From an uncultured delta proteobacterium (lineage in GTDB: Bacteria > Desulfobacterota > Desulfuromonadia > Desulfuromonadales > BM103), in NCBI GenBank assembly GCA_963715335.1, contig CAVQRZ010000001.1:1-64000 (forward strand): a stretch of DNA of 64,000 nt. Reading direction: 5' to 3'. A program made the translations under genes and the position numbers. Of this stretch, positions 1 to 64,000 are shown in pieces (position 1 is the first letter of the stretch; each line of letters starts with the position of its first letter). Under the pieces are notes generated by a model. The model was not told the DNA's origin. It saw nothing but the letters and a program-made list of their open reading frames with translations, and searched no databases.

Positions 1-117
1 GTTCAAGGCAGAATGACAAAAACGACCTCGGTCGATCCCGCCAAAGGAAAGGATGAGAACCCCACCGTGGCTCTCACCCGAAATGTTCAGAGCATAAACT
101 GGAGAAACCGTGACCTT

Positions 118-564
118 TCAATTGTCTTTCAACTGGTCCCGATCCCGGTCCTGATCCTGATCCTGATCCTGATCCTGATCCTGATCCCTGTCCCGGTCCT
201 GATCCTGATCCTGATCTCTGTCCCTGTCCCGATCCCGCAACTGATCCTGGTCCTGAGCCCCTAGCTGGTCGCTGCTACGTTTCTGTTCCATTGATCGGGT
301 CCGCTCCATCTGCGTGGTGCCCTTGCCGAAGCCTCCGGTATCAGCAGGACCGCCCTGTTCTGCGGAATCAGCATTGCCGCCACCGCCACCTGAACCACCA
401 CCGCCACCTGAACCGCCACCGCCAGCCTTAGCCAAATAAACCGGCGAGGACCCAGCACCCATGTTATCCGCGTAGACAGGCTGGGCGGGAATGGCCCACA
501 TGACCATGAGCATGCAGGCAAAGCCGACCATGAGCACCTTGACAACTTTGCGTATTCTCTTCAT
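118..564 (-). CDS. Secreted low-complexity protein (signal peptide, Gly-rich linker, C-terminal QD/RD dipeptide repeats)
   Basis: Basic then hydrophobic N-terminus ending PVYA; GGGGSGGGGGS linker; QDQDQDRDRDRD tail; GGAG upstream of ATG. Confidence 0.75.
   Translation of the reverse strand: MKRIRKVVKVLMVGFACMLMVMWAIPAQPVYADNMGAGSSPVYLAKAGGGGSGGGGGSGGGGGNADSAEQGGPADTGGFGKGTTQMERTRSMEQKRSSDQLGAQDQDQLRDRDRDRDQDQDQDRDRDQDQDQDQDQDQDRDRDQLKDN
135..256. repeat. Hexanucleotide tandem repeat (GATCCT/GGTCCC-like units) encoding the QD/RD tract
   Basis: Directly visible: cctgatcctgatcctgatcctgat... Confidence 0.9.
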
Positions 565-902
565 GACCGTATCTCCTTATATGCGCCGTTTGTGCCGTTT
601 CGTTTGATACTACGCCGCTGCGAAAAGCGCCAGTCAATCCTCCCCAACTCAGATGCGGAGTGAAAACCGGTGCAACATCTACCTGTTTTCATTGTCACAG
701 GCTTCGGTGAGGAAACAATTGGACGAAAGGCTATATATGTCGGGTGAAAGTATGAAACTAAAAGGCTCAAAAGAGTGTCTGCTCGCATCGCTAAACAGCA
801 TCAATTTGCACACCAGGCTTGTATTTACCTCGATCAATGGTAGAAGTTAAAGAAATATAATCATGCAAAGACCCTCCATAGTTGGGGAGCGTGGTGAATG
901 GC

Positions 903-1505
903 ATGCCCATAAGAATTCAGCTAGCCTTAAGCAATCATCTCTTCTGCGAGGGCATCAAAAAACTGGCTAACGAAGACGGCGCAGCTGTCATTTTCAACGA
1001 TTCGCATCACCACTGTGCAGGCTTTCATGCAGATATCGTGCTCTTCGATGCCAAAAGAGACATTAGCGCCTTGATCGAGGCCCACCCCGAAGCCAGGTTC
1101 GTCCTCGTCGACACGGGGCTCAAGGAAACCGATTTGGCATGCCTTCTTCTGTGCTATCACATCAGCGGCATTATTCCGCAGGATGCTGATCTGAAGAGCT
1201 TCAGCAAGGCATTGAAAGTGATTTACGGCGGCGACATCTGGATTGAACAGAAATATCTTAAAATCCTGATCAACAAGGGCAAGACGCTGCCCGAAGGCGA
1301 CGGCGTCAAAGGCTTGAGTGCTCAAGACATGAGAATTGTCGAGTTTATCTCTTTGGGGTACAAAAATCGCGAAATCGCCGACAAGCTATGCCTCAGCGAG
1401 GTTACCATCAAGGCTCATATCAGCAGGATCTTCAAGATGCTCAAGGTCAAGAACAGGACTCAACTGGCCTGCCTGGCTCAGGATAGCGACCTGCCGGAGT
1501 CTTGA
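903..1505 (+). CDS. LuxR/NarL-family (CsgD-like) transcriptional regulator with an atypical receiver-like N-terminus
   Basis: C-terminal LSAQDMRIVEFISLGYKNREIADKLCLSEVTIKAHISRIFKMLKVKNRTQL is a LuxR HTH; ATG at 903 preferred over TTG at 882. Confidence 0.85.
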   Translation: MPIRIQLALSNHLFCEGIKKLANEDGAAVIFNDSHHHCAGFHADIVLFDAKRDISALIEAHPEARFVLVDTGLKETDLACLLLCYHISGIIPQDADLKSFSKALKVIYGGDIWIEQKYLKILINKGKTLPEGDGVKGLSAQDMRIVEFISLGYKNREIADKLCLSEVTIKAHISRIFKMLKVKNRTQLACLAQDSDLPES

Positions 1506-1615
1506 AATCCCGGCACCTTTACGCCGCATCAAAAGAGTGAATTTTCTTGGCGAGGACAGGTCTTCCGGAGGCAAACACAGGTTAATTTTTTGATTTCCAC
1601 GGTGGGGGGGTGCCC

Positions 1616-4600
1616 ATGACCAGATCAATCGTATTCCCAGTCTCCTTGTTGTGTGTTCTCCTGCACGCAATGACCTTGCCCGCCTTTGCCGAAAAAATTG
1701 AACCGCCGGGTCTGACTCATGAGACACTGGTTGATTCAGACCCAATCGCCAATGAGTTGCAGGCCGTCACAATAACCCCGGGCCAGGCCGTTATCGAGAC
1801 CAATGGTCAAGTCGGCAACTTCAAGTATTTTGCTTTGCAGGAGCCTGCTCGTCTGGTGGTTGATGTCTTCGGTCCGAGACCGGTATTCAAAGAGCGCCAG
1901 TTCCCGGCCGGTCAAGGCTTTGAGAAAATTCGCCTAGGGACCTACAGTGACAAAACCAGGCTGGTTTTTGATGCCAGTGCCAGTGTCATGCCCAAGTATA
2001 ATATTGAAGAGCGTGCTACGGACATTCTGGTCACCTGGGTGGACACGGGCATTGCCGAACAAGCCCCAACCTCACAAGCCGGGCAAAACTCACCGGCAAA
2101 GACCCCTGCGATCACTTCGGTTGCCACGCCCGCAGTGCAAACCTTTGCTGCTGCCGAGCCCCCCCTGCCCGAACCGCCGGAGGCGAAAGAACCGGCCATA
2201 CCTACGGACACCAGGTCTTTCTCCGGGATCGAAGCGGGTTCGCTGCGTCTGCTGCCGGAGTTGACTGTCTCCGGAATGTACGATGACAATATTTACGCAA
2301 CTCGCACTGATACAGTAGGCGATCGCATCCTGCACCTGTTCCCGTCTCTCGAGCTCAAATCAAATTGGTCAAAACACAGCTTCGGTCTCAACCTTGGGGC
2401 AGACATTGCCAGGTACGATAAATACACAGACGAGGATTTCGAGGACTACTGGGTATCGGCAGATGGTCGTTATGACGTCACAGAAGCCCTTAACCTGTTT
2501 GGCGGCATTAGCTACAGTCGTGAGCACGAAGAGCGCGGTTCTCCCGAGGATCAAAACGGTATTGAACCGACGATCTTCTATTCCCAGGCCGCTCATCTTG
2601 GCAGTGAGATAAAAATCAACAAGCTGACGTTTCGCTTTGGCGGCACTTACGAAGCGTTGGACTTTGACGATGTTGACACCCCCACAGGGCTGAATATCAA
2701 CAACGATGACCGTGACCGTGAACTGCTGGGTGCCGGGGTCCGGGTCGGCTACGGCTGGTCGGAAGATGTTCAGATTTTTGCGCAGTATATTTACGACGAC
2801 CGACAATACGACAACAAAAGGGATGACAACGGCTACCGTCGCGATTCGGACGGTTACGAGCTGGCGGCCGGCCTTAAATATGTCATGAAGCCTGCCCTTT
2901 CAGCGGAACTCTACGCAGGGGCACTGCGCCAGGAATATGCAGACGACCGCTTTTCAACCGTCAGTAAACCGGATTTCGGCGCCCAAGTCAGCTGGATGCC
3001 AAGCCCGGCAGCCAAAATCAGTGGTGTTATCGAGCGCTCCATCGAGGAAACGACCCTAATCGGCAGTTCAGGCTACCTCGAGACCCGCTACGCTCTCGAT
3101 GTAGGCTACAACCTGAGCCGCAACACGCGCTTTCACAGTCACCTGCAGCTCTCCGAGGATGATTACCAGGAGATCTCACGGGAAGACAGGAATATCGAGG
3201 CGGGGTTCGGCCTGCAGTACGATCTGAGCAAAAATCTTTTTCTCGGCGCCGACTACAGTTTCAGCCATCGCAATTCGAACGTCGACGGCGTCAGTCCTGA
3301 CAGCAACGATTATTACCGCCACCAGTTCATGGTCAGCCTCGGCAGTCGACTCTACCCGGTCAAGGATGACCCCCTGGAGGGCTTTACCAAGGCTCTGACG
3401 GGTTTGTACGAGGGTGCTGAACCGCCACGAGGATTTTACCTGGGCGGCTTGTTCTCCTACGGTGCCCTGGCGACAAAAGCCAGCGAGGAGCGCCTGCATG
3501 GTGGCTCGAGCAAGGCGGACTTCGGCGCCGACGGAAGTGCCGGCGGCATCTTCAGCGGTTACAGCATCACTCATAATCGCTGGGTATTCGGTCTGGAGCT
3601 GGAAGCAGAGGACAGCTCCCTGGAATGGTCACACGAAAAAAACAAGATCGAGAGCAGGAGGTTTTCCGTCAAACAGAACGAAGGTCTGGGCGCCAGCGCG
3701 CGAATCGGCTACACGATGCTAGACGGCTCGATCCTTTATACCCGCGTCGGTTTTATAAATACCCGCTTTGACACCTCTTACGTGATAAACGAGGCCCCCG
3801 AGGACAACTACTCAGAGACCCAGACATTGACCGGCTTGCGGATCGGCGTGGGTCTGGACATCCCGCTTTCGCAACAGTGGTTCTGGCGCATGGAGACAAC
3901 CTATACCGACTATGAGTCGTATGCCGTCGACTCCGCCGATTTTTGACGAGAAATTTGAACCGGAAGCTCACTTCTTCAGCTTTGGTCTGGGATGGCGCTT
4001 CGATGCCGCGGAAGAGCCTGCATCAACCCCGATCAGCGAAGATTTGACTGGACCCTACGCCGGAGTACAGCTCGGTTTCGGAACGCTTGCTACAGAAGTT
4101 GAGGGAATGCATAGTGACGGTGGAGGGAGTGAAACGGGCCCCTTTCCATATACAAGCGACTTTGCCGATCAGGGCGTCAATTCAGGCCTGTTTGTCGGCT
4201 ACGGTACAATGTTTAACCGCATCTACGTAGGGGCCGAGCTTGAAGCGGAAGTCAATGGCATGGAATGGTTCCGTGAGCGCGAAACATCGGGTGGCGGCAG
4301 GAATTTTTCCGTTGAGATCAAGGAGGGGTATGGCGCCAGCGCCAGGCTCGGCTATCAGTTTCGCAAGGGTACGCTGGGCTATTTGAGAGCCGGCATCATC
4401 AGCTCAAAGGTCATCACCCGATATGCCAAGGGAGGCAATCGGGCCAACGATATTTACCGCGACGACTCTCTCGAAGGAGTTCGTTTCGGCATCGGTTTCG
4501 AAACTCCGATTACCAGCAGGGTTTCTGCCCGCCTTGAATATACCCACACGGACTATGAAGATTACGACCTGGTTACGGCACACACCAATAGCGACCAGCT

Positions 4601-4655
4601 GAATTTCGAACACAGCCAGGACCTGGTCAGACTGGGCATCCTCTTCAGGTTCTGA
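1616..4655 (+). CDS. Large outer-membrane protein: signal peptide, AMIN domain, Pro-rich linker, large beta-barrel, two tandem small OMP barrels; one frameshift at 3940-3944
   Basis: AMIN motifs PARLVVDV and IRLGTYSDKTRLVFD. Removing one T from the T5 run joins ORFs 1610..3946 and 3912..4655 to read DFDEKFEPEAHFFSFGLGWRF. Two repeats of FYLGG/PYAGV...GLELEAE...GASARIGY...RIGVGLD; ends LFRF. Confidence 0.75.
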
Positions 4656-4860
4656 GAATCTCTCTGCAAAATTCTCTTCTCTTCCCATAACCGCCTGCCA
4701 GGGAACGAAGGTATCAATACCATTGGGCCCTAAAATATACCCGCTTGGATCATTGCACCCTAATTTAAGAGTGAGAAAATATTAATACATATTTTCTCCG
4801 GAGTATAAGCAGGCTTGCGCAGAACAAAGCCCTGTTTTCTGGGCGGAAAAGGAGGCAGCT

Positions 4861-6030
4861 ATGAGATGCATGGTGACGTCACAATTTTCAGGTGCGGCAA
4901 AGAAACTCTTTAAAGCATTGGGGATAGCCGTCGGAATTGTTCTCTTGTTGTTATTTATGACACCTTTCATTAGCAGCACGCTGATGGTTGATGAGGCGAT
5001 GGCTGCAGGTCCTGCCGCACAACAGGGCAGCGGGAAAATGATCGGTGGAGGACAAGGTGGTAAGGGCGGCAAAGGCGACCAGACGGCCGGCTCCAGAAGT
5101 GGCGCCAAAGGAATGAAGGACGCGGTGCTGGCGGATGAGGGCGATGATGACTCAGATCGCCCGCCATGGGCCGGCGGCAACCCTACGGAAAATCCTCATT
5201 CCGGTGGTGGTGAAGGAAAGCCGGACAGTGCCGGCACTATGAAAGGTGATGACTATGGCGACCTGATCGTCCTGGTGCGTGATCCTGACAGCGGCGAACC
5301 GATTCTGGACGAAGTGACCGGGGAGCTGCAGGTCTGCCTTGATGTGAACTGCAATGATTTCGTCTCGATGATTGATGGTGAAGTTCCGGACGGGGTGACC
5401 CCGATTGAGGTTGATTTTGGCCGTGCTGCCGTAGCCCGTTCACCTAGCAAAGTGACTGAAAAGGCTCTGACCGATGCCATTTCAAAACTGACGGCTGAGA
5501 ACGTCATTCTCTCCACGGACACGGCCGGACGGATTTCCTATAGTGTTGACGGTGGCGTGACCTGGAGCACCATCGACTCGCCATTGGAGAACCTGGCGCT
5601 GTATATCGACCTGGTGACAGGGCTTGCCGATGATGACGTCATATCCCAGGCGGAAGCTGCGCTGGGCGATCTGGCAACCTTGCAGACCGCAGCATCGTTG
5701 TTTGCTGGCGTCGCCGACAAAACAGGCGATATCTCGATTGACTACGTGGTCTACCAAAACGTGATCACCGATGTCGTGGACTCAGGAGACTACTACCTTT
5801 ACGACGGATTTACATACATCAGGGAGTTCCCGACCGACTACACTTATTTCTACATGGACGGTGACGATGTGAAATCGGCCACTTTGAACATCAATGACTA
5901 TCTCGCAGCAATCAACGGCGATCTGCCAACGGGCAGCACCGCCCTGTTCGCAGCGGCAGCCGACGATGCCGTGGAAGTGATCGAGTTGATTCACACCCAG
6001 ATCCACGATGCGATCATCGTACTGCCTTGA
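4861..6030 (+). CDS. Secreted acidic protein of unknown function, paralog of 6108..6806
   Basis: Hydrophobic N-terminal segment, Gly-rich linker, motifs RPPWA, EVDFGRAAVARSP, IDSPLENLALY, AASLFAGVADK. Confidence 0.8.
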   Translation: MRCMVTSQFSGAAKKLFKALGIAVGIVLLLLFMTPFISSTLMVDEAMAAGPAAQQGSGKMIGGGQGGKGGKGDQTAGSRSGAKGMKDAVLADEGDDDSDRPPWAGGNPTENPHSGGGEGKPDSAGTMKGDDYGDLIVLVRDPDSGEPILDEVTGELQVCLDVNCNDFVSMIDGEVPDGVTPIEVDFGRAAVARSPSKVTEKALTDAISKLTAENVILSTDTAGRISYSVDGGVTWSTIDSPLENLALYIDLVTGLADDDVISQAEAALGDLATLQTAASLFAGVADKTGDISIDYVVYQNVITDVVDSGDYYLYDGFTYIREFPTDYTYFYMDGDDVKSATLNINDYLAAINGDLPTGSTALFAAAADDAVEVIELIHTQIHDAIIVLP

Positions 6031-6075
6031 CCGTAAGCAATGCTCTGCGTGGGAGGTTCGCGCGTTCGGCTCAAC

Positions 6076-6109
6076 GCAGGGGGTGACAACATGCAGGGGG
6101 TGACAACAT
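6076..6109 (+). repeat. 17-bp tandem duplication of the RBS/start region (GCAGGGGGTGACAACAT x2)
   Basis: Exact copies at 6076-6092 and 6093-6109. Confidence 0.9.
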
Positions 6110-6806
6110 GTTGAAAAGCAGTGAAAAGCTAACGTGGCGGTGTTTTTCTCTTTTCCTGACGATGCTGGCCCTGGTCCTTTTTCTCGGCGACGCGCCCCTG
6201 GCCGTCGCCTCGGAAGACGGCAGCTCTCACAGCGGCAGCTCTCACAGCGGCGGCCAGGGCAGCAGTCACGCCAGCAAGGGCAAGCGTGGCGGGTCAGGCC
6301 ATGACAGTGGTGATCATGGCAGCTCCCACGTTAAAGGCAAGGGCCAAGGCAAACATGGGGGTCAGTCAGGTGACAGTAGCGTAACCAGAGACCGTGGGCG
6401 GCGACCGGTCTGGGCGCAGGAAGGTCTCCCTGAAGTCGAACTGGGCCGTCTGAATGCAGCACGGGCACCCGACCATGTCCTCACCAGGTCTCTGGCAGAA
6501 GCTCACGCAGCATTGGCTGCCGACCCCCAGGCCAGCATCCACTCGCCTCCCCAGAACCTGGCACTCTACTGGGAGGCGATGAGCGGTCAAAAAGGATGGA
6601 GCCGGGAACAGGCGGCAGCGTTTCTGGGTGCGGCCGCGGACAAGCGAATCCCGATCACCCCCGACACGGTCAGAGCACTGAACCTCATCCTCGGGGTATC
6701 GGATGCGGACCCGGCAGGGATGGCACAAGCAGCTGACAGCGTCAGACAGCAGATTCTGGCCGATCATGACCAGGGCACCGAGTCGGGAGGTTCCGGGGGC
6801 CACTAG
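6108..6806 (+). CDS. Secreted His/Ser/Gly-rich protein of unknown function, paralog of 4861..6030
   Basis: Signal peptide (AVA-S), GSSHS repeats, motifs RPVWA, EVELGRLNAARAP, IHSPPQNLALY, AAAFLGAAADK. Confidence 0.8.
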   Translation: MLKSSEKLTWRCFSLFLTMLALVLFLGDAPLAVASEDGSSHSGSSHSGGQGSSHASKGKRGGSGHDSGDHGSSHVKGKGQGKHGGQSGDSSVTRDRGRRPVWAQEGLPEVELGRLNAARAPDHVLTRSLAEAHAALAADPQASIHSPPQNLALYWEAMSGQKGWSREQAAAFLGAAADKRIPITPDTVRALNLILGVSDADPAGMAQAADSVRQQILADHDQGTESGGSGGH

Positions 6807-6830
6807 GGTTCGTTGGTCAAGGAGAAGATT

Positions 6831-7166
6831 ATGCGATGGACACGAGATTTGATTTTGGCTGGTGTTCTCCTGCTTGGCGCCGCCGGCGTGTTTGGGGCTC
6901 AGGAGCAGACTCGGCCGGGGAGCACTCTTCAGCAACATGAGGACGTCTACGGCTGGCAGATGATGAGCGAGCAGGAGCGCCATGAACATCAACAACAGAT
7001 GAGAGAGATGAAAACCGAACCGGAACGCGAGGCCTTCCGCAAGCAACACCACGAAAAGATGCAGGAGCGGGCCCGGCAACAGGGGCTGACGTTGCCGGAC
7101 AGCCCCGGTCCTCACGGCAAGGGGATGGGGCCCGGCAATGGTCATCAGAGGAGAGGTGGCAACTAG
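6831..7166 (+). CDS. Small periplasmic Gln/Glu/His/Met-rich helical protein
   Basis: AGGAG then ATG at 6831; signal peptide; YGWQMMSEQERHEHQQQMR...HHEKMQERARQQG pattern. Confidence 0.75.
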   Translation: MRWTRDLILAGVLLLGAAGVFGAQEQTRPGSTLQQHEDVYGWQMMSEQERHEHQQQMREMKTEPEREAFRKQHHEKMQERARQQGLTLPDSPGPHGKGMGPGNGHQRRGGN

Positions 7167-7261
7167 CCCATGTCATGACAGCAATCGCCGGTTTACAGCA
7201 AATCGTGAACAATTTATGACCGGACAGTCAAGTGTTTCGACATAGATAAGGAGTTTTTGTC

Positions 7262-7885
7262 ATGAACCCTTACAAAGCTTGCGCTGGCGCCATATTCACG
7301 GAGCTTCTGGTCATTGCGGTCATAATTGCCACGGCAACCGTTGTACCGGTCTGGGCAGGGAAAGGTCAGGGCTCAGGTTTTGCTGCCCTCTCCGAAGCCG
7401 AGGCTGAAGAGCTCACTTACATGCGTGAAGAAGAAAAGCTGGCGCGGGATGTCTATGTCCTGATGCATGACTTGTGGACAGCCTCCATCTTTGACCGGAT
7501 CACCACATCCGAGCAACAACATATGGACACCATGGAAAAGATGGTGGTCAAGTATAACCTGCCTGATCCAGTCCTCCCAGGGTATGGTACGTTCACCAAT
7601 CTTTACTTGCAGTCGAAGTATGATGAACTCATTGCGTCGGGTGATGATTCCTATGTAGACGGACTTTATGTTGGTGCCACGATCGAGGAAATCGACATGA
7701 TTGACATCCAGCATGCTATTGCCGTTACCTCGCATATTGATCTGATAACTGCCTACCAACACCTTCTTGAGGGCTCCAAGAATCACCTGCGAGCCTATGT
7801 CGGAGCCCTTGCCGGCCAGGGGATCGAATACACTCCACAGTACATTAGCCAGGAGTTGTTTGACGCCATTATGAGCGTGCCGTGA
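7262..7885 (+). CDS. Exported ferritin-like DUF2202-family protein
   Basis: MREEEKLARDVY, SEQQH, IEEIDMIDI, GSKNHLRAY motifs; N-terminal signal. Confidence 0.85.
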   Translation: MNPYKACAGAIFTELLVIAVIIATATVVPVWAGKGQGSGFAALSEAEAEELTYMREEEKLARDVYVLMHDLWTASIFDRITTSEQQHMDTMEKMVVKYNLPDPVLPGYGTFTNLYLQSKYDELIASGDDSYVDGLYVGATIEEIDMIDIQHAIAVTSHIDLITAYQHLLEGSKNHLRAYVGALAGQGIEYTPQYISQELFDAIMSVP

Positions 7886-7922
7886 TCAGCAATCTAAATC
7901 GAGAGAACTCTCAAAAATGAAG

Positions 7923-7950
7923 AAGGCAGGCTCCTTAAGGGGCCTGCCTT
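7923..7950. terminator. Hairpin between convergent DUF2202 and ettA
   Basis: AAGGCAGGCTCC-TTAA-GGGGCCTGCCTT. Confidence 0.65.
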
Positions 7951-8006
7951 GTCTTGCTCTGCTTGAGATCGGTTCGCGATGTTCCAACTCCCGAACCATT
8001 TAAAGC

Positions 8007-9683
<1,677 letters not shown>

Positions 9684-9878
9684 GATTCTGTCCTGTCTGA
9701 AAGGTTATTTCACAGAACATGGCTTATACACCATCTGGGCACAAGGAGCAAGAGTGGTCAAGGGGTTTCCTAGCCCCCAGCCTCCAGCCCCCGCACTTCA
9801 AGTCCCCGCATTTAAAGTTGACTCTTTGATCATGAAGTTGTTCAATCATCCGACAACATCACCGAGAGGCAGGAAGAT

Positions 9879-11153
9879 ATGAGTTTTCTGAAAAATCTGT
9901 TCGGCAAAAAAGACCCGATTGACGAGATGCGCCAACACCATGCCCGGCAGGACTGGGTAGGGGTTCTGAATATAGCGGGACAGGTTGACCGGAACGAGTA
10001 CGATGAAGCAACTGCGGCCGAGATCACCCGGTGGGAGAACCAGGCCGGCGATGCCCTGGCAGCAATGAACATGGAGGAAGGGTCCTGGGAACAGCAATCA
10101 GGAAACCTGTTGCGTGCCCGCGAAGGTTACCAGCTGGCCATCGAGCAGGCGCGTTCCAGTCAACTGCGTGAGCGTGCCGAGCAGGCCCTGGCTGCCCTGG
10201 ACCGTGGTCAGCCCCCGTCTGAAGAGCAGGCCGTCGATGCAAATCCGGCCCTGCATGCCGGTTGCAACAGCTGCACACCGGCGGCGGCGCCGAGGGCTGA
10301 CGGCGTGGGCGCGGACCTCGATGAGGAAACCCGCATGGAACTGCTCCTGGCCACCCTGTCGCCGGACCTCGCAGCACGCTACCTGGCGGCCGGAACGGAA
10401 TTCCGACAGGCCTGGTTGACTGCTCAGGACGGCGATGAAAAGCTGGCCTTGGAGCTTCTGGCAAAAGTCCCCGCCGCGGAACGAAATGCCTTGTTCCTCT
10501 TCGAACGGGGGTCTTTGATGATGCGCAGCGGCCAGAACAATAAAGCCCGCCAGGATCTGCAGGCCGCTTTGACCGCTGAACCCGACCTGTTCCCGGCCTA
10601 CGACGCACTGACCGAAATCCTGGTTGCCGAAGGGCGCAGCGACGAACTGCAGAAATCGCTCAAACAGAATATCGCCGAAGAACGCTTTGTCGGTTATTGC
10701 TGGGCCAGGCTGGCGGAGCTGCATGCCCGGCGTGGCGCACTGGAACCGGCCCTGGCTGCCGGACTCGCCGCCATTGATGAAGGGGTTGCCGACCCCGGCC
10801 TGATCATGCTCTGCTCGCAACTGCTGGAACGTGCAGAACGTTTCGCTGAAGCAGAAGCTCTGCTGATGCGGTTGCCCGGAGGCGGCTGCGGCGGCGGAGT
10901 TCACCCGATGCTCGCGGAATACTGGCTAAGGCGCGGGCAGCACCTGAACAAGGCGCTTGAGTCATTCAAGGGGGCCATGCGCCAGGAGACTGACAACCCT
11001 CGCTGGCTGCTGCGCGTCGCCCAGGTTTACCTGGCCAAGGGGTGGAAGAAGGAGGCCTCAGACCAGGTTGAGCGCCTGATGAAGCAAGGGGGGCTGACAG
11101 ACCAGATTCGTGCTGAAGTCCAATCTATGGCGGATCAATTGCAGAAAGGGTGA
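9879..11153 (+). CDS. Tetratricopeptide-repeat protein
   Basis: Helical Ala/Leu/Glu-rich TPR-like repeats; carries GCNSC and GGCGGG motifs. Confidence 0.7.
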   Translation: MSFLKNLFGKKDPIDEMRQHHARQDWVGVLNIAGQVDRNEYDEATAAEITRWENQAGDALAAMNMEEGSWEQQSGNLLRAREGYQLAIEQARSSQLRERAEQALAALDRGQPPSEEQAVDANPALHAGCNSCTPAAAPRADGVGADLDEETRMELLLATLSPDLAARYLAAGTEFRQAWLTAQDGDEKLALELLAKVPAAERNALFLFERGSLMMRSGQNNKARQDLQAALTAEPDLFPAYDALTEILVAEGRSDELQKSLKQNIAEERFVGYCWARLAELHARRGALEPALAAGLAAIDEGVADPGLIMLCSQLLERAERFAEAEALLMRLPGGGCGGGVHPMLAEYWLRRGQHLNKALESFKGAMRQETDNPRWLLRVAQVYLAKGWKKEASDQVERLMKQGGLTDQIRAEVQSMADQLQKG

Positions 11154-11197
11154 ACAGGAGCAAACAGATAAAGAGCCCGCCTAAAGAAACCTGCCGT

Positions 11198-12928
11198 TCA
11201 GTTTGAATGGTTTGTGCGGCCCGACGTTAACAGATTCGCAGCTCCGATGCGCAGGATCTCCAGCCACTTGAAATTCATCATGTGGCGACGCCAGAACAGC
11301 TCCTGTTTGTCGCAGACCGTCGAAACGCTGTACTCATGGATGTCACCGCGCAATCGATCCAGTATTTCTGAATCCATCTCCCCCTGTGATTGTGCAAGCC
11401 GGTCCTTCAACGCCCTGGCCTGCTTGATCCTCCGTGCGACCCCGACTCCGCGCGCCTGGTCAACTCGCCCGTAGCGGAGCTTCAGGGCGTTCAGAGCCTC
11501 AGCCGCATCGTAGGTCACTTCGACCATCTCGTCACGACTCATCCACTCCGTTTCATAATTCAGAATCTGTCCCCAGGTGGGCTGCAGAAGCAGCTGGCGG
11601 TGCTCTTCCAGGGTTTTTGCAAACAACCGGTAGCCGTACTTCTCCGGATGCTCGAAACCATGGCTGCCGGGATCGAGAAAAGGACCCATCGGCGAGATAA
11701 AACAGGATAGCCGCCGGTCATAACTGCGGAAGAGCCTTTCACAATAGCCGATTGTTTTCATCACAGATTCGCAGGTCTGTCCGGACAAGCCGATCATGAA
11801 GAACACATCGAGGCGGTGACAACCCAATTTCAGGGCCTCCGCGATCACGGCCTCCATCTCGTCATTGGTGTAAAAAACCTGAGAGTCCTGGCGGCGTCGG
11901 ACCTCTTCGTCATGGCTCTCCGGTGACAGCTCGAGGCTCCAATTTTTCACCGCCCTGTCGATCGCCCGCAAATACTCAGGGGCGGGCATACCGAAGACTT
12001 CGAAAACGATCTCGTTTGCGAACCGCTTCTCTGCAAGACGTAGCAATGTCTCGCGGACATAATCATCTCCGGCCTGAAGCAGGTCGCCGACCAGGAAGAT
12101 CGGCCCGCGCGAAATCCTGCAGACATCCGAAATGTTCTTGACCAGGCTGAGCGGGCTCCTGAACGCCGGCTTGTTCCGCATGTTCAACCGCCCGCTGGCA
12201 TGACCGGAACCCCCACAGGTGACGCATTCGTGCACACAGCCACGGACGGTGAAAACCGCAGTAATCGGATTCTGCCACCAGCCGTTGAACGGCAGGACGC
12301 TCTGCAGGTCGCGGTGACGCATGACCATGCGAACCATACGCTCCGGGCTCAGATCAACATAATCCATATCCGGGGAGGGGCATGTGAAAGTGTTGACTTG
12401 AACCTTTCCCTGCTTTTTCCACACCAGGTTCGGCACATCCTCCAGGAGGCCATCGCCTCGCAGGCAGAGCAGCAGGGCATACAAGTGCGGCTCTACAGAA
12501 TCCCCCCGCAGAATAAAATCCACATGGGGAGAACTGATCAGCTCATCGTAATAATAGCTAGCTGACAACCCGCCAAAAATAACCGGGATTTGCGGGTGGC
12601 ACGCCTTGGCCAGTCGGGCAATCTCGAGGGCACCATGCGCATGCGGCAACCAATGCAGGTCGATGCCGAAAGCCTTCGGCTTGAGTTTTGACAGGAACCG
12701 GGGGACACCGAATCCAGGATCGTTCATCATCCGCAAGGCCAGGTTGACGATGCGCACCGTCAGGCCTCTGGACTCGAGGTAGTCGGTCATGGTCAGGAAA
12801 CCGAGCGGATACATCTCGAAGACCGGAGAGGACGGGATCAGGTCACTGACCGGGCCATACATGATGGCTTCCTTACGGAAGTCATAAACACTTGGCGGAT
12901 GCAGCAGGACCAGGTCGGTCCGGGACAT
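11198..12928 (-). CDS. B12-binding radical SAM protein (TIGR04190/Ta0216-like)
   Basis: N-terminal DLVLLHPPSVYDFR...FEMYPLGF; DLHWLPHAHG; RGCVHECVTCGG (CxxxCxxC). Confidence 0.85.
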   Translation of the reverse strand: MSRTDLVLLHPPSVYDFRKEAIMYGPVSDLIPSSPVFEMYPLGFLTMTDYLESRGLTVRIVNLALRMMNDPGFGVPRFLSKLKPKAFGIDLHWLPHAHGALEIARLAKACHPQIPVIFGGLSASYYYDELISSPHVDFILRGDSVEPHLYALLLCLRGDGLLEDVPNLVWKKQGKVQVNTFTCPSPDMDYVDLSPERMVRMVMRHRDLQSVLPFNGWWQNPITAVFTVRGCVHECVTCGGSGHASGRLNMRNKPAFRSPLSLVKNISDVCRISRGPIFLVGDLLQAGDDYVRETLLRLAEKRFANEIVFEVFGMPAPEYLRAIDRAVKNWSLELSPESHDEEVRRRQDSQVFYTNDEMEAVIAEALKLGCHRLDVFFMIGLSGQTCESVMKTIGYCERLFRSYDRRLSCFISPMGPFLDPGSHGFEHPEKYGYRLFAKTLEEHRQLLLQPTWGQILNYETEWMSRDEMVEVTYDAAEALNALKLRYGRVDQARGVGVARRIKQARALKDRLAQSQGEMDSEILDRLRGDIHEYSVSTVCDKQELFWRRHMMNFKWLEILRIGAANLLTSGRTNHSN

Positions 12929-13114
12929 GGTGGGCCTCCATCGGCTGCGCGGCCGATTCCACGGTTAATTGTGTTGGTTTTACTTGATTATATCAGGTAT
13001 TTTTGTGGAAACTGGCTCCCGGCCTGCTTGCACCCTGCAATGCTACTTGAAGGGCCGGGGCTTCCATGCTAAGTTGCGTCACCTTCGCCAGACCCGAAAG
13101 AGCCGTGGCAGACT

Positions 13115-13801
13115 ATGATATTACAGGGAACGCTGGTAAACATAGCCGCCGTTGTCGCTGGCTGCCTGATCGGCAGGTGGGCTGGCCGTTATCTCTCGGC
13201 AAAAATGCGTGAGACCCTGATGGTCGGGCTGGGGCTCGCGGTTCTGCTGATCGGTCTGCAACTCGCACTGCAGAGTCGACAGATCATGATTGTGATTGGC
13301 AGCCTGATCTTTGGCGGCTTGATTGGCGAAGGGCTCGGCCTGGAAAACCGGCTGGAGCAATTCGGCCTGCACTTGCAGAAACGGTTCTCCGGCATGGGCA
13401 AGATTGCCGAAGCCTTTGTAACCTCGAGTCTGCTTTATTGTGTCGGGGCGATGGCGATCATGGGCGCCCTGCAGGACGGACTGGGAGGGCCACCGTCGAT
13501 CCTCTATGCCAAGGCGGCTCTCGATGGCGTGGCATCTATCGCGCTGACCTCGACGCTTGGCATCGGCGTGATCTTCTCCGTCATCCCCCTGCTTCTCTAC
13601 CAGGGCGGGATCACCCTGGCGGCAAAACTCGCCGAAACCGTTCTCACAGAACCGGTCATAATTGAGATGAATGCTGTCGGCGGGTTACTGATTGTCGCCA
13701 TCGCCATCGACCTGCTGGGGATCAAGCGCCTGCCGGTGGGGAACCTGCTCCCGGCCGTGTTTGTCGCCATTGGACTGCTCTGGGCTTTCGGCATGGCCTG
13801 A
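13115..13801 (+). CDS. DUF554-family membrane protein
   Basis: GTLVNIAAV, SLLYCVGAMAIMGALQDG, KAALDG, YQGGIT, VGNLLPA. Confidence 0.9.
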   Translation: MILQGTLVNIAAVVAGCLIGRWAGRYLSAKMRETLMVGLGLAVLLIGLQLALQSRQIMIVIGSLIFGGLIGEGLGLENRLEQFGLHLQKRFSGMGKIAEAFVTSSLLYCVGAMAIMGALQDGLGGPPSILYAKAALDGVASIALTSTLGIGVIFSVIPLLLYQGGITLAAKLAETVLTEPVIIEMNAVGGLLIVAIAIDLLGIKRLPVGNLLPAVFVAIGLLWAFGMA

Positions 13802-13821
13802 GGCACGGCCGGACGCAGGGA

Positions 13822-16116
13822 TCAATCTGTTGGGGCGTGTTCCGTACGACCTGCAACAACCGTCCTTGGTTGCACCACCGGCAGTGTGACAATGAACCTG
13901 GCCCCCTTTTCCGCATTGATGACCTCAATTTCACCGTGGTGATGAGCAATGATCCGGTGGGAAATTGAAAGGCCCAGCCCCGTTCCCTTGGCGAAGGTCG
14001 AGAAAAAGGGGTTGAATATGTTGCGCATAACTTCCGGACGGATTCCACCACCGGTGTCTTCTATCTCGACCGACACCGCCTGCTCGCCTCGGAGAGTGCT
14101 GGCCCTGGCCCTGATCGTTACAACTCCACGACCGCCCATGACCTGACGTGCATTGATCATCAGGTTGAGAAACACCTGTCGCAGTTGTCGATGATCACCG
14201 ACAATTATCGGCAAGCCCGCCTGCATTTCCGTAATTATCGCGATCGACTGTTTCCGGCAGTGGTCATATTCGAGGTCGATGACCTCCTGCAGCACATCCG
14301 TAATACTGCAACTGTCGAGACACACCAAATGCCTTTTGCTGAAAGAGAGGATATTGCCAAGCATTTCCTCCATACGCCTTACTTCGCGGGCAATGATACC
14401 GGCGTATTCATTGGCCTTCGGATCCTTGAGGTCCTGGCGACTCAGGCGCTGGGCAAACCCCCCGATTGAAACCAGCGGATTTCGCAGCTCATGGGCAACC
14501 TGGGCGGCCATTTCACCAAGGACAGCCATCTTTTCACCATGGATCAGCCGTTCTTGCACATCCTGTAGGTTGTCATGAGCCATTTCCAGACGCTTGACCA
14601 GGCTGGCATTGTCGAGAGCCGAACTGGCCTGGTTGGCAAAGAGCTCCAAAAAATGTCTGCGCTGAGGGGTTATCTCGCCCTGCGTCAAAGGGTTGTCAAC
14701 CAGCAGGATACCCATGACCTGATCCCGGCCGATCAGAGGGGCGCACGCATAAGGCCCGAGTTCGAGAGTATCGGACAGTTGCCGGCCTCCGGCCGGTTCA
14801 TTCCCAGGATGCTGGACCAGGATCACCCGCTTTTGCAGAAAAGCTCTTGCCAGCGCATTATCCTGCTCATCGAGGGGCAACCTCTGCTTGACAACCTTCT
14901 GGTTGTAAACTGTTTTCCGTTGAGCTTCGCGGACCTCCTCATCAAGCTTTGAGTTCTCCCACGTCAGCTGGTCACCGCCATCCGAAACAGCCAGAGACGC
15001 CATCTTCTGGGTCACCCCCAACATTCCCTGCAGCATCCTGGTACGGTGGTTGACGGTAAAGAGTGTTGCCCTCTCAAAGCAACCGGCTTCGACACTGGTT
15101 GCCGCAGACAGAGTCAGGTGCGAGAGCTCGTCCAGATTGAGCGTACTGTGCATCGTGCGCGACATCCGGTACAGGATCGATATCTCACGGTTGACCATTT
15201 CCTGCTGCTTTTCAGCTTCCCGTCTCCTGCCCAATTCCACGTTCAACTCGTCGTAAGACTGGCTTATCTCCCTAAAAAGAGTCGTAAAGGGTGAACGGAG
15301 AGAACCCTCGACCAGAGCCGTATAAGCCAAAACGACACTGCCCAGCTTGAAGTAGTGGCCAAGGAAGTTAAAAAATCCGTAGACATCCATGTAGAGGGAA
15401 AACATCAGTTCCGAGGCAACACTCATGCCGATCGAGACCAGCAGCAGGGAGGTGAGCTGTTGATTGAGGTGTTTGCCCCGTACATACAGAAAGATCGCAG
15501 CGAGCAGGAGCAGGCTGATGATTGCATATTCGCTGTAGATCTTGAAGGGTGTCAGCCCCACGCCCTCTATGTAGCAGGGCGGGAAAAGGCCCAGCGGCCA
15601 GACCAGGGCCACGAGTGAGCCGGCTCCTATCAGGAAGGCCAGCAGCCAGATTTTTGCCGAACATAGTTCCTTCCGGCCCAGAGTGAAAATTGCACAGCAG
15701 AAGGCCGCCGCTGTAATCGTTCGCGCAATCACCCAGAATTGTGCCGCCTTATCCGCCCCGGCCCCCGGGAGGATCTGCATCCCCTTGTACGAGAAGGTGT
15801 GCAGCAGATCGACCATGCCGGTCAAAAGGAAGCCGATCGCAAGGATCACGAAAAACTGGCTGTGCACCAGGCGCCTGGTATTCCAGCCGATCAGGAAAAC
15901 GGATGTCAGGAGAATGATGCTGCAGACTTCTATCAGGGCGTGGGTCAGCAGGTAGTTATATCGCCCAAGAAAGAACAGCAAAAGGCCGGCGAGCAGAAAA
16001 ACTGCCAGACCGGCCTTGAAAGATAAACGAGTAAATTTTACCGCCAGCTTAGTGTCGGATTGTTGCGGCACGGTTGTCTGGCTATGGCTTTGAAGATCAG
16101 ATTGTTCGTCCGGCAT
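13822..16116 (-). CDS. Membrane sensor histidine kinase (MASE3-like TM domain, GAF, HisKA/HATPase)
   Basis: NYLLTHALIE and DLLHTFSYKGM; H-box AHELRNPL; N-box NLMINARQ; GTGLGL. Confidence 0.9.
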   Translation of the reverse strand: MPDEQSDLQSHSQTTVPQQSDTKLAVKFTRLSFKAGLAVFLLAGLLLFFLGRYNYLLTHALIEVCSIILLTSVFLIGWNTRRLVHSQFFVILAIGFLLTGMVDLLHTFSYKGMQILPGAGADKAAQFWVIARTITAAAFCCAIFTLGRKELCSAKIWLLAFLIGAGSLVALVWPLGLFPPCYIEGVGLTPFKIYSEYAIISLLLLAAIFLYVRGKHLNQQLTSLLLVSIGMSVASELMFSLYMDVYGFFNFLGHYFKLGSVVLAYTALVEGSLRSPFTTLFREISQSYDELNVELGRRREAEKQQEMVNREISILYRMSRTMHSTLNLDELSHLTLSAATSVEAGCFERATLFTVNHRTRMLQGMLGVTQKMASLAVSDGGDQLTWENSKLDEEVREAQRKTVYNQKVVKQRLPLDEQDNALARAFLQKRVILVQHPGNEPAGGRQLSDTLELGPYACAPLIGRDQVMGILLVDNPLTQGEITPQRRHFLELFANQASSALDNASLVKRLEMAHDNLQDVQERLIHGEKMAVLGEMAAQVAHELRNPLVSIGGFAQRLSRQDLKDPKANEYAGIIAREVRRMEEMLGNILSFSKRHLVCLDSCSITDVLQEVIDLEYDHCRKQSIAIITEMQAGLPIIVGDHRQLRQVFLNLMINARQVMGGRGVVTIRARASTLRGEQAVSVEIEDTGGGIRPEVMRNIFNPFFSTFAKGTGLGLSISHRIIAHHHGEIEVINAEKGARFIVTLPVVQPRTVVAGRTEHAPTD

Positions 16117-16152
16117 GACCCTCTCCTGCCTGCCGGCAAAGACCGGAACAAA

Positions 16153-16509
16153 TCAGCCGATCTTTTCCTGACGCTCCTGTTCGGTCTTGCACTCAATACA
16201 CAAGGTCGTAACCGGACGGGCTTTGAGTCGCGCTTCGCCGATCTGGTCGCCGCAATCTTCACATTCACCGAACTCACCGGAATCGATGCGGTCGAGCGCT
16301 TCGCGGATCTTGACGATCAGCTTGCGTTCGCGATCACGGATACGCAATTCAAAATTGCGGTCGGACTCCAGCGAGGCCCGGTCGGTGGGATCGGGGAAAT
16401 TGGTCTTTTCATCTGTCATCTCGGAGACCGTCTTGTCTGCCTCACGGAGCAACTGGTCCATTTGCCCCTGAAGCAATTGACGGAACTCCTCCAACTTGGC
16501 TTTTTTCAT
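16153..16509 (-). CDS. dksA: RNA polymerase-binding protein DksA
   Basis: PDPTDRASLESD, RDRERKL, C4 zinc finger CEDC...CIEC; ATG at 16509 after GGAG. Confidence 0.93.
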   Translation of the reverse strand: MKKAKLEEFRQLLQGQMDQLLREADKTVSEMTDEKTNFPDPTDRASLESDRNFELRIRDRERKLIVKIREALDRIDSGEFGECEDCGDQIGEARLKARPVTTLCIECKTEQERQEKIG

Positions 16510-16589
16510 AAGAAAACTCCTCAAACCACAACGGGCACAAATTAAATGAAATTGACCGTCAAGTCAACCTAAATACCCGCCTGCTCCGC

Positions 16590-17111
16590 TCACGTTCTGA
16601 ACTGGGCCAGCAGGACATAGGCCAGAGCAATAACGGCGAACCATGCCGTGAAGACGTCCGCCTGCCTGAGCGGGGGCTGTTTCGCAAGTTGTGCGGTCTC
16701 ATCCGTGACCGTCCCTTGCGGTACCGACTCGATCAGACAGCTCAGCAAAGCCGGGAAATCGCCGTATGAATTGGATATGATCAGAAAATCATCGTCTCCG
16801 GCGGCCAGGGTCAAGAAAACCCGGTTGCGCACCCGGACCGTCTCCAGTCCCGTGACATCGGCGAAAGAGATCCGACGCTGCCGGAAGAGACGATATGCCG
16901 TTACTGCTTCCGCGTCGATGACCAGACGACGACGTGCACTTTCGACAAAGAGGACCGCCAGCGGCATGATCAGGCCGGCCAGGACAATTACCTTGGTGAT
17001 CGACTGGCCCTGCAGAAGACAGACAACCAGCAGGGCAACGGTCAGGGCAATCAGCAGGCCCATCGGCACGACAAATGCGCGCCGGATAACGAATGTCCGT
17101 GACTGGTCCAT
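16590..17111 (-). CDS. Membrane protein, possibly with a bacterial PH-like domain
   Basis: Two N-terminal TM helices, beta-rich middle, C-terminal TM; start overlaps the moaC stop. Confidence 0.65.
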   Translation of the reverse strand: MDQSRTFVIRRAFVVPMGLLIALTVALLVVCLLQGQSITKVIVLAGLIMPLAVLFVESARRRLVIDAEAVTAYRLFRQRRISFADVTGLETVRVRNRVFLTLAAGDDDFLIISNSYGDFPALLSCLIESVPQGTVTDETAQLAKQPPLRQADVFTAWFAVIALAYVLLAQFRT

Positions 17112-17599
17112 TAAGCCGGCTCCCCGGGGTTGATAAAATGACCACTGCGACCCCCCTGTTTCTCCGCCAGGCGGACCTGGCCGATCATCATGGTTTTATC
17201 CACGGCCTTGCACATATCGTAAATTGTCAGGGCGGCGACCGACACGGCCGTCAGCGCCTCCATTTCGACCCCGGTCTGGCCGTTTACCTTGACCGTTGCC
17301 TTGATCTTCACCAGCGACTTGTCCGTATCGTGGGTAAAATCAACCTCGACGCTGTTGATCATCAGGGGATGACAGAGGGGAATCAGGTCAGGGGTCTTCT
17401 TGGCTGCCATGATGCCGGCCAACCGGGCGACATCAAGAACGTCACCTTTTTCAATCCTCTTGTCGAGAATCCGGCTGAGCGTTCCCGGCTGCATCAGCAC
17501 TTCGCCACACGCCACGGCAACCCTGCGGGTGCTCTCCTTGCCGCCGACATCAACCATGATCGCCTTGCCCTCTTTATTGAAATGGGTCAGTTTGTTCAT
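17111..17599 (-). CDS. moaC: Cyclic pyranopterin monophosphate synthase MoaC
   Basis: LTHF...[32 protein letters not shown]. Confidence 0.97.
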
Positions 17600-17680
17600 C
17601 GCTCGTTCCTCGCTCTCGAGGCGCGCAGTGCGATAAAGTCTTGGGCTTTTCTCGCTTCGCGCTTCGCGTTTCGCACTTCC

Positions 17681-19072
17681 TCAGTTAAACAAATCTTCCA
17701 ATGCCTCCGCAGCGCTGCGTACGCCGACCAACTCGATGCCCTTCGGTTTATCGAGGGTTTTCAGATTGCCGGCGGGCAGCAAGCAGCGGTTGAAACCGAG
17801 TCGGGCAGCCTCCTTAACGCGCAGTTCCGGGTGCGAGACAGCCCGCACCTCACCGGCCAGGCCGATCTCGCCGAACAGCACGGTGCGCTCATCGATCGGG
17901 CGGTTGAGGTGACTCGAGGCCAGGGCCACGACCACGCCAAGATCGACCGCTGGCTCGACAATGCGGACCCCCCCGGCAACATTGACAAATATGTCCTGGG
18001 CCAGCATGGCATAGCCGACTTTCTTCTCCAGCACGGCAACCAGCAGGGAGATCCGGTTGGAGTCGATCCCCATCGCCTTGCGCTGTGGATTGCCGTAGGC
18101 GGCCCCTGAAACCAGCGCCTGGATTTCCACCAGGATCGGCCGGGTCCCCTCAATGGCCGGCACGACAACACTGCCTGCCGCATCCTCGGGACGTTCCGCC
18201 AGAAAAAGTTCCGAAGGGTTCGGCACTTCGTTCAAACCGACATCCTTCATTTCGAAAACACCGATCTCATTGGTCGAACCGAAACGGTTTTTAACCGCCC
18301 GGAGGATCCGGTAAGGATGTCCTGCATCACCTTCAAAGTAGAGGACCGTGTCCACCATGTGCTCAAGCATGCGCGGTCCGGCAATCGATCCGTCCTTGGT
18401 GACATGGCCGACGATAAAGGTCGGAACACCCTCGCCCTTGGCCAGGTGCATGAGTCGCCCGGCGCATTCACGCACCTGGCTGACGCTCCCGGGTGCCGAC
18501 TCAAGCGCCGCGGTAAAGACCGTCTGGATCGAATCGACGATCAGGAGGGCCGGCTTCAGCTCCCGCACCCGTTCGAGAACCCCTTCCAGGGAAGTCTCGG
18601 CCAAAAGATAGAGGTCCTCGGCCACGACATCGAGGCGGCCGGCACGCAGCTTGACCTGACGGCTCGACTCTTCGGCGGTCACGTAGAGGACCGGTCCGGA
18701 GCGGGTCCAGTTGCCGGCAGCCTGCAGCAACAGGGTCGACTTGCCGATCCCCGGATCACCACCGATCAGGGTGAAGGAACCGGGCACCACGCCGCCACCG
18801 AGGACCCGGTCGAATTCGGCGATGCCGCAGTGCAGGCGATCCTCATCGGAGGCCGAAACTTCCGCCAGCCGAACAGGTGTGCTTTCGGCGCGCAGGGGAA
18901 CCGTCCGGCCACCTTTCCTGGCAACGGTCACGGTCTCTTCCACCAGGGTGTTCCACTGGTTGCAGTCCGGGCATTTGCCAAGCCACTTGGGGCTCTGCAT
19001 ACCGCACTGCTGACAACTGTAGATGGTTTTCTGTTTCAAAGCCCGCCTCACCAAAAAATTCAGAGAACTCAT
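17681..19072 (-). CDS. radA: DNA repair protein RadA/Sms (true start probably a few codons downstream)
   Basis: CQQCG...CPDC zinc finger, GGDPGIGKSTLLLQ, KNRFG motif. Confidence 0.97.
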   Translation of the reverse strand: MSSLNFLVRRALKQKTIYSCQQCGMQSPKWLGKCPDCNQWNTLVEETVTVARKGGRTVPLRAESTPVRLAEVSASDEDRLHCGIAEFDRVLGGGVVPGSFTLIGGDPGIGKSTLLLQAAGNWTRSGPVLYVTAEESSRQVKLRAGRLDVVAEDLYLLAETSLEGVLERVRELKPALLIVDSIQTVFTAALESAPGSVSQVRECAGRLMHLAKGEGVPTFIVGHVTKDGSIAGPRMLEHMVDTVLYFEGDAGHPYRILRAVKNRFGSTNEIGVFEMKDVGLNEVPNPSELFLAERPEDAAGSVVVPAIEGTRPILVEIQALVSGAAYGNPQRKAMGIDSNRISLLVAVLEKKVGYAMLAQDIFVNVAGGVRIVEPAVDLGVVVALASSHLNRPIDERTVLFGEIGLAGEVRAVSHPELRVKEAARLGFNRCLLPAGNLKTLDKPKGIELVGVRSAAEALEDLFN

Positions 19073-19160
19073 TCTAGGACGCCAACCCCTGAACCGTCAA
19101 CAATGGAACACACAAACACGGGGAGGCCCGTCTGATTGACAAACGGGCCTCACTCAAAAT

Positions 19161-19286
19161 TCAGTGCGTTAAATTGTCGTAGTTCTTCATGCCATCCGTG
19201 AATTCTATCAGCAGGTCGATGTCACTCGACTCATCGGCCTCACCGCGAGCGAAGAATCCGAACAGACCCGAGTAGCGCCCATACGA
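19161..19286 (-). pseudogene. Fragment of a minimal nucleotidyltransferase (MNT/MntA-type antitoxin)
   Basis: Manual translation SYGRYSGLFGFFARGEADESSDIDLLIEFTDGMKNYDNLTH* matches the LFGSxARG...SDIDLLVEF signature; no start codon, truncated. Confidence 0.7.
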
Positions 19287-19287
19287 A

Positions 19288-21909
19288 TCAGAGAGGTCCT
19301 GTCCTCTCTGAGGTTTTCCGAGCCGGGAAAGCGCTGATCAGCCCCATGGCCAGGGCGGCCAGGTAGGTGAGGGACTGCACCAGCAGGGCCGCCCCCCAGA
19401 GGCGGGCACCGGGGAGCTCCGCCCCCTGCAGCCAGATCACCCCGAAGGCAGCACCGATCAGCAGCACCGCCAGGACGGTCTCCTCGGCGGCGCTGAGCAG
19501 CGCCTGTACCAGGCGCGGCTTATTCTCGCACTTGGGGGTGCGGAAGAATGGCTTGTCCTTGGTCCAGAAGCCGGAGACCACCGCCTTGGCGATGGTGTGC
19601 GATAGGGCCAGCCCGGCCAGGGCCGCGCCGAGGGTTTCGGCGCGACTGGCGCCCACCCGGGTGCGGTAAAGGTAGATCAGTTTCAGCACCTTGAAGAAGA
19701 ACAGCGCCAGGGGCGGAATGGTGAACACCGCCAGCGGCGGGTCGGTGTGCTGCGGATCCATCAGGATCAGGGCCGACCAGAGCAGGGCGCCGAAGGTGTA
19801 GAACAGGTTCAGACCGTCGGCCAGCCAAGGGAGCCAGCCGGCGACAAAATGGTAGCGCTGGCCGCGGCTCAGGCGGTCGTCCCCCCAGCCGAACAGGGGA
19901 CGCAGGTGGCGGCGCATGATCTGGATCGAGCCGTAGGCCCAACGGAAGCGCTGCTTCTTGTAGTCGATGAAGGTGTCGGGCATCACTCCGCGACCGTAGC
20001 TCTGCTCGATGTACCCCCCCTCGTACCCCGCCTCGAAGATCCGCAGGCCCAGCTCGGCGTCCTCGGTGATGCACCATTCTGCCCAGCCGCCAACCTCGCG
20101 CAGCACGCTGGCGCGGGCCATGGTCATGGTGCCGTGCTCGATGATGGCGTTGCGGTCGTTGCGGGTGACCATGCCGATGTGGAAGAACCCCTTGTATTCG
20201 GCGTAGCACATCTGCTTGAACAGGGAGCTGTCGCCGTCATGGTAGTCCTGCGGCGCCTGGATGAAACCGATGGAGAGGTTGGCAAAGTAGGGAGTCAGAT
20301 CCCGCAGCCAGCGGGGTGAGACCTGGTAGTCGCTGTCGATGACAGCGATTACTTCGGCGTCGGCGGCCGTCTCGCGCATGGCGAAGTTCAGCGCGCCGGC
20401 CTTGAAGCCGGCCAGCGGCGAGACGTGGAAGAAGCGGAAGCGCGGACCGAGGGCGGCGCAGTGCGCCGCCACCGGCTGCCAGACTGCCGGGTCCTTGGTG
20501 TTGTTGTCGATGACCAGCACCTCGAAATCGGGATAATCCAGCTTCGCCAAAGCGTTGAGGGTCCTGATCAGCATCTCCGGCGGCTCGTTGTAGGCCGGCA
20601 CATGCACCGAAACTTTCGGGAAGATCGTCCCCGCCTCCAGCTCTCGCTCCGGGGTGCCGGCGAAGAAGCGTCGGCGCTTCTTGGTCCAACTCGCCTCGGC
20701 CAGCTCATGGGCCTCGGTGAGCAGCACGAAACAGATGCCGAGAAAGCCGAACAACAGGCAGATCCCCACCGAAATGGTCAGCAGGCTCTGATACTGGTTG
20801 ACGTAGTCGTAGACCACCCAGACCAGGGTTGCCGCCATGCCGTTGGCCAGCAACGCCAGGAAGCTGCGGCCGCGACGGCGCAGGGAGGAGCTGTCGGTGA
20901 ACAGGATCAGCGCCGCCGCCAGCCCCAGTCCTACGGAGAGGCCGGCCAGCAGCCGCCATTGGGGGATCCGGACGATCGGCTCGGTGAAGGGGAACTTCTG
21001 GTTGCGGTTGACGTCGAACACCCCCCAGTAGGCCCCCACCGCCCCTTCCGTCTCCGACTTCCAGGGCTGGTCGAAGGCCTCCATCAGGTAGTAGTCGTAC
21101 TTGTTCTTCTCTGCTCGCTGCAGGTAGTTGCGCAGGAAGATCGCCTCGTTGGACTGGGAGGCCACCGAAGCGCGGCGGGTGCGACCGTTGCTCGGCCAGC
21201 CCACCTCGGCCATCAGGATGCGCTTTTTCGGAAAGGCCTCGCGCAGCATGATGTAGGTGGCGTCGATATGATCCAGGGCCGCCTTGAGCGCCACCCCTTC
21301 CCAGTAGGGGAGAAAGTGGGCGGCGACGAAATCCGCATGCGCCGCCAGCTCCGGGTTGGCCAGCCAGACGTTCCACGGCTCGCCGGTACTCACCGGCAGC
21401 TTGACCGCCTTGCGCACCCGGTCGAGATAGACCGCCAATTCCTCGACCGTCAGATCCCCCCGCAGGACCGTCTCGTTGCCGACGATCAGCTGGATGATGG
21501 TTTTGCTCTTGCTCTTTTTGTGCTGTTTAACCACCTCGAACAGGCGCTCAAGCTCCCGCTCGTTCTCCTCGACATTGTCTGTTAGCCAGGCCCCAAGGGT
21601 CACCTTCATGCCATGCTTTTCCGCCAGCCGCGGAATGCTACTGAGGCTGCCGCCGAGACCGTAGGTGCGGACCGCCTTCACCTGTCCTGCCAGCAGCGCC
21701 AGGTCGCTGGCGATCTGCTCTTCCGTCGGATAGAGGCCCAGGACCGGATCATTTTCCATCCGCAGGGGGGAGAAGGACATCCCCTCCACCTGAGCCGGCC
21801 AGGCGGGTTCGCTGGTGGGGCGGTTCCCCCAGCCCCAGAGCAGAAAAGTCGCCAGGCCGAAGCCGATGACGATCAGCAGGTTGAGCCGAAAGGCCTTGTT
21901 TTTAAACAT
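19288..21909 (-). CDS. GH17 plus GT2 fusion glucosyltransferase (Pseudomonas NdvB-like cyclic beta-1,3-glucan synthase)
   Basis: GH17 motifs IVGNE, EVGWPS, EAFDQPWK; GT2 motifs HVPAYNE, KAGALN, IDSD, ITED, QRFRW. Confidence 0.88.
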   Translation of the reverse strand: MFKNKAFRLNLLIVIGFGLATFLLWGWGNRPTSEPAWPAQVEGMSFSPLRMENDPVLGLYPTEEQIASDLALLAGQVKAVRTYGLGGSLSSIPRLAEKHGMKVTLGAWLTDNVEENERELERLFEVVKQHKKSKSKTIIQLIVGNETVLRGDLTVEELAVYLDRVRKAVKLPVSTGEPWNVWLANPELAAHADFVAAHFLPYWEGVALKAALDHIDATYIMLREAFPKKRILMAEVGWPSNGRTRRASVASQSNEAIFLRNYLQRAEKNKYDYYLMEAFDQPWKSETEGAVGAYWGVFDVNRNQKFPFTEPIVRIPQWRLLAGLSVGLGLAAALILFTDSSSLRRRGRSFLALLANGMAATLVWVVYDYVNQYQSLLTISVGICLLFGFLGICFVLLTEAHELAEASWTKKRRRFFAGTPERELEAGTIFPKVSVHVPAYNEPPEMLIRTLNALAKLDYPDFEVLVIDNNTKDPAVWQPVAAHCAALGPRFRFFHVSPLAGFKAGALNFAMRETAADAEVIAVIDSDYQVSPRWLRDLTPYFANLSIGFIQAPQDYHDGDSSLFKQMCYAEYKGFFHIGMVTRNDRNAIIEHGTMTMARASVLREVGGWAEWCITEDAELGLRIFEAGYEGGYIEQSYGRGVMPDTFIDYKKQRFRWAYGSIQIMRRHLRPLFGWGDDRLSRGQRYHFVAGWLPWLADGLNLFYTFGALLWSALILMDPQHTDPPLAVFTIPPLALFFFKVLKLIYLYRTRVGASRAETLGAALAGLALSHTIAKAVVSGFWTKDKPFFRTPKCENKPRLVQALLSAAEETVLAVLLIGAAFGVIWLQGAELPGARLWGAALLVQSLTYLAALAMGLISAFPARKTSERTGPL

Positions 21910-22406
21910 AAAGTGGTGTCCGCGAAACAGTGCGCAGAGGGTGCTGCGTCAAGGGTTAACGGCGAAATTCGCCGGCGCGGATTATATGGCCGAATAGGGG
22001 GAGAAATACCAGCGAATTCTTTGCCCGTGGAAAAACCCGCGAAACCAGGGGGATTAATGATAGAAACTTGTTTTTCACGTTGGCGCCGACAGGCCCGATT
22101 CTCGCCGCCGCGGCTGTCTGATTCGCCAGAATTGAACGGTGCTGACTTCTACCGCATGCCAAAAAACCGTCTCAACCCCAAAGCCCCGATAAGGGAAGCC
22201 GTCATCGATCTGCCCTCCGTGAGACGACGTTGCTCGAAAGCCCAGGGCGGCGTTCGAGCCAGAGCACACGTTAAAATTGCATTAAATGAGCAGATCATGC
22301 TTCACAGTCTTCGGTTTACCAGTCAGCCCTATCACAAATCGTTTGCCTACTTGCGCTTCACCACCGTGGCACCATACAATGTGAAATTGAACCAGAGAGG
22401 CTGCAT

Positions 22407-23687
22407 GTGATTCAATTCAATCTCAAATACGGCAACCAGGAGCTTTCGGCCGAGGTGAACGCCTGTTTGCTCAGCGTTGCTCCCCCCGGCCCGCTGCCCA
22501 ATCCGGAGCAGGAGATTTGTCACGCCCTGGCAGCCCCTCTCGGGACGCCACCTTTATGTGAGATTGTCAAGCCTGGCGAACGTGTCGTCATCGTCACCTC
22601 CGACATCACCCGCTATACCGGCAGCGAGATTTACCTGCCGATCCTGGTCGATGAACTCAACCGTTGCGGCATTCCGGATGGGCAAATCGAGATCGTCGTC
22701 GCACTCGGCATCCACCGCAAGCAGACGGCAACAGAGCACCGCAAAATCATTGGCCCGCTTTATGGCCGCGTCAATGTGTACGACCATGAATGCGACAACC
22801 GGGACGAGCTGGTGGACCTGGGGAGAACTTCATCCGGTCTGCCGGTGCAGATCAACCGGCGCGTCATCGAGGCCGACCGGGTGATCGTCACCGGCACCAT
22901 CGGCCTGCATTATTTTGCCGGCTTCGGCGGCGGGCGAAAAAGCCTGGTCCCGGGCGTGGCCAGCCGGGAGACCTGCATGGCCACCCATTTTGCGATTTTC
23001 AACCCGCCGGAGCAGGGAGGCCGCAATCCACAAGCCTGCACGGCAAACCTCGCCGGCAACCCGGTGCACCAGGCGATTCTTGAAGCGGCACAGATGGTCA
23101 AGCCGGATTTTATTCTGAACACTGTGCTCACGGCGGATAAACAGATTGCCAGAGTCTTTTGCGGGGAGTTGGAAGAGGCCCATCTGGCCGGCTGCGCGCT
23201 GGCGAAGGACCTCTACACGGTGCCCCTGGAGCAGGCGGCAGACCTGGCGGTCGTCTCCTGCGGCGGGCACCCCAAGGACATCAACTTCATCCAGGCTCAC
23301 AAGGCGCTCGACTATGCAGTGCACGCTGTCAAGCCCGGTGGTGCGGTGATTCTCCTCGCCGCCTGCCCGGACGGGTTCGGCAACGCCACCTTCTTCGACT
23401 GGTTCAATTATGAAGACCTGGATATCTTTGAGAAGGCCCTCCGGAGCCGATACGAGATCAATGGCCAGACCGCCTGGTCGACCCTGAGCAAGGCTCGAAG
23501 CTGGCGGGTCATCCTGGTCAGCGAGTTCCCCCGCGAACAGACGGAAAAAATGGGCATGGAAAAAGCCGCAACGCTTGACGAAGCGTTGCAGATGGCTTAC
23601 AAACAGCTGCCGGAGGACCCGGAGATCGTGGTCATCCCGGATGGCGGGACAATTTTGCCGATATTAAAACCGAGGCGCGAAGCGTGA
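22407..23687 (+). CDS. larA: Nickel-pincer-dependent lactate racemase family protein
   Basis: SDITR, ALGIHR, HYFAGFGGGRKS, SCGGHPKDINFIQAHKA, ACPDGFG, IPDGG; substrate not established. Confidence 0.88.
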   Translation: MIQFNLKYGNQELSAEVNACLLSVAPPGPLPNPEQEICHALAAPLGTPPLCEIVKPGERVVIVTSDITRYTGSEIYLPILVDELNRCGIPDGQIEIVVALGIHRKQTATEHRKIIGPLYGRVNVYDHECDNRDELVDLGRTSSGLPVQINRRVIEADRVIVTGTIGLHYFAGFGGGRKSLVPGVASRETCMATHFAIFNPPEQGGRNPQACTANLAGNPVHQAILEAAQMVKPDFILNTVLTADKQIARVFCGELEEAHLAGCALAKDLYTVPLEQAADLAVVSCGGHPKDINFIQAHKALDYAVHAVKPGGAVILLAACPDGFGNATFFDWFNYEDLDIFEKALRSRYEINGQTAWSTLSKARSWRVILVSEFPREQTEKMGMEKAATLDEALQMAYKQLPEDPEIVVIPDGGTILPILKPRREA

Positions 23688-23750
23688 GGCGCGAAAAAGC
23701 CTGTTCGCGCTTCGCACCTCGCACTTCAGTTCTGATTCACAGAGGGATCA

Positions 23751-25157
23751 ATGTTATCAGATAGCATCATCAAGGACCTTAAAGGAATCGTCGGCAAGGA
23801 CAACGTCTTTACCAGCAAAGCCGACCGGATCTGCTACTCCTATGACGCCACCCAGCAGAGTTTTCTCCCCGACGTGGTTGTTCATCCCCGTTCGACCGAT
23901 GAGATCAGCCGCATCATGAAGCTGGCCAACCACGAAAAAATCCCGGTTTTCCCGCGTGGCGCCGGCAGCGGCTTCACCGGAGGCAGCCTGCCGACCCTGG
24001 GTGGAATCGTCCTCTGCACCGAACGGATGGACCGCATCCTGGAGATCGACGAAGAGAACCTGATCGCCACCGTCGAACCGGGCGTGGTCACCGAGCAGTT
24101 CCAAAAGGCGGTGGAAAAGGTCGGCCTTTTCTACCCTCCCGATCCAGCCTCGCTGAAGTTTTCGACGCTGGGCGGCAACGTCGCCGAGTGTGCCGGAGGC
24201 CCACGCTGCGTCAAATACGGAGTGACCAAGGATTTTATCATCGGTCTTGAGATTGTGACTCCTCAGGGTGACATCATGACTACCGGCGGTCCGACCATGA
24301 AGGGCGTGGTCGGTTACGATTTGACCAAGCTGCTCTGCGGTTCAGAAGGGACTCTCGGCATCATCACCCGCATCGTCATCAAGCTGTTGCCGCTGCCGGA
24401 AGCGAAAAAGACCATGCTGGTGCTGTTCGATTCGATTGACGGGGCTGCGCGTGCAGTATCGACGATCATTCGTGACAAGATCATCCCGACCACCCTCGAG
24501 TTCATGGACGGCCGCACCCTTGACTGCGTGCGCCAGGCCACCGATCTCGAAGTTCCCGAAGGCGCCCGGGCGGTGTTGATCATCGAGGTCGACGGCGACC
24601 GGGAACTCCTTGACAAGCAGGCCGCGCGGATCGCAGAGATCATCAAGCCGCTCGGCGTGGTTGAGACTCGCATCGCCACGACCCCGGAAGAGAGCGAAGC
24701 GCTCTGGCAGATCCGCCGCTCGGTATCCGCCAGTTTACGCAAGGTCAACCCGGACAAGTACAACGAGGATATCTGCGTGCCACGCAGCAAGGTCCCGGAG
24801 ATGATCCGCAGGGTCGACGCCATTGCCGAGCGATATGCCATTCCGATTGTCAACTTTGGCCATGCCGGCGACGGCAACATCCATGTCAACATCATGGTCA
24901 ACAAAAAGCTTGCCGGGGATACCCTTAAAGCAGAAGGCGCGATCCGCGACGTATTCAAGGCCGCCCTCGAACTGGGCGGGACCATGAGCGGTGAACATGG
25001 CATTGGCATCGCCAAGGCCCCTTACATCCCTCTCGAGATCACCCCGATCGCCGCCGACTACATGAAAGCAATCAAGCGGGCACTTGATCCTAACAACATA
25101 CTCAATCCAGGGAAAATTTTCCTCGACGAGGAAGATTCCTTAGAAGGTGGCGGATAA
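23751..25157 (+). CDS. glcD: FAD-linked 2-hydroxyacid (glycolate/D-lactate) dehydrogenase subunit
   Basis: PRGAGSGFTGG, YPPDPAS, GSEGTLG, GHAGDGNIH, SGEHGIG, LNPGK. Confidence 0.88.
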   Translation: MLSDSIIKDLKGIVGKDNVFTSKADRICYSYDATQQSFLPDVVVHPRSTDEISRIMKLANHEKIPVFPRGAGSGFTGGSLPTLGGIVLCTERMDRILEIDEENLIATVEPGVVTEQFQKAVEKVGLFYPPDPASLKFSTLGGNVAECAGGPRCVKYGVTKDFIIGLEIVTPQGDIMTTGGPTMKGVVGYDLTKLLCGSEGTLGIITRIVIKLLPLPEAKKTMLVLFDSIDGAARAVSTIIRDKIIPTTLEFMDGRTLDCVRQATDLEVPEGARAVLIIEVDGDRELLDKQAARIAEIIKPLGVVETRIATTPEESEALWQIRRSVSASLRKVNPDKYNEDICVPRSKVPEMIRRVDAIAERYAIPIVNFGHAGDGNIHVNIMVNKKLAGDTLKAEGAIRDVFKAALELGGTMSGEHGIGIAKAPYIPLEITPIAADYMKAIKRALDPNNILNPGKIFLDEEDSLEGGG

Positions 25158-25213
25158 CGCGCAGCGAGCAGGGCTGCTCTCTCAGGATTATCGCGCCTCG
25201 CGCCAAGGAACAT

Positions 25214-26473
25214 ATGGCAAAGCTGAAAACACTCGAAGATTACCGCGAAGAGATTGACCAGTGCGTGAAGTGCGGCGCCTGCCGCGCCCATTGCCCGGTG
25301 TTTATTGACGACAAACGTGAAGGTCGGGTCGCCCGGGGGAAAATTGCTCTGGCCAACTCGGTACTGCAAGGTGATATCGATTTAGAAGCGAAGGTGCTGG
25401 AAGATATGAGCCAGTGCCTGCTCTGCGGCAGCTGCTGCGCGGGCTGCCCCAACAAGGTCCACACGGAAGAGATCGTTGCCGCTACGCGACGCCGGATTGC
25501 CGAGCAGCAGGGCCTTTCGACCTTCGGCAAAGGGGTCGCCGCCGTGCTGGGTCGACCGAAGCTGATGAACTTGCTGGCCAAATCCGGCGGCACCCTGTCA
25601 AACCTGATCTTCAAAAAACTTCCGGAAGACAGCGGTTTGCGCCTGCGCTTCCCGGCACCCTACCTCGAGGCGGACCGTACCCTGCCGCCGATCACCGCCA
25701 AACCGTTTCGCGAGAGAGTTCCGGAGATCATCCCCGGCGAGGAAGGACAGCCGACCGTCCTGTTCTTCACCGGCTGCGGCATCAACTACATGTACCCAGC
25801 GGTTGGCGAAGCTTTTCTCAAGGCCCTGAAGTTTCTCGGCGTTACCGTCATAATCCCCAAGGACCAGGCCTGCTGCGGCCTGCCGGCAGTCAGCGCCGGA
25901 GCGACCAAGACCATCGAAAAACTCGCCGAGCAAAATCTCGCCGCGATCAGTCGGCACAAGGTTGACCATATCGTCACCGCCTGCGCGTCCTGCAACGCGG
26001 GGCTCGGGGACATCTATGCAGAGATGGGCGAAGAGTTCAACGACCTGTCGGCCAAAACGATCGACATCTTCGTTTTCCTCGCCAATCATGGCTTACCGGA
26101 AAAGCTCGCAGCACTGCCGAAAGTCGACAAGCCGATCAAGGTGACTTACCATGATCCCTGTCACCTGCGTAACCGCGGGATCACCCGGGAGCCGCGTCAG
26201 ATTCTCAAGGCTCTGCCGCAGGTGGAGTACGTCGAGATGCCCGATGCTGCGACCTGCTGCGGCCTTGGCGGGACCTATTCGGTCTACCATTATGACATCA
26301 GCAAGAAGATCGGCGCCCGCAAGGCGGCCAACATCGCAGCGAGCGGGGCGGACCTGGTTGCGACCGACTGCCCGGGCTGCATCATGCAGTTGCAGGACAA
26401 TATCAATCACGCCAGGGGCAAACAACATCCGGTCCATATTCTCGAACTGCTGGCCGAGGCCTTACCGGAGTAG
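25214..26473 (+). CDS. glcF: Fe-S subunit with two 4Fe-4S motifs and two CCG domains
   Basis: CVKCGACRAHCP, CLLCGSCCAGCP, CCGLP, YHDPCHL, CCGLGG. Confidence 0.85.
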   Translation: MAKLKTLEDYREEIDQCVKCGACRAHCPVFIDDKREGRVARGKIALANSVLQGDIDLEAKVLEDMSQCLLCGSCCAGCPNKVHTEEIVAATRRRIAEQQGLSTFGKGVAAVLGRPKLMNLLAKSGGTLSNLIFKKLPEDSGLRLRFPAPYLEADRTLPPITAKPFRERVPEIIPGEEGQPTVLFFTGCGINYMYPAVGEAFLKALKFLGVTVIIPKDQACCGLPAVSAGATKTIEKLAEQNLAAISRHKVDHIVTACASCNAGLGDIYAEMGEEFNDLSAKTIDIFVFLANHGLPEKLAALPKVDKPIKVTYHDPCHLRNRGITREPRQILKALPQVEYVEMPDAATCCGLGGTYSVYHYDISKKIGARKAANIAASGADLVATDCPGCIMQLQDNINHARGKQHPVHILELLAEALPE

Positions 26474-26584
26474 CTCTCACGAATCATTTTGCGTTACGGG
26501 TTTGCATGCGCTCATCAACCTGTTAGAATAGCCGCGCTTGCTTTAAATAAACCACCGGACCATTCCTGCAAGGAGGAAACTATT

Positions 26585-26902
26585 ATGCAAAAACTGGCCA
26601 TACTGATTGTTGCAATTCTGTTTGTGAGTTCCAGTGTTGTCCTGGCCGTCCCGGCAAAGAAAACCATCACGTTCAGCGACAGCTCCATGGGCGCCGTGAA
26701 TTTCGATGGCACCGTCCACAAGGACGCTGGCGTTAAATGCAAGGAATGCCACAACGACGAGATGTTTCCGAAGATGAAGCAGGGCACTGTCAAGATCACC
26801 ATGAACGAGATCTACGCCGGCAAGCTTTGTGGCGTATGCCACAATGGCAAGCGTGCTTTTGATGCCCAGGGCAACTGCGCCAGGTGTCACGTCAAGCAAT
26901 AG
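26585..26902 (+). CDS. Periplasmic triheme c7-type cytochrome
   Basis: AGGAGG then ATG at 26585; signal peptide; CKECH, CGVCH, CARCH; ITM motif suggests a Met-ligated heme. Confidence 0.9.
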   Translation: MQKLAILIVAILFVSSSVVLAVPAKKTITFSDSSMGAVNFDGTVHKDAGVKCKECHNDEMFPKMKQGTVKITMNEIYAGKLCGVCHNGKRAFDAQGNCARCHVKQ

Positions 26903-26926
26903 TTTCAGGCACACACCGGAATAGTA

Positions 26927-26961
26927 AAAAAGCCCGCCGACTTATCCGGCGGGCTTTTTTT
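26927..26961 (+). terminator. Intrinsic terminator after the cytochrome gene
   Basis: AAAAAGCCCGCCG...CGGCGGGCTTTTTTT. Confidence 0.85.
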
Positions 26962-27111
26962 ATGCGGCAGTGCCCTCAAAAGACCACCCTGACCCGGGCA
27001 ATTTGACCAACGGTCACGGCTGGAACAATCACTGGGACCCTGCGCGGCAGGTAAGTTTGCACCCCCATGGGAACATTGAGCCTTTCCTCCAGTCCAGGGG
27101 TTTGATATATT

Positions 27112-27197
27112 GATCATCCGCAAAGGCAAAATCAGGGGAACTTGATGACGCAAAGCTACGGGTCCTTCATGCAGGATAGCCGGGTTGCAAGGAGATC
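27112..27197 (+). ncRNA. c-di-GMP-I (GEMM-I) riboswitch aptamer
   Basis: GGCAAA-ATCAGG-GGAA-CTTGAT-GACGCAAAGCTACGGGTCC...GGATAGCCGGGTTGC; P1 GATCATCC/GGAGATC. Confidence 0.9.
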
Positions 27198-27212
27198 GGT
27201 TAAGGGTTGACG

Positions 27213-27245
27213 AAAAGCCATCCGGATCACAATGGATGGCTTTTT
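27213..27245 (+). terminator. Terminator of the riboswitch expression platform
   Basis: AAAAGCCATCC...GGATGGCTTTTT about 15 nt after the aptamer. Confidence 0.8.
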
Positions 27246-27290
27246 CTGTCTGTTGCAGAGGGCAGAAAAACCGGGAGATTGATAAAACCA

Positions 27291-27779
27291 ATGTTGACTT
27301 CAGGGCAAGCAGGAAAAGTGCGCAAAAAAGGCTCGATGGAGAGAATTGCATTTGAAACGACCGTCCAATATGAACCCTCGCGTGACGGTAAACTTTCCGA
27401 TCTTTCTCGAGATTTGAGTGAGGGCGGACTTTACCTTAAAACCCGGTATCCATTAGATACCGATGCAACCCTGACACTTTCATTTTCCATCCCGAAACGA
27501 GGGCAGGAAATTTCAATCACGTGTGAAGCAAGGGTTGCCTGGACAAACCTTGAAACAAATCGGCTTAAAGCCGAATACCCGTCAGGGGCAGGCTTGCAGT
27601 TCCTGGATCTTCCACGTGAAGGCTCGGCGGCACTGTCAACGTTCATTAATGCGTATAGTGAGAACAAAAAGATGAATGTGGTTTGTGCCTGGTGTGGCAA
27701 GTCTTTAGGTCTGCGCAAAGGACCGTTTGGCACAACCAGTCATGGTATCTGCAGTCAGTGCCGTGAAAATCTTAAATGA
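27291..27779 (+). CDS. PilZ-domain protein with a C-terminal Cys/His zinc-finger-like tail
   Basis: RDLSEGGLYL (D/NxSxxG), ARVAW, GAGLQF; tail CAWC...SHGICSQC; start uncertain. Confidence 0.8.
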   Translation: MLTSGQAGKVRKKGSMERIAFETTVQYEPSRDGKLSDLSRDLSEGGLYLKTRYPLDTDATLTLSFSIPKRGQEISITCEARVAWTNLETNRLKAEYPSGAGLQFLDLPREGSAALSTFINAYSENKKMNVVCAWCGKSLGLRKGPFGTTSHGICSQCRENLK

Positions 27780-27891
27780 ATTTTAGCAGCTTATCGCCGG
27801 TGCTTGCGAGAGCTCTGGGTTTAAGCCGAACAAAATTCGATGAAGCATAAAAAGGCCATGTCGCCAGCGACTTCAATCGTGTGAGACCTCT

Positions 27892-28827
27892 ATGACCAGG
27901 CCAGTACATGCAGAAAAACAGGCGTTCAAGCCACATATCTGGGCTATTGGTGGAGGCAAGGGCGGGGTCGGCAAGTCAGCCCTCACTACCGGCATCGCAA
28001 TGACTTTGGCGGACCAGGGACGGCGCTGCATTATGATCGACGCCGATCTTGGCGGAGCCAATCTGCATACCTTTCTCGGCATGTCGTCCCCCAAACATAC
28101 GATCAGCGACCTGTTCCGTGACCCTAACAAGAACATGCAGGATATTCTTCTGGCCACACCCTTTGCCAACCTCAGTTTAATCAGCGGCGCTCGGGCTATG
28201 CACAACGTGGCCAACCTGAAACACCTGCAGAAGTTGAAGTTGATCAGGCAGCTTTTTTCTCTGGAGGCCGATTATATTTTTATTGATCTTGGCGCGGGGA
28301 GCTCCTTTAACGTGCTCGATTTTTTCATTGCTGCGCACAATGGTTTGATGGTCGTCACGCCAACCCCGACCGCAATCGAAAATACCTACCACTTCCTGAG
28401 AGCAGCCTATTTTCGCAAATTACGTCAAGTCATTCGAGATCTCAATGTGGAGGCCCTGGTGGATGCTTCCTTGGAAGACAAAGAGAAAACGGGCATCCGC
28501 TCGCCGCGAGATCTTATGGCGAATCTCCGCCGCCGTGACCCGGGGGTCGGAGAACAGATTGACCAGGCGATGACATCTTTCAGTCCGAGCTTGATTGTCA
28601 ACCAGGTGCAGCGACACGAAGAGCGCAATCTCGGCAAAGAGATTGCGCTCGCCTGCAAGGGTTTTTTAGGTATCAATGTGACAGTGGCCGGTGCTGTCCG
28701 CGCCGATGAGCAAGTACTGATGTCTCTCAAATCGCGCCGGCCGGTGCTGTCCATGTTTCCGAAAAGTTACTTTGCCGAAGACGTCCGGCGGATCGTGCAG
28801 CAAATGGACCTGGAAACGGAGAGGTGA
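27892..28827 (+). CDS. MinD/FlhG-like P-loop ATPase
   Basis: Deviant Walker A GGKGGVGKS; IDADLGGANLH; IDLGAG. Confidence 0.88.
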   Translation: MTRPVHAEKQAFKPHIWAIGGGKGGVGKSALTTGIAMTLADQGRRCIMIDADLGGANLHTFLGMSSPKHTISDLFRDPNKNMQDILLATPFANLSLISGARAMHNVANLKHLQKLKLIRQLFSLEADYIFIDLGAGSSFNVLDFFIAAHNGLMVVTPTPTAIENTYHFLRAAYFRKLRQVIRDLNVEALVDASLEDKEKTGIRSPRDLMANLRRRDPGVGEQIDQAMTSFSPSLIVNQVQRHEERNLGKEIALACKGFLGINVTVAGAVRADEQVLMSLKSRRPVLSMFPKSYFAEDVRRIVQQMDLETER

Positions 28828-28828
28828 G

Positions 28829-29371
28829 ATGGAGGAAGAAAGCCTGCAGGCGAGTTATGATCTTTTTGGTCTGAGCTACGGGGCCAGCATGGTCGAAGTG
28901 GAGAGATCGTTCTACGAGTTACACAAACTATACGGTGAAGAGTCCCTGGCAACCTACTCTTTGCTGGATGATGCCGACCGGCAGGAGAAACTTGACTCGC
29001 TGCGTGAAGCCTATGAACGGATTCTGCAATCGCATTCCCATCAGACAAAAGCCGAAGGGAACCCTGAGAGAGAAGACGAACCGGCGGCAACTGTGGCGCA
29101 GAAAGTAATCATTGACGCGGATCCGCAGCAGATGCCCGGATTGTTCCTCCAGCAATCACGCAAGGCGCTGGGTCTAAGCCTGCAGGATGTGGCGGCGCGG
29201 ACCAAAATCAGATCATCTTTTCTGCAGAGCATAGAAGAGCAGCGGTTTGATTTTCTTCCGGCCCCCGTTTATCTGCGGGGGTTTTTAAGGGAGTTCGCGC
29301 GAATGGTCAATGTGCCCGATGCCAATGTTCTGGTTGAGGCTTTTATGGCACAGCACAAAAGCGACAAATAG
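28829..29371 (+). CDS. Protein with a degenerate J-domain-like N-terminus and a RodZ-like HTH
   Basis: SYDLFGL...EAYERI; GLSLQDVAARTKIRSSFLQSIEEQRFDFLPAPVYLRGFL. Confidence 0.75.
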   Translation: MEEESLQASYDLFGLSYGASMVEVERSFYELHKLYGEESLATYSLLDDADRQEKLDSLREAYERILQSHSHQTKAEGNPEREDEPAATVAQKVIIDADPQQMPGLFLQQSRKALGLSLQDVAARTKIRSSFLQSIEEQRFDFLPAPVYLRGFLREFARMVNVPDANVLVEAFMAQHKSDK

Positions 29372-29380
29372 ATTCAGCCG

Positions 29381-30265
29381 TCAAGTTTTACGCTTCAGCG
29401 CCTCGATACGCGCTTCAAGTGGCGGGTGGGTCATGAAAAACCGCTTGAACCCCTGCCCCCGGCCACCAGAGATTCCAAAGGCCGCCATTTGGTCGGGCAG
29501 GTGCGGTTGATCGACGTTGCGGCGCAGTTTTTCAAGTGCCGCAATCATCTTTTCTCGCCCTGCGAGATGGGCACTGCCGGCATCAGCACGGAATTCGCGC
29601 TGGCGGCTGAACCAGAAAACGATGAGACTGGCGAGGATGCCAAAGACGATCTGGGCGAGGATCGAGGTAATATAAAATGCGGGACCGTGCCCCCTCTCGG
29701 TTTTGAATACCATGCGATCGATTAAATGACCCACCACCCGCGAAGCCACGATAACGAAAGTATTGACCACCCCTTGGATGAGCGCCAGGGTAATCATGTC
29801 ACCATTGGCAACATGACTGACTTCGTGGGCCAATACGGCTTCGGCTTCATCGCGGCTCATGGAGCGAAGCAGTCCTGTACTCACAGCCACAAGAGCATTA
29901 TTGCGTCGCATGCCGGTTGCAAAAGCATTGACATCAGGAGCGTCATAAATGGCGACCTCGGGCATGCCAATGCCCGCGATCTCGGCCTGTTTTCTTACGG
30001 TTTGCACCAGCCAGATCTCAACTTCACTGCGGGGCGAAGTGATGACCTGTGCGCCAGTCATACGCTTGGCCGTCCATTTTGAGATGGCCAGTGATATCAG
30101 TGACCCACCAAAGCCGAAAACGGACGCAAAAATCAGTAAATTGTAAAGATCGAGGCCCGCTCCTTGCTCATCGAGAATCCGGTCGACCCCGAACAAGCTC
30201 ATGACTACGCCGAGCACGAGCACAATTGCGAGGTTGGTAACAACGAACAGCATGACTCTTTTCAT
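29381..30265 (-). CDS. htpX: Membrane zinc protease HtpX
   Basis: [17 protein letters not shown] (HExxH), [19 protein letters not shown]. Confidence 0.97.
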
Positions 30266-30704
30266 GTTTTTCTTTCTCCCTGTGATTTTATGGCAAGACC
30301 TATAATATCAGTAACTTTGCTTTTGCCCTACTAGATGTTAGCCTCTTAGCGTTAAAAATCAATATCTGTTTATCCATTATTTAGCGAGCGGTCCCGGAGA
30401 AACGACAAGGACCTCCGGGACGATTTCTGTAGCACTCTTGATGGCCTTATATGACACTTCATTGGCTTGCACATGTCGTTGAATTTATGTTGCTCGTTTG
30501 GAGACGCAACTGGTGGCCATTTTTATATCCTATGCACCTTACCCTCGGAACAAGCCAGCCCCGCCGATAGCTGGCAGGGCTGAAGTTTTCTCGATGACAA
30601 GGAGCCTATTGAAGCAGTTAAAACATTTTGCCATTTACCAACTTTATTTTCCGTTTACCTACTTTATTTTACCTGGACAAAAATTCAACTTTGACAGATC
30701 GGAC

Positions 30705-32534
30705 CTATTCTACCGTCACACTCTTGGCCAGATTGCGCGGCTGATCGACATCGGTCCCCTTCAGGACCGCAATATGATAAGCCAGCAGCTGCAGCGGAAT
30801 CGTGGTGAGCACCGGCATCAGGTCATCGACGATCGGCGGCACGACCAGGACGGTTTCCGCTTTGTCAGACAGCCCGGTCGCGCCCCGGTCGGTTACTGCG
30901 ATGACGCGTCCGCCGCGGGCCTGGACCTCTTCCATGTTAGCAGCCACCTTGTCCATCGTATCGTTATGCGGCGCAATCACCACAACCGGCAGTTGTTCAT
31001 CAATCAGGGCGATCGGCCCGTGCTTCATTTCTCCGGCAGGATAACCTTCGGCGTGGATATAGGAGATCTCTTTCAGTTTCAAAGCACCTTCCAGGGCGAT
31101 CGGGTACTGGTTGCCACGCCCGAGGTAAAGGAAGTCGTGTACATGCATCAGGCCGTGCGCAACCTCTTCAATCTGGGCATCCAGCTCCAGGCACTCCTCG
31201 ACCTTGCGAGGCAGGCTGACCAGCGCATCGAGCATTTCGCGGCGGGATTCCTGATCGAGATTGCCGCGCAGCCGTCCGAGATGGAGGGTAAACAGGTAGA
31301 GGGCGACGAGTTGCGTGGTAAACGCCTTGGTTGAGGCCACGCCGATTTCCGGCCCGGCGTGGGTGTAGATGACCCCGTCGCTTTCCCGGGCGATTGACGA
31401 TTCGACGACGTTGCAGATGGCCAGGACCTTGCCGCCCTTGCCATGGGCCTCGCGCAGGGCGGCGAGGGTATCAGCCGTCTCACCGCTCTGGCTGATCACC
31501 AGGGTCAGGGTTTTTTCCGTCACCAACGGGTTGCGATAGCGAAACTCGCTGGCGATATCGACTTCAACCGGAATCCGGGCATGCTTTTCCAGCAGGAACT
31601 TGCCAACCAGGGCCGCGTGCCACGACGTACCGCAGGCGACGAGATAAATCCGGTCCAGGGCGGTGAGGAGATCGTCTTCGAGGCCCAGGTCCGAGAGAAA
31701 AACCTCGGCATGGTCTTCCCGGATCCGACCGGCGATCGTATCGGCGATCGCCCTGGGCTGCTCGTGAATCTCCTTGAGCATGAAGTGCCGGTAGCCGTCC
31801 TTCTCCGCCATGACCGGGCTCCAGGTAATGGTCTTCGGCGTCTTCTCGACCGGAGTCCCATCGAGCGTGGTAATCGCCATGCGCTGCGCGGTAAAGACCA
31901 CCAGTTCGCCATCTTCGAGAAAAATCATCTCCTTGGTATGCGACAGCATGGCCGGAATGTCGGAGGCGACAAAGTATTCGCCCTGCCCCTGCCCGACGAC
32001 CAGGGGGGAGCCCTGCTTGGCGGCGATCAGCTTGTCCGGTTCCTTGTCACAGAGGATCGCCACGGCATAGGCGCCGCGCACTTCACGAAGCGCCATGCGC
32101 ACGGCGGATTCAAAATTACCGCACGCCTTATAGTGTTCCTCAATCAGGTGAGCGATGATCTCCGTGTCGGTATCGGAGCTGAAGGTGTGGCCCTGTTCGC
32201 CCAGGCGGTTTTTCAGGTCGAGGTAGTTTTCGATAATGCCATTGTGCACTACCACGAATCCGCCGGCGTTGTGCGGATGGGCATTGATTTCCGAAGGGCG
32301 TCCATGGGTCGCCCAACGGGTGTGGCCTATGCCTGGTTGGCCGATGAGAGGCTTTGCCTGGAGCATTTTTTCCAGGTTGACCAGTTTGCCTTCAGCACGG
32401 CTGATATTGACTTTGCCCTGGCTGAGGATAGCAATCCCGGCTGAATCGTAACCGCGGTATTCTAGCCGCTTCAATCCGTCCAGCACGATGGGTGTTGCTT
32501 CCTGGGGACCAATATAACCGACGATGCCGCACAT
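30705..32534 (-). CDS. glmS: Glutamine--fructose-6-phosphate aminotransferase
   Basis: Starts MCGIVG at 32534; GHTRWATHG; ends [11 protein letters not shown]. Confidence 0.98.
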
Positions 32535-32579
32535 AAGAGACCTCGATAAGTGAATGGATAAAGTTCTTTTGAAAATATA

Positions 32580-32704
32580 ATTTAACGCAAAGGCGCAAAG
32601 ACGCAAAGGAAGTCAAAATCATTTTGGGGTCAGCCAATTAAGCTTCTCTGCTTGTCTCTTGGCGTCTTTGCGCCTTGAGTGAGCGCATGCGAACGGGCGT
32701 TAAA
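32580..32704. repeat. Octamer-unit (RCGCAAAG) inverted-repeat cassette between glmU and glmS
   Basis: TTTAACGCAAAGGCGCAAAGACGCAAAG ... CTTGGCGTCTTTGCGCCTTG...GCGTTAAAA; related sequences near 55518-55620, 59101-59114 and 62215-62235. Confidence 0.75.
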
Positions 32705-32740
32705 AGAAGATGACTCCCAGGCCCACTGATTTCCCGGCGA

Positions 32741-34139
32741 TTACTTCTTGTCCTTCTTCTGCCGCTTCTGACGATTCTTCTCCGCCCAGCCTTCGATGTT
32801 CTTCTGTTCGGAGCGGGAGATCGCCAGGGCGTCCGCCGGGACATCTTTGGTAATCGTCGAGCCGGCGCCGATCAGGCTGCCACGGCCGATGGTCACCGGC
32901 GCAACAAACTGCACGTCGCTGCCGACAAACACATCGTCGCCGATGGTGGTCTGGTGTTTGTTGACACCATCGTAGTTGCACGTAATGGTTCCGCAGCCGA
33001 TGTTGACGTTTTTACCGACTGACGCGTCGCCGATGTAGGTCAGATGGCTGGCCTGCGATTTCTCGCCGATCACCGCTTTCTTGGTCTCGACGAAATTGCC
33101 GATTTTATTGTCGCCGGCCAAAACCGTGCCCGGTCGCAGATGCGCCATCGGCCCGATCGCGCAGTTACTGCCCACAGTCGATTCGCTCAGGACAGAGCCG
33201 GACTTGATATGCACCTTATCACCGATAGTGCAGTCGGTCACAACCACCCCCGGTTCAATTTCACAGCCGCTGCCGATCCGGGTCTGGCCGCGCAGGTGAA
33301 CCCCGGGATGAACCAGGGTATCCGGGCCGATGCTCACATCAGGGTCGATATAGGTCGTCGCCGGATCAACCAGGGTCACCCCGGCACGCTGATGGGTGGC
33401 GTTGATTCTCTGGCGCATGATTTTGCCTGCTTCGGCCAATTGTAGCCGATCGTTAATTCCCATTGCTTCCTCCGCATTGTCAATCAGCAGGGCCTCGACA
33501 CGCTCGCCGGCCTGTCGGGCCGCAGCCACGACATCGGTGAGATAATACTCGCCCTGGACATTCCGGTTATCGACATCCCTTCAACAGGCCAAAAACCTGC
33601 GGTGCCCGGAACAGGTAGATGCCGGTATTGATCTCGCGGACCTGACGCTCCGATTCATCGGCGTCCTTCTCTTCGACGATCCGCTCAACCCCTTCGGCGC
33701 CACGGATGATCCGGCCATACCCCGCAGGGTCGCTCATTTCCGCAGTAAGAATGGTCACACAGGCCGCCTGTCTAAAATGGTGCTCCAGCAAGGCGCGCAG
33801 AGTCTTTTCCTGCAACAGCGGAACATCGCCACAGAGCAGCAGGAGGGCACCTGAAAATCCGTTCAAGGCCCCTTCAGCACAGAGCAGCGCGTGACCGGTG
33901 CCCAGCTGTTCTGGCTGCAGAACGAAATGCAGGCCCAGGCCGGCCATGGTGGCACGGACCTCCTCGGCACCGTGGCCGACCACCGGAATAATCGGCGAGG
34001 CTTCGAGGGCTCCGGCGGTCCCGACCACATGGGCCAGCATCGGCTTGCCTGCCACCGGATGGAGGACCTTGGGCAGGACAGACTTCATACGGGTCCCCTG
34101 ACCGGCCGCCAGGATTACCGCCGCTAATTTCTCTGGCAT
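32741..34139 (-). CDS. glmU: Bifunctional GlmU; one frameshift near 33575 (probable assembly error)
   Basis: ILAAGQGTRMKS, EINTGIY; removing one base restores LLKGVDNRNVQGEYYLTDVV; GNFVETKK, TCNYDG. Confidence 0.93.
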
Positions 34140-34298
34140 TTCAACTCTCCGGAAATTCGAACGGTTCATTATTTAGGAACGCCCTGCAAAGGTCAAGCAT
34201 GGAGATGGCCGAAGCCTGCCGGTAATTCAGGTTTCCCTTTACCGCCATGCCTTGCTCCAGTATATTGGTTAGCATTAGAGAGGGGGGATTCTTTTGCA

Positions 34299-34853
34299 AT
34301 GATCGGACGCGAGAAAATTACCGCGCTGCTGAACCAGGCCGAAAAAGAGCTGAAGGAGCTCGAGATCGCCTACCAGCAGTATTTCCTCGGCCTTGAGAAA
34401 TGCGCCCCTGAACAACAGCGCAGCAAGTTAACTGTACGCCTCCGTAAATTCATCACCTTGTACATACCGCAAACCGATTTGCGCTACCGGCTGAACGGGA
34501 TCAGCAGCCGTTTCAACAGTTACTGCGGCTACTGGGACCGGACCCAGCGCCTGATCGACGAGGGGAAATACGAGCGGCACACCTCCCGGATCCAGCGCAG
34601 GGCGACCGAGGATCCGTCTCTACCAGGGGCAACCGTCAACGACCGTAACGTCGATCCGGTTGACAACCTTTACGAACAACTTGTTCAGGCCCACCAGAGT
34701 TGCAAGATGCGTCCCCCGAACCGGGACCAGGTTGCCAGCTTCCTGGCCAAGCAGGCCGAAACGATCAAGCAGCGCTTCGGCAGCAAAAAGGTTGATTTTG
34801 TCGTGGTGACCGAGTCTGGCAAACCAAAGATAAAGGTCCGCGCCAAAACTTAA
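34299..34853 (+). CDS. Conserved hypothetical protein resembling deltaproteobacterial MXAN_5187 C-terminal-domain proteins
   Basis: YQQYFLGLEK...YWDRTQRLIDEG and terminal VDFVVVTESGKPKIKVRAK; family call from memory. Confidence 0.6.
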   Translation: MIGREKITALLNQAEKELKELEIAYQQYFLGLEKCAPEQQRSKLTVRLRKFITLYIPQTDLRYRLNGISSRFNSYCGYWDRTQRLIDEGKYERHTSRIQRRATEDPSLPGATVNDRNVDPVDNLYEQLVQAHQSCKMRPPNRDQVASFLAKQAETIKQRFGSKKVDFVVVTESGKPKIKVRAKT

Positions 34854-34945
34854 CCCAGCCACTTCCATACCCAAACCGCCATCAGTGCCGGCTCGGTTGA
34901 CGAATACAAGCTGAACCGATAGAGTTAAACCACCCTGGTGCGCCT

Positions 34946-36826
34946 ATGAACATTGTCTTCTGTACCCTGCATGTCCGCCGTTCAGCACAGGCGGTCTCTC
35001 TGGCTGCTGGCTGCCTGGCCGCAGCCCTGCCGGCCGGACTGTGCAGATCCTCCCGGCTGGTCGATGCCTACCCGGAGCAACCGGACCATGAGATCCTCAG
35101 CGCGATTCTCTCTGCGGCCCCGGACGTGGTCGCCTTTCCGGTTTACGTCTGGAACCGTCAACGCGTCATCGGCCTGGCACGGCAGCTGCGCCAGGCCGAT
35201 TCGTCCCTCTACCTGATTGCCGGCGGCCCTGAGGCCACCGGTGACCCGGCTGGACTTTTGTCTGCAGCCCCATGGAACGCATTGGTTCACGGCGAAGGGG
35301 AGGCGGCTCTCGCCGGCCTTCTCGAGAGGCTGGCAGAGGGCCTTCCACTGCACTCCATGCCGGGAGTGACGCTGATGCTGGAGCAGGGGCCGTTAGCTTC
35401 TGCAAACAGGTGTCATTACGATCTTGACCGCGCAACGTCTCCCTGGCTGGCGGGGACCATTCAACCATCATCTGCCGGTGTCCTGTGGGAAGTTGCGCGG
35501 GGCTGTGCCTTCTCCTGCGATTATTGCTTCGAGGCCCGGGGCCAGCAAGGCGTTCGGGCCCTGCCGAAAGAACGTCTGAAGGCCGAGCTCGACCTTTTTG
35601 TCGACAGCGATGTCAGCCAGGTGTGGGTTTTGGACTCTACCTTCAACTACCCTCCGGAACGTGGGGTTGCACTTCTGGAGATGCTGCTGAAGGTCGCCCC
35701 TGACCTTCACTATCATCTGGAAGCCAAAGCCGATTTCATTGACCGCCGCACCGCTAGCCTGCTCGGCAAGTTGAACTGTTCGGTTCAGATCGGCCTGCAA
35801 TCAGTACATCAACAGGTCCTCAAAACGATCCACCGCCCAATTGACCTGGACATCCTGACGGAGAAGATTCACCTGCTCGAAGCCGAAGGGGTTGTTTACG
35901 GCTTCGACCTGATCTACGGCCTGCCGGAAGATAGCTACTCAGGCTTCCGGGAAAGTATCGACACGGTGCTGGGCTTTGCCCCCAACCACATTCATATCTT
36001 CCCGCTGGCCGTACTGCCCGGGACCCGACTGGCACAGCAACGGGACAGGTACGGGATCAAAGCTCAGCAGGACCCGCCTTACGAGTTGATCGCCTCGGCA
36101 AACTGGACTGCGGAAGAGATGGGGCTCTGTCGGCGTCTGGCTGCAGCAGTCGACCTTTTCTACAACACCGGTCGGGCTGTGGCTTTCTTTCCGGCTATTA
36201 TGGAGGCGTTGCAAACCTGCCCCAGCGCACTCTTCGAGGATTTCTTCAAATGGGCAGAGCAGGCACCCGAAATAGACCCGGACAGCCTGATGCAAACCGA
36301 AAACTGGGCAGCAGCAGATGTCTATCGGATGTTGCAGGGCTACCTCAGCCATCGGCTGAAGAGCACCGGCCAGGGGCATTTGATCAGCATCTTCCTCGAC
36401 CTGCTCTGCTACCATTTCAACTATGCAGAAACCCTTCTCGGTGAAGAACTTTTACCAATCTTCGAAGACTCGCCGTTACAGCAAGATGCCTGGGAGACTC
36501 CCTGGCAGCGTTCGAAAAAATTTCGCCTGGTGCCCTTCGCCTACGAAATACTCGATCTGCTCGAAATGGAGGGGATGCATCTGGAGGAAATGTCTGCGCT
36601 GTTCCGGCCCGTCGGCTCTGTTGCGCTCTTCATGCGCCGAGACAACCAGGTCCTTTGCGAGTCCCTCGGTGAAGAAATGTTGCAGCTGCTCAAGCGAAGT
36701 GATGGCAAGAGCAGCCCCAAAGAGATTTTCGCCGGGAGCCTGCCCAAGGCGACCGGCACGGAGCTGCTCGAGTTCGCCGTCAGCGAGGGGCTCCTGTATC
36801 CGGCGGGGGACCTGGTCCCGTCGTAA
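34946..36826 (+). CDS. B12-binding radical SAM protein
   Basis: VAFPVYVWN, GGPE, GEGE, RGCAFSCDYC, DSTFN, DLIYGLP. Confidence 0.88.
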   Translation: MNIVFCTLHVRRSAQAVSLAAGCLAAALPAGLCRSSRLVDAYPEQPDHEILSAILSAAPDVVAFPVYVWNRQRVIGLARQLRQADSSLYLIAGGPEATGDPAGLLSAAPWNALVHGEGEAALAGLLERLAEGLPLHSMPGVTLMLEQGPLASANRCHYDLDRATSPWLAGTIQPSSAGVLWEVARGCAFSCDYCFEARGQQGVRALPKERLKAELDLFVDSDVSQVWVLDSTFNYPPERGVALLEMLLKVAPDLHYHLEAKADFIDRRTASLLGKLNCSVQIGLQSVHQQVLKTIHRPIDLDILTEKIHLLEAEGVVYGFDLIYGLPEDSYSGFRESIDTVLGFAPNHIHIFPLAVLPGTRLAQQRDRYGIKAQQDPPYELIASANWTAEEMGLCRRLAAAVDLFYNTGRAVAFFPAIMEALQTCPSALFEDFFKWAEQAPEIDPDSLMQTENWAAADVYRMLQGYLSHRLKSTGQGHLISIFLDLLCYHFNYAETLLGEELLPIFEDSPLQQDAWETPWQRSKKFRLVPFAYEILDLLEMEGMHLEEMSALFRPVGSVALFMRRDNQVLCESLGEEMLQLLKRSDGKSSPKEIFAGSLPKATGTELLEFAVSEGLLYPAGDLVPS

Positions 36827-36928
36827 CCACGGCAAAACCACAATAAAAGCCCTGTAAAGGGCCCTGAGACTGCGGGCAAAGTTGAGTGATTCTTTTGGCT
36901 CACTTCTGCTCTGGTTCTCAATGTGTAG

Positions 36929-37455
36929 AGGGCAACAGATGTTTAATCTGTTGCCCTTTTTATTGTACTTCGAAATTCCAAAAACAAACCAATAACCCGG
37001 GGGTTGCGCCCCCCGACGGCGCCATACTCTTTTACTGGCCTAAAAGAGTATGCAGAAAAGGGCCTGCGCTGCGCTGGGCATGTCTGGCCCGGCAGGGCGG
37101 CGACCTCAATCCGGATTCTTCTTATCGATCAAGGGTCCAGCTTTCCCCCTCAGGATCCGAGGCTCTTGAGAGCCTCTCCTGCTGTCAAGGATTGCGTCGG
37201 CAGGGGTTGTTTTGGCTTTTCCCTGGTAAATCACACGGCAAGGTCAGGCCCTTTGACACAGGGCCGGATCCCCATCACAGCAGGTTCTTGAAGTCACAGA
37301 CATCCGGCAGAGGAGATGCCCTCCGCAAGGAGAAGGCACTTTTGCATACTTTTGTTGCCGGACAAAAGTATGGCGTCCGGCGGGACGCGACCCGCCGGTT
37401 TTGCTTTTAAGTATTTCAAGAGAAGAAAAGTGCAACAGATTAACTTCTGTTGTCA
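36929..37455. mobile_element. Non-coding structured repeat element (REP/MITE-like), copy 1
   Basis: Core 37066-37411 closely matches the reverse complement of 55742-56086; both ends bounded by GCAACAG..CTGTTG palindromes. Confidence 0.75.
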
Positions 37456-37510
37456 TAAAAGATGACTAAATCGAAGATCTCTGTCTGAACAGACCGGCAG
37501 ACCCAACTAC

Positions 37511-37539
37511 AAACCCCACATCAACGCAATGTGGGGTTT
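37511..37539. terminator. Hairpin downstream of the thioredoxin-like gene
   Basis: AAACCCCACAT...ATGTGGGGTTT. Confidence 0.6.
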
Positions 37540-37605
37540 GTCTACCATCTGTGGGCCTGTAGAACAACCGGTCTTTTTGCAACGATCAGGCAGACCGGGA
37601 CGGGG

Positions 37606-37881
37606 TCAGGCAACATCCTTCATCCGCTCAACATAGCGGGGACGTTCCACTATAAATGACTTGATCTCGCCGACCTCCGGCACACGGCCAGCGATGCGAA
37701 CGACATCGTCAATCAACAACGCAGGGGCAACGTAGACACGGTTATCAACCATCTTGCGACGGTCGCAGAAGAGATGAACCTCAGCACGCACATCCATCTC
37801 CTGCAGGGCTTTGCGCACATTGGCAAGGACGCGTTCACCGCGCTGACCGGCTTCAGGTTTGCAGAGTATATCGATACGCAT
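37606..37881 (-). CDS. Small thioredoxin-like protein (MTH895/Thioredoxin_3-like) lacking CxxC
   Basis: MRIDIL...APALLIDDVVRIAGRVPEVGEIK fold pattern; AAGGA RBS. Confidence 0.7.
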   Translation of the reverse strand: MRIDILCKPEAGQRGERVLANVRKALQEMDVRAEVHLFCDRRKMVDNRVYVAPALLIDDVVRIAGRVPEVGEIKSFIVERPRYVERMKDVA

Positions 37882-37990
37882 GGCGACATCCTTTCCTTAA
37901 CATGACTATTTTCGTCAATTATATAATTCTAAACAAAAAAGGCAAGCAGAAAATGCTCACCTTTTTTTAGTGCTGATAGCGATAACCGGC

Positions 37991-38845
37991 TTAACGCGGT
38001 GGCGGGCTGTTGCCATAAATAACCCGCAAGGCGCGTCCGGTGCGCGCCACCAGGCGGATCGGGTTGACCGGCTTGGCGATGAAGTCGAAATACCCCATCT
38101 CCAGCAACCTGGCCTCCTCTTCCGGTGAGTCCTTGGGAGAAAGCGCTATAACGGGGATATGCTTGATATTCAGGTTGCCCTGCACGGCACGGTACATTTC
38201 GTGGTCGTCCGTGCGCGGCATAACGGTGTCAGCGAGAATCAGATGCGGTTTTTCCTCAATAGCCATCTTGAGGCCGTCAGCGCCACTGCCTGCCTCGATC
38301 AGGTTAAAGCCTTCTTTTTTCAGGGTCGCCATAATCGCAGAGCGAACCAGATCCCGGTCATCGACTACCAGGACGGTCCACCAGACATCCAGCCCATGGG
38401 AGCGTTCGACAATATTGTAATAATGGCGGTTGACCGCAGACTGGATCTCCGAGGGCGTGGTCACGCAGGGAATGACCCGCAGACCACTTTTGAAGGAAAG
38501 ATTGTCAATCGTCTCCATATCGAGCGGATTGACCATCGCCAGGTACAGGGTCTTGTCCTCCGCTTTCAGCGGGAACAACATCTTGTCAGTGGCCGTGTTG
38601 CCGTCGACCAGCGCCAGGAGGTCGGCGCTGAATGTCGCCCGGGCAATATTGGAGACGGTCTTGAAGCCGAACTGGCGTGCCAGGGCGACCGCAATATCGC
38701 GCTCGGTGACCATGCCCATATCCTTGAGAACCTGGCCGAGCCGACGACCGGTTCCCCAGTGTCTCTCCAGAGCTCGCTGCAGCTGGTTCTCGTCAACCAC
38801 CTTGGCTTCGAGCAGGATCTCCCCAAAACGTTTGTGCTTGGCCAT
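37991..38845 (-). CDS. MshEN (T2SSE_N) plus receiver-domain protein
   Basis: RFGEILLEAKVVDENQLQRAL...RRLGQVLKDMGMVTERDIAVALARQ; LAMVNPLD; REC with VVDD, ADTVMP, KP. Confidence 0.85.
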   Translation of the reverse strand: MAKHKRFGEILLEAKVVDENQLQRALERHWGTGRRLGQVLKDMGMVTERDIAVALARQFGFKTVSNIARATFSADLLALVDGNTATDKMLFPLKAEDKTLYLAMVNPLDMETIDNLSFKSGLRVIPCVTTPSEIQSAVNRHYYNIVERSHGLDVWWTVLVVDDRDLVRSAIMATLKKEGFNLIEAGSGADGLKMAIEEKPHLILADTVMPRTDDHEMYRAVQGNLNIKHIPVIALSPKDSPEEEARLLEMGYFDFIAKPVNPIRLVARTGRALRVIYGNSPPPR

Positions 38846-38989
38846 ACGCCCTCGCTCGCTGAAGGATTGAATTGTTCTGCAACAGATCCTCTACAGTAAC
38901 AATTTTCTCCAAAAAATCCAAGCGTTTGCGCAAAGTCCATGAGCTCTGGTCACGCCCCTCTGAACGTGGCCATCGTTCGAACCTCTCGG

Positions 38990-41602
38990 CTAGGCCTCGA
39001 AGAAACCGATTTTCAGTTCGCCGTTCTCTTCATCGACCCTGATGCGGCCGCCTTCACGGACCTCCGATGCGATCATGGCCCTGCCAATCTGAGTCTCAAG
39101 GTGACGCTGCAGATAGCGTTTCAGGGGCCTTGCGCCGTAGACCGGATCGTAAGCCGCTCTGGCAACGAACGCGCGTGCTTCGGGCGTCAGTTCAAGGTCA
39201 AAGCCACGTTCGGCCAGACGTTTCTGCAACTCTTCAACCTGGAGATCGACAATCTGTTCAGTTTCAACCAGGGTCAACGGCTTGAACATGATGACATCGT
39301 CGACCCGGTTGAGGAATTCGGGCCTGAACCCGCTTCGCAGTTCGCGCATGACCATCTCCCGGGCATTCTCGCGGATGATGCCGTCATCGGTGACACCTTC
39401 GAGCAAATGCTGGGAACCGACATTCGAGGTCATGATCACTACCGTGTTCTTGAAATCAACGGTGCGCCCGTGGCTGTCGGTAATCCGTCCATCATCGAGG
39501 ACCTGAAGGAGCACGTTGAAAACATCCGCATGGGCTTTTTCTATTTCGTCAAACAAGACCACGCTGTAAGGATGACGCCGGACCGCCTCGGACAGTTGAC
39601 CGCCCTCTTCAAAGCCGACGTACCCGGGAGGGGCGCCGATCAGGCGACTGACCGCGTGCCTTTCCATGTACTCCGACATGTCAATGCGGATCATGTTCTC
39701 TTCACTGTCAAACATGGCTTCGGCAAGCGTTTTGGCCAGTTCCGTCTTGCCAACCCCGGTCGGGCCCAGGAAGATGAACGAACCGATCGGCCGACGCGGA
39801 TCCTTGATCCCGGCGCGGGCACGGATCACGGCGTCGGCAACCAGCTGTACAGCCTCATCCTGGCCGATCACCCGGCGATGCAGAATCTGGTCGAGCTTGA
39901 GCAATTTTTCCCTTTCGCCTTCGACCAGCCTGGTCACCGGAATCCCCGTCCAAAGGGAGACGATTCCGGCAATCTCATCTTCGGTGACCTCTTCACGTAA
40001 CAGCCGCGTCCCCTCGTCGGCGCCGGGCAGCTTCCCTTCGGACTCAAGCAGCTGGCGTTCGAGATCAGGCAGGCGCCCATGCTTGAGTTCAGCCGCCCGG
40101 TTCAAATCATATTCGCGCTCGGCAACCTCGATTTGCTGACGGACCTTTTCAATTGCCTCGCGCAGCACCTGGACGGACTTGATCTCTTCCTTCTCCGTGT
40201 CCCACTGGGTCCTGAGGGTTTTCGACCGATCGCGCTGGTCGGCGAGTTCCCTGTGCAAAGCATCCAGGCGGGCCTGGCTGGCCTTGTCTTTCTCTTTTTT
40301 CAGGGCTGCTTCCTCTATTTCCAGCTGCATAACCCGGCGTGTCACTTCATCGAGTTCTGCCGGCAGAGAATCGATTTCCGTGCGGATCATGGCACAGGCT
40401 TCATCAACCAGATCAATCGCCTTGTCCGGCAGGAACCGGTCGGAAATATAGCGATGGCTCAAGGTCGCGGCAGCCACCAGCGAGTTGTCCTGGATGCGTA
40501 CACCGTGGTGCACCTCGAAGCGTTCTTTCAGGCCGCGCAGGATACTGATCGTGTCTTCGACGGTTGGCTGCTCGACCAGAACCGGCTGAAAGCGCCGCTC
40601 CAGAGCGGCGTCCTTTTCAATGTATTGGCGGTATTCATCGATCGTCGTCGCACCGATGCAATGCAACTCGCCGCGCGCAAGCATCGGCTTGAGCATATTC
40701 CCCGCATCGATCGCGCCTTCTGCCTTGCCCGTGCCGACGATCGTGTGCAGTTCATCGATAAAGAGCAGGACTCTGCCATCGCTTTCGCGGATCTCGGTCA
40801 AAACCGCCTTGAGCCGTTCCTCGAATTCACCGCGGTACTTGGCCCCGGCCAGCAGGGAGCCCATATCGAGAGCGAAAACGGTCTTGTCCTTAAGCCCTTC
40901 CGGGACGTCCCCGCGCACGATGCGCTGGGCAAGCCCTTCGACAATTGCCGTCTTGCCGACCCCGGGTTCACCGATCAGCACCGGGTTGTTCTTGGTCTTG
41001 CGCGACAGGATGCGAATCACGCGCCGGATTTCGCCATCCCTGCCGATCACCGGGTCAAGCTTGCCCTTCTGTACTTCCCGGACCAGGTCACGACCGTATT
41101 TCTCGAGGGCTTCATAGGTCACCTCGGGATCGGAACTGGTTACCCGCTGATGACCACGCACATCGCTGAGGACCCGCAACAGGCGATCACGGCTTAAATC
41201 GAACTGCAGCAGAATCCGTCCCGCCGGCGACTGCTTGCCCTCGTCCGCCAGCACCAGGAGCAGATGCTCGACGCTGATATATTCATCCTTTAAGTGCTTG
41301 GCTTCCTGTTCGGCCTTGACCATCAGGCGATTGAACCGCTGGGTAACATAAACCTTGCCGGCCTCAACACCCGGCCCGGACACCGAGGGGATTTTTTCGA
41401 GCTCCTTTCGGGTAGCCGCAACCAGGTTGCGCAGATCGATACCCAGTCTCGTAACCAGGCGCGGGACCAGGCCCTCTTCCTGTTGCAGCAGGGCGAGCAG
41501 GAGGTGCTCTCCATCGACCTCGACATGGCCGAAATGTACGGCAAGGCTCTGGGCCGACTGCAGCGCTTCCTGGGTCTTTTGCGTCATCCGATTGATATCC
41601 AT
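38990..41602 (-). CDS. clpB: Chaperone ClpB
   Basis: [17 protein letters not shown]-domain coiled coil, [15 protein letters not shown]. Confidence 0.97.
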
Positions 41603-41670
41603 GGCTATCCTCTCTTAAGCGTTTTTAAGATTTTACCAGTCTCCGGTGCTTTTTCCCGGTCGCCCCGGCG

Positions 41671-41705
41671 AAAAAAAAGGCCGGGATCAAACCGGCCTTT
41701 TTTTT
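41671..41705. terminator. Terminator-like hairpin between hsp20 and clpB
   Basis: AAAAAAAAGGCCGG...CCGGCCTTTTTTTT. Confidence 0.75.
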
Positions 41706-41720
41706 CGCGACGGGAAGTTG

Positions 41721-42113
41721 TCAGTGTACCGACACTTCGATGCGCTTCGGTTTGGCCTTTTCAGCTTTGGGAATCTTCAGGGTCACCACACCCTGCCTGA
41801 TGGCGGCCTCGGCTTGCCCTGCATCAAAGTGGTCGGAAAGCAGGAACTGGCGCCAGTAGCCGGCCATGGCAAATTCACGGTACTGGTAATCCCCGGCACC
41901 TGCCGGCGCACTACCCTGCAGGGTCAGGACTCCCTGCTCGATCGTGACTTCCAGGCTGTCATCATCCAGCCCCGGCATATCAGCGACCAGGGTCAGCCCC
42001 TCCTCGGTTTCGAAAATATCCACAGACGGACTGATGTATTGATCATTCTTGCGCGTGGTCTCGCGGGACAGCGCCGAAGTCGGCTCCAGGTTGGCAATAT
42101 TCTTCTCGGTCAT
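41721..42113 (-). CDS. Hsp20/alpha-crystallin small heat-shock protein
   Basis: PSVDIFET, ADMPG, GVVTLKIPK, KPKRIEV. Confidence 0.92.
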   Translation of the reverse strand: MTEKNIANLEPTSALSRETTRKNDQYISPSVDIFETEEGLTLVADMPGLDDDSLEVTIEQGVLTLQGSAPAGAGDYQYREFAMAGYWRQFLLSDHFDAGQAEAAIRQGVVTLKIPKAEKAKPKRIEVSVH

Positions 42114-42153
42114 GACAGATCAACTCCTTTCTCTGTTCAATTTATCGTTAACT

Positions 42154-42606
42154 CTAACGTACCTTTACGGTGATTTTTTTCGGTTTTGCTGTAGCAGCTT
42201 TCGGCATCGTCACACGCAACAGACCGTTACGGCATTCAGCCTTGATCTGGTCGGCAACAATCTCGACCGGCAATTCGATGGTGCGGATAAATTTTCCATT
42301 GCCGCGTTCCCGACGGTGCCAGGTACAATGGCCTTCAGATTCATCCACGGCCGAGCGCTCGCCGGCCATGGTCAGGGTGTTGCCCAGGATGTTCATGTCA
42401 ATCCTGTCCGGGTCAACGCCTGGCAGCAACGCTTCGACATACACATTGTCTGCATCGTCACGCAGATTGATCTTGGGATACTGGCGCAAGCCCAGGCCCG
42501 GTTCAAAGGCCGGGCCGAACAGGCGGCCCCGATCATGGCCGGTGAAAAGTCCGTTAATGTCCCGATGCAATTGGTCAATTTCCTTGAAAAGATCCCAGTT
42601 TCTCAT
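42154..42606 (-). CDS. Hsp20/alpha-crystallin small heat-shock protein
   Basis: YPKINL, ALLPGV, HRRER..GKFIRTIELP, NGLLRVTMPK. Confidence 0.92.
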   Translation of the reverse strand: MRNWDLFKEIDQLHRDINGLFTGHDRGRLFGPAFEPGLGLRQYPKINLRDDADNVYVEALLPGVDPDRIDMNILGNTLTMAGERSAVDESEGHCTWHRRERGNGKFIRTIELPVEIVADQIKAECRNGLLRVTMPKAATAKPKKITVKVR

Positions 42607-42666
42607 GGTTTTTCTCCTCCTGTGCTGGATTCGTGAGTGGTTTAATTGCCTTCGTACCCTGTTTAT

Positions 42667-42682
42667 TACAAACCACGTGCCA
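42667..42682 (-). promoter_or_regulatory. sigma54 -24/-12 promoter for the hsp20 operon (GT variant at -12)
   Basis: Minus strand TGGCAC-GTGGT-TTGTA. Confidence 0.7.
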
Positions 42683-42749
42683 ATTTCTTTAAATAATTTT
42701 TATGCAGTATTTTCAGCAGGTTGAGAGAATCGTGGCAGGACGTTCGGCA

Positions 42750-42810
42750 ACTTGCAACGTCGCAAAAAGATGTCGCAAGCGACACTTGCGACAAGTGCCA
42801 TGTCGCAAGT
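42750..42810. promoter_or_regulatory. Cluster of TGTCGCA motifs, candidate enhancer for the adjacent sigma54 activator
   Basis: CGTCGCAA, TGTCGCAAG, CTTGCGACA, ATGTCGCAAGT, 70-130 bp upstream of the promoter. Confidence 0.6.
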
Positions 42811-42839
42811 GAACGGGTCGGGAACAGCCGGTGAGGAGG

Positions 42840-44309
42840 CTAGGAGTCGAGTGAGGCCCGCGTCAGGTTGAGCTTCTTCATATAGCGGTAAAGAGTGGCG
42901 CGATGCACACCGAGGAGCCGGGCCGCCGAAGCTAGATTGCCTTGCGATCCTCGCCAGGCGTCGCGAATTGACTCGGCAGTCAGGTTGACAGGTCGGGTTG
43001 TTCGAGCAGCGCCGACTGCGTTCTCCGGTATCGGACCGGCCAGGGCCAGGCGCTCCGGGCGCGACAGGAGGACGCGGTCATTCGCCAACGGATAGGGCAA
43101 CGACAGCGCAATCCCGTCACTGCCCAACTGACCGGGCCCCCAGTCTCCCGGCGAAAAATCCTGCCGTTCGTTGACCCATTCGCGGAAAGCCCGCGCACCT
43201 ATGACCTCGGACTGGCTTTCGATAAACACCCTCTCCAGGACATTGCGTATTTCACGGACATTGCCGGGCCAGAGATAAGCCTGCAGGAGCGCCATTGCCT
43301 CATTGGTCAAACGATCAACGTTGCGGCCGTACTTGCGGCGAAAGAGTCCCAGGAAATGTTCGACCAGTAACGGGATGTCCTCAATTCGCTGACGCAGCGC
43401 CGGCAGATGAATCCGCAGGACCGCCAGCCGGTGATAAAGATCGGCGCGGAATCGCCCCTGCTGGACGGCACGTTCCATCGGCACGTTGGTGGCCGCAACG
43501 ACCCGTACATCGACCTGTAAAGGCCTCTCGCCGCCAACCCGCTCCAGGAGCCCTTCTTCGAGGACCCGCAGCAACTTGACCTGCGCAGACTCGGGCATGT
43601 CACCAACTTCATCAAGAAAGATGGTGCCACTGTCGGCACGCTCAAAACGACCCTTGTGGGAACGTACGGCGCCGGTGAAGGCGCCCTTCTCGTGGCCAAA
43701 CAGTTCCGATTCAAGGAGCTCCGGGGAAATTGCTGAACAATTAACCGAAACAAAAGCATGGTTCCGGCGCGGACTCTGTTCATGCAAAGCCCTGGCAACC
43801 AGCTCCTTGCCGCTGCCGGTTTCTCCGGTGACGACCACCGAAGCATCCGTCTCGGCATAAAGGACTATCTTGCGAAACACCTCCTGCATACCCGGGCTGT
43901 TGCCAACCAGCCCAAATCGGCTCCGGGGCCCATGCCTTCTGGCCAGCCCGGCCGGCGGTTGCCGGAAATGGAACGAGACCTGCCGCCAGCCTGCATCGCT
44001 GATGCCTCCGGGCAGGACATCGGCGAGCAGTCGACACCCTTCCACCCCCCGGAAGTCCACCTCGATGTTGACAATTGGTTCGCCCTCGCCAGCCACTTCA
44101 TCTGCCAGGTAATCCAGCCCCGGAGAGACATCGGCAAACAGCTCACGGAGTGCGCGGCCTGCGATTTCAAGGTCGCCGAGCCCGACCCATTTTGACAGCC
44201 GGTCAGACATCTGCTGCACCCGCCAGGCCTTTCCGGACCCGGCGACGACGACCAGGTCCGGCGCGCGCGACGGCAACTGTTGATCAATCATGATTTCCGG
44301 TTCAGACAT
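42840..44309 (-). CDS. sigma54-dependent Fis-family transcriptional activator
   Basis: GETGSGKE, ESELFGHEKGAFTGA, FLDEVG, WPGNVREI, HTH LGVHRATLYR; ATG at 44309 preferred. Confidence 0.93.
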   Translation of the reverse strand: MSEPEIMIDQQLPSRAPDLVVVAGSGKAWRVQQMSDRLSKWVGLGDLEIAGRALRELFADVSPGLDYLADEVAGEGEPIVNIEVDFRGVEGCRLLADVLPGGISDAGWRQVSFHFRQPPAGLARRHGPRSRFGLVGNSPGMQEVFRKIVLYAETDASVVVTGETGSGKELVARALHEQSPRRNHAFVSVNCSAISPELLESELFGHEKGAFTGAVRSHKGRFERADSGTIFLDEVGDMPESAQVKLLRVLEEGLLERVGGERPLQVDVRVVAATNVPMERAVQQGRFRADLYHRLAVLRIHLPALRQRIEDIPLLVEHFLGLFRRKYGRNVDRLTNEAMALLQAYLWPGNVREIRNVLERVFIESQSEVIGARAFREWVNERQDFSPGDWGPGQLGSDGIALSLPYPLANDRVLLSRPERLALAGPIPENAVGAARTTRPVNLTAESIRDAWRGSQGNLASAARLLGVHRATLYRYMKKLNLTRASLDS

Positions 44310-44537
44310 GATGACGATTCCCTTCATCTGACTTGCGACATAGCTTGCTACATAATCTAACCGCTTCTGCCGGTTTTTCAAGGTCTGCCCGGAGAATAGC
44401 TGCTGCGCAACAGCGCCGACGCCTGCTTCGCCGGCCAACCCGCCATGAAACAATCGCAAGGGTTATTTCAGCAGACGTGCAGAACAAACGTAAGCTGCTA
44501 TAAATATAGCTATCCCAAGCGAACGGAGGCAGCCCTG

Positions 44538-44792
44538 ATGAAGACGCGCAACAAGATTCTAGATTATGAGTTCACCGAAGTTCTCGATGTCAAAACCCGC
44601 GAATTGATCCGGGTGGCCTGCGCCGTAGCGGTCAACTGCCCTGACTGACTCAGCAAACACTTCGCGGTCGCGAAGGATGCCGGGGCCAGCAAAGATGAAC
44701 TGCGCGAGGCGATTGCTTACGGAATCATTGCACCTTCGGGGCGGGCGAAGAATTTTGTCAAACGCATGCAGGCTGAGCTCAACGACGACTGA
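44538..44792 (+). CDS. AhpD/CMD-like selenoprotein, 84 aa, CPDU motif (UGA at 44646-44648 read as Sec)
   Basis: GGAGG RBS; MKTRNKILDYEFTEVLDVKTRELIRVACAVAVNCPD-U-LSKHFAVAKDAGASKDELREAIAYGIIAPSGRAKNFVKRMQAELNDD*; CMD pattern continues in frame past the UGA. Confidence 0.85.
44649..44675 (+). promoter_or_regulatory. Putative bacterial SECIS element
   Basis: 11-nt spacer after UGA, then hairpin CTTCGC-GGTC-GCGAAG. Confidence 0.75.
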
Positions 44793-44920
44793 GCAGAACC
44801 GTTCAGGCCAGAGGCGAGAGGTTCGATGCCGGAGCATGCCGCCAACCAGCAGGCGACCGGCTATCGCCAGCAGTATAATAGCTTCCCAGAACGGGCCGGG
44901 CCCTTTATAATGCCCGGCTC

Positions 44921-47440
44921 ATGGATGAATTTCTCTCAAAACCGGTACAGGAACAGCTTCGCCAGGAAATCCGGGAATCCGGCGGCAACGAAATCTTCTG
45001 CATCGGCCACACCGATGCCGGACAGGTCGTCATCGACCTGGAGATTCTTGCCCGCGGCAATCGGGAGGCTGTTCCAGCCATCCTGCAATCCTGTCGCCCC
45101 GGCGATGTGGTTATCCACAACCACCCCAGCGGACATCTTGAACCATCCGGGCCTGACCTTGCCATCGCCGGCAGCCTCGGCTCACTGGGGGTCGGCTTCT
45201 ATATTGTCGACAACCGGGTCAAGCAGCTCTACCGGGTCGTCGAGGCTTTCGAGCCGGTCCAAAACCGCGCCGTTGAACACGAACAAGTCTCGGAACTGCT
45301 GGGTGCTGGAGGGCCGGTCAGCGAGAACCTGCCCGGTTTCGAAGATCGGCCTGAGCAGCTGCGCATGGCGTTTGCCGTGGCCGATGCCCTCAACCAGCAT
45401 CGCATCGCTCTGATCGAAGCGGGGACCGGGACCGGCAAAAGCCTTGCTTACCTGGTCCCGGCAATCCTCTGGTCGCTGGCCAACCGCGAAAGACTGGTCA
45501 TTTCGACCAACACCATCAATCTCCAGGAGCAGCTGATTCGCAAGGACCTGCCCTTCCTGCGACGGGCCACTGGCCTGGATTTCCAGGTGGTTCTGGTCAA
45601 GGGTCGATCGAACTATCTCTGCAAACGCCGCCTGGAAAGCGCCACCGCCGAGCCGGGGCTTTTCGACAGCGAGCACATCGGTGAATTGAACGCCTTGCAC
45701 GAGTGGGCAGAACAAACCGGAGACGGCTCACGCGAGGACCTCTCCTTTCTGCCACACACAACGGTCTGGGAAGAAGTCTGCTGTGAAGCCGACCAGTGCA
45801 GCCGCAGCCAGTGCCCGCACTTTGGCAGCTGCTTTTTCCACCAGGCCCGGCGGCAGGCTGCCCGGGCCGACCTCCTGGTGGTCAATCATGCGCTGTTGCT
45901 GGCGGATCTTTCGCTGCGCAGCCAGACCGACAATTATTCCGCCCTCGCTGTCCTGCCGCCATTTTCCCGGCTGATCATCGACGAAGCACATCATCTGGAA
46001 GAAGTCGCAACCCGCTACTTCAGCACCCAGGTCACCCGCTTTGCCTTCGCTCGCACCCTGCACCGCCTGCGCCACCCGCGCAAGCCGCAGCGCGGGCTCC
46101 TGCCACGGCTGCTGGCCCAACTCGGCCGCTCCCTCGACGACAGCCAGGACCGCCTGTACCGCGACCTGCACGAGCAGATTGATGCGCTGACAGTCAAAAA
46201 CCAGCAACTGTTTGATCGAGCGGTCGCCGATCTTGAGCAGGCCGGAATTGACCTGGCAAGCGCGCTTGGCACGGAAATTCGCTCCGGAGAGGAGATCCGG
46301 CAACGCCTGGTTCCGGCCTTTGCCGAGAAGGAGGCCTGGCAGCATACGGTGGGTATGTTACGCAGCCTGGCCCGCAGCACCGGCGAATTCGGCGAACTGC
46401 TCCAGGGGCTTCTCAAGGCTTTACGCAAACTCCCCGACGAGGCCGGCGAGGCAATCCGGTCTCTCGGCACCGACCTGGCCGGCATCAGCCTGCGATTACA
46501 GGCCATGGCCCAGAGTTTACACACCTTCACGATCGATGATCCGCAATCCTGCGCGTGGTTTGAAATCACCCGCGGCCGCATCGGTCGCAGCGAGGGGATC
46601 ATCACCCGGCTCTGCACGGCACCTCTCGTCGTTGCCCCGCTGCTGAGAGACACCTTGCTGGAGCGCATGCAGACCGTGGTCCTGACCAGCGCAACCCTTA
46701 CCGTGGCCGAGCGCTTCGACTACCTGCGCCAGCGGACCGGCCTCAATGAGCTGGAGCCCTCGCGCATTAGCGAACTGCTGCTCGCTTCACCCTTCGACTT
46801 CAGGCAACAGGCTCTGCTGGCCATACCGACTGACATCCCGGAGCCCGGCCAACCAGGTTTTGCTGAAGCCGTTCGAGACTTGACAGAGCAAGCCCTGCTG
46901 GCCGCAGATGGCCGGAGCTTCGTGCTCTTCACCGCCTACAGCATGCTGCGCCGCATCCACGCTGAACTGGCCCCGGGCCTCTCCGCGAAGGGCTACCAGG
47001 TGCTGCGGCAAGGGGAATCGACCCGTCACAACCTGTTGCAGAAATTCAGCCAGGACCCGACCAGCATCCTGTTTGCCACCGACTCTTTCTGGGAGGGGGT
47101 CGACGTGCCGGGCCGCTCCCTGGAGCAGGTCATCATCGCCAGACTGCCATTCAAGGTACCGACGGAACCGGTCCTCGAAGCGCGCGCCGAAGCAATTACC
47201 GCGGCCGGAGGAGACCCGTTCATGGAATACACGGTCCCCCAGGCCGTGATCCGGTTCCGGCAGGGATTCGGCCGCCTGATTCGGCAGAAAACCGACCGCG
47301 GCATCGTCCTGATCCTCGACAGTCGTGTGGTCAGGCGCGGCTACGGACGACTGTTCCTGCGCTCCCTCCCCGACGTGCCGGTCGCGACCATGCCCCGGGT
47401 GGAACTGATGGAGAAGCTCAGGGAATTTTTTAGGGGCTAA
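44921..47440 (+). CDS. DinG/YoaA-family helicase with an N-terminal JAB/MPN (RadC-like) domain
   Basis: GNE...IHNHPSGHLEPSGPD; EAGTGTGKS; Fe-S cysteines; DEAH; FWEGVD; QGFGRLIR. Confidence 0.9.
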   Translation: MDEFLSKPVQEQLRQEIRESGGNEIFCIGHTDAGQVVIDLEILARGNREAVPAILQSCRPGDVVIHNHPSGHLEPSGPDLAIAGSLGSLGVGFYIVDNRVKQLYRVVEAFEPVQNRAVEHEQVSELLGAGGPVSENLPGFEDRPEQLRMAFAVADALNQHRIALIEAGTGTGKSLAYLVPAILWSLANRERLVISTNTINLQEQLIRKDLPFLRRATGLDFQVVLVKGRSNYLCKRRLESATAEPGLFDSEHIGELNALHEWAEQTGDGSREDLSFLPHTTVWEEVCCEADQCSRSQCPHFGSCFFHQARRQAARADLLVVNHALLLADLSLRSQTDNYSALAVLPPFSRLIIDEAHHLEEVATRYFSTQVTRFAFARTLHRLRHPRKPQRGLLPRLLAQLGRSLDDSQDRLYRDLHEQIDALTVKNQQLFDRAVADLEQAGIDLASALGTEIRSGEEIRQRLVPAFAEKEAWQHTVGMLRSLARSTGEFGELLQGLLKALRKLPDEAGEAIRSLGTDLAGISLRLQAMAQSLHTFTIDDPQSCAWFEITRGRIGRSEGIITRLCTAPLVVAPLLRDTLLERMQTVVLTSATLTVAERFDYLRQRTGLNELEPSRISELLLASPFDFRQQALLAIPTDIPEPGQPGFAEAVRDLTEQALLAADGRSFVLFTAYSMLRRIHAELAPGLSAKGYQVLRQGESTRHNLLQKFSQDPTSILFATDSFWEGVDVPGRSLEQVIIARLPFKVPTEPVLEARAEAITAAGGDPFMEYTVPQAVIRFRQGFGRLIRQKTDRGIVLILDSRVVRRGYGRLFLRSLPDVPVATMPRVELMEKLREFFRG

Positions 47441-47442
47441 AA

Positions 47443-47580
47443 GAAGTAGCCAGAATTCAGAATTCAGAATCCAGAATAGCCAGTAGCAGTCAGAATTCAG
47501 TAGCCGGTAGCCAGTAGCCATTAGATGTCGGCAAGGTTTGCTTCTCATTCTTGATTCTGAATTCTGGATTCTGGATACTG
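47443..47580. repeat. Heptamer-unit (CAGAATT/CAGTAGC) direct-plus-inverted repeat cassette
   Basis: cagaattcagaattcagaatccagaatagccagtagc... followed by ttctgaattctggattctggatactg. Confidence 0.85.
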
Positions 47581-47615
47581 CCCCCCTCCCTCGCCACTCA
47601 CTGCACAACAATTGA

Positions 47616-47643
47616 TTGACAATCCGCACCGAGTCGTGATAAC
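47616..47643 (+). promoter_or_regulatory. Candidate sigma70 promoter for the leader-aminotransferase transcript
   Basis: TTGACA-N16-GATAAC. Confidence 0.5.
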
Positions 47644-47677
47644 AGACTGAAACATTAAAAACGCAATGGAGCAGAGC

Positions 47678-47785
47678 ATGATCAGGGCCACCGCAAACAT
47701 CGCAGCAGCAAAAACTGCCCGAGCTAACAGCGCGGCAGCCGCGGCGGCCGCCTGCCGGAGACCTGTCCATTGCCTTGGAAAATGA
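47678..47785 (+). CDS. Ala-rich leader peptide, 35 aa (MIRATANIAAAKTARANSAAAAAAACRRPVHCLGK)
   Basis: GGAG at 47668-47671, ATG at 47678, TGA at 47783-47785; 14 Ala codons, 7 consecutive. Confidence 0.8.
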   Translation: MIRATANIAAAKTARANSAAAAAAACRRPVHCLGK

Positions 47786-47835
47786 GTTAACTGTTTACTG
47801 CATCAAGGCCATGGGCAAAAGCCCATGGCCTTTTT
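47764..47835 (+). terminator. Attenuator: terminator 47805-47835 and competing antiterminator (47764-47777 paired with 47804-47817)
   Basis: AAGGCCATGGGC-AAAA-GCCCATGGCCTTTTT; TGTCCATTGCCTTG pairs with CAAGGCCATGGGCA at 13 of 14 positions including one G-U. Confidence 0.8.
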
Positions 47836-47868
47836 AATTTCAACGGGTAGCACGGGAAGGAAGATTTC

Positions 47869-49182
47869 ATGCGTAACAACATAGTTCATATCGGTGCCGG
47901 TGAGTTGACCTACGAGATCCGCGCCATCGTCGAAATCGCCGATACGCTCAGATCGCTTGGCATCAAGACCAACATGGAGAACATCGGCGACCCGATCGCC
48001 AAAGGGGAAATGATCCCCCAGTGGATGAAACAGATCGTCGCCGACCTCGCCATGCAAGACTGCTCCTACGGCTATTGCGCCACCAAGGGCGTTCCGGAAA
48101 CCCGTGCCTTTCTCGCCGAGATGACCAACCGCCGCGGCAAGGCCCAGGTGACAATCAATGACATCATCTTTTTTAACGGCCTCGGTGATGCGATTCAGAA
48201 GGTTTACGGCCTGCTCAAACGGGAATCGCGCGTCATTGGCCCGACCCCGACCTACTCCACCCATTCTTCCGGCGAAGCGGCGCATGCCGGGCAGAAGCCG
48301 GTCTGCTACAAGCTTGACCCCGACAACAAATGGTATCCTGACATGGACGACCTGCGGCTGTCGATCAAGTACAACCCGGCGATCTCGGGTATCCTGATCA
48401 TCAATCCGGACAACCCGACCGGGGCCGTCTGGCCAGAGCGGATCCTCAAGGAGATGGTCTCCATCGCCAAGGAATTCGATCTCTTCATCATCGCCGACGA
48501 AATCTACCAGAACCTGGTCTACAATGGCGAATCGACCAAGCCGATATCCGACCTGGTTGGCGATGTCCCGGCGATTTCCTTGAAAGGGATCAGCAAGGAA
48601 GTGCCCTGGCCCGGCTCGCGCTGCGGCTGGATGGAAGTCTACAACGCCGATAAGGACCCGATGTTCAAACGCTACATCCAGAGCATCGTCGACTCGAAGA
48701 TGGTCGAGGTCTGCTCCACGACCCTGCCGCAGAAAGCGATTCCGCCGATTCTCAGCCATCCCGAATACCAGGGCTGGCTCACTGAACGGATCGTCCGTTA
48801 CGAGAAGTTTTCCAACATCGCCTACGATATCCTGAAAAAAGTGCCCGGGGTCAAGGTCAACCGGACCAACGGCGCATTCTACATGAGCGTCGCCTTCAGG
48901 GAAGGAGCCCTCAACGACCGTCAGACTTTGCCGATTGAGATCCCCGAAGTACGCGAACTCGTAGAAAACCTGGTCAATCAGCCCGGGGTCTCCCTGGACA
49001 AACGCTTCGTCTACTACCTGTTGGCATCAACCGGAATCTGCGTCGTGCCATTGTCATCCTTTTTCACCCCGGAGCAGGGCTTCCGGATTACCCTGCTGGA
49101 GCGCGATGAAGCGACCTTCACGCGTATATTCGAACAGATTGCAGCCAACATCACCAGGTACCTGGACTCTCACAGCGAATAG
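47869..49182 (+). CDS. PLP-dependent class I/II aminotransferase, AlaA/alanine aminotransferase-like
   Basis: YEIR and NIGDP N-terminal motifs as in AlaA-type enzymes; INPDNPTG, ADEIY, GISK..PWPGSRCGW, GAFY. Confidence 0.85.
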   Translation: MRNNIVHIGAGELTYEIRAIVEIADTLRSLGIKTNMENIGDPIAKGEMIPQWMKQIVADLAMQDCSYGYCATKGVPETRAFLAEMTNRRGKAQVTINDIIFFNGLGDAIQKVYGLLKRESRVIGPTPTYSTHSSGEAAHAGQKPVCYKLDPDNKWYPDMDDLRLSIKYNPAISGILIINPDNPTGAVWPERILKEMVSIAKEFDLFIIADEIYQNLVYNGESTKPISDLVGDVPAISLKGISKEVPWPGSRCGWMEVYNADKDPMFKRYIQSIVDSKMVEVCSTTLPQKAIPPILSHPEYQGWLTERIVRYEKFSNIAYDILKKVPGVKVNRTNGAFYMSVAFREGALNDRQTLPIEIPEVRELVENLVNQPGVSLDKRFVYYLLASTGICVVPLSSFFTPEQGFRITLLERDEATFTRIFEQIAANITRYLDSHSE

Positions 49183-49191
49183 ACTTGAGCG

Positions 49192-49222
49192 AAAAAGGCC
49201 GGCACACAATGTCGGCCTTTTT
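49192..49222 (+). terminator. Intrinsic terminator after the aminotransferase
   Basis: AAAAAGGCCGGCA...TGTCGGCCTTTTT. Confidence 0.8.
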
Positions 49223-49340
49223 GTTATACTGGACGCGGATGTCATTTTAATCTGTCCGCCATAACGCAGACCTGAACGAGACGACCTGACGCGTCTTGCG
49301 AACACTGCCGGCTTTTTTGATTGGGGCTCCCGACACCTGC

Positions 49341-50762
49341 ATGCTGACACCCAGACTGATAAATCGTGACGCTCTGATTACGTCGCAAAAACAACTGATC
49401 GACTACCTCGCGGCAGGCGCTCGTCCGGAAGCGGATTGGGGGATCGGCGCAGAAATGGAAAAGCTGGTCCTCGACGCACGGACGGGGGCAGCCGCGGAAT
49501 TTTCAAGGATCGAGGCGTTGCTCGCGACACTGGCAGCAACCGGCAACTGGCGGGAGCAGCGGCAAGGCTCCCGGCTGATCGGCCTGCAGGGAGAAACTTC
49601 TTCGATAACGATCGAGCCAGGCGGTCAGTTGGAGTTATCCGGCGAGCTCTGTGCCGACCTGTTCTGCAACTGCAGCGACTTCTCCAGGCATATTGCAAAT
49701 ACCGTCGCGGCCTGCAGGCAATTGGACCTGGTTCTGCTTGGTCTCGGCACGCAGCCTTTCAGCAGCCTCGATGAAATCGAATGGGCACCCAAGGCCCGCT
49801 ACGATATCATGGGCCCTTACATGTTAAAAACCGGCGACATGGGTCAGCGCATGATGAAACAGAGCGCAGGACTCCAGGTCAATCTTGATTTCAGTGACGA
49901 AGCGGACTGCATGAGGAAGCTGCGCCTCGCCCAGTTTCTTGCGCCGTTGCTTTACGGGCTGTTCGCCAACTCGCCACTGCTGGATGGCAAGCCGAGCGGC
50001 TTTTTGAGCACCCGTGGAGAGATCTGGTCGCGAACCGACCCTGACCGGACCGGGCTCCTCCCTTTCCTCGACAAGCCGGATGCCGGTTTTAACGACTACG
50101 TTGAGTACGCCCTCGACATACCGATGTATTTCATTGCCCGCGAGGGGAGCTACCTGGACCTGACCCGCAACCGCTTCAGCTTCCGCGATTTCCTGGAGCA
50201 AGGGCATGCCGGCCAGCATGCAACCATGGCCGACTGGGACCTGCACCTGTCAACCCTGTTTCCGGAGGTTCGCCTGCGGCCACAGGTAGAGGTGCGCTGC
50301 GCCGACAGCCTGCCGCCCCACCTGGTCCTGACCGTCGCCGCCCTGCTCAAGGGTCTCATGTACGATGAGAGCGCCTTCCAGGCCGCGTGGCGCGAGTGTC
50401 AGCTGGACTCTCTCGACGAGATCCGCGCCAGCTGCCGAACAGCCTGGCGCCTGGGGCTGCGAACCCCCTGGAAGGGCGGCACTCTACAGGATTTGGCAAG
50501 GACCTGCCTGGAGCTGGCCCGTGCAGGCCTCGACCGCCAGCAGGTACGACGCGGCCAGGAACGCAGCGAGCGCTGCTTCCTTGACGGCCTCGACACACTG
50601 ATCGAGGGTGGACAGACGCTCGCCGAGCAACTGCTGCAGAACTGGCACGGGGATCGTCAGGAAAAGCTCAAAAAGCTGATCGGCCATTGCGGTTTTTTCG
50701 ACGTTGTCCCGAACCGACCCGGCGAAAACTGTGCAAACACGCAGTTCTCGCCTGCGCGCTGA
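49341..50762 (+). CDS. Glutamate--cysteine ligase (GCS2, plant/alphaproteobacterial type)
   Basis: IGAEMEK, TIEPGGQLELSG, QVNLDF, LFANSP, HLSTLFPEVR, EVRCAD. Confidence 0.88.
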   Translation: MLTPRLINRDALITSQKQLIDYLAAGARPEADWGIGAEMEKLVLDARTGAAAEFSRIEALLATLAATGNWREQRQGSRLIGLQGETSSITIEPGGQLELSGELCADLFCNCSDFSRHIANTVAACRQLDLVLLGLGTQPFSSLDEIEWAPKARYDIMGPYMLKTGDMGQRMMKQSAGLQVNLDFSDEADCMRKLRLAQFLAPLLYGLFANSPLLDGKPSGFLSTRGEIWSRTDPDRTGLLPFLDKPDAGFNDYVEYALDIPMYFIAREGSYLDLTRNRFSFRDFLEQGHAGQHATMADWDLHLSTLFPEVRLRPQVEVRCADSLPPHLVLTVAALLKGLMYDESAFQAAWRECQLDSLDEIRASCRTAWRLGLRTPWKGGTLQDLARTCLELARAGLDRQQVRRGQERSERCFLDGLDTLIEGGQTLAEQLLQNWHGDRQEKLKKLIGHCGFFDVVPNRPGENCANTQFSPAR

Positions 50763-50971
50763 CCTGCAATTTTTTACGCGGATCAACGTGGTTTTATTGG
50801 CCGGGGAGCGGTAACCTGCGAACCATCAAAGGTTCGTTGTGGCAGGCGGACCGGCGAAGCAAACCAAATCTTCTTCACCTCCTCGCATATATAAGGCCGA
50901 TCCGGATAGTCCGGATCGGCCTTAGCGTTTTTTAAGAGCCAGCCCCCAGCCCCCAACCCCCAGCCCCCGAA

Positions 50972-51418
50972 TTAAGGCACCGGCATCGTCCCGTGTGACT
51001 GCAGGAAGGTCAGGTAATGTTCGGGCAGACCGTGATGCTGTGCCCCGCGGATCAGGCGATTGAGATAATCTTCACTCGGCTTCAGGCCGGAACGGAACTT
51101 CGCCCCCCGATAAATCGCGCAGGACAGTTCCCCCTGCGACGTCTGCACAGTCACCTGGTGGCGCCGGTAACGGCCACGCTCGACATTCTCGTAGACATCC
51201 AGCCCGGCCAGGCTCGCTTCCGGCACATCGTAAACAACCCCGTGGACATGACTGCGGCGATCGTCCATCAGGTCGGCCTTACCGGTATTATCGCCGCCCG
51301 GGACATGAAAAACCAGCCTGACATCCCGGACCTTGCCAATCACAACCGGGACAAAGCTGACGTTACGTTCTTTGAGAGTCTCTACGTCCATGTTCGCACC
51401 ATAAGCGAAATAGTGCAT
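50972..51418 (-). CDS. Gamma-glutamylcyclotransferase family protein
   Basis: YFAYGANM, VHGVVY, LDVYE, PSEDYL...GAQHHGLPEHY. Confidence 0.88.
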   Translation of the reverse strand: MHYFAYGANMDVETLKERNVSFVPVVIGKVRDVRLVFHVPGGDNTGKADLMDDRRSHVHGVVYDVPEASLAGLDVYENVERGRYRRHQVTVQTSQGELSCAIYRGAKFRSGLKPSEDYLNRLIRGAQHHGLPEHYLTFLQSHGTMPVP

Positions 51419-51641
51419 ACCGACCTCCCTGTTCTCGAAGTTGATGGATGATTTGCTGATCAGACCAAGATCTCATTATTCCTGACGACCTGAGTTGAAA
51501 TGAGGCGAATAAAGAGGGATGAACCAATGACCCCGAACCAAGCTATATGAGCTATTGTATCGCAGAATTTGCGCTTGTCTTGCCGGCGGCAGGTCAGTAT
51601 AGTGGCCAATCAACGAAAACCGTTTGGATAGGAGTGTTTTA

Positions 51642-53769
51642 ATGGTAGAGATCGACATGCAAAAGGCCCAGAGGGCTATCGACACCATCCGCCTGCTTTC
51701 TGCTGACATGGTGGAACAGGCCCAGTCGGGACACCCCGGCACACCGATGGAAGCCGCCCCGATTGCCTACCTGCTTTACAGCCGGCACATGCGCTATAAT
51801 CCGAAAAACCCGGCCTGGGAAGGCCGCGATCGCTTCGTCCTTTCCTGCGGCCATGCCTCGGCGCTGCTCTACAGCATGTTGCATCTGTCCGGCTACGAAC
51901 TTTCCCTGGCAGACCTGAAAAACTTCCGCCAGATCGGCAGCCCGACCGCCGGCCACCCTGAATTCGGCCACGCCCCCGGCATCGAGACCACCACCGGGCC
52001 ACTCGGCCAGGGCATCTCGGTCGGCGTCGGCATGGCCATGGGCGCCCGGTTCCTGCGCGAACGCGTCAACCAGGAGCTCTTCGACTACCGGATTTACGGT
52101 CTCTGTTCCGACGGCGACCTGATGGAAGGGGTTGCCGCCGAAACGGCGTCGCTGGCAGGCCATTTACGCCTGGGCAACCTGATCTACCTCTATCTCGACA
52201 ACAAGATCACCATTGAAGGCGATACCGACCTGGCCTTCAGCGAAGAGGTCGCCACCCGCTACCTCAGCTATGGCTGGCACGTCCAGCATGTCGAAGGGGA
52301 AAATATCCGGGATCTCGACCGGGCGATTGAGAAGGCCAAGCATGCGCAGCGCCCTTCGCTGATTATTGCCCGCTCACATATCGGTTTCGGCGCGCCGAAC
52401 AAGCAGGACAGCCATGATGCCCACGGTGCGCCGCTCGGCGCCGACGAGCTCAAGCTGGCCAAGCAGTTCTTCGGTCGTGACCCGGAGGCGACTTTCGCAG
52501 TCCCCGCCGATGTCGCGGCCCACATGGGCGAAGCTATCGCACGCGGCGCTGCCCAGGAAGCGAAATGGCAGAAAGCGTTTGCCGCGCAACTCGGTGGCAG
52601 CGCCCCCCTGGCCGCCTGGCAAAAGGCCGCCGCCGGGGATCTCCCGCAAGGATGGGACGATCTGCCGGGCTTTGCCGCCGGGGAAAAGCTGGCGACCCGC
52701 CAGGCCAGTGGCAAGACCCTCAATGCCCTGGCAAGCAGGCTGCCTTTCCTGCTCGGCGGTTCGGCCGACCTCGGGCCGTCCAACAATACGACGCTCAATC
52801 AGGAGGAATCCTTTACCCCCTGCACTGTTGGCCGCAATATCCACTTCGGCGTTCGCGAACACGGCATGGCCGCAATCATGAACGGTTTGGCCCACACCCC
52901 GGGCCTGATCCCGTTTGGCGGCACATTCATGATCTTTGCCGACTACATGCGCCCACCGATGCGCCTCGCCGCCATGATGGGGCTGCAGACGGTGTACGTT
53001 TTGACCCATGACTCCATCGGCCTGGGCGAAGATGGCCCGACCCACCAGCCGATCGAACAGCTGCCGAACCTGCGGGCCGTGCCCAACCTGACCGTGATCC
53101 GCCCCTGTGATGCCAATGAAACGGTCGAAGCATGGAAGGCCGCGATCGCCAACCGCCAGGGCCCGACCGCGCTGATCCTGACCCGCCAGGCGCTGCCAAC
53201 CCTCGACCGCAAGCAGTATGCGGCCGCGCAGGAGCTGCACAAGGGCGGTTATGTCCTCGCCAGGGAACAGGGCGACCTGCAGCGCCATCATTCTCGCCAG
53301 TGGTTCGGAAATCCCCCTGGCGCTTGGCGCCCGCGAGCAACTGGAACAACAGGGCGTCGGTACCCGGGTCGTTTCCCTGCCCTGCTGGGAGCTCTTCGAG
53401 CAGCAGGACCAGGCCTACCGTGACCAGGTCCTGCCTCCCGCATGTCTGAACCGTGTCGCCGTCGAAACCGCCTCGCCCTTCGGCTGGGAACGTTACGTCG
53501 GCCTCAACGGCAAGACCATCGGCATGCGGGGTTACGGCGCCAGCGGCCCGGCCGGGCAACTCATGGAGAAGTTCGGCTTTACCGTCGATAACGTTGTTCG
53601 CACCGTAAAATCCTGTAAGAGATTATTTAACGCCCGTTCGCTTTGCTCCTTTGCATTATATTCATTGAAAGAGGGACACTCAATTTTGGGTGTCCGTTTT
53701 CCTAGTATCCAGAAGCCAGAAGCCGGCATCCAGAATGTTTATGCAAGCCAAAGAACAGAGACATTCTGA
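51642..53769 (+). CDS. tkt: Transketolase; frameshift near 53283, and the true stop may lie near 53618
   Basis: [30 protein letters not shown]-domain IILASGSE...YGASGP in the shifted frame. Confidence 0.92.
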
Positions 53770-53795
53770 ATTCTGAATTCTGAATACTGAATTCC
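53704..53795. repeat. Heptamer-unit inverted-repeat cassette
   Basis: ccagaagccagaagccggcatccagaat ... attctgaattctgaattctgaatactgaatt. Confidence 0.85.
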
Positions 53796-53816
53796 AATCT
53801 CTCGTCTGTCCTGTAT

Positions 53817-53844
53817 GTAAACCCTTCACCAGACCATACGTCTA
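53817..53844 (+). promoter_or_regulatory. Candidate ECF-type autoregulatory promoter
   Basis: GTAAAC-N16-CGTCTA (AAC/CGT ECF pattern) about 40 bp before the ECF gene. Confidence 0.5.
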
Positions 53845-53883
53845 AACCGCAAAGACACCCGGCAACACGACAAGGGGAAACAC

Positions 53884-54519
53884 GTGTCCACAGCCACGGC
53901 AGCGATCGTTGACAGCTTACACGAGAGCAGCTACTCTCAAAAAATGACTGCCGCAGAGGAACAGGTCTTGCTGGAGAGAATCCGTACCGGTGACGACTCC
54001 GGCTTCGAGCAGCTGGTCAGGGAGCACACCGGCAAAGTCATCGGCCTCGCCTGGCGCCTGATCGGCAACCGGGAAGAAGCTGAAGACCTGGCCCAGGAAG
54101 CTTTTCTGCGGCTGCACCGTTCCCTGCCGGACTTCCGCGGCGACAGCCGCGTCAGCACCTGGCTGTACCGCACCACGACCCGCCTGGCAATCGATCATCT
54201 GCGCCGGGAGCGCATCCGGCGCAAGCTGTTTTTCTTTCGTCAGAACAACGATGCGCCCGACCCGGTGGAACTGGCCGGCGACACCCGGCTCGACCCGGGT
54301 CGGGAATTCCAGTCGCGGGAGGCGATGCGCCTGCTGCGCAAGAGCCTGGGCAAGCTGTCGCCACGTCAGCAGGTCATTTTCACCCTGCGCCACTACGAGG
54401 GCTTGCCATTGAAGGAAATTGCCGAACACCTGGGATTGGAGACCGGCACGGTGAAAGCGCACCTGCATCGCGCCGTCACGCAACTCCGCCAGGATCTGGC
54501 AGATTATCGCGAGGTATGA
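53884..54519 (+). CDS. ECF RNA polymerase sigma factor
   Basis: EAEDLAQEAFL, STWLYR, LKEIAEHLG..GTVKAHLHRA. Confidence 0.93.
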   Translation: MSTATAAIVDSLHESSYSQKMTAAEEQVLLERIRTGDDSGFEQLVREHTGKVIGLAWRLIGNREEAEDLAQEAFLRLHRSLPDFRGDSRVSTWLYRTTTRLAIDHLRRERIRRKLFFFRQNNDAPDPVELAGDTRLDPGREFQSREAMRLLRKSLGKLSPRQQVIFTLRHYEGLPLKEIAEHLGLETGTVKAHLHRAVTQLRQDLADYREV

Positions 54520-54975
54520 TCATGAACAGCAAAGAGTGCCTGACCGAACAGGAACTGACCCTGCATTTTTACGGTGAGCCGGACACCAGCGGCTCCCGGC
54601 ATCTTGCCGGCTGCCAGCGCTGCGCAAAACGTCTGGCAGCGTTGACCGCCGAGCTGGCGGCTCTGCCCAGACCCGGACTGCACCCCCGACGCCCTGGCCG
54701 GGGTGCGCATGGCGGCAAGGGTCAAGGAAAAGTTGGCGACTCGCCAGCAGCGCAAGGGCTGGTTGCCGGCTCTTGGCGTCGGCGCCGTAGCGGTCCTGGC
54801 CCTGACCATAACCTTCGCCCGGGATCCGCAGCCTGAGCCGGTCCAGGTGACCCTGGCATCGCCAGCAGCGGCAACCTCGATGAACCTGGAAGAGGATATG
54901 CCGGACATCGACTTTCTCGAAGATATCGAGCTGCTGCAGGAACTTGAGCTGCTCGCCCAGATAGAAGGAGTCTGA
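54516..54975 (+). CDS. Putative zinc-binding anti-sigma factor; one frameshift near 54672-54687
   Basis: HLAGCQRC (HxxxCxxC), then a TM helix and acidic tail in the shifted frame; overlaps the sigma stop. Confidence 0.75.
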
Positions 54976-54976
54976 C

Positions 54977-55549
54977 ATGTTCAGCAAGAGATTGACCTTT
55001 TTCATTGGCTGTCTGCTGGTTTTGGCCAGCGTCGTCACGACACCTGCGTACGCCAAGAAGAATGGCGGCCAGTCCGGCGGTGGTGGTTATTCCAGCGGTG
55101 GTGGTTATTCCAGTGGAGGTGGCGGCCACTCCGGCGGCTCCGGTCCTTCCGGCAACGGCAACCTGCAGCAATGGTGGCAGGAGCTGCCGGACAACGAGCG
55201 CCAGATGCTGCGCGACCGCTACGAGATTTTCCAGGGGCTTCCCGATGACCAGCAGGACCGCCTGCGCCAGCGCTGGCAGAATTACCGGGAGTTGCCGCCG
55301 GAAGAGCGGCAGGAGATGCGGGAAAAATACAACCACTGGCGGGAGATGGACCCGGAAGAGCGCGAGCGCATGCGCGGCACTTTTCGCAAGTTCAAGAGTC
55401 TGCCCGAGGGTCAGCGCCAGCAGTTGCGACGGGAGCTCCACGAGCTGCGCGACCTGCCGCCCAAGGAGCAGGAGCGCCGCCGTGAAGAGCTGCATCGCAA
55501 GTATTTTCCGGACGATTGCGCAAAAACGCAAAAGTATAAAGAAAGTTAA
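54977..55549 (+). CDS. Exported DUF3106-like helical repeat protein
   Basis: Signal peptide, GGGYSS repeats, WQELPDNER/FQGLPDDQQ/YRELPPEER repeats. Confidence 0.8.
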   Translation: MFSKRLTFFIGCLLVLASVVTTPAYAKKNGGQSGGGGYSSGGGYSSGGGGHSGGSGPSGNGNLQQWWQELPDNERQMLRDRYEIFQGLPDDQQDRLRQRWQNYRELPPEERQEMREKYNHWREMDPEERERMRGTFRKFKSLPEGQRQQLRRELHELRDLPPKEQERRREELHRKYFPDDCAKTQKYKES

Positions 55550-55700
55550 AAATAAAGATTCTGATATACAAAGTGTTCTCTTTGCACTTCCTCCCACCCT
55601 TTGCACCTTGGCGTTAAATCTTGCCATTTAGGTACAAAAAAGCGCCGGATCGCTCCGGCCCTCAGGCTGCTGACGAGGTTCAGACAGACTGCATGATAGA

Positions 55701-56222
55701 GAGAGCAACAGATGGTTTATCTGTTGCCCTCATCCTTTATTCTTAAGAGCAAAACCGGCGGGTCGCGTCCCGCCCGACGCCATACTTTTGTCCGGCAACA
55801 AAAGTATGCAAAAGTGCCTTCTCCTTGCGGAGGGCATCTCCTCTGCCGGATGTCTGTGACTTCAAAAACCTCTATGATGGGGATCCGGCCCTGTGTCAAA
55901 GGGCCTGACCTTTCCGTGTGATTTACCAGGGAAAAGCCAAAACAACCTCTACCGACGCAAGTCTCCACAGCAGGAGAGGCTCTCAAGAGCCTCGGCTCCT
56001 GCGGGGGAAGCGTAGGCTTTTGATCGTTTAGAACGCTCCGGATTGAGGTCGCCGCCATTCCGAGCCAGACATGCCCAGCGCAGCGCCAAGTTTTCTTTTG
56101 CTTCCTTTCTTTGTCGCTACAAAGAAAATGAAGTTGCTGTCGGGCAACCCCGACGGTTTATGTTTGTCTTTGAATTCCAAAGTCCAATGGAAAAGGGCAA
56201 CAGTTGGTTAATCTGTTGCCCT
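55701..56222. mobile_element. Non-coding structured repeat element (REP/MITE-like), copy 2, inverted relative to copy 1
   Basis: Terminal palindromes at 55701-55731 and 56194-56222; core matches 37066-37411. Confidence 0.75.
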
Positions 56223-56349
56223 AAACTTCATAGAAACGCTACCCGCCAGGCAAAAAAACAAAACCCGCATCACGTGCGGGTTTTATCAACAATCAAAGGG
56301 CCGGATCGCTCCGGCCCAGACTTTTCACTTTTACCTCTTTTCACACCCA

Positions 56350-58071
56350 TCAATTCAATTCATAGGTAACAATCGCCGACCTGGCATCATCAATCAGCCC
56401 CTTGTGCTTGAACTTGACCGCCATCACCAGCTCCGGGCTGCCGTCATTGTCAGCATCGGCGACGACGAAGTCACCGAGGTAGCCGGACTGACTGGCGGTT
56501 CGCCAGTTTTCCTGCAGGACGAAACCGTTCCAGCCGAAAGCGACCAGCCGGCTCTTCTTGAACATGCGGAAGCGTTGCACCATACGCTGGCCGTCGTTCT
56601 GGCCGACCAGGATCTCGCCGTTCGGCATTAAGACCATCTGCTGCGGCATGCAAAGCGGCGGCAGCATTTCATCCGTCAGCGGGGGCCTCGGCATGAAGCA
56701 GGTCTCCGAGCCACCGAAGTATTCGGCGGACTCCCAGAGTTCGACGCCTGCAGCAGAGACTACCTTGAGATAGTCGCCATTGGTCAGGTAAGCAAAAAGC
56801 AGTTGATTGTTGTCATCGACGAAAGGCTGGAAGTTGAAGACATTGAGTTTTCTTGGCAAGGGCACGACGTCACCTTCCAGCAGCTTGCCACCGTCACGGA
56901 TGACATGAAAGACATCGCCGAAAAATGGTTGCTCGGCATTGTCCTTTCTCTGCCCCAACAACGATGGCTTTGCCTGTCCCGGGAAGGCAACCACCCGCAA
57001 CAGCCAGCGGACGTTGCTGATGACGATTTCGTAGCTGTCACCGACCATCTCGACGACCAGTGAGGATGCCTGATATTCGTCCAGAGCAGACAGGTAGAGT
57101 TCGGCGCGGCCATTGCCGTCAAGATCGAGGGCGTCGATGCCCAGAACCTGCAGCCGGATCGGGATCGGCACTTCAGCCAACTCGATAAACTCCCCGTCAA
57201 CGATGCGCGCAATAACGATCTTGTTGTCCAGAATCACGGCCGTTTCCTGGTTGCCGTCACCGTCAAGGTCGGCCACGGTCACGCCGCTCGGGCTGCCGGC
57301 GAGATTCGGCCCCATCCAGATCCCCTGGCGGTCGGCCTGGCGCTGGCGGATGATCGCTTCGTCCATTTCGGCAAAACGATCCTCGGTGGTCTGGCCAAAC
57401 ACTCCCATGACCGTGTTGGCCACCTGCTGCAGCAGCTTAGGTTGCGGTTTCAACGGGCCGGCCATGGCCGGTCGCGATGCCGACTGAGTGGAGGTTACGA
57501 GTTGCTGGTCTTTGGTCACAATATACTTGTGCAGAGAGTTGTTCTGTTGGTCTTTGACGTCAAGAGATTCGCCCTGCAAGGTGAAGGTCAGCAGCGCACG
57601 ATCGCTCTCGCCCTCGGTCAGCCACTCGAACTGGGGCAGGTTGACCTTGAGCTCGCGAACCAGCCCACTGTAACTCCCGCTTGTATCGACAATCAGCGCT
57701 GGAACCTGTTCGAAGCGCTTGATCGATGCGCCGTTGTCCGGCTGCAGACCTTCGGTCAGCACCCTGGCGTAGGTGTAGCCGGAATAGATGCGGGTGACCT
57801 GTAAAAAACCGACCACGTTGTCGACCGAGCCGATCACTTCCTTGGTCACCGGGTGGAGAATCTTCTTGCCGGGTGTGACCAGGGTCAGGATATCGCCGAT
57901 GGCAAGACCATCTCGAGCGTCGAGGTCGATGATGTACTCGTCGTTGATCGGCATGACCACCACGCCCTCGACCAAGGCAAAGTCACTGGCGATGTCATCT
58001 GGCAGTTCGGCCAGGGCGGTTAGTGGCCAGCATACAAGTGTAAGAAAAATCAGTTTGAGAAGGTATTTCAT
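56350..58071 (-). CDS. Secreted FG-GAP/VCBS-repeat protein
   Basis: Signal peptide; ADLDGDGNQE, LDLDGNGRAE, ADADNDGSPE repeats. Confidence 0.8.
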   Translation of the reverse strand: MKYLLKLIFLTLVCWPLTALAELPDDIASDFALVEGVVVMPINDEYIIDLDARDGLAIGDILTLVTPGKKILHPVTKEVIGSVDNVVGFLQVTRIYSGYTYARVLTEGLQPDNGASIKRFEQVPALIVDTSGSYSGLVRELKVNLPQFEWLTEGESDRALLTFTLQGESLDVKDQQNNSLHKYIVTKDQQLVTSTQSASRPAMAGPLKPQPKLLQQVANTVMGVFGQTTEDRFAEMDEAIIRQRQADRQGIWMGPNLAGSPSGVTVADLDGDGNQETAVILDNKIVIARIVDGEFIELAEVPIPIRLQVLGIDALDLDGNGRAELYLSALDEYQASSLVVEMVGDSYEIVISNVRWLLRVVAFPGQAKPSLLGQRKDNAEQPFFGDVFHVIRDGGKLLEGDVVPLPRKLNVFNFQPFVDDNNQLLFAYLTNGDYLKVVSAAGVELWESAEYFGGSETCFMPRPPLTDEMLPPLCMPQQMVLMPNGEILVGQNDGQRMVQRFRMFKKSRLVAFGWNGFVLQENWRTASQSGYLGDFVVADADNDGSPELVMAVKFKHKGLIDDARSAIVTYELN

Positions 58072-58457
58072 TACTGTCCCATCAATAAATAGATTGGAAT
58101 AATAGCAGTGCGAATCGAGCGGCTATATTATCGATTTTACGATTAAATTGAAAGGCTTAAACACGACTTTACTGCAGATTCCGGACTTTTCCACGGCCTC
58201 CTGAGTTGTCGCAAATCAGAATGCTCCGGCAAGTGCCGTCGACCAGCCTGCAAGGCAATCAAGCGGTTCGCGTCCTTGCCGATCCCAACCCCCCGAGACA
58301 ACACAAAAAACCTCTGCGGGAGCAAAAACAATGGGCCCTAAGACGACCGTTTTTTGTATTTTAATCGTCACGCAAACACCCGGTCGGCCACGAGCCACTC
58401 GACGGCGCACTGGCTACCCGCATCAATCGGGTTGCGCCATCGACCGGGGCCGGTTTA

Positions 58458-58946
58458 TTACCTGTCCAACGGCAGTTCGAAGAAGGAGGTTACGCTGTCT
58501 TCGCCCTGGACCGCTCCGGAGTAGCCGAAGGAGATGCCTGCAGTTCCGGCGGGCACCTGGTAAGATTTTGAGAAACGCTGGATATCTTCCGTGCCGCTGG
58601 TCCAGGCTTTGACAAAGTTAACCGTTTCCAGTACCCGCGAATCCTGATCGAGGAAGAAGAGATATGTACGCATTCTTGAAACAGCTGAATAGAGCATTTG
58701 GTAATGCTGGCTCAAGGCGGCCTGTCCGGAGAGTTCGAGGGTGTCGCCGTTACGCTGGTAAGTATAGTCGATCACAAGGTCGAAGGTCTCCCACGTCCCC
58801 GCAACAGGGGTCCCCGCCTGCAAAGCCACGACAGGTGCGGAGGTAACGCTTTTGCCGTGGTACAGCATGGCCGTCTCTACACATCCCGCAGAAAGAGGCA
58901 GCAGACAAACAAGCAGCAGGCAGGCAAGCTTTGCTTCAACTGACAT
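58458..58946 (-). CDS. Putative lipoprotein
   Basis: AGGAG then ATG at 58946; lipobox-like SAGC. Confidence 0.7.
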   Translation of the reverse strand: MSVEAKLACLLLVCLLPLSAGCVETAMLYHGKSVTSAPVVALQAGTPVAGTWETFDLVIDYTYQRNGDTLELSGQAALSQHYQMLYSAVSRMRTYLFFLDQDSRVLETVNFVKAWTSGTEDIQRFSKSYQVPAGTAGISFGYSGAVQGEDSVTSFFELPLDR

Positions 58947-59136
58947 AGTTTTTCTCCTTTCACACAGGTCGTTGAAGATCATTATATCACTGCACGAGAA
59001 AAATCTTCAGCCGCACGCCGTGCGCGCGGAAATGCTGATGGCGACAACACCAACGTGACTGGTCTTGTCCGGTAGATGACGAAAAATTTGAGAAAAAATC
59101 ATTTAACGCAAAGGCTCCGCCTGCAGGCAAAAAAAG

Positions 59137-59166
59137 AAAGCCCGCTGCGAAATGCAGCGGGCTTTC
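59137..59166 (-). terminator. Terminator after the porin gene
   Basis: GAAAGCCCGCTGC-GAAAT-GCAGCGGGCTTTC with an A-tract on the left. Confidence 0.8.
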
Positions 59167-59198
59167 CATGTGAAGCATGCAATTCTCTGCAAAGAGAA

Positions 59199-60465
59199 TT
59201 AGAAGCTCACGAACAGGCCGGTACCTGCCTCGAAGGCGTCAAAGTCAGCATCTTGACCATCGCAAATACCGGTATTACATTCAACGTTGCCGTCGGTGTA
59301 CTGCAGCTGGAGCTGCAGAGTGGTGTTGGCCATCAGCTTGTACACCACGCCACCAGCCAATGCGTAGTAATCAAGTGAAGCAAGCGCGTCTTCCTCTTCC
59401 TGGAAGTAGCCAGCGGAAGCGCCGAACGACAGGTCGTCGTTGGCTTTGAACATGCCATAGAGACGGCCACCGATTGCACCCATTGAAGCCAGCGTGATAT
59501 CCCCACCTTCGTAGATACCTACAGTCGCCACGTTGAAGGGGCTGCCGCCGACGATCTGCTCGTTGCTCAGGCTGTTGCCGATGTCGAAAATCGGGTCCCA
59601 ACCGTTGAAGCGGTTACCGAGGTAGGTGTACTGCACGTCTTCGTCGTCGCCTGCGCCGTAGAAGAACTGGGCGCCGAGGGTGGCCGCGTCGGAGAGGGCG
59701 AAGGAGCCGTCAGCCATGAACTGGGTACCATAGGCATCATCGGTATCATTGGCATCACCATCAAAGACGTCGAGTTCAGCAGCGATCTTGAAGGCGTCGA
59801 GGTTGAAAGCAACGTTGGCAGCATACACCATGACGTTTTCGTCTGCGTTGGCAAGCTTGTTCTGGTTACCAACGATGAACTCTGCTTTCCAGTTGTCGCC
59901 CTTCGGGGAAACTTTCAGACCGGAAACGAATGCATCAGACAGCAGGATCTAAAATGGTGCCAGTGGTTAGAATTTACCACCTGCATCGTTGTCTTCGTTC
60001 AGATAAACGAAACCGCTGACCGGAACGCCGGTGGCCAGGTCGAAGGAGATACCGGTGGTCTGGTTGTCGAGGACACCGGTCTGGCTCCAGTAGGTAAGCT
60101 GCTGACCGGCGCGGACATGCACCATGCCCTTGGTCAGGTCGATGTGGGCGCGGTCCCACTGCTGGGTGCTGCCGCCACGGCCGGCGCCGAAGGTACTGTT
60201 GTTGGAGCCCCAGTTGGCCTCGGTGATGTCGGTACGGAAGGTGATGCTGACGCCTTCTGCGACAGCGATCTTACCGGCGATACGCAGGCGCTGGTCAGCC
60301 CAGGTGTTGGTGGAGTCATCGTCGTCACCATCATAGTCGAAATCAGTGTGCCAACCACGGACACGCATTTCGCCCGACAGGCTCAGGCGATCTTCCATGG
60401 CGATGGCCGGAACGACCATTGCTGCCACAACCAGCAGCTGCTACTAAAACTTTTAACAATTTCAT
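59199..60465 (-). CDS. Major outer-membrane porin-like protein, broken by frameshifts near 60436 and 59950-59970
   Basis: GGAGG then ATG at 60465 (MKLLKVLV); LSGEMRVRG, DQRLRI, DRAHI, VRAGQQ; ends GLFVSF; joins ORFs 59967..60428 and 59199..59831. Confidence 0.78.
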
Positions 60466-60560
60466 GTGTTGCCTCCTCAAAAATAAGAAAAATGGTTTTA
60501 ACTTAACCTGTACCCGCTACAACAGCGGGCCAAGCCTTTGGAACAAACCTTAAAATTTAT

Positions 60561-60698
60561 CTACTCAATCGGTGCATCAAACTCATAGCCACAGGCCGGG
60601 CACTTGACTCGCACCTTGTCGCCCCCGCCTGTGCCGGCGCACGCCGCAAGTGAAAGGATCATCAAGATTGCCAGTGCACCGGTGAAAACCTTCTTCAT
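60561..60698 (-). CDS. 45-aa lipoprotein with a CPACG motif (MKKVFTGALAILMILSLAACAGTGGGDKVRVKCPACGYEFDAPIE)
   Basis: GGAGG RBS, lipobox LAAC, clean ORF below the ORF-track size cut-off. Confidence 0.85.
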   Translation of the reverse strand: MKKVFTGALAILMILSLAACAGTGGGDKVRVKCPACGYEFDAPIE

Positions 60699-60807
60699 TC
60701 GCTGAGCCTCCTTTCCTATTTTTTTGTTTGATCGCACCAAGCTCGATCAGGAGTCTTGAAGCCTAGCCGACCGGCCCATTGGGGCACAGTCCGGTTGGTT
60801 ATAAGGT

Positions 60808-60823
60808 TACAACAATGATGCCA
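60808..60823 (-). promoter_or_regulatory. sigma54 -24/-12 promoter for the lipoprotein-porin genes (GT variant at -12)
   Basis: Minus strand TGGCAT-CATTG-TTGTA; TGTCGCA motif at 60950-60956 upstream. Confidence 0.6.
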
Positions 60824-61012
60824 AGTTATCAGCACGCCACAAGATAACCGGAGAGGCCTGTTTTTTCAAGCCTTTTTTTAGTTTCCAGGGGAAAAAACGT
60901 TATTTCCCAGGTCAATCCGTTCAGCGGGAGTGTTGTCACTCCAACACAGTGTCGCAAAATTTCAACGAAACCGCGGTGCAGTCAAACAGGTATTCACTTT
61001 TACGCTGGCCGG

Positions 61013-61534
61013 TCACGACCCCTGCGCGGTTGACGGCGGCGCGTACTCCCGGACCATGGCGTTGATCTCTTCCGCCGACACGCTGCCCACGGCGCTGTCG
61101 AAGCGCACGATCTGGTCCGCATCGACCAGCAGCAGCCGGGGGATCAGATAGACGTTGTAGGCCTCGTAAACCTGACCGTCGTCGAGCAGCGCATGGGAGG
61201 TCATCGGATACTCCGTTCCGGCCAAGTATTCCTCAACCATGGCCTCGGAATCCCTGACGAAAACATCGAGAAACACGACGTTGCTCGCGGCCAGATCTTC
61301 ACCGGCCCGGCTGATTTCACCGGACAACTGCTTGCAGGTCGGGCACCAGGTTGTCGCCAGCTTGAGCAGCACCAGCCGGCCTTTGAACTCGGACAGGCTG
61401 ACCTCTACGCCGGCGATCGACTTCAGCTTAAAATCCGGCGCCGGCTCACCTGCCTCGATCGCACAGGCGGGACTCGCGAAAATTACGATAATGGCAAAGA
61501 TCGAAAAAATGAAAACCCGTTTGCTGAAATTCAT
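61013..61534 (-). CDS. TlpA/redoxin-family thiol-disulfide oxidoreductase
   Basis: APDFKL, ATTWCPTC, YNVYLIPRLLLVD. Confidence 0.85.
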   Translation of the reverse strand: MNFSKRVFIFSIFAIIVIFASPACAIEAGEPAPDFKLKSIAGVEVSLSEFKGRLVLLKLATTWCPTCKQLSGEISRAGEDLAASNVVFLDVFVRDSEAMVEEYLAGTEYPMTSHALLDDGQVYEAYNVYLIPRLLLVDADQIVRFDSAVGSVSAEEINAMVREYAPPSTAQGS

Positions 61535-61761
61535 AATGTCTCTTTTCGTGGCTTCAGCAAAAAGCCGCTGGCCGGGTTCATCAGGACAGGCAAAACCTGT
61601 TCCGGCTAAACAGCTTGTCGCAGTATAGAAACGCTGTTTTTTATTTGTCAAGAACAAAAACGCAAACAGCGCACTTGGCCCCTCATTACTGTTAAATACT
61701 GTGATATATACAATTAAAACATTGTTATATTAAAACTGTCACATCTTGCCGCACAGCCGGC

Positions 61762-62169
61762 TCAGTGAGCGCCCGGCTCGCAAAGCTCGGTCAGCACTCC
61801 GCCGCTGGCCTTGGGGTGCATGAACGCGATCCTGGTATTGTGCGCGCCGGTGCGCGGCGCTTCGTCAATCAGCCGGACCCCTTCAGCCTTGAGCGCGGCC
61901 AGGCGCTCTTCCAGGTCTGCCACCTCGTAGGCGACATGATGGACGCCGGGGCCGTTTTTTTCAAGGAACTTCGCAACCGGCGAATCGGCAGCGGTCGGCT
62001 CGAGCAGCTCGATGCGGCTTTCGCCAACCGCAAAAAAGGCGACCTTGACCTTCTGCTCCGCAACCACCTCGGTCCCCTCGAACTCCATACCGAGGACATC
62101 ACGGTAGAACGGGGTGGCTTCCTCGATGCTGACAACGGCGATACCGATGTGACTGATCTTCTTGGGCAT
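61762..62169 (-). CDS. mce: Methylmalonyl-CoA epimerase
   Basis: HIGIAV, IELLEP, GVHHVAY, FMHPKASGGVLTEL. Confidence 0.95.
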   Translation of the reverse strand: MPKKISHIGIAVVSIEEATPFYRDVLGMEFEGTEVVAEQKVKVAFFAVGESRIELLEPTAADSPVAKFLEKNGPGVHHVAYEVADLEERLAALKAEGVRLIDEAPRTGAHNTRIAFMHPKASGGVLTELCEPGAH

Positions 62170-62258
62170 GGTTATGGACCTCGTTGGTTAGGGATGGATT
62201 AACAATATAATTATTTAGACGCAAGATCGCAGAGATGTCAGGAAGGGCAATACAATGT

Positions 62259-62628
62259 TCATGCTAGCGACTTATTTATGCACGACTCGTAAGCCTCTTG
62301 CAACTTCTGTTCTTCAAAATTCAGGATCAGGCCAGAGCTATTGTTGCAACCATACCCAAGGTCAATAGCGGAGCAGGTAATATCGGATTCCTCTAACGAA
62401 CCTTGCGCTATATTCAACAACCGCAACTTGTCCATTGATGCCACGCTTTTTGAAGCCTTCCAGCGATATTGGCAGGAATTGATACTGCAGATCGTCTAAC
62501 TGACGAGGTCACGACCAAATTTTTCCTGATGAGCGCAAACCGGTCTGTCCAACGATGTGCTTCCAGACAAAAGCATGAGCTTTCTGCCAAACGATCAAAT
62601 CCTGGAACTTTCGTGCCGGCCTTTCCAT
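62259..62628 (-). pseudogene. Multiply frameshifted four-helix-bundle protein gene (23S rRNA IVP/TIGR02436-like)
   Basis: GGAGG then MERPARKFQDLIVWQKAHAFV; RRSAVSIPANIA; KLRLLNIAQGSLEES; DLGY; pieces lie in different frames. Confidence 0.8.
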
Positions 62629-62753
62629 TTCCCCTCCAAACAAAATAATTTTCACATATCAAGAGCCATATGGCCACACAGCAACAATTAATATCTAAGC
62701 GCTCTACTGCATTCTGAATTCTGCATCTTTGCGATACTGATTGCGCCCCAACA

Positions 62754-63731
62754 TCAGTTCCGCTTGAAAGCCTCCAGCAACCTCCTCGCCGCCGCGCTCG
62801 GCGTGGTCGTGCCATTCGCCACGGAATCCTGCACCTGCCCGAGCAGCGCTTCAACGTTGCGGTCGCGCAGAAACATTTCCTTGATGTCGTCGATCAGCAA
62901 GGTCCACATCCAGTCGTTGGCCTGCAGCCGGCGTTTCTTCTCGAGCTCGCCGCTCTGCTGCATGCGGTTGCGGAAATCCTCGATCGCCGCCCAGGCTTCG
63001 GCGATCCCTTCACCGTGCAGGGCGCTGCAGAGCATGGCCGGCACCTGCCAGTTGAGACTTTTCGGTTTGAGCATGTGCAGGGCGTTGGCATATTGCTGGC
63101 GGGCCAGTTCGGCCTTGGGGCGGTTGTCGCCCTCAGCTTTGTTGATCAGGATCGCGTCGGCGATTTCCATGACGCCGCGCTTGATCCCTTGCAGCTCGTC
63201 GCCGGCGTTGGGCAGCTGCAGCAGGAGGAAGAAGTCGACCATCGAGGCAACGGTGATCTCGGACTGGCCGACGCCGACCGTTTCGACAATGATCACATCA
63301 AAGCCGGCGGCCTCGCAGACCAGCATCGTCTCACGGGTCTTGCGGGCCACGCCGCCGAGGGTCTGGCCGGCAGGAGACGGACGAATGAACGCGTTGGTCT
63401 GGCGGGCCAGCTCTTCCATGCGCGTCTTGTCGCCTAAAATGCTGCCGCCGGAGAGCTGCGAGGAGGGATCGACTGCAAGCACCGCCACCCGATGGCCCTG
63501 TTCGAGCAGGTACATGCCGAAGGCTTCGATAAAGGTGCTCTTGCCGGCGCCGGGCACGCCGGAGATGCCGATCCGGATCGATTTGCCGGTATCCGGCAGG
63601 AGTTCGTCGAGCAGGGTGGTTGCGGCCAGGGAGTGGTCGAGGTTGCGGCTTTCGATCAGGGTGATCGCCTTGGCCAGGGCACGGACGTTGCCGGCACGCA
63701 CACCGCCAGCGATGTCTTGGAGTTTGATCAA
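62754..63731 (-). CDS. meaB: Methylmalonyl-CoA mutase-associated GTPase MeaB
   Basis: GVPGAGKST, AVDPSS..SGGSILGDKTRM, ETVGVGQSE, NKAEG. Confidence 0.95.
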   Translation of the reverse strand: MIKLQDIAGGVRAGNVRALAKAITLIESRNLDHSLAATTLLDELLPDTGKSIRIGISGVPGAGKSTFIEAFGMYLLEQGHRVAVLAVDPSSQLSGGSILGDKTRMEELARQTNAFIRPSPAGQTLGGVARKTRETMLVCEAAGFDVIIVETVGVGQSEITVASMVDFFLLLQLPNAGDELQGIKRGVMEIADAILINKAEGDNRPKAELARQQYANALHMLKPKSLNWQVPAMLCSALHGEGIAEAWAAIEDFRNRMQQSGELEKKRRLQANDWMWTLLIDDIKEMFLRDRNVEALLGQVQDSVANGTTTPSAAARRLLEAFKRN

Positions 63732-63745
63732 ATGGAAAATCCCGG

Positions 63746-63815
63746 GAATCCAGTATTCAGAATTCAGTAGTCAGAACAGAGACCAAACTTCTGGATTCTG
63801 GATACTGAATTCTTG
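63746..63815. repeat. Heptamer-unit inverted-repeat cassette between the mutase gene and meaB
   Basis: ccagtattcagaattcagtagtcagaa ... ttctggattctggatactgaattctt. Confidence 0.85.
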
Positions 63816-63845
63816 ATACAGAAGGGGCGGCATAGCCGCCCCCTA

Positions 63846-64000
63846 TCACTTCTGTTTCTCTTCGATCGCGTCGAGGGTCTGGGTGGCCGAGGTGACGATC
63901 GGGGTGCCGGGGCCGAAGATTCTGGCGGCGCCGGCAGCGTAGAGCTCATCATAGTCCTGGCGCGGGATAACCCCGCCACAGACGATGGCGACATCTTCGG
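63846..64000 (-). CDS. scpA: Methylmalonyl-CoA mutase, C-terminal end of the B12-binding domain (partial)
   Basis: Manual translation EDVAIVCGGVIPRQDYDELYAAGAARIFGPGTPIVTSATQTLDAIEEKQK*. Confidence 0.9.
   Translation of the reverse strand, partial: EDVAIVCGGVIPRQDYDELYAAGAARIFGPGTPIVTSATQTLDAIEEKQK

Follow-up and report, generated by a model that had tools for sequence, protein, structure and literature searches.

A candidate leader-peptide attenuator with alanine regulatory codons upstream of an AlaA-like aminotransferase gene in Desulfuromonadales

The window analyzed here, a 64,000-nt stretch of DNA from an uncultured member of the Desulfuromonadales, contains a short alanine-rich open reading frame (ORF) and a terminator directly upstream of the gene for an AlaA-like aminotransferase. 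This arrangement raises the question of whether transcription of the gene depends on translation of the alanine codons ahead of it. The reading favored here, with a probability of about 0.77, is that the locus is a ribosome-mediated leader-peptide transcription attenuator that uses alanine as its regulatory codons and controls the single aminotransferase gene.

Organization of the leader locus

Reading of the sequence retrieved all of the elements described in the initial annotation, at or within 1 nt of where it had placed them. These include a TTGACA promoter, a GGAG ribosome-binding site, a 35-codon ORF with 14 Ala that uses all four Ala codons and has a run of seven, and a perfect terminator stem with a U tract. 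The features of the locus are as follows.

47616..47621, + strand: −35 hexamer TTGACA of the leader promoter, from the sequence and the conservation of TTGAC-N14-17-TGnTA
47637..47645, + strand: extended −10 element, TG-A-TAACAG (TGATAACAG), from the sequence and the conserved TGnTA
47663..47674, + strand: translation-initiation region GCAATGGAGCAG, with the SD GGAG at 47668-71; candidate "segment 1," partner of 47761-47771 in the MFE fold
47678..47785, + strand: leader ORF of 35 codons plus TGA (MIRATANIAAAKTARANSAAAAAAACRRPVHCLGK), with 14 Ala, from the ORF reading and the orthologous uORFs
47717..47725, + strand: conserved Ala-Arg(CGA)-Ala motif, with CGA at 47720-47722, from the leader alignment
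47732..47752, + strand: Ala run A19-A25 (GCG GCA GCC GCG GCG GCC GCC), the proposed regulatory codons, from the sequence
47764..47777, + strand: segment 2, the putative antiterminator strand TGTCCATTGCCTTG, within the last leader codons V30-G34, from its duplex with 47804-47817
47805..47835, + strand: intrinsic terminator, a 12-bp stem AAGGCCATGGGC-AAAA-GCCCATGGCCTT (47805-16 with 47821-32) with a T tract to 47835, from the terminator scan
47869..49182, + strand: PLP-dependent class-I aminotransferase of 437 amino acids, AlaA-like, NCBIfam NF005334/PRK06855, from a profile match
49197..49222, + strand: terminator-like hairpin GGCCG...CGGCC followed by T5, 3′ of the aminotransferase stop, from direct reading of the sequence

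The −35 hexamer and TGATAACAG are spaced by 15 nt, and the transcript probably starts a few nucleotides 3′ of the extended −10. A consensus promoter scan of the locus called 0 sigma-70 sites, so the promoter assignment is based on conservation across species: TTGAC-N14-17-TGnTA is kept in 55 of 56 leaders, 18 to 55 nt upstream of the leader ATG. The SD lies six nt ahead of the ATG at 47678. An in-frame ATG further upstream, at 47666, would give a 39-codon ORF; the orthologues support 47678 rather than 47666 as the likely start. The Ala codons of the leader (14 of 35) are GCC (five), GCA (five), GCG (three), and GCT (one), and the stop codon is at 47783. The terminator hairpin, with an energy of −23.8 kcal/mol, is followed by 33 nt up to the enzyme ATG at 47869, as had been described. 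The hairpin beyond the end of the gene was missed by the terminator scan because its loop exceeds the 8-nt limit; its presence suggests that the aminotransferase forms a one-gene unit.

The initial annotation had proposed two competing structures for the leader transcript. The segment TGTCCATTGCCTTG (47764-47777), which ends 5 nt ahead of the leader stop codon, pairs with CAAGGCCATGGGCA (47804-47817) at 13 of 14 positions, one of them as G-U, leaving a single T·C mismatch. At −15.1 kcal/mol against a shuffle mean of −9.2 (z of −2.64; 2 of 200 shuffles were as good), this duplex bears out the proposed pairing. The terminator and the antiterminator are mutually exclusive, since both pairings need the same 5′ arm. 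When the window's transcript, shortened, was folded with a masked ribosome footprint, 11 of the 12 nt of the 5′ arm lay on segment 2 with the ribosome over the Ala run, compared with 3 when it was at the stop codon. The MFE fold also pairs the initiation region 47663..47674 with segment 2, in a duplex of −13.1 kcal/mol with a z of only −0.95. The best upstream partner of segment 2 overlaps the SD/start region in 28 of 55 leaders and reaches z < −2 in 9 of 55, and an anti-antiterminator (1:2) helix is doubtful.

RNA data for the locus come from Logan contigs of sediment metatranscriptomes, which hold at most 0.21 of the sampled words and are mostly from relatives at 88 to 95% likeness; the parts that they leave uncovered carry no meaning. 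One contig of 196 nt spans 47728-47923, across the terminator, with DNA carry-over possible and its strand and ends unreadable.

The aminotransferase scores 740 bits against the NCBIfam PRK06855 model, which has a cut-off of 443. Its best solved relatives are AlaA of Escherichia coli (4cvq, 4.7e-44) and the alanine aminotransferase of Pyrococcus furiosus (1xi9, 8.4e-43), over ∼330 residues. The AlaA-type YxIR and NIGxP motifs recognized earlier are confirmed by alignment, with YEIR and NIGDP of the enzyme matching YDIR and NIGNP in AlaA and YAIR and NIGDP in the Pyrococcus protein, and the INPxNPTG and SK lysine regions align as well. Unlike these two proteins, the enzyme belongs to a different equivalog, PRK06855, which is named only "PLP-dependent aminotransferase." Against the alanine aminotransferase model PRK08363 it scores 172.5 bits, below the 534-bit cut-off. 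One member of its cluster is named "alanine-synthesizing transaminase" by its source, and a literature search found nothing on the PRK06855 enzyme family. The enzyme appears AlaA-like, linked to alanine by homology. Because the same genome has an alanine dehydrogenase that scores above its family cut-off, along with 11 other PF00155 aminotransferases, this enzyme need not be the main source of alanine.

Conservation across orthologues

The survey covered 61 related genomes, 58 of which have an orthologue of the aminotransferase, and 57 upstream regions were inspected. Of these 57, 56 contain the GGCCATGG...CCATGGCC-T terminator. A scripted search found an SD-led Ala-rich uORF in 55 of the 56 terminator-bearing regions, and in the 56th (L028) the ORF listing contains an Ala-rich uORF with 9 Ala of 39. 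A single orthologue among the 57 upstream regions (G058, locus L049) has no leader. The initial annotation had looked to the orthologues for a decision, and what they present is the uORF rather than its absence. The orthologous uORFs range from 23 to 41 codons, with 28 of 55 having exactly 35; 53 of 55 begin with ATG, and 51 of 55 carry an SD-like motif. The distance from the leader stop to the terminator arm is 19 to 27 nt in 48 of 55. Representatives of 25 families of the order, and 7 more genomes from the phylum, retain the uORF, the position of its stop, the terminator, and a segment that could pair with the 5′ arm.

The median Ala fraction is 0.34 in the 55 leaders, compared with 0.095 in the long ORFs of the genome, and the longest Ala run is at least five in 40 of the 55 and seven in 23. 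In the core block of 12 codons, column entropy at codon positions 1, 2, and 3 is 0.53, 0.58, and 1.22, and substitutions within the Ala block fall at third positions, where GC is kept and N varies. This indicates that the leader frame is under coding constraint, and the third-position variation suggests that the leader is translated. The peptide is free to diverge except at the ARA motif and in the Ala run, and its C-terminal codons are kept where pairing with the terminator arm is possible. The motif [A/G]-R-A occurs in 44 of 55 leaders, and its Arg codon is CGA in 43 of these 44; genome-wide, CGA makes up 8.3% of Arg codons (1436 long ORFs). A hairpin in the conserved CGAGCUAACAGCGCG block was rejected on inspection of the alignment by eye, as variants break its pairs and the block has codon periodicity. 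The conservation of this block is read as probably lying at the codon or peptide level.

The terminator alignment has 98.1% of its cells paired, and 6 of the 12 pairs have changed on both sides, a level reached in 0 of 500 shuffles, so that the expectation of a covarying terminator held. Its 5′ arm, which is common to the antiterminator pairing, hardly varies across the order and is found again in other leaders from the phylum. Together with the near-invariant CGA, the nearly invariant arm suggests constraints beyond a simple attenuator model.

For the antiterminator, 80.1% of cells pair across 56 sequences, compared with 23.7 to 47.2% in slid controls, but covariation was not above that of shuffles, because the 5′ arm used in both pairings hardly varies. 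The duplex has z < −2 in 26 of the 55 leaders and z ≥ −2, no stronger than shuffles, in 29, mostly from other families of the order. Masked-footprint folding separated the two ribosome positions in the window but discriminates weakly across the 55 leaders, because the 5′ arm finds other GC-rich partners: at least 6 nt of the arm are paired upstream in 47 to 50 of 55 with no ribosome or with the ribosome at the Ala run, and still in 39 of 55 with the ribosome at the stop codon. The folding across leaders is therefore treated as illustrative only.

The covariance model found one full-length copy per genome, adjoining the gene, in 57 of the 61 relatives, most of these sequences being the training set of the model. 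Leader and gene co-occur one-to-one, the leader being present in 57 genomes and the gene in 58, with both absent in 3. When 150 other genomes sampled from the phylum were searched, 7 full-length matches from outside the order proved to be situated upstream of the orthologue, and at least 6 of these 7 include an Ala-rich uORF. Within the window's own genome, scans with the covariance model, a regex, and a search for small ORFs with Ala runs found no further Ala leader or copy of the module. A second covariance-model match, at C26:61010, was rejected as an ordinary terminator after a gene, and four other regex matches were rejected as lying inside long open frames; the small-ORF scan gave one convincing case, which is the window's leader. 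Judged by these comparisons, the leader element, single-copy and kept next to the orthologue in 57 of 61 genomes, is more than chance.

Proposed mechanism, sister leaders, and alternative readings

From this arrangement we infer translation of the leader, ribosome stalling, a response to alanine, a direction of regulation, and a substrate for the enzyme. Transcription would begin at the conserved TTGACA/extended −10 promoter, and a ribosome would load at GGAG/ATG 47678 and translate the 35-codon leader. With Ala-tRNA(Ala) plentiful, the ribosome would move through the A-R(CGA)-A motif and then the run of seven Ala codons to the stop at 47783, where its footprint would cover segment 2 (47764-47777); the terminator (47805-47832) with its T tract would then form, and transcription would end 33 nt short of the gene. 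With charged Ala-tRNA scarce, the ribosome would stall on the Ala codons at 47732-47752 and, because these codons end 11 nt upstream of segment 2, would leave that segment free. Segment 2 could then pair with the emerging 5′ arm (47804-47817), the terminator would not form, and transcription would read through into the aminotransferase gene. Its product presumably uses pyruvate and glutamate to make alanine.

Matches elsewhere in the phylum provide a comparison for this mechanism. A sister set was defined as the 22 partial covariance-model matches, covering segment 2 and the terminator, outside the window's order. A downstream ORF is present in 20 of the 22, and 18 of these 20 match a family, as follows: DAHP synthase (five), ADH synthase (three), leuA (three), dapA (two), ilvB, trpS, indolepyruvate oxidoreductase alpha, and a PRK06836 aminotransferase (two). 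The sister leaders share with the Ala leader a homologous antiterminator strand and terminator, GTCTGCCCATYGCC ... AAGGCCATGGGCAGAC ... CCCATGGCCTTTTT (E values of 1e-5 to 4e-9 per genome), and have the leader stop, spacer, and terminator in the same layout. They differ from it in being rich in F/Y/W, L, K, or W codons rather than Ala, and most are rich in the residues cognate to their genes, as in FNFNFWFYFYYYY, LLLLLLL, KIKVDKKRKVKKRGR, and AWIW. Codon content that matches the downstream gene is a hallmark of leader-peptide attenuation. A literature search found no paper on this antiterminator/terminator module.

The sequence elements and their conservation, the coding constraint on the Ala codons, the covariation of the terminator, the mutually exclusive pairings, and the homology of the switch module were computed here. 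The conserved leader and terminator, the third-position changes, and the cognate sister leaders support the reading of the locus as an Ala-codon attenuator, as the initial annotation had suggested.

The alternative that survives best, and which we consider unlikely, is that of a general translation-stress attenuator that is not specific for alanine. Any slowing on the leader, whether by antibiotics, amino acid starvation of any kind, or ribosome shortage, would lead to read-through in the manner of the whiB7 or erm/cat leaders, and the Ala richness would be a by-product of GC-rich sequence or of RNA pairing. The geometry indeed needs only a ribosome that fails to reach the stop in time, the leader also holds the conserved slow-type codon CGA and other residues, and the whiB7 uORF of mycobacteria responds to many stresses (PMC10274678). 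This alternative has to contend, however, with the Ala fraction of the leaders relative to long ORFs, with Ala runs of five or more that are kept in 40 of 55 leaders although the flanking residues diverge, and with GCN codons that vary only at their third positions. It also sits poorly with an AlaA-like gene downstream and with sister elements in which the same switch module carries different, gene-matched codon runs.

Far less probable is an independent gene for an Ala-rich micro-protein with its own terminator, the aminotransferase being transcribed separately and adjacent only through gene order. Such a gene would account for the coding constraint on the ORF and for its own promoter and terminator, and in 12 of 56 loci the 73 to 322 nt between terminator and gene leave room enough for a second promoter. 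In the other 44 of 56 loci, however, the terminator is only 20 to 65 nt from the start codon, and leader and gene occur together one-to-one. The free divergence of the peptide outside the ARA motif and the Ala run, with C-terminal codons kept where arm pairing is possible, also argues against a micro-protein, as do the homologous modules with other leaders before other biosynthetic genes.

An Rfam cmscan of 47300-48000, at E values up to 10, matched no leader family (His, Leu, Thr, Trp, Phe, or others); its two chance-level matches, fstAT (E of 3.4) and bglG (E of 9.9), lie over neither the leader ORF nor the terminator. A known riboswitch, T-box, or leader family was rejected because the scan gave nothing. 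A ligand- or protein-binding RNA switch, either riboswitch-like or with an RNA-binding protein on the invariant GGCCAUGGGC arm and with translation of the ORF irrelevant, would explain a terminator 5′ arm whose near-invariance across the order and recurrence in the phylum are unusual for a plain terminator, but it is highly improbable given the empty Rfam scan, the codon periodicity rather than paired columns of the most conserved upstream block, the conserved SD and ATG, and leader amino acid content that tracks the downstream gene.

The attenuator reading can be extended, as a tentative proposal that we hold to be possible but rather less than even in probability. The Ala leader may belong to a modular attenuator "chassis" that extends through the phylum, a conserved cassette with the invariant GGCCAUGGGC arm that has been copied before many genes and re-addressed through exchange of its leader peptide (Ala, Lys, Leu, aromatic, or, for trpS, Trp). 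The Ala-Arg(CGA)-Ala motif might then be a programmed slow-decoding or nascent-peptide brake that times the ribosome against the polymerase and replaces the 1:2 pause hairpin, and a sequence-specific need in addition to pairing, for example for a pause signal or for contact with a factor, might explain the near-invariance of the arm.

If the attenuator reading is correct, a compact and direct Ala attenuator would operate across a whole order of metal-reducing sediment bacteria, and attenuation of this kind would reach a central metabolite with links to pyruvate and nitrogen balance as well as to cell-wall supply. It would also give the PRK06855 aminotransferase family a functional label, alanine synthesis, and provide a small natural alanine-responsive part for reporters. 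Together with the sister leaders, it would offer a natural series for studying the re-use of a single terminator/antiterminator module under different codon "addresses" and the contribution of the CGA codon.

Comparison with known attenuators

The leader-peptide attenuators of enterobacteria are trpL, hisL, leuL, thrL, ilvL/ivbL, and pheL. To our knowledge, the textbook examples of amino acids sensed in this way do not include alanine. In E. coli, the alanine aminotransferases are controlled by protein regulators, and alaA is under Lrp regulation. The enterobacterial systems and the Ala leader share a short leader ORF that follows an SD and contains a stretch of codons specifying the pathway amino acid, as well as a terminator just before the gene. 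In both, a second pairing, putative in the Ala leader, would compete with the terminator for its 5′ arm, and a ribosome that finishes at the stop would cover the antiterminator. They differ in that none of the enterobacterial leaders uses alanine as regulatory codons and in that these control a pathway operon, whereas the Ala leader precedes a single aminotransferase gene. The Ala leader also has a near-invariant Arg-CGA before the run, and its 1:2 hairpin is doubtful. Attenuation by enterobacterial leader peptides has been modelled (PMC1183508).

The literature search found no deltaproteobacterial or Geobacter alanine leader, only mycobacterial work and general papers on attenuation. The statement in the initial annotation that no alanine-specific attenuator has been characterized is outdated, since two reports describe the mycobacterial whiB7 uORF as an "Ala leader" tuned to alanine, with feedback on the alanine aminotransferase AspC (PMC10274678; bioRxiv 10.1101/2025.10.10.681568). 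On the same accounts, the leader described here is not the first alanine-tuned one, as the whiB7 uORF precedes it (PMC10274678). The whiB7 circuit, which is indirect, is the only alanine-tuned leader that was found in print.

The two leaders have in common an Ala-enriched uORF before a rho-independent terminator. Stalling favors an antiterminator in the whiB7 leader, as proposed for the Ala leader, and the outcome raises an alanine aminotransferase, AspC in mycobacteria, closing an alanine feedback loop. They come from unrelated phyla, and the likeness is a functional analogy only; the gene downstream of the Ala leader encodes an aminotransferase and not a WhiB-family regulator, which sets it apart from the whiB7-type class. 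The whiB7 uORF has a longer and more mixed sequence, reportedly senses many amino acids as well as antibiotics, and controls a transcription factor that activates aspC together with drug-resistance genes. In contrast, the Ala leader has a compact run of up to 7 to 8 Ala codons and lies directly before the aminotransferase gene that it is proposed to control.

Leader anatomy and conservation across the order

Sequence reading, ORF and terminator scans and duplex energies confirmed the initial annotation of the leader unit element by element.

Features of the leader unit and flanking genes (window positions)
44921-47440, + strand: DinG/YoaA-like helicase gene, upstream neighbour, with an N-terminal extension weakly matching RadC
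47616-47621, + strand: -35 hexamer TTGACA
47637-47645, + strand: -10 region TGATAACAG, 15-nt spacer from TTGACA
47668-47671, + strand: Shine-Dalgarno (SD) sequence GGAG, preceding the leader ATG at 47678
47678-47785, + strand: leader ORF MIRATANIAAAKTARANSAAAAAAACRRPVHCLGK, 35 codons, stop TGA at 47783-47785
47764-47777, + strand: segment 2 (antiterminator strand), within leader codons 30-34; partner, terminator 5' arm 47804-47817
47805-47835, + strand: intrinsic terminator, perfect 12-bp stem and T tract, -23.8 kcal/mol
49296-50762, + strand: plant-type glutamate-cysteine ligase gene, 388 versus 463 bits, below the equivalog cut-off

The leader contains 14 Ala codons, with all four GCN codons represented, and its terminator T tract ends 33 nt before the aminotransferase start. 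Segment 2 pairs with the terminator 5' arm at 13 of 14 positions (-15.1 kcal/mol, equalled by 2 of 200 shuffles); the antiterminator and terminator pairings cannot coexist. The unconstrained minimum-energy fold of 47640-47870 (z, -2.37) has the terminator formed and segment 2 bound to the SD region. No Rfam family, leader families included, matched the leader region, and neither flanking gene suggests an alanine link. The stretch separating the helicase gene from the leader promoter (47442-47580) consists of 7-nt CAGAATN-type repeats, and these make up an inverted repeat whose 33-nt arms are 91% complementary (47445-47477 with 47547-47579). They belong to a dispersed intergenic repeat family: the word GAATCCAGAAT has 43 copies genome-wide, frequently in 7-nt tandem arrays, and recurs at other places on the window's contig. 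Among sediment metatranscriptome contigs, which contained no more than 0.21 of the words sampled, one of 196 nt from a relative extends over 47728-47923, from the Ala run through the terminator into the gene. It is compatible with read-through RNA and equally with DNA carry-over, and was given no weight.

Of 61 related genomes, 58 carry an orthologue of the aminotransferase, and 25 families of the order are covered. Upstream DNA was inspected at 57 orthologue loci (29 of the first 30 and 28 more), L023, where the 5' end of the gene is missing, being left out. A terminator with the GGCCATGG...CCATGGCC stem and a T tract occurs in 56 of the 57, and in 55 of these 56 a script detected an Ala-rich uORF whose end lies a short way upstream of it; at L028, which the script misframed, an Ala-rich uORF (...ATRAARAFRAAAASVRPLRLPVA) is visible in the ORF listing. 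The 55 uORFs span 23 to 41 codons (exactly 35 in 28), start with ATG in 53 cases and have a median Ala fraction of 0.34, and the longest Ala run reaches at least 5 in 40 of them. The stop codon lies 19 to 27 nt from the terminator arm in 48 of 55, the terminator ends at most 65 nt before the gene in 44 of 56 loci, and the promoter motif TTGAC-N14-17-TGnTA precedes 55 of 56 leaders. Because the genomes share ancestry, these counts cannot be treated as independent. Even so, the uORFs diverge widely at both termini, and the architecture remains constant.

A covariance model of the core and terminator (R1) found one full copy in the genome of the window and, in 57 of 61 relatives, one adjoining the gene; most of these sequences had trained R1. 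The three genomes without the aminotransferase gene also lack the leader. G058 is a complete genome from the order with the gene only: its orthologue (locus L049, 76% identity) is the exception to the terminator count and has no upstream leader, terminator or promoter motif, a natural case of loss or replacement that can serve as a comparison. Covariance-model and pattern scans of the window's own genome found the module used by the Ala leader alone, which is also the sole small ORF there with an Ala run and a strong terminator before a gene. A search of a sample of 150 other genomes from the phylum gave seven full-length R1 matches upstream of the orthologue outside the order (60 to 75% identity). 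Six of them have an Ala-rich uORF with the xRA/CGA motif, together with compensatory changes in the terminator (for example GGCCGTGG/CCACGGCC); for the seventh (L077) the script returned no uORF.

Codon constraint and RNA structure

The conserved core block reads GCN CGA GCN AAC AGC GCG GCN GCN GCG GCG GCC GCN, and its column entropy averages 0.53 bits at first, 0.58 at second and 1.22 at third codon positions. Single Ala codons show about 0.1 to 0.8 at positions 1 and 2 and 0.8 to 1.95 at position 3. Since variation is concentrated at third positions, selection maintains an Ala codon and not a fixed nucleotide string. Attenuation that senses Ala-tRNA ahead of the AlaA-like gene is the reading that comparative sequence evidence favours, with a probability of roughly three in four. 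Its main rival is that the leader would act as a less specific translation-stress sensor. An element working as RNA only is argued against by the selection on Ala codon identity.

The near-invariant CGA of the Ala-Arg-Ala motif is a synonymous-site constraint and an exception to the third-position variability. The [A/G]-R-A motif occurs in 44 of 55 leaders (47717-47725 in the window), and its Arg codon is CGA in 43 of them, despite the low share of CGA among Arg codons (8.3% across 1436 long ORFs of the genome). A role as a deliberately slow codon or as a nascent-peptide element is speculation.

Covariation was seen in the terminator, where 6 of 12 pairs changed on both sides and no shuffle scored as high, but in the antiterminator it did not exceed that of shuffles, the shared terminator arm being almost invariant. 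Paired cells of the alignment amounted to 98.1% for the terminator and to 80.1% for the antiterminator, versus 23.7 to 47.2% in slid controls. In 26 of 55 leaders the antiterminator duplex was more stable than its shuffles (z < -2); these are chiefly leaders with ...VHCL or ...VHG C-terminal codons and mostly belong to the family of the window. In the other families of the order, most leaders have just a TGYCC...GCC core able to pair with GGGCA. Folding of truncated transcripts with a masked ribosome agreed with the proposed switch in the window, the arm being paired at 11 of 12 nt when the ribosome sat on the Ala run versus 3 of 12 when it sat on the stop codon, but gave a weak contrast over the whole set (47 to 50 versus 39 of 55 leaders). 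A classical 1:2 helix is a weak candidate: in 28 of 55 leaders the strongest upstream partner for segment 2 falls on the SD/start region, in some cases with altered sequences on both sides, but in only 9 of 55 is the pairing better than in shuffles.

In families of the order other than the window's, many leaders (L025, L033, L034, L036, L040, L042, L043 and others) carry a small GC hairpin that lies past the antiterminator strand and ahead of the terminator, with the leader stop codon in or beside its loop (such as GGGGG-AUAA-CCCCC and CCCCC-UGA-GGGGG). It may help in coupling translation termination to the switch.

Sister attenuators in the phylum

Partial R1 matches, comprising segment 2 and the terminator only, were many, and 22 were examined, counting L083, an eighth full-length match that precedes ilvB and not the orthologue. 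A downstream ORF was present in 20 of the 22, and 18 of the 20 had a family match.

Families downstream of sister matches
DAHP synthase: 5
ADH synthase: 3
2-isopropylmalate synthase (leuA): 3
dapA: 2
PRK06836 aminotransferase: 2
Acetolactate synthase (ilvB): 1
Tryptophan-tRNA ligase (trpS): 1
Indolepyruvate oxidoreductase alpha: 1

The leaders before aromatic genes contain F/Y/W strings, those before leuA L runs, that before dapA a K-rich peptide and that before trpS W; by script, L083 and L084 have no convincing leader ORF. The likeness of these elements to the model is by construction, because they were found through resemblance to R1; their being leader-peptide attenuators with a codon content that follows the downstream gene is not. 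This correspondence is the best indirect support for reading the shared module as a functional attenuator switch and, for the window, alanine as the amino acid sensed and the enzyme as part of alanine metabolism. The family (L073-L095, other genomes of the phylum; for example L076:1500-1604, L075 on the minus strand, L082:1500-1570 and L088) shares one antiterminator/terminator module, GTCTGCCCATYGCC ... AAGGCCATGGGCAGAC ... CCCATGGCCTTTTT. Among its members, the dapA leader with its many lysines and the leader at trpS are unusual in their own right.

Downstream enzyme and known systems

The 437-residue aminotransferase is a full-length member of NCBIfam NF005334/PRK06855 (740 bits versus a cut-off of 443), a family labelled merely "PLP-dependent aminotransferase". 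Its closest solved structures are E. coli AlaA (4cvq, 4.7e-44) and Pyrococcus alanine aminotransferase (1xi9, 8.4e-43), with which the AlaA-type motifs YxIR and NIGxP align, together with INPxNPTG and the lysine region. In its 90% cluster, one member is named at source "alanine-synthesizing transaminase" and others "aspartate/methionine/tyrosine aminotransferase". "AlaA-like" is a fair label on these grounds, with the substrate assignment putative. The window's genome also encodes an alanine dehydrogenase, which scores above the cut-off of its family, and a further 11 aminotransferases of PF00155.

The window leader corresponds in mechanism type to the trp, his, leu, thr, ilv and phe attenuators and would differ from them by a new amino acid, alanine. 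It would combine that textbook mechanism with this amino acid, direct control of an AlaA-like enzyme, the conserved CGA and membership in an apparently re-addressable module family. The attenuator interpretation is backed by comparative evidence; the accompanying statement that no alanine-specific attenuator had been characterised did not hold, as an alanine-tuned leader is in print for mycobacterial whiB7 (PMC10274678). Beyond the whiB7 work, the openly accessible full-text literature yielded nothing relevant either on leader-peptide attenuation in Geobacter or Deltaproteobacteria or on alanine leaders and attenuators in general; an earlier mention in subscription-only papers, such as the comparative-genomics surveys of attenuation from the 2000s, is possible. 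The authors of the whiB7 paper call its uORF an "Ala leader" and describe feedback on the alanine aminotransferase AspC via the WhiB7 regulator (PMC10274678); a 2025 preprint extends the work (10.1101/2025.10.10.681568). The whiB7 circuit is indirect and responds broadly to stress (PMC10274678), whereas the window leader would be a compact, direct cis-attenuator.
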